Positions 1 through 24,000 of a stretch of 24,000 nucleotides of DNA are shown one piece after another (within the stretch, counting starts at the first letter, position 1; every line of letters starts with the position of its first letter). The notes below the pieces were generated by a model. That model made no database searches, was not told the origin of the DNA, and was given only the letters and a program-made list of their open reading frames with translations. Position numbers and translations under genes: made by a program. The DNA is from Candidatus Borrarchaeum weybense (lineage in GTDB: Archaea > Asgardarchaeota > Sifarchaeia > Borrarchaeales > Borrarchaeaceae): NCBI GenBank assembly GCA_019057385.1, contig JAHQJS010000004.1, positions 340,535 to 364,534 on the forward strand, written 5' to 3'.

Positions 1-8106: not shown

Positions 8107-8673
8107 TTGGTTATCAGAATAAAAACTACATATTATCCATCTCTTAATGTTCAACAAATTAACTTTGTCCAAACAATCCTTATAAGATGGTGGAAAGAGG
8201 AAATAAGTGCAAAAGGAAAAAGAGACTTTTTCTGGAGGAAATGGATACTTGATCCTAAGATGACTACCGTCATTTTGGAGGATTTTTCGTTTCCTCGTGA
8301 TTTTGGTATATTTTGTACTGAAACAGCCCTGCGAAAAACACGCGCTGAAACTGTAGAAATTCATTTTAGACCATTTTTCAGGAGGTTTCATAGTTTTCAA
8401 GAAGTTAAAGCTGCAGATACAAAAGAATTAAGAAAAGTCCTATACCCCCTAGGTCGTGTCTCCCAGAATGTACGAGACCTTAAACAACGGGCTACAATAA
8501 TAATAAACGAATTTAATTCGGAAGTCCCATGTACTAAAGAATACATAAGACGTCTAATGAAAACCTATACACGAAAAATCTTACTGGAACACAGTTTCGA
8601 ACATGGAGATGCAATAAACAGTACTTTGGTGCCTTTGCCACAATTCCTCCATCAGCTAATTCTAAGAGATTAA
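8107..8673 (+). pseudogene. Decayed or truncated HhH-GPD (MutY/Nth-family) DNA glycosylase gene
   Basis: The translation is colinear with MutY/EndoIII N-terminal halves: 'ILIRWWKEE..KGKRDFFWRKW.LDP' (cf. 'LL.WY...gR.LPWR...DPY'), 'TETALRKTRAETV' (cf. 'SEIMLQQTRAETV'), and 'FFRRFHSFQEVKAADTKELRKVLYPLGR...RDLKQRATIIINEFNSEVPCTKEYIRRL'. However, the helix-hairpin-helix GxG ('LPGVGxxTA') is replaced by 'LMKTYTRKI', and the ORF stops at 188 aa. Confidence 0.4.
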
Positions 8674-8747
8674 GAGGATACAACATTTAAACCTTTGTGT
8701 GAGACCTTTTTCGTCTACCGCAAGTCAATGACCTCATTATAAAATAG

Positions 8748-8873
8748 TTATACTAGAAAAAGAAGAATTAATTGTAGTTCCCAGAGAACATCATCAATTT
8801 GATCTTCGCTTAAAGTCTTAGTGGATACCTTGTCAGCGAATCCTGTGAGACTCTTTTTTAACTTTTCAAACAT
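8748..8873 (-). pseudogene. ftsY: 5' remnant of ftsY (SRP receptor), 41 codons then stops in all frames
   Basis: Hand translation of the minus strand from the ATG at 8873 gives 'MFEKLKKSLTGFADKVSTKTLSEDQIDDVLWELQLILLFLV*'. This matches the conserved archaeal FtsY N-terminus ('MFxKLKxxLxxF...L.eLe..LLesDV') and breaks exactly where 'ESDV' is expected. It sits directly downstream of pfdA, where ftsY lies in the conserved archaeal cluster. Confidence 0.55.
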
Positions 8874-8935
8874 CTTAATTTCTCTCTATGAAGGTCACTT
8901 AAACAGTAATTGTTCAGAAAAAAGTAATATTGATG

Positions 8936-9361
8936 CTATTTTTGTTGCATCTTATTGTAAGTTTCTTGTACAGTAGCCCGAAGTTCTTCTATTCTCTGGA
9001 GAGTGGTTCCCAACTGGTTTTGGAGTGTTGTGGAAATTCCTCGTAGTTCTTGTAATCGTTCAGCAAGTTTTTCTTGAGCGTTCTCTATACTCGTTTCAAT
9101 AACTACATCACTACCTATCCCTAGAATAACCTTTTGTACGTTTGCAAGTGTTGCAAAAACAAATGAATTCGATCCAATAGGTAAAAGGACCTCTTGACCT
9201 TCTTCTGCTTTAGTGATTCCATCAAGTGTGACACCTGTAATTGTAATCTGATTAATTTGAGCTTCAACAGCTTCGACATTAGTTCTTAATACATCTGCAT
9301 TAGCTTGTTGATGATTGAGTTCGTGAACCATCTGTTCAATCTTTTTTTGTTCTTCAGCCAT
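8936..9361 (-). CDS. pfdA: Prefoldin alpha subunit, 141 aa
   Basis: Coiled-coil ends flank two beta hairpins, 'EVLLPIGSNSFVFATL...KVILGIGSDVVIETSIENAQEKL'. Size and position (after LX) are typical. Confidence 0.85.
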   Translation of the reverse strand: MAEEQKKIEQMVHELNHQQANADVLRTNVEAVEAQINQITITGVTLDGITKAEEGQEVLLPIGSNSFVFATLANVQKVILGIGSDVVIETSIENAQEKLAERLQELRGISTTLQNQLGTTLQRIEELRATVQETYNKMQQK

Positions 9362-9387
9362 TCTTTATGCCTCCCTTGGCAAATTAT

Positions 9388-9624
9388 TTATATTCGTGAT
9401 AATTCAGAAGTAAGGCTCTTCAGTACAGGATCGGTAATATCTTCATCTTGAATTTGTGAAATTTCAGTTATTTTTATGAATTTTCTTGGAACTTTGTGTT
9501 TACTCCCTATAAGGGATAAAACGTTTTCAATTGCATGGGTTTCTTTTAGGGCTTTGATCTCTTTGGCGAATGGGATCTTTTTACTCTTTGCTCTATAGAC
9601 GCCCTTAATCCGAAATACTGACAA
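9388..9624 (-). CDS. rplX: Ribosomal protein LX (L18Ae/eL20 family)
   Basis: 'SVFRIKGVYRAKSKKIPFAKEIKALKETHAIENVLSLIGSKHKVPRKFIKITEISQI' matches the LX pattern. The ORF track extends to 9672. A TTG at 9624 preceded by GAGGTG at 6-nt spacing gives the canonical 'MSVFRIKG' N-terminus, so I prefer the shorter model. Confidence 0.8.
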   Translation of the reverse strand: MSVFRIKGVYRAKSKKIPFAKEIKALKETHAIENVLSLIGSKHKVPRKFIKITEISQIQDEDITDPVLKSLTSELSRI

Positions 9625-9870
9625 TAAAAACACCTCTATTTTCAGTGAAACCTTTTGTGCACATCTTAACATATTATCTTTTAACCTTTTACATTTGGGT
9701 TGAGAATTTTTGCTTTGTAAAAAAACTCTTGCTGTGAAAATTGGTTTTTAAATTGCACAATGAAAAGCTTAATAATTTTTATCCTAGCAAGGTCATTCAT
9801 CTTGCAAAGACTTCGTTCTGAGTGATATTTATCTGGCGAGAGTCCTTTCTGAGAGTAAAATGGATTAACA

Positions 9871-10551
9871 GTGTACCTGGTGAACTGTGTGGTTATTGTT
9901 CAGAATAACTTTAATGGAATCGCCTCAGTCGGCATAATCTCACTGGCTACTGATAGTTATGTATTGGTTCCAAGAAACCTTCCAAAAAGAGTAGTCAATA
10001 AGCTACATGAGGTATTTGCTGCGCCAATTATCAAAACTTCAATTTATCAATCGCATCTAATTGGAATATTAGCCGCTGGTAATAAATTTGGTCTATTAAC
10101 TCATTTTCTTTCTGATGATGATGAGATTGAATATCTTAAGAAGGAAATTGGTATCCCTGTTGAAAGAATGAAAAGTAAACTAACTGTCGGAAATTGCATT
10201 CTTGCTAATGACAAAGGCGCAATTGCTGCGGATGAATTTGGTAAAGAAGACATTAAGCAAATCACTGATATTCTCAATGTAGAAGTTTTGCAAGGAAAGA
10301 TCGTCAATTCATCTTTAATCGGATCACTTGGAGCAGCAAGTAATGAAGGCGCTATGGTGCACCCATTAGCTACCGAAAAGGAATTAGAATGGATTAGCGA
10401 AGGCTTGAAAGTACATTCTGATATTGGGACCGTTAACAGAGGTGTTCCATATGTCTCAACAGGAATCTTAGTTAATTCACAGGGGTGCGTTACAGGCGAA
10501 GAGACTACAGGTCCTGAATTAGTAAGAATCTCACAAACATTCGCACTTTAA
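9871..10551 (+). CDS. eif6: Translation initiation factor 6 (aIF6/eIF6)
   Basis: 'NFNGIASVGIISLATDSYVLVP', the five-fold pseudo-repeat and 'GTVNRGVPYVSTGILVNSQGCVTGEETTGPEL' are typical eIF6. The start is ambiguous, with GTG at 9871, 9880 or 9889. Confidence 0.9.
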   Translation: MYLVNCVVIVQNNFNGIASVGIISLATDSYVLVPRNLPKRVVNKLHEVFAAPIIKTSIYQSHLIGILAAGNKFGLLTHFLSDDDEIEYLKKEIGIPVERMKSKLTVGNCILANDKGAIAADEFGKEDIKQITDILNVEVLQGKIVNSSLIGSLGAASNEGAMVHPLATEKELEWISEGLKVHSDIGTVNRGVPYVSTGILVNSQGCVTGEETTGPELVRISQTFAL

Positions 10552-10589
10552 ACTCTTATTTATTATTGAGTATATAGTAATTACATTAA

Positions 10590-10607
10590 TTTTTGAAAAA
10601 ACAAAAA
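10590..10607. terminator. Bidirectional oligo-T region between the convergent aIF6 and L31e genes
   Basis: A plus-strand T5 (10590-10594) is immediately followed by A6-C-A5 (10596-10607), which reads TTTTTGTTTTTT on the minus strand. Confidence 0.4.
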
Positions 10608-10633
10608 GAGAAATATCTATTGAAATAAAATGT

Positions 10634-10921
10634 TCATTTTGCTAAGTAAACTTCACATATCCCTTCGGTGTCCTTCACTGCCCTAACTCTTATTTTTCTC
10701 GGAGGTTTTTCGATACCTCGCTTCCAAAGTTCTTCATTGAGTTCTGGATCAATTCGAATGTCAATAGGATTTACTTTCATATGACGTTCTATGTAGTGTT
10801 TCAGAATCTTTATCGCACGAACTGTGCGTTTATGCCGTGGGGCGTGCTTTACGTCACGAAATGGAATAGTATATAACTCTTCTTTTTCAATTTCTTCATC
10901 TAATATTTCTTCATCTGACAT
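10634..10921 (-). CDS. rpl31e: Ribosomal protein L31e (eL31)
   Basis: 'YTIPFRDVKHAPRHKRTVRAIKILKHYIERHMK...NEELWKRGIEKPPRKIRVRAVK' is the L31e signature. Confidence 0.9.
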   Translation of the reverse strand: MSDEEILDEEIEKEELYTIPFRDVKHAPRHKRTVRAIKILKHYIERHMKVNPIDIRIDPELNEELWKRGIEKPPRKIRVRAVKDTEGICEVYLAK

Positions 10922-10942
10922 TTCGTTTACGCATCCTTTCTA

Positions 10943-11098
10943 CTATTTCTTTAAGCGTGTACGTCGCCAATGCCTACTTTTAGGATGTGTACGCACTCTT
11001 CTTCGAGTTCTAACAACTATCCATGCAGGAACGCTTCTTGATTGCTTCAGTGCTTTTCCTAGTCGCAATTTTTTTCCTAAAGGTTTATATCGTGCCAA
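10943..11098 (-). CDS. rpl39e: Ribosomal protein L39e (eL39), 51 aa; absent from the supplied ORF track
   Basis: Hand translation of the minus strand from the TTG at 11098 gives '(M)[50 protein letters not shown]', with TAG at 10943-10945. An AGGAG motif lies upstream. An in-frame TTG six nt earlier is an alternative start. Confidence 0.85.
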
Positions 11099-11111
11099 TG
11101 ACAAGAATCTC

Positions 11112-11456
11112 CTATTTTCGTGTGATTTTAATATCTCTTTGTTTATCAGTCAATCTTCGTAAAATGGTTTTTAATTGGTCATCAGTTAATACATTGCCAA
11201 GTCGTCCAGCTTGTGCAAGTTGAATTAATTGAAGTTCAACCGCTTCAGCCAATTCGGGTTTTACAATTTTTATTCGATTCAATCGTTCTCTTGCTTCAGG
11301 AGTCAATATCTGTCGGAGTATTGCTTGTTTCTGGGCTTCTAGTTCCTGTTGCATTTGTGCTTGTCGTTCTTGTTCTCCTTGTTGCTGTTGTAACTCAAGC
11401 ATACGTCTTTTCTTTAATTCTTCAAGTTCTTCATCCGACAAGGTTTTTCCCTCCAA
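11112..11456 (-). CDS. PDCD5/TFAR19-like DNA-binding protein
   Basis: '[37 protein letters not shown]...[10 protein letters not shown]' plus a Q/E-rich N-terminus. Its position between S19e and L39e is conserved. Confidence 0.8.
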
Positions 11457-11471
11457 GTTAAAAAATCATTC

Positions 11472-11903
11472 TTACTTTTTTAATTGCTTTAAAATCTTGT
11501 TAGCAGCACGATCCATAAAAGAACGACCTTTAGCCGATAATGTTCGGCCAGAAGTATCATTTGGCTTCTCAATAAAACCTAACGCCTCTAATTGTTGTAA
11601 ACCTAATCTAATTATCTTCCCAGCGCCTTTTCTAAAATGCTCTCTTCTATTGCCTTTGCGTAGTCTTCCTCCATACTTTATTCGAAGACGATTGACTCCA
11701 ATTGGGCCATTAATATATACTTTACGTAGCAGGCTAGCTAGCCTGACATACCACCAATTAGGATTGGTCGGTGCCTTCTCCCGAAAGACGCCAGTTTTAA
11801 CAAAGGACGCCCATGCTGGAGGTTTAAGCTCATCTATGTTCTTAAGTTCACTCGCAACTTCTTTATTTAGTATAGCCGCTGGCACTTCATAAATGGTAAC
11901 CAT
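11472..11903 (-). CDS. rps19e: Ribosomal protein S19e (eS19)
   Basis: 'PAWASFVKTGVFREKAPTNPNWWYVRLASLLRKVYINGPIGVNRLRIKYGG' is typical S19e. The ATG at 11903 is preceded by GGTGAG at 7-nt spacing. The ORF track's GTG at 11915 adds 4 residues. Confidence 0.9.
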   Translation of the reverse strand: MVTIYEVPAAILNKEVASELKNIDELKPPAWASFVKTGVFREKAPTNPNWWYVRLASLLRKVYINGPIGVNRLRIKYGGRLRKGNRREHFRKGAGKIIRLGLQQLEALGFIEKPNDTSGRTLSAKGRSFMDRAANKILKQLKK

Positions 11904-11939
11904 GAAACATCTCACCGATACGAGATTTTGTTCCTCTAT

Positions 11940-11977
11940 TCTAGTATTTTCGATACTAGACTTAATTCATTTATAAA
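11940..11977 (-). promoter_or_regulatory. Palindromic TATA-like TTTATAAA (11970-11977) and a perfect 8-bp hairpin/palindrome (11940-11960) upstream of the S19e operon
   Basis: TCTAGTAT-tttcg-ATACTAGA lies between the TATA-like box and the S19e start. Confidence 0.35.
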
Positions 11978-12194
11978 CATTTGCCAGTTGTCAATTTGAG
12001 CCTTATTTTTTCCCTTTATCTCTAAAGAGAAGAAAAAGGAAACCAATATCATCTTTCTTAAATTCCCAATTTAAATAAACTATCCTTTTCGTTATACAAC
12101 AAGACCAAGACTGTAAATAAAATTGCGAGATTTTTGCGAAAAATAAGAATTGATTCTTTAATATCTGTATAGACTATTTATTTTGCTTAGAATC

Positions 12195-12220
12195 AAAAAT
12201 TCAAAAAAAGGATAAAAAAA
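12195..12220 (-). terminator. Oligo-T tracts downstream of the SPFH gene
   Basis: The minus strand reads TTTTTTTATCCTTTTTTTGAATTTTT, 68-93 nt after the stop at 12288. Confidence 0.35.
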
Positions 12221-12287
12221 GTGAAAGATTTGATATTTTGAGATTTCTTATAAAGGTTGTTCTTTTATGGGGTTGGAACACTATTAT

Positions 12288-13859
12288 TTAACCTAACTGT
12301 GCTTTGAGCTCTGCAATCTCCTTCTTCAGGCGTGCAACTAAATCTGAGTGCTTCTCCTCGGAGATTTTTCCATCAAGGAGCAGATCATCTGCTTTTTCTA
12401 TTCTTTCTTGACGCTCTTTTATCTCATTTTTAATTTTACCTGTATCAGTAGACGTGGTTGGAATCGTTGATGGCCCTGCGACTGGAACAACACCAGCTCC
12501 GGTGACTATTGTTGGGGATGCATCAATTGAGACACCTTTCTTACCTAGTTCACGATATCCTTCAGCTTTTACAAGATCCTCAACACTTATGCCCGCTTCT
12601 TTGGCTCGTAAATACAACTCTGCGTCAATACCTTTCATTGTAGCGTACTTTTCAGCTTCTATTCGTGCAAGTGCTTCATCTTCAGCAGTTGATGAGAGTG
12701 CTTCATATTTTGCTTTCATAGCTTCTAATTCTGCTAGTTTTAACTCCTTTTCTTTTTCAAGCATCGCAAGTTCTGTTTCGGAACTTATCATTTTCGCCTT
12801 GGCAGTTTTTTGTATAACTAATTCTTCGTATTCTTCAGCTCCAGCGATGGTTGCTATTTCAAGTCGCGCTAACTGGACTCCCCAATCGCCAAATGTATTC
12901 TCAGCGATTACTTTTGCTTTAGTGGAAATACCTTCGCGATTTGAAAACACATCTTCTAATGGATAGGTGGATAATGTTTGCGTTACGATTCCTCTCATGG
13001 AGTCTTTTGCCCAGTTATCAAATTCATCAGGCGCTAATTTCTCCTTACCACCAATAAAGTTTTGAACGAGGCGTTTAGGGTCACTAATTTTGATGTACGC
13101 CGTGCCTGAGGCTCCGATCTTTATCTTATCTTGTGTATAGATACGTTTAGGAACTCCCCAGGGAATTTTATATTCACGTGTATTTACCCATACGACTTCA
13201 GTGCCAACTAGTGCACTGTAGAGTTTTCGTACATCCATTCCGCTGAAGATTTTGTGAAGTAGTCCTTTAGAATCCTCTTTTCTCCACGCTTTGTCCATTT
13301 TCCCTGAAGCTTCTAATTCTTGCGCACGTTCTCTCGCTTTTTCTTCAATTTTTCTCTCTTCTTCTGGTATTAAATCATATACCCCTGCGCTTAATTCTCC
13401 TATCAAAGCTCCCTGTTTATAGAACAATGCTTTTTCATACGATCGTACAACAAATCCTCGAATGGGTTCCTGAAGTCTCGCATCATATCCACACTTCTTG
13501 CAGAAAGGCTGACCTGCTTTAATTGTAGAAACTCGTTCGGTAGGTATATCTGCACCACATTTTCTACAGAATTGTTGTCCTTTATTTGCAAGTGTTCCAC
13601 ATTTTGGACATTTCCTTGCTTCTGCTAGTTTTCTACATCCCGGACAGTGCATATCATAAATTGGCGGAGCATTCATAATATCTTCATATGTAAGTCGATG
13701 TATTATTCCAGGATATACTTGGTGGTTCCAAATGTAGGTATATCGATCTCTACCCCATTCTTTTTCAATTACCTCATCAGCGTCTAATCCTTTGTCTGCT
13801 ACTCTTTTAACATCCTTGTCCACTTTTCTGGTTCTAAACCATTCTTTAATCGACGACAT
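12288..13859 (-). CDS. Double Zn-ribbon, SPFH (Band_7_1-type) and coiled-coil protein, 523 aa
   Basis: Four CxxC pairs at aa 72-123 (nt 13491-13646): 'CPGC..CPKC..CRKC..CKKC'. The SPFH-like core is 'VVWVNTREYKIPWGVPKRIYTQDKIKIGASGTAYIKISDPKRLVQNFIG...GVQLARLEI', as in the Zn-ribbon-containing stomatin/prohibitin-like family. The C-terminal ~170 aa are E/K/A-rich heptad coiled coil. A GGAGAGGATGGAGAG SD precedes the ATG, 17 nt after the upstream stop. Confidence 0.7.
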   Translation of the reverse strand: MSSIKEWFRTRKVDKDVKRVADKGLDADEVIEKEWGRDRYTYIWNHQVYPGIIHRLTYEDIMNAPPIYDMHCPGCRKLAEARKCPKCGTLANKGQQFCRKCGADIPTERVSTIKAGQPFCKKCGYDARLQEPIRGFVVRSYEKALFYKQGALIGELSAGVYDLIPEEERKIEEKARERAQELEASGKMDKAWRKEDSKGLLHKIFSGMDVRKLYSALVGTEVVWVNTREYKIPWGVPKRIYTQDKIKIGASGTAYIKISDPKRLVQNFIGGKEKLAPDEFDNWAKDSMRGIVTQTLSTYPLEDVFSNREGISTKAKVIAENTFGDWGVQLARLEIATIAGAEEYEELVIQKTAKAKMISSETELAMLEKEKELKLAELEAMKAKYEALSSTAEDEALARIEAEKYATMKGIDAELYLRAKEAGISVEDLVKAEGYRELGKKGVSIDASPTIVTGAGVVPVAGPSTIPTTSTDTGKIKNEIKERQERIEKADDLLLDGKISEEKHSDLVARLKKEIAELKAQLG

Positions 13860-13876
13860 TTCTCTCCATCCTCTCC

Positions 13877-15037
13877 TTATCCTTTATATAGGCTTGGTAC
13901 ATACCAAGCAGTGCCTCCCGCATAACTAGAATCACGTCGGGTAACTCCTTCTTGCTCAAGTGTTTGTAAAGCTCGCATTACACGTTCATTGTCCCATTGT
14001 GTTTTTACCAACAAATCTTCAAGGGAAATATATCCATTTGAGGTTGCAGCAAGCTCAAGTACTGTTCGTGAATCTTCTGTCATGCCAACTGGCACAAATT
14101 CGATTAGTTTTAAGCCTGAAGGTAATACATGTATATCAGCTATCATTCCTGATTTATCTAATTTCTTAACTGCTTTTTCGACATCATTTACATTGAATTC
14201 TATGTCTAATCTACGTTCACGCATTTTCATGTAGAGATCTGCGAGCGAACAGATGCCTCCTGTTTCATTTTTGATCATATCTTTGAGTTTAAGAATTTCT
14301 TCTCCAAGTTTCTCATAGTAGTCGCCTTTGCCAAAAAGTCGTGGTTTTTTCGCTTTTTCGTCTTCCATTGCTTTTCTAACATCACTGACTTTATCCTTTT
14401 CTCGATGTCTCATTTGCCATAGTTTTTCGTCAAGAATTTCTTCTATATTTTTGTATACACCATGCCATCTACCAGGTATTGCTTGGTAAATGTGATCTGC
14501 TGGGGTCACACCTAACAATAAATCATTCCTCTTTTTGAAAAGACTCACTACATCATCCATATCACTCTTTATTTCTCTTAGAGCTTTCTTAGCGTCTTCA
14601 GCATTACCATCTTCTACCTTAGGAAGTAAAGTTTCTCGTAATATTTCAGCCATTGCATCCACTTCAAATAACGTAAGCATATCTATCCCAACAAGGTTTT
14701 TGAACGTATCTGATTCTAACGTAACATCAAACTTTGTTGGCCCTTCAGCAATTTTGCTTTGTTTTTGGAGTTTTTCAAATTCGAAAATGGGAGCCATCAA
14801 CTCAACGTCTTGTTGAAATCTGTTCAATTTCTTCCTTAATCTTTCGCCTAACTTTAATACATCATCGTTACCTATGTCAACCGAAGCTTTCTGGATCTCT
14901 CCTAATAACTCATCTGAGTTTGTTAGACTATTTAACATCTTTTCTTTTAAGACACGATCATAATTTTCTCGCATCTCTTTCCTCCAACCAGGCTTAATCC
15001 ATTTGAAATAATTCTTAATTTTTCTAAGCCTTTCCAT
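13877..15037 (-). CDS. ESCRT-II Vps22/SNF8 (EAP30-domain) homologue with a long N-terminal helical extension, 386 aa
   Basis: aa 238-386 are colinear with human SNF8. 'GDYYEKLGEEIL' matches 'GDFYYELGVQII'. 'TGGICSLADL' matches 'NGGLITLEEL'. 'VEKAVKKLDKSG..IHVLPSGLKLIEFVP' matches 'LIRAIKKLKALGTGFGIIPVGGTYLIQSVP'. 'SNGYISLEDLLVKTQWDNERVMRALQTLEQEGV...WYVPSLY' matches 'KNGYVTVSEIKASLKWETERARQVLEHLLKEGL...YWLPALF'. An AGGAGTG SD precedes the ATG. Confidence 0.85.
   Translation of the reverse strand: MERLRKIKNYFKWIKPGWRKEMRENYDRVLKEKMLNSLTNSDELLGEIQKASVDIGNDDVLKLGERLRKKLNRFQQDVELMAPIFEFEKLQKQSKIAEGPTKFDVTLESDTFKNLVGIDMLTLFEVDAMAEILRETLLPKVEDGNAEDAKKALREIKSDMDDVVSLFKKRNDLLLGVTPADHIYQAIPGRWHGVYKNIEEILDEKLWQMRHREKDKVSDVRKAMEDEKAKKPRLFGKGDYYEKLGEEILKLKDMIKNETGGICSLADLYMKMRERRLDIEFNVNDVEKAVKKLDKSGMIADIHVLPSGLKLIEFVPVGMTEDSRTVLELAATSNGYISLEDLLVKTQWDNERVMRALQTLEQEGVTRRDSSYAGGTAWYVPSLYKG
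13880..14326 (-). other. Tandem winged-helix EAP30 core of the Vps22-like protein
   Basis: This is the region of colinearity with SNF8 described above (aa 238-386). Confidence 0.8.
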
Positions 15038-15070
15038 GGGTCACACTCCTTTTTTTCATTTTTTTTCTAT

Positions 15071-16558
15071 TTAAACCGACTTTTGTCTTTCAAGTTTCAT
15101 ACTTAATGTGCTTCCACACGTTGGACACTTGAATTTCTCGGGCCCTACCCAATCTACGCTTTCCTCGCTCAAAGGCGCACCACATTCTGAACAGGTAGTG
15201 GGAACGGTCTTTATTAGTACTACTTCTTCTTTCTTCTCGATGATTCTCTCCTTAATGATCATTCCAGTTGGTTTGGAATTATTCCCTCCCGAAACTGCAG
15301 CTGCAGCTGTAACTGGATCTACGATATCCATATACGCTCTACCAATCTCAATAGTAAGAAGTTCGCTGTAAATAGCAAATTTTTGAGATTTAAAGATTTT
15401 CGGGGCATTAAAAAGAATCTCAGTGGGATTCAAAGAATATAATCCACCAATTGTTGGTGTAACTTTAAAATCAACAGCTCTATACGTTCCAGGACGAATT
15501 CTTTCTATTTGCTTCCCATTACCATTTCCCACTTCAAACTCAGATGGGAAATCTGTTTTGACCTCAATATTAGTAACTTCGAAATCAGATTTATTACGGA
15601 TATCTACCGAAATAAGCCCTTCATGGTCAATATATAACGCCTTAGCTTCTCTTTCTATCTCAATGTTAGGTAAGACGAACACTGGCGTGAGATTGACATC
15701 TGTAGATGTTGGTTGAAAGTTCCCTGCAGTTATTGTTGCTTGTGCACGTATCGCAAATACACCAACATCACCTGAAGGCAGCTCTAAATCTATCTGTTTA
15801 CTTTCATCTTTCTTTAATGCAACTGAAATGTCTTCATTCAAAACAGGAAAGTGTAATTTAAACTCAGTAGGTAATTTTGCTGTAATAGTCAAAGTAAGTG
15901 GGATCTTATTTCCAACTCTAATTGCTTCAACAGTTTCAACATTTATACTTGGTAATACCCTGAGAATGGGAATTCCCATTCTGTTACAAACCGGGCAACC
16001 AGTGTTCACCAAATTTCTGTTACATAATACTGGATGGGCTCCAGCTTGAACCAGTTTCTTCTTGTTCAGTTGATTGAAGACGTCAGCCAGGGTATCTTCA
16101 ACGATTTTTGGCTTTGATTTTGCAGATTCCCACCCACAAGCTACACACATCACTTTATAATCAGGAGCATCTGAGTCAAAGACGCCTCCTTTTTGAAATT
16201 GCGTAAGAACCAGTTGCTTACCACATTGGGGACACAAGGAGTTTAATATAGACTGACATTTAGCATTAGGTGGCGCTGATTGGAATCCTATTCCACAGGA
16301 CGGACAGAATGAAATTTTTTTCGATGCACAGTGTTTGCAAAACACGCCGTGTTCAGGACAGTAAAAGTTAGCGAATTTACCGCAGTGTACGCAAATATAA
16401 TTAGCTAATTTTTCTTTTTTCTTACCTTCTTCTATAAGCAGCATTGAAGCCCTTGTTGTTGGAGTTGGTTTAGAGAGAGAAAATAGTGGTGAACCACAAA
16501 AAGTACAGAATCTTAGACCTTCTCTTAGTGTTCTTCTGCATCTAGGACATGCCGGCAA
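15071..16558 (-). CDS. Multi-Zn-ribbon protein with two central beta-sandwich-like domains and a C-terminal Zn ribbon, 495 aa
   Basis: TTG start at 16558 with a GGAGG 9 nt upstream. The N-terminal ~195 aa contain at least 6 CxxC pairs ('CPRC..CTFC', 'CVHC..CPEH..CKHC..CPSC', 'CPQC', 'CVAC', 'CPVC'). The middle is beta-rich ('LISVDIRNKSDFEVTNIEVKTDFP...RIRPGTYRAVDFKVTP', CARDB/Ig-like pattern). The C-terminal ribbon is C456xxC459...C478xxC481 (nt 15116-15193). Confidence 0.6.
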   Translation of the reverse strand: MPACPRCRRTLREGLRFCTFCGSPLFSLSKPTPTTRASMLLIEEGKKKEKLANYICVHCGKFANFYCPEHGVFCKHCASKKISFCPSCGIGFQSAPPNAKCQSILNSLCPQCGKQLVLTQFQKGGVFDSDAPDYKVMCVACGWESAKSKPKIVEDTLADVFNQLNKKKLVQAGAHPVLCNRNLVNTGCPVCNRMGIPILRVLPSINVETVEAIRVGNKIPLTLTITAKLPTEFKLHFPVLNEDISVALKKDESKQIDLELPSGDVGVFAIRAQATITAGNFQPTSTDVNLTPVFVLPNIEIEREAKALYIDHEGLISVDIRNKSDFEVTNIEVKTDFPSEFEVGNGNGKQIERIRPGTYRAVDFKVTPTIGGLYSLNPTEILFNAPKIFKSQKFAIYSELLTIEIGRAYMDIVDPVTAAAAVSGGNNSKPTGMIIKERIIEKKEEVVLIKTVPTTCSECGAPLSEESVDWVGPEKFKCPTCGSTLSMKLERQKSV

Positions 16559-16594
16559 TATTCTAGTCCTCCAGCTTTTGTTAGTACCACTATT

Positions 16595-16611
16595 GTAGTA
16601 CTACGTATAAA
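16595..16611 (-). promoter_or_regulatory. TATA-like TTTATAC (16605-16611) with the adjacent perfect 10-bp palindrome GTAGTACTAC (16595-16604) upstream of the three-gene operon
   Basis: On the minus strand the palindrome lies immediately downstream of the TATA-like box and ~40 nt upstream of the TTG start. GTAGTA-like half sites recur nearby (16583-16588 'AGTACC', 16622-16627 'GTAGTA'). Confidence 0.3.
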
Positions 16612-16973
16612 CTGACTACCCGGTAGTATTTAAGATTTTTGAGAAAATTCTCCGCACTTTAATTTTAATTATCTCAATCTAGCGAAAAACATGTCCCGGT
16701 GAATATGTAGAATGTAACATCTATTACCAAGGATTTTATTGTACTTCACTTAATTTGCGGCAAATAACTTAATGTTAGATTGCTTAACTGTCGAAACTAT
16801 ACCGATTTATTGACAGATGCGCTTTCGTCTTCAGAACTATCTAGTCAATTAGCTCGAAAAAATCTTTTCCAAAATTTTAGATGTTTATGTCGGACGCAAC
16901 ATTTCTATAGGAGTTATTCAACTCTTAAAATTAGAACTACTATAAAATCAAATATAAAAGAAATTTTGGAGAT

Positions 16974-19946
16974 TTGACAAAAATGGGAGTTTCATCGTAC
17001 TTTTCAGGAAGAAAAATAATTGTCTACGTTATGACGGCGTTTGTCGCATGGTTTGCTTGGCTGGATAATATTATTGACTACTTATATTTCCTAGGTATCT
17101 ACGCAGATACATGGCCTTACTACGATGTCTTCACTTTTCCCGACTTCGCATATAATGTCACGCTTGCACTACCGCTCATCGTCTTTGTAATGACGCTGTT
17201 ACCAGAAGCTGAAAAATGGAAAAATATTTTGCGTACCATGGGTATCATTGTATTAATTACTGCGCTGCTAATGTTAGTATCAACAATAAATTTTGTTTTT
17301 TACAGACCTTTCATTACGGCTGTTGTTTTAATTGTCATTGCAGGGATATTCACACTTCTTAATTATCCGCTTAAGGATAAGACCTTTTGGGGACATGAAC
17401 CTTGGCAGTGGGCAGTTAATTGGTTCGCGTGTGGAGTTTTTTTTGCATTAATTGGCTTTCTGTTACCTCCAGCTGTATTTACTGGGTCTCTTGAATATCC
17501 AGTTCTTATAGGACCTTATGTCTGGGCTCTAGTGTTCGCTGTTGGCGGTATACTAGCACTAATTCTCGGTTTCATCATGCCGGTTGAAACCGGGCTTGTT
17601 GAAGGTTTAATTGTTGGTGTGTTTGGTGCGATAGGTACACTCGCTGGTTTGTGGTTATTCTTCTGGGACACGGAAGTTATACCCCCCGACGGATGGTACA
17701 TTCAAATCTTAGTTCTATTCATAGTTGCTGGATTTGCTGGCGGGTTTTTCAACCAGTTTAACTTCACAAAATATATCATGAATTCGTTTCAAGACTTTAT
17801 CAAGATGAAACTAGTGTTAGCTCTATGGATCGTTGCGTTACTTGGAGCTCTCGTAGCGTATTTTGCAATCGCCATCTATTTCCCAAGTGGCGTTCAAAAC
17901 ATTGTTTTACGACAGGTGCTGATATTTCTCGTTCCGTCACTCATTGTAACACCCATAGCATTTCGTAGCGCCCATTTCTGGCAAGGGCTGCTCATTGGTA
18001 TCACTACGAGCCTTTCATATTTCAGTGCAATCATTCAAGGCGATCCATCTCTTGAGATCATCGGACTTATCGGTTTTCCATTTGTTCCGTTAATTCGCTA
18101 TTCACCTCCAGAGATATCTATCTATATAGTCAATGGTTTGCTACTGGTGTTAGCAGCTCTATGGGGTGGCCTTTGGGGTTCAGTTGGAAACTACTTTACA
18201 ATGGCATATACAGAGATTCCTAAGGAAGGAGATATCGCAAAGAGATTCCGAACAGCATATCTATTTCGTGACCTATGGTCAAACTACTTCATTCACGGAA
18301 AGAACAAAGAAAACGAATTTGAGAAAGCTGAACAATTCAAGTTAGATTTGGATTCGCTGGATCAAGTGTTAGACCTTGATCTAAAACAGACTGACTTACC
18401 AAGATTCGGTGAATACGTTTCTTTTCGCTACATGGACAGAAGTAAGCACTGGGAGACGGTTCCAAAGCCTTTGAAATCGATAGGCGTCCAGCCGATTAAG
18501 GGTTCAGAAAAAGCAAGAGTTGAATACAATAATAAGCACATCGGAGACTTTTATGATCCAAAGGTACTAGCTGACAAATATTCCCCAGTATGGAGTCCAA
18601 TGAATCTAGTATTTCAGCGTACGTTAGTTACCGCGATGCGTCCAATCATTTATGTGCTGTTGGCTGTCACATTGGTACTTGTAGGCTATAGTATCTACGT
18701 TAATTTCACAATAATTGGCGGTGGAATCGAATTTCTAGGACTTGCAGTTACCCAGATAGTTGTTCTTATCTTCTTGTTCTTCTTTATGTTCAAGTGGTAC
18801 GGCTTATTCGAACAAACAGTAAACGAGCGACCAGAAGCTTCATCTAGCTTCTTAATCGTAGCTTTAATCATTGTCGTAATCATGCTGTACATAACCTACA
18901 CGGTTAACAGTCTGGGGACGTTCATTGTTACAGGAGCTAACGAAGATCTGATCCGATTCGAAACTAACGGCCTATATATAATGCTTCTCATAAACTTCAT
19001 CTTAGGCATAGGATCTGTTCAAGTGCTTGGCTCAGAAAACATGAACCTCTATTGGTATGATAAGAGACCCGAAGCTTTTCCAATGCAATCTCAGGAAGAT
19101 GCGCCTGTCTGGCTTAAGGGGGACCAGTATTGGGTCTTTAGAAACCTCTTTTGGTGGCCCTTTGAGCTTACCGTTGGCAGTAAAGGATTGGAGCACGAGG
19201 ACTGGGAAAGGATCGAGTTGTGGGTCAATGCGAATACGGGGAAGCCAGAGTGGATCATCTCAGATTATCATTGGCGCGAACTTTGGTACAGGGTACCAGA
19301 ACTGGATGAAGAAATAATGATTAAGGTCACGTTTGCAACGAACTTCCACACCCCCATACCTTCGGTTCTCCGTAAGGCTACATATGACGCATTTGTAGCT
19401 CAATTCGAGGGTGCGGGAGCAGCGAGTGCGGTAATTAAATATGCAATTGGTGCAGCGAAATCAGGTATCGGTCGAGCGTTTGACTCAATTGGCTCTTCTT
19501 TAGGATTAAAGACTAAGGGCGAAAAGGAAAGAGAAGCAAAAACCACTGATGGAATGAAGGCTCGTACAAAAGTGCTTGGGAAATATTTTGTCGACGTTGG
19601 AGGTCCAGCTAAAGGGATCTGTGGAAAACAAATGGCAGCAACAGACTTTAACTTCTTTAGATATCCTTACGGATGTGCAAGTACTAAGAATGTTGGAACC
19701 GGCAGTGCAATTGATATTAAATACTTTTATAGGGAAAAAGATTTCGTTCCACCAATAAAAGAACCTGGGACGGGATTTAACCTAAAAGCAGAGAAAAAGG
19801 ATGGACTAGGGTTTAAAATATCAGTAGATGAGACAGCACCACAACTATGCATGGATTGTGGAGAACCATACAACGTACTTGAAACTGTAATTTGCCCGGC
19901 TTGTGGCGCAAACAATGAAGCGGCGTATAGAATGCCAATCGAATAA
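16974..19946 (+). CDS. Large polytopic membrane protein with soluble inserts and a C-terminal Zn ribbon, 990 aa
   Basis: aa 1-~410 and ~560-690 are dominated by long hydrophobic stretches, more than 12 predicted TM helices by eye. The soluble C-terminal region carries 'YWVFRNLFWWPFE...GLEHEDWERIELWVNANTGKPEWIISDYHW' (nt ~19128-19274) and the terminal ribbon 'CMDCGEPYNVLETVICPACG' (nt 19848-19904). The ATG at 16983 is an alternative, possibly leaderless, start, with ATATAAAA at 16952-16959. Confidence 0.7.
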   Translation: MTKMGVSSYFSGRKIIVYVMTAFVAWFAWLDNIIDYLYFLGIYADTWPYYDVFTFPDFAYNVTLALPLIVFVMTLLPEAEKWKNILRTMGIIVLITALLMLVSTINFVFYRPFITAVVLIVIAGIFTLLNYPLKDKTFWGHEPWQWAVNWFACGVFFALIGFLLPPAVFTGSLEYPVLIGPYVWALVFAVGGILALILGFIMPVETGLVEGLIVGVFGAIGTLAGLWLFFWDTEVIPPDGWYIQILVLFIVAGFAGGFFNQFNFTKYIMNSFQDFIKMKLVLALWIVALLGALVAYFAIAIYFPSGVQNIVLRQVLIFLVPSLIVTPIAFRSAHFWQGLLIGITTSLSYFSAIIQGDPSLEIIGLIGFPFVPLIRYSPPEISIYIVNGLLLVLAALWGGLWGSVGNYFTMAYTEIPKEGDIAKRFRTAYLFRDLWSNYFIHGKNKENEFEKAEQFKLDLDSLDQVLDLDLKQTDLPRFGEYVSFRYMDRSKHWETVPKPLKSIGVQPIKGSEKARVEYNNKHIGDFYDPKVLADKYSPVWSPMNLVFQRTLVTAMRPIIYVLLAVTLVLVGYSIYVNFTIIGGGIEFLGLAVTQIVVLIFLFFFMFKWYGLFEQTVNERPEASSSFLIVALIIVVIMLYITYTVNSLGTFIVTGANEDLIRFETNGLYIMLLINFILGIGSVQVLGSENMNLYWYDKRPEAFPMQSQEDAPVWLKGDQYWVFRNLFWWPFELTVGSKGLEHEDWERIELWVNANTGKPEWIISDYHWRELWYRVPELDEEIMIKVTFATNFHTPIPSVLRKATYDAFVAQFEGAGAASAVIKYAIGAAKSGIGRAFDSIGSSLGLKTKGEKEREAKTTDGMKARTKVLGKYFVDVGGPAKGICGKQMAATDFNFFRYPYGCASTKNVGTGSAIDIKYFYREKDFVPPIKEPGTGFNLKAEKKDGLGFKISVDETAPQLCMDCGEPYNVLETVICPACGANNEAAYRMPIE

Positions 19947-19951
19947 AAGAC

Positions 19952-19980
19952 TTTTTTTGTCTACTCTTTTTTTTTATTTT
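19952..19980 (+). terminator. Oligo-T terminator after the membrane-protein gene
   Basis: T7 (19952-19958), T9 (19967-19975) and T4 (19977-19980) directly follow the TAA at 19944-19946. Confidence 0.5.
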
Positions 19981-20004
19981 AAAAGAAAAGATGAAGGTTA
20001 AGAA

Positions 20005-20775
20005 ATGACTCAATTGCCTTGGATTATAGCTCACCGAGGAGCGTCAGGTTATTATCCAGAAAATACTCTTCCTTCTTTCTTAGGAGCAGTTGAATTGGGT
20101 GCAACTTGTGTTGAAATGGATATTCAGCCAACAGCAGATAAAAAATTGGTCGTTTTCCACGACAAGACAATGGAACGTATTGTTGGTGTTCCAAAAAAGA
20201 TCACTGACCTATTATGGCAAGAAGTCATCCAATACGATGTAGGACGTTGGAAAGCCCCAAAGTGGGAAGGAACAAAGATCCCGCTTTTTAAGGAAGTCTT
20301 GGAAAAACTTCCACGATCTATGAAATTGAATTTAGAGCTCAAATATTATTCTCCGAAGGATGATTGGTTTGAAGGATCAGTTCTTGAAGTTGCCTTGGAA
20401 TATGATCTTCCCAGTAGAGGATATCTCGCTATCAAACATGTTGAAACCATTTCATTCGTGAAAAAACGGGCACCTGACTGTCCTTTGGGCCTATTACAGA
20501 AAGGAAGAACTCCAAAAGAAACATTTGATCTTTGTTGTAAGTGGGACCTTCCATTTGTTCAAATTAGAAGAACAGCGTTAACTAGTGAATGGATTGATCG
20601 CTTTCATGAACAGGGGATCAGAGTTAATTTCTTTTACTCGGATGACCCCGAGGAAATGAAGCATCTTTTGAAAGATCTCAAAATTGACGGAATTCTAACG
20701 AATTATCCGGACAGGGCAGTACAAGTGTTCCAAGAACTTGGCTTGCCCCTTACAAAATACAAAGATTTCTCTTAG
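20005..20775 (+). CDS. Glycerophosphodiester phosphodiesterase (GDPD family), 256 aa
   Basis: 'IIAHRGASGYYPENTLPSFLGAVELGATCVEMDIQPTADKKLVVFHDKTMER' contains the GDPD HR..ENT..E.D..HD signature. No signal peptide is apparent. Confidence 0.9.
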   Translation: MTQLPWIIAHRGASGYYPENTLPSFLGAVELGATCVEMDIQPTADKKLVVFHDKTMERIVGVPKKITDLLWQEVIQYDVGRWKAPKWEGTKIPLFKEVLEKLPRSMKLNLELKYYSPKDDWFEGSVLEVALEYDLPSRGYLAIKHVETISFVKKRAPDCPLGLLQKGRTPKETFDLCCKWDLPFVQIRRTALTSEWIDRFHEQGIRVNFFYSDDPEEMKHLLKDLKIDGILTNYPDRAVQVFQELGLPLTKYKDFS

Positions 20776-20899
20776 TGTTATACTTCTTTATAATCCCTTC
20801 TGATTAATTCATCATTTTCAGCTTTGAGATCATAAGCTCAATTAGTCATTAATTAGAAAATCTAAAAATCTTTAAGATGAATATGAACACAATTAAATT

Positions 20900-22279
20900 A
20901 TGGAAAAAATACTTGCCTGCATTGATGGGGAACATTACTTGCCTGTCACGAAAGCAGCGATAGAAAAGTTAAATAATTTGCCAGATCAAGAAGTTGTTGC
21001 TGCGTTATTTCTAGGCGGCACCGAAAAAATTGGAGATCTTAATGAAATTGAGCAATATCTGAACTTACCCATTTATTTTCTTGACAAAAAGAGTAATTTC
21101 GAGGCAGTTTTACACAAAATAATAAAGCAGCGCAAGATCAGTTCTGTCTTCGATCTTAGTGGTGAACCCGTAGTGACTTCTCTAGATCGAATGGATTTTG
21201 CGTGCGCCGCTTTATTTGAAGGATGTAGTTATAAAGGCGCAGACTTTCAATTCATCCCCATTGACTTTATAGAGGCTAGAAAACCTGTAATAAGTGTTAT
21301 TGGTACAGGAAAACGAGTTGGGAAAACAGCTGTTGCAGGTTACATCGCACGTGTTATCAAAGAAACGAAATGGACACCTTGCATACTTACTATGGGCAGA
21401 GGAGGTCCAGAAACTCCTGAATTAATCCGAGGCGACCAATTAATTGTCAACGCGGAATCTCTTCTTAAAGTTGCGCGACAGGGCAAACACGCAGCCAGTG
21501 ATTATTGGGAAGATGCTCTAACTAGTAGAGTTATAACGATAGGTTGCAGAAGATGTGCAGGAGGGTTAGCAGGGGCACCCTTCCTGGATAATGTAGAAGA
21601 AGGAGTCAGAACCGCTGAAAAATTAACTATCGATTTAATCATTGCCGAAGGTAGCGGACCAAGTATTCCTCCGGTGATGGCGCAGTCCTTTATTATTGTA
21701 ATCGGTGCACAACAACCTCTTTCTAACGTTAAAGATGTTTTGAATCCCTATAGGATAAAACTTTCCGAACTTGCGATTATAACAAATTGCGAAACTCCCC
21801 TTGCGACTGATGATAAGATTCAAGAAATCTGCACCACTATAAAAGAGATAAATCCAAAGATTAAGATATGTTGTACAACTTTTCGTCCTAAAGTTTTAGG
21901 TGATATACAGAATAAAACTGTGTTTTATGCAACAACAATGCCTATTGAAATGATGAAAACTGTAGTTAACTATTTAGAGCAAAATTACAATTGTAATATA
22001 TTAGGAACAAGTGTGCATCTCTCAGATCGCGCAAAATTGAAGGAAGATCTTAAGAAATTAACTCACGCGGATGTCCTTGTGACTGAATTAAAGGCTTCAG
22101 CTGTTGATGTAGCGACTAAGACTGCGTTTCAGATGGGAAAGCCAACTATCTATTGTGATAATGAACTCCAGATAGTGGAGTATGCTGACGGAGAAATAAA
22201 CTCAATTCAAGAGCTTGATTCGTATCTTATTGAGATCACAAAAAGGATTGTAAAAGGAGGGTCAACTACCCCACCCTAA
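20900..22279 (+). CDS. cpgS: Cyclic 2,3-diphosphoglycerate synthetase, 459 aa
   Basis: Colinear over its full length with my recollection of the Methanothermus fervidus cDPG synthetase: 'IDGEHYLPVT', 'GTGKRVGKTAVAGY', 'MGRGGPE.PE', 'HAASDYWEDALTSR..T.GCRRC.GG', 'EGSG..IPPV', 'TELKA.AVDVATK', 'IYCDN'. The size (~460 aa) also matches. Confidence 0.8.
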   Translation: MEKILACIDGEHYLPVTKAAIEKLNNLPDQEVVAALFLGGTEKIGDLNEIEQYLNLPIYFLDKKSNFEAVLHKIIKQRKISSVFDLSGEPVVTSLDRMDFACAALFEGCSYKGADFQFIPIDFIEARKPVISVIGTGKRVGKTAVAGYIARVIKETKWTPCILTMGRGGPETPELIRGDQLIVNAESLLKVARQGKHAASDYWEDALTSRVITIGCRRCAGGLAGAPFLDNVEEGVRTAEKLTIDLIIAEGSGPSIPPVMAQSFIIVIGAQQPLSNVKDVLNPYRIKLSELAIITNCETPLATDDKIQEICTTIKEINPKIKICCTTFRPKVLGDIQNKTVFYATTMPIEMMKTVVNYLEQNYNCNILGTSVHLSDRAKLKEDLKKLTHADVLVTELKASAVDVATKTAFQMGKPTIYCDNELQIVEYADGEINSIQELDSYLIEITKRIVKGGSTTPP

Positions 22280-22316
22280 AGGGGCGGGGGCTTTCAGAGA
22301 CAGGAGAGGCGAAGTA

Positions 22317-23234
22317 ATGGGAGTCAAACACATAACGATTAAAGCAGATAATTATGATTATCCCTACAGTAGGGGTTTGTTAGCAACACGCATGATGGTA
22401 ACTGGTCTCGACTTAGTTGATGCGTACAAAACAGCTGAAGCAATAGCTTTAGAACTGGAACTGCAGGATATCTGGGAACTTACAGAAGCCAAACTTAATG
22501 ATCTCGTCAGTGATATTCTCGAAAAAGAGGGCAAAATACTTCATGCTACTCGATATCGTAATTTTCTCAAATTTAAGAGTAGGCATGAACCTCTGATTAT
22601 TCTGATTAGCGGTGCTACAGGCATCGGTAAATCTACTATTGCACTGAATTTAGCGGCTCGATTAGCTATTAGTCACATAGTAGGAACTGATACTATCAGA
22701 GAAGTCATGCGTAAAGTATTATCTTCAGAATTAGTCCCTTCATTACATTCTTCCTCGTATGCTGCTCACAAATCTATGAAAGAATATGTAAGTCCAATTT
22801 ACAATAAAGTGATTATAGGCTTCGAGGAACAGGCGAGACTTGTCGTTTCTGGAATTGAAGCTGTGATTGCTCGTGCGTTGACAGAAGGAATAAGCATAAT
22901 TGTTGATGGCGTCCATATATTGCCCTCAATCATGGATCCAAAACTGCTCAAATCACCAAATATTATACCAGTGTTTCTTCATCTTTCAAACGCGGAGGAT
23001 CATATGATGAGATTCCACGAGCGTGCGAAAACGAAGGTAATGAGAAAACCACTTGAGGATTATTTAGAAAATTTTGATGGCATCCGAATAATACAGGACC
23101 ATCTTTTAGAGCAGGCAAGATTACATGGTATCCCGTTAATCGAAAACATGCTAATCGAAACTACCATTAGAAAGATTTTGGATATAGTTTTTGAACGCAT
23201 TGAAAAGCTTATAACAACACCATTAAAAACCTGA
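22317..23234 (+). CDS. 2-phosphoglycerate kinase, 305 aa
   Basis: The N-terminal ATP-cone-like 'YPYSRGLLATRMMVTGLDLVDAYKTAEAIALEL', the P-loop 'ILISGATGIGKSTIA' (nt ~22610-22636) and 'GTDTIREVMR' are typical of the 2PGK family. The gene lies immediately downstream of cpgS, with a GGAGAGG SD. Confidence 0.8.
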   Translation: MGVKHITIKADNYDYPYSRGLLATRMMVTGLDLVDAYKTAEAIALELELQDIWELTEAKLNDLVSDILEKEGKILHATRYRNFLKFKSRHEPLIILISGATGIGKSTIALNLAARLAISHIVGTDTIREVMRKVLSSELVPSLHSSSYAAHKSMKEYVSPIYNKVIIGFEEQARLVVSGIEAVIARALTEGISIIVDGVHILPSIMDPKLLKSPNIIPVFLHLSNAEDHMMRFHERAKTKVMRKPLEDYLENFDGIRIIQDHLLEQARLHGIPLIENMLIETTIRKILDIVFERIEKLITTPLKT

Positions 23235-23265
23235 AGAACATCTCAAACGCAAAGAGGGAACAACT

Positions 23266-24000: not shown

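Follow-up and report, generated by a model that had tools for sequence, protein, structure and literature searches.

In Asgard archaea, the canonical ESCRT-II subunit Vps22 (asCOG cog.002769; Hatano 2022; Makarova 2024) is a protein of ~240 aa in which a helix precedes a Vps22/SNF8-type tandem winged helix; a steadiness-box fusion has been described, and the gene is co-directed with the Vps23/Vps28 and E2 genes. Asgard genomes were reported to have one Vps22/36-like gene each (Hatano 2022), while several EAP30 paralogues or families are also on record (Makarova 2024, PMC10936438; Eme 2023). The closest published precedents for the locus described here are the ESCRT-system SPFH links presented by Makarova et al. 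(2024, mBio, PMC10936438). Among these, the Meth_adaptin loci of Methanosalsum and its relatives encode an SPFH-coiled-coil-Zn-ribbon protein and a Zn-ribbon/Ig-like protein near ESCRT-type proteins; Vps4 and ESCRT-III are the defining genes of these loci, which also contain adaptin-appendage (i.e., a Zn-ribbon protein with Ig and TBP domains), GOLD, and ProX genes. In Bacillus subtilis, the gene for the SPFH protein YdjI adjoins that for PspA (ESCRT-III superfamily), and YdjI is needed for membrane recruitment of PspA (Scholz 2021, as cited in Makarova 2024, PMC10936438).

SPFH genes are also co-transcribed with dedicated partners acting on membrane proteins in the HflK/C-FtsH and stomatin-NfeD operons (i.e., an SPFH cage with a protease). 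In eukaryotes, erlin1/2-RNF170 is an SPFH-scaffolded tagging platform in ERAD, and UFL1-DDRGK1 is a winged-helix-built UFM1 E3 at the ER that acts on ER-bound ribosomes. UFL1 and DDRGK1 are reportedly of Asgard origin (Picchianti 2023). Here, we analyzed a 24,000-nt stretch (hereafter, the window) of a Sifarchaeia/Borrarchaeum contig, in which an EAP30-family protein that we call "long Vps22" is encoded next to an SPFH protein; the two very probably form a distinct, conserved, and co-functional pair.

Architecture of the locus

Three genes on the minus strand, separated by 33 and 17 nt, encode a multi-Zn-ribbon protein, an EAP30 protein, and an SPFH protein with Zn ribbons (genes 1 to 3; Table 1). 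The co-directional layout given in a preliminary description of this DNA was confirmed by the ORFs, as were, by direct reading, an SD-like site ahead of each gene, an upstream TATA-like box, and oligo-T tracts after the last gene; the T tracts are a plausible archaeal terminator. Genes of the translation apparatus adjoin the module in the window (S19e, L31e, and eIF6) and in one distant locus (L011; S27e and eIF2alpha).

Table 1. Features of the module and its surroundings, in window coordinates
Feature	Position	Strand	Basis or remark
TATA-like hexamer TTTATA	16606..16611	-	~48 nt 5' of gene 1 start; direct sequence reading
SD-like GGAGG	16568..16572	-	TTG start of gene 1 9 nt on; direct sequence reading
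Gene 1, 495-aa soluble multi-Zn-ribbon protein, TTG start	15071..16558	-	ORF; Pfam DZR 1.5e-9
Gene 1 aa 1-195, ~4 Zn ribbons (CPRC/CTFC, CVHC/CKHC/CPSC, CPQC/CVAC, CPVC)	15974..16558	-	Sequence motifs
Gene 1 aa ~200-410, putative tandem Ig-like beta-sandwich region	15329..15961	-	Sub-threshold Pfam matches only
Gene 1 aa 455-485, C-terminal Zn ribbon (CSEC...CPTC)	15104..15196	-	Pfam DZR best stretch 455-488
SD-like AGGAG	15046..15050	-	ATG of gene 2 8 nt on; direct sequence reading
Gene 2, 386-aa long Vps22 (EAP30 family)	13877..15037	-	ORF, Pfam, AF2, Foldseek, profile comparison
Gene 2 aa 1-228, family-specific N-terminal helical bundle	14354..15037	-	AF2 model, pLDDT 83, pTM 0.80
Gene 2 aa 236-386, Vps22/SNF8-type tandem winged helices	13880..14332	-	Pfam EAP30, Foldseek, profile
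SD-like GGAG	13864..13867	-	ATG of gene 3 4 nt on; direct sequence reading
Gene 3, 523-aa SPFH protein without TM helix, conserved partner of long Vps22	12288..13859	-	Pfam Band_7 1e-16, Band_7_1 8.5e-12
Gene 3 aa 70-125, double Zn ribbon, inserted	13485..13652	-	Pfam Zn_Ribbon_1 1.5e-7; alignment
Gene 3 aa 137-371, SPFH domain	12747..13451	-	Pfam; alignment; stomatin structures matched weakly, 1.6e-3
Gene 3 aa 477-523, SHOCT-like C-terminal helix "DGxISEE..."	12291..12431	-	Conserved in 5/7 partners (alignment)
Oligo-T tracts T7, T7, T5	12194..12220	-	70-95 nt 3' of gene 3 stop; direct sequence reading
990-aa polytopic membrane protein with C-terminal Zn ribbon, divergently transcribed	16974..19946	+	Many hydrophobic segments; CMDC...CPAC at aa 959-977

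The EAP30 match of gene 2 (Pfam, 6e-17; 62.5 bits; cut-off, 26.8) is restricted to aa 227 to 369. The AF2 model of the protein (mean pLDDT, 85) aligned with human SNF8 in Foldseek (2zme_A; E, 1e-7; rmsd, 2.1 A; 154 columns), which bears out the proposed colinearity of the two proteins across both winged helices. A long-form profile matched SNF8 (1.4e-23), yeast Vps22 (3e-9), and Vps36 (1e-8), and ESCRT-II subunits were both the best and the sole significant structural or profile matches of the winged helices; many transcription factors ranked below them in Foldseek. Like the canonical Asgard Vps22, the long form is above the EAP30 Pfam threshold and nearer to Vps22 than to Vps36. It differs from the canonical protein in its greater length and its 230-aa helical bundle without known relative (helices 19-55, 58-79, 110-142, 146-175, and 189-228). 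For this bundle, no PDB fold matched better than E 0.09, and no similarity to ESCRT-III/PspA was detectable. The N-terminal domain is common to ~15 to 20 clusters at 50% identity (jackhmmer) and is the defining feature of the long Vps22 family. No EAP30-SPFH fusion was found among 10 multidomain EAP30 proteins.

The gene 3 protein contains no hydrophobic segment, and none of the seven partner SPFH proteins checked has a TM helix. Its SPFH domain is broken by a charged insert of ~50 aa (aa 165 to 215), and the double Zn ribbon is an insert carried by none of the six aligned partners. The C-terminal helix of the partners yielded its own separate phmmer match, and SHOCT was detected by Pfam in one member of the partner family (4.7e-5). 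As in the YdjI-PspA arrangement, an SPFH gene lies beside a gene of an ESCRT-related family, and the match to Band_7_1 is to what we take to be the Pfam family of YdjI. The partner in that arrangement, however, is an ESCRT-III/PspA polymer, whereas here it is an ESCRT-II-type winged-helix adaptor. The locus shares with the HflK/C-FtsH and stomatin-NfeD operons an SPFH gene coupled to a dedicated partner but encodes no protease, and its SPFH protein lacks an N-terminal TM anchor.

The gene 1 protein carries 10 CxxC motifs and no TM helix. Its description as a multi-Zn-ribbon beta-sandwich protein holds for the Zn ribbons, which are recognized by Pfam; the Ig-like beta-sandwich is weakly supported, because the matches that suggest it are all sub-threshold (aa ~200 to 410; NPCBM_assoc, 0.0019; TRAP_beta, 0.0023; DUF4097, 0.027), and this region had no match among PDB sequences. 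Orthologues of gene 1 (80 to 94% identity) were found in loci L001 to L003 only. The divergently transcribed membrane protein is a possible client or partner of the module. Its orthologues occur in L001 and L003, so that its conservation is limited to close relatives among those sampled. Multi-TM proteins with a terminal Zn ribbon likewise adjoin the pair in L004.

Conservation and gene context of the pair

An SPFH gene lies directly 3' of the long Vps22 gene in all seven informative distant loci (L004, L005/6, L007-9, L010, L011, L013, and L019), with no change of order or orientation; the contigs look Asgard-derived. In the six that were aligned, the long Vps22 proteins are only 20 to 28% identical to that of the window. 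The partner SPFH proteins are mutually homologous (phmmer, 1e-19 to 1e-32) and have the N-terminal motif and the C-terminal helix in common. The window, L004, L007, L010, and L011 each encode one or more Zn-ribbon proteins. No homologue of gene 1 was detected by phmmer in the five distant loci scanned (L019 lay outside the scan). Since the long Vps22-SPFH adjacency recurs in 7/7 loci, and since the Zn-ribbon/beta protein and the Zn ribbons within the SPFH protein were observed in Sifarchaeia alone, what is conserved is the pair and not the triad that had been proposed. Our literature search found no paper describing this pair, in agreement with the view that the module is undescribed. The broader concept of ESCRT-SPFH coupling is not new, as a contextual link of this kind was already presented for Meth_adaptin and YdjI-PspA (Makarova 2024, PMC10936438).

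The reported absence of ESCRT and ubiquitin-system genes from the 24 kb was upheld by Pfam: among the remaining ORFs of ≥90 aa, no Vps25, Vps28, Vps4, Snf7, E1, E2, or ubiquitin was detected. None was found in ~10 kb past the right edge of the window (L016) or within ±10 kb of the B. yapensis orthologue either. A canonical 240-aa Vps22 (P0008), in contrast, is encoded in a UQ_con-VPS28-EAP30 (i.e., E2-Vps28-Vps22) cluster without an SPFH gene.

Read family-wide, however, the separation of the pair from ubiquitin-type systems does not hold. The clusters that surround the pair in L007 and L019 encode a Prok-JAB protease, an E1 of the ThiF type (1.7e-51), a UFC1-like E2, and a small protein that ends in Gly-X and is a Ubl candidate. 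In the PDB, the profile of this E2 matched essentially UFC1 alone (3e-5), with the catalytic Cys motif aligned. The Ubl candidate, which in L007 is fused to E2, had redesigned ubiquitin as its best PDB match (E, 0.19) and no significant sequence match to Ufm1. Elsewhere, PCI- or E3_UFM1_ligase (UFL1)-like winged-helix proteins neighbor the pair (L011, L004, and L005), and RING-like Cys motifs occur near it in L011. No Ubl, E1, E2, or JAB homologue was found in the window or in the sampled Sifarchaeia loci, and the Ubl link is thus an extrapolation from two of the seven relatives. With these neighbors, the relatives of the module may, by analogy, follow the same logic as erlin1/2-RNF170 and UFL1-DDRGK1 (i.e., a membrane scaffold, winged-helix adaptors, and Ubl conjugation). 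The resemblance of long Vps22 itself to UFL1/DDRGK1 (a weak Foldseek match of the EAP30 model to the chimera 8b9x_B; E, 0.019) is probably that of a generic winged-helix fold, and the window, unlike the eukaryotic systems, encodes no Ubl enzymes.

Explanations of the module

The long Vps22 is probably a paralogue distinct from the short form, on the basis of architecture and gene context, not of a resolved phylogeny. The preliminary description, which called it a paralogue, is supported by the N-terminal domain, the SPFH linkage, and the E2-Vps28-Vps22 context of the short form, but not by a neighbor-joining tree of the winged-helix region, in which long and short forms do not separate cleanly. 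The gene 2 product could instead be the organism's own, and possibly only, ESCRT-II Vps22, working with Vps25, ESCRT-III, and Vps4 from other parts of the genome. The SPFH protein would then merely target canonical ESCRT-II to membrane microdomains, and the module would therefore be part of the classical pathway, contrary to the proposed independence from it. In line with this explanation, the winged-helix pair is equally near to a canonical short Vps22 (L014, 4.9e-36) and to the nearest long form (4.8e-37), SPFH-ESCRT-III links are already known, Borrarchaeota encode Vps4 elsewhere in the genome (Makarova 2024 Table S1, PMC10936438), and the report of one Vps22/36-like gene per genome agrees with it. 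However, the N-terminal domain and the SPFH neighbor are both retained across the seven distant loci, no ESCRT gene was found in the window or in the flanks scanned, two long copies stand in tandem in L019, and several EAP30 paralogues are on record; we consider this explanation rather unlikely. A derivation from the euryarchaeal Meth_adaptin system, as a reduced relative whose local Vps4/ESCRT-III were lost or never present in the Sifarchaeia locus, appears improbable. The Methanosalsum architectures, compared by description only, do resemble genes 3 and 1, and TRAP_beta-type Ig matches are also reported from ESCRT neighborhoods (Makarova 2024, PMC10936438). Against this, the other long Vps22-SPFH loci lack the Zn ribbons and gene 1, which look like a recent Sifarchaeia addition rather than an ancestral trait, the Vps4, ESCRT-III, GOLD, and ProX genes are all absent here, and no Vps22-type double winged helix is part of the Meth_adaptin description.

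DNA or RNA binding is a classic function of winged helices, and the double winged helix might act on nucleic acid or the ribosome as a regulator or translation-linked factor, tethered to the membrane by the SPFH protein and unrelated to vesicle-type sorting. The transcription factors among the lower Foldseek matches, the translation genes next to the module, and the action of UFL1-DDRGK1 on ribosomes would fit such a role, but the significant matches are to ESCRT-II subunits alone, and the translation neighbors are part of a gene string that is conserved widely in archaea and are missing at the other five loci. We regard this role as very improbable. A fortuitous adjacency of three functionally unrelated genes has a negligible chance of being correct: SPFH genes make up roughly 1 in 1,000 genes, the pair is maintained at independent loci despite the low protein identity, and the spacers are very short and contain SD-like sites. 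Chance adjacency is effectively refuted by the 7/7 conservation.

We give about an even chance to the whole of the explanation that we prefer, namely, a conserved two-protein module with the mechanism proposed below. The module consists of a long Vps22 (N-terminal helical bundle and Vps22-type double winged helix) and a peripheral SPFH protein that has a coiled coil and ends in a SHOCT-like helix but contains no TM helix. Sifarchaeia would have elaborated it with Zn ribbons, two of them inserted in the SPFH protein, and with the upstream multi-Zn-ribbon/Ig-like protein and the divergent polytopic membrane protein with its terminal Zn ribbon. The mechanism, which we infer and hold only tentatively, starts from an SPFH protein that would form a ring or cage at the cytoplasmic face of the membrane, like other SPFH proteins. 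The long Vps22 would dock on it, probably via the N-terminal bundle. It would probably do so in dimeric form, which has been reported for the Vps22 of Heimdall and Loki, and its double winged helix may form the platform to which winged-helix partners or ubiquitin-like conjugation machinery bind. With corralling by the SPFH protein and such a platform combined, membrane proteins in the microdomain could therefore be tagged, recognized (here, by the Zn ribbons), and sorted or removed. The output route would be either Vps25, ESCRT-III, and Vps4 encoded elsewhere or a Ufm1-like pathway.

The three-gene operon and its EAP30 product

Three genes lie in a row on the reverse strand of the window, with spacers of 33 nt and 17 nt, and encode a 495-aa multi-Zn-ribbon protein (gene 1), a 386-aa EAP30 protein (gene 2), and a 523-aa SPFH protein (gene 3). 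An SD-like GGAG or GGAGG can be read in the sequence 4 to 9 nt ahead of the start codon of each gene, as can a TTTATA hexamer ~48 nt 5' of gene 1 and T7, T7, and T5 tracts 3' of gene 3. No gene for Vps25, Vps28, Vps4, a Snf7-type protein, E1, E2, or ubiquitin was found in the 24-kb window, in the ~10 kb past its right edge (L016), or within 10 kb on either side of the EAP30 orthologue of Candidatus Borrarchaeum yapensis. Since the layout, the signals, and the missing ESCRT, E1, E2, and ubiquitin genes were all verified, the observation made in the preliminary description (i.e., a tight three-gene operon in a window free of ESCRT and ubiquitin genes) is confirmed.

Gene 2 matches EAP30 (PF04157) at aa 227 to 369 (62.5 bits, cut-off 26.8, E = 6e-17), and its aa ~236 to 386 form a Vps22-type double winged helix with a helix preceding it. 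The AF2 model (pLDDT, 85) superposes on human SNF8 (2zme_A; Foldseek E = 1e-7; rmsd, 2.1 A; 154 columns; 28% identity), in agreement with the colinearity with SNF8 noted earlier, and both the family score and the tandem winged helices superposable on Vps22 place gene 2 in PF04157. The N-terminal part (aa 1 to ~228) is predicted with confidence to fold as a helical bundle (pTM, 0.80); it has no Pfam match, and Foldseek gave no relative in the PDB with E below 0.09. An ESCRT-III/PspA-like reading of this bundle (cf. CdvB, which joins ESCRT-III to a winged helix) is not supported: Snf7 and PspA Pfam matches are nil, and the best Foldseek matches of the isolated domain are designed helical repeats (E = 0.09).

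Word-indexed homologue searches with the EAP30 and SPFH proteins returned only orthologues of at least 83% identity. Those of gene 2 (83 to 94% identity) come from the MAGs Ca. Borrarchaeum yapensis, Borrarchaeota Yap75, and "Promethearchaeota DZ3M.366"; Borrarchaeota are placed within Sifarchaeia by Eme et al. (2023), and the window accordingly derives from an Asgard archaeon of the Borrarchaeum/Sifarchaeia lineage. The orthologues of gene 1 are found in close Sifarchaeia relatives only. Its product carries ten CxxC motifs (i.e., about five Zn ribbons) flanking a 200-aa stretch in which Ig-like signals are weak, and a PDB sequence search gave no match. Of its earlier characterization as a multi-Zn-ribbon beta-sandwich protein, the Zn ribbons stand, while the beta-sandwich comes down to sub-threshold Ig-like Pfam matches.

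Pairing of long Vps22 and SPFH genes

When 1.84 billion cluster representatives were searched exhaustively with HMMER, 271 EAP30 relatives were recovered, most of them ~240 aa long, and a subset of 330 to 390 aa that can be aligned end to end. We refer to the forms with the extra N-terminal helical bundle as long Vps22. A jackhmmer search with the N-terminal 228 residues found this domain in about 15 to 20 clusters at 50% identity, and a profile built from the long forms alone matched SNF8 (1.4e-23), yeast Vps22 (3e-9), and Vps36 (1e-8). Since a neighbor-joining (NJ) tree of the winged helices does not cleanly split long from short forms, we make no claim of long-form monophyly.

Neighboring genes were collected for eight of the long forms; one (L012) lies at a contig edge, and seven loci were informative (L004, L005/L006, L007-9, L010, L011, L013, and L019). 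In 7/7 of the informative loci, the gene immediately 3' of long Vps22 on the same strand encodes an SPFH protein, and the partner SPFHs are homologous to gene 3 (phmmer, 1e-19 to 1e-32), with an N-terminal motif and a C-terminal helix in common. Identity to gene 2 among six aligned long forms is only 20 to 28%, and the linkage is therefore ancient and selected. No EAP30-SPFH gene fusion (Rosetta-stone test) was seen among ten multidomain EAP30 proteins. We conclude that long Vps22 and SPFH very probably constitute a distinct, conserved, and co-functional pair. The order of these two genes is not peculiar to this contig. The module proposed in the preliminary description had three members, of which the pair is retained; gene 1 is not a conserved member, with no homologue in the five distant loci scanned for it.

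Gene 3 passes the SPFH family threshold (Band_7, 61.9 bits, cut-off 23.6, 1e-16; Band_7_1, 45.6 bits, cut-off 24, 8.5e-12). No hydrophobic window reaches the threshold for an N-terminal TM anchor in the style of stomatin, HflK/C, or prohibitin, either in gene 3 or in six other partners. The SPFH domain is followed by a long charged E/K/A-rich helical region, and there is a SHOCT-like conserved C-terminal helix. A double Zn ribbon (aa 70 to 125) and a ~50-aa charged insert of gene 3 are missing from the six aligned partner proteins. A search for relatives with the SPFH alignment returned only generic HflC-like proteins.

Genes surrounding the pair

The genes around the triad are ordinary. One flank carries S19e, a PDCD5-like DNA-binding protein, L31e, eIF6, LX, and prefoldin alpha, and the other a 990-aa polytopic membrane protein, GDPD, a CpgS-like protein, and 2-phosphoglycerate kinase. 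Translation genes adjoin the pair in two unrelated loci (i.e., the window and L011), which is probably a coincidence, although one to note since eukaryotic UFMylation is itself linked to the ribosome. The 990-aa protein is encoded divergently from the triad, belongs to no Pfam family, and ends in a cytosolic Zn ribbon (CMDC...CPAC); multi-TM proteins with terminal Zn ribbons likewise adjoin the pair at L004. The CpgS_N-like gene and the adjoining kinase gene (NF003259, 2e-93; 313 bits, under the 343-bit cut-off) look, in this Asgard genome, like a pair from the cyclic 2,3-diphosphoglycerate pathway. Further away, a 1336-aa protein fuses a Hel308/Ski2-type DEAD-box helicase (Pfam DEAD, 3e-26) to a C-terminal Cas1 (PF01867, 1e-7; TIGR00287, 9e-6) and is adjoined by a RAMP-family protein; no CRISPR array is present in the window. 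The G+C content is 0.44 to 0.48 at 2 to 5 kb of the window, against ~0.35 to 0.38 elsewhere. Since FtsY and OTCase occupy the syntenic position in B. yapensis, the helicase-Cas1 region may be an inserted element.

Positions of features in the window and in three distant loci that carry a long Vps22 gene (L007, L011, and L019)
Locus	Position	Strand	Feature
Window	75..884	-	RAMP-family protein
Window	1231..5241	-	Helicase-Cas1 fusion
Window	9388..11915		S19e/L31e/eIF6/LX
Window	16558..12288	-	Genes 1 to 3
Window	16974..19946	+	990-aa polytopic membrane protein
Window	20900..23234	+	CpgS_N-like protein and 2-phosphoglycerate kinase
L007	4863..7714		Ubl-system cluster with the pair
L007	10197..16111		Five tandem paralogues
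L011	801..2080		S27e/eIF2alpha
L011	4860..8127		588-aa PCI protein to Roadblock/LAMTOR-like gene, after the pair
L019	590..2887		Tandem long Vps22 genes
L019	4505..7684		Ubl-system cluster with the pair

The accessory genes near the pair differ between loci and have themes in common. At L007 and L019, the pair lies inside a Ubl-system cluster encoding a ThiF-type E1 (1.7e-51), a Prok-JAB protease, an E2, and a conserved 384-aa protein whose C-terminus carries a Zn ribbon. The profile matches of this E2 in the PDB are essentially UFC1 only (3e-5), and its catalytic ICHDH aligns with the ICLTDH of UFC1. A Ubl candidate of ~90 aa with a Gly-X end is a separate gene in L019 and is fused to the E2 in L007; it gives no significant sequence match to Ufm1 and may resemble human Ufm1 at the C-terminus (...RGDVG-L). 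After the pair in L011 comes a 588-aa protein with a PCI domain (1.7e-10), E3_UFM1_ligase-like winged helices, and RING-like Cys clusters, followed by a 99-aa Zn-ribbon protein, a small GTPase of the Arf/Ras-like type, and, transcribed divergently, a Roadblock/LAMTOR-like gene. L004 encodes a multi-TM protein that combines a PCI-type winged helix with a Zn ribbon, and L005 encodes additional UFL1/PCI-like proteins. The tandem long Vps22s of L019 (348 and 346 aa; phmmer, 4e-117 to each other) are encoded 5' of the SPFH gene and hint at a heterodimeric stalk like Vps22/Vps36. The five paralogues of L007 (329 to 583 aa), directly 3' of the SPFH gene, each carry a signal-like segment at the N-terminus and a TM helix at the C-terminus and are possible clients or cargo.

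The tie of these relatives to UFC1-type conjugation is unexpected. UFC1 and UFM1 have been reported from eukaryotes only, with UFL1 and DDRGK1 traced to Asgards (Picchianti 2023); Ufm1 homologues in Asgards are reported by Koestlbacher (2026), and a term search of the main text of that article gave no hits for UBA5, UFC1, UFL1, or gene neighborhoods. No gene for a Ubl, a ThiF/UBA5-like E1, or a UFC1-type E2 is present in the window, and the Sifarchaeia loci sampled contain no homologues. The lack of ubiquitin-system genes noted previously holds for the window and not for the family, as the clusters of L007 and L019 show.

Relation to known systems and proposed function

Canonical Asgard Vps22 (cog.002769) is ~240 aa long and has a short N-terminal helical hairpin (the steadiness box; Makarova et al. 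2024, PMC10936438), whereas gene 2 has 386 aa and a 230-aa bundle found only in other long forms. The Vps28/Vps23/E2 or Vps25/ESCRT-III/Vps4 neighborhood of the canonical family is also missing around gene 2 (window, ~10 kb to its right, and +-10 kb in B. yapensis). P0008, a short canonical Vps22 of 240 aa, lies in a UQ_con (E2)-VPS28-EAP30 cluster without an SPFH gene; an E2-Vps28-Vps22-type order is the canonical arrangement (Hatano 2022; Makarova et al. 2024, PMC10936438). These differences bear on the alternative that gene 2 is the organism's canonical ESCRT-II subunit and the SPFH protein a targeting add-on. Its winged helices are equally close to canonical and to other long forms, and the NJ tree does not decide between them; we regard this alternative as somewhat unlikely.

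The closest published precedent is the Meth_adaptin ESCRT loci of Methanosalsum and relatives, which encode SPFH plus coiled-coil plus Zn-ribbon and Zn-ribbon plus Ig-like proteins (Makarova et al. 2024, PMC10936438). Gene 3, as an SPFH protein with a coiled coil and a Zn ribbon, is like the former in architecture. However, those loci contain Meth_adaptin-clade Vps4 and ESCRT-III, whereas the window ORFs have no AAA/Vps4 or Snf7 match. The second Meth_adaptin protein joins its Zn ribbon to an adaptin appendage (Ig plus TBP); gene 1, which gives sub-threshold Ig-like Pfam matches and no PDB sequence match, may or may not contain such a region. A reduced Meth_adaptin-like system is improbable. 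A nucleic-acid or ribosome-linked role of the module is similarly improbable, and gene adjacency by chance, set beside the pairing in every informative locus, is hardly credible.

The reading of long Vps22 and SPFH as a module of their own fits a known kind (i.e., an ESCRT-related adaptor with an SPFH scaffold), and what is new is an ESCRT-II paralogue in place of ESCRT-III/Vps4. The same paper (PMC10936438) notes "considerable diversity" of Asgard ESCRT-II paralogues, recalls the bacterial YdjI-PspA link, and lists in its tables, for Heimdall AB_125, a solo EAP30 gene that lies in no ESCRT cluster. Neither a long Vps22 family nor a fixed SPFH pairing is described there, in Hatano 2022, in the MK-D1 ESCRT-II preprint, or in the Heimdall cryo-ET preprint, which reports SPFH-like baskets, and full-text literature searches found neither. 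The long Vps22-SPFH module is real, conserved, and apparently undescribed, which partly supports the interpretation in the preliminary description, with the amendments that the unit is the pair, that the family is tied to Ubl systems in relatives, and that independence from the classical ESCRT pathway is at most a hypothesis.

The operon anatomy, the Vps22 fold, the family-specific N-terminal domain, the SPFH protein without a TM helix, the conserved pairing, and the recurrent Ubl, winged-helix, and Zn-ribbon neighbors were computed directly. From established traits of the SPFH and ESCRT-II families, we infer a possible mechanism. SPFH proteins assemble as oligomeric rings or cages attached to membranes, where they corral clients, the winged helices of ESCRT-II are protein-protein platforms, and the Zn ribbons (NZF) of Vps36 bind ubiquitin. 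Vps22 of Heimdall and Loki homodimerizes (Hatano 2022). The SPFH protein would assemble on the cytoplasmic face of the membrane, and long Vps22 would dock on this assembly via its N-terminal bundle, leaving the winged helices exposed. These may recruit winged-helix partners or Ubl machinery, so that corralled membrane proteins would be marked, recognized, or sorted; the Zn ribbons of Sifarchaeia would act as readers. We advance this mechanism as a whole only tentatively. In a more specific version, which we consider rather unlikely, a Ufm1-like conjugation system of Asgards would have the pair as its membrane platform (a scaffold-type E3 or receptor), and the pair would be a forerunner of UFL1-DDRGK1/erlin-E3 platforms. 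The ESCRT-II fold would then serve Ubl-dependent membrane-protein handling outside ESCRT-III/Vps4, with the Ubl enzymes of Sifarchaeia encoded elsewhere and the Zn ribbons as readers. If true, it would represent a prokaryotic forerunner of winged-helix/SPFH-based ER quality control.

Long Vps22 is a candidate partner for the SPFH "baskets" recently seen by cryo-ET on the plasma membrane of one Asgard. The repeated association with a UFC1-like E2/Ubl and with UFL1/PCI-like proteins offers a testable route to the origin of eukaryotic membrane quality-control and tagging platforms. Current descriptions give Asgard ESCRT-II one Vps22/36-like protein, acting with ESCRT-I, ubiquitin, and ESCRT-III. 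This single-protein picture would change with a further Vps22 family that is widely conserved and tied to an SPFH scaffold, and the ESCRT-II fold would gain an additional role in the archaea most closely related to eukaryotes.
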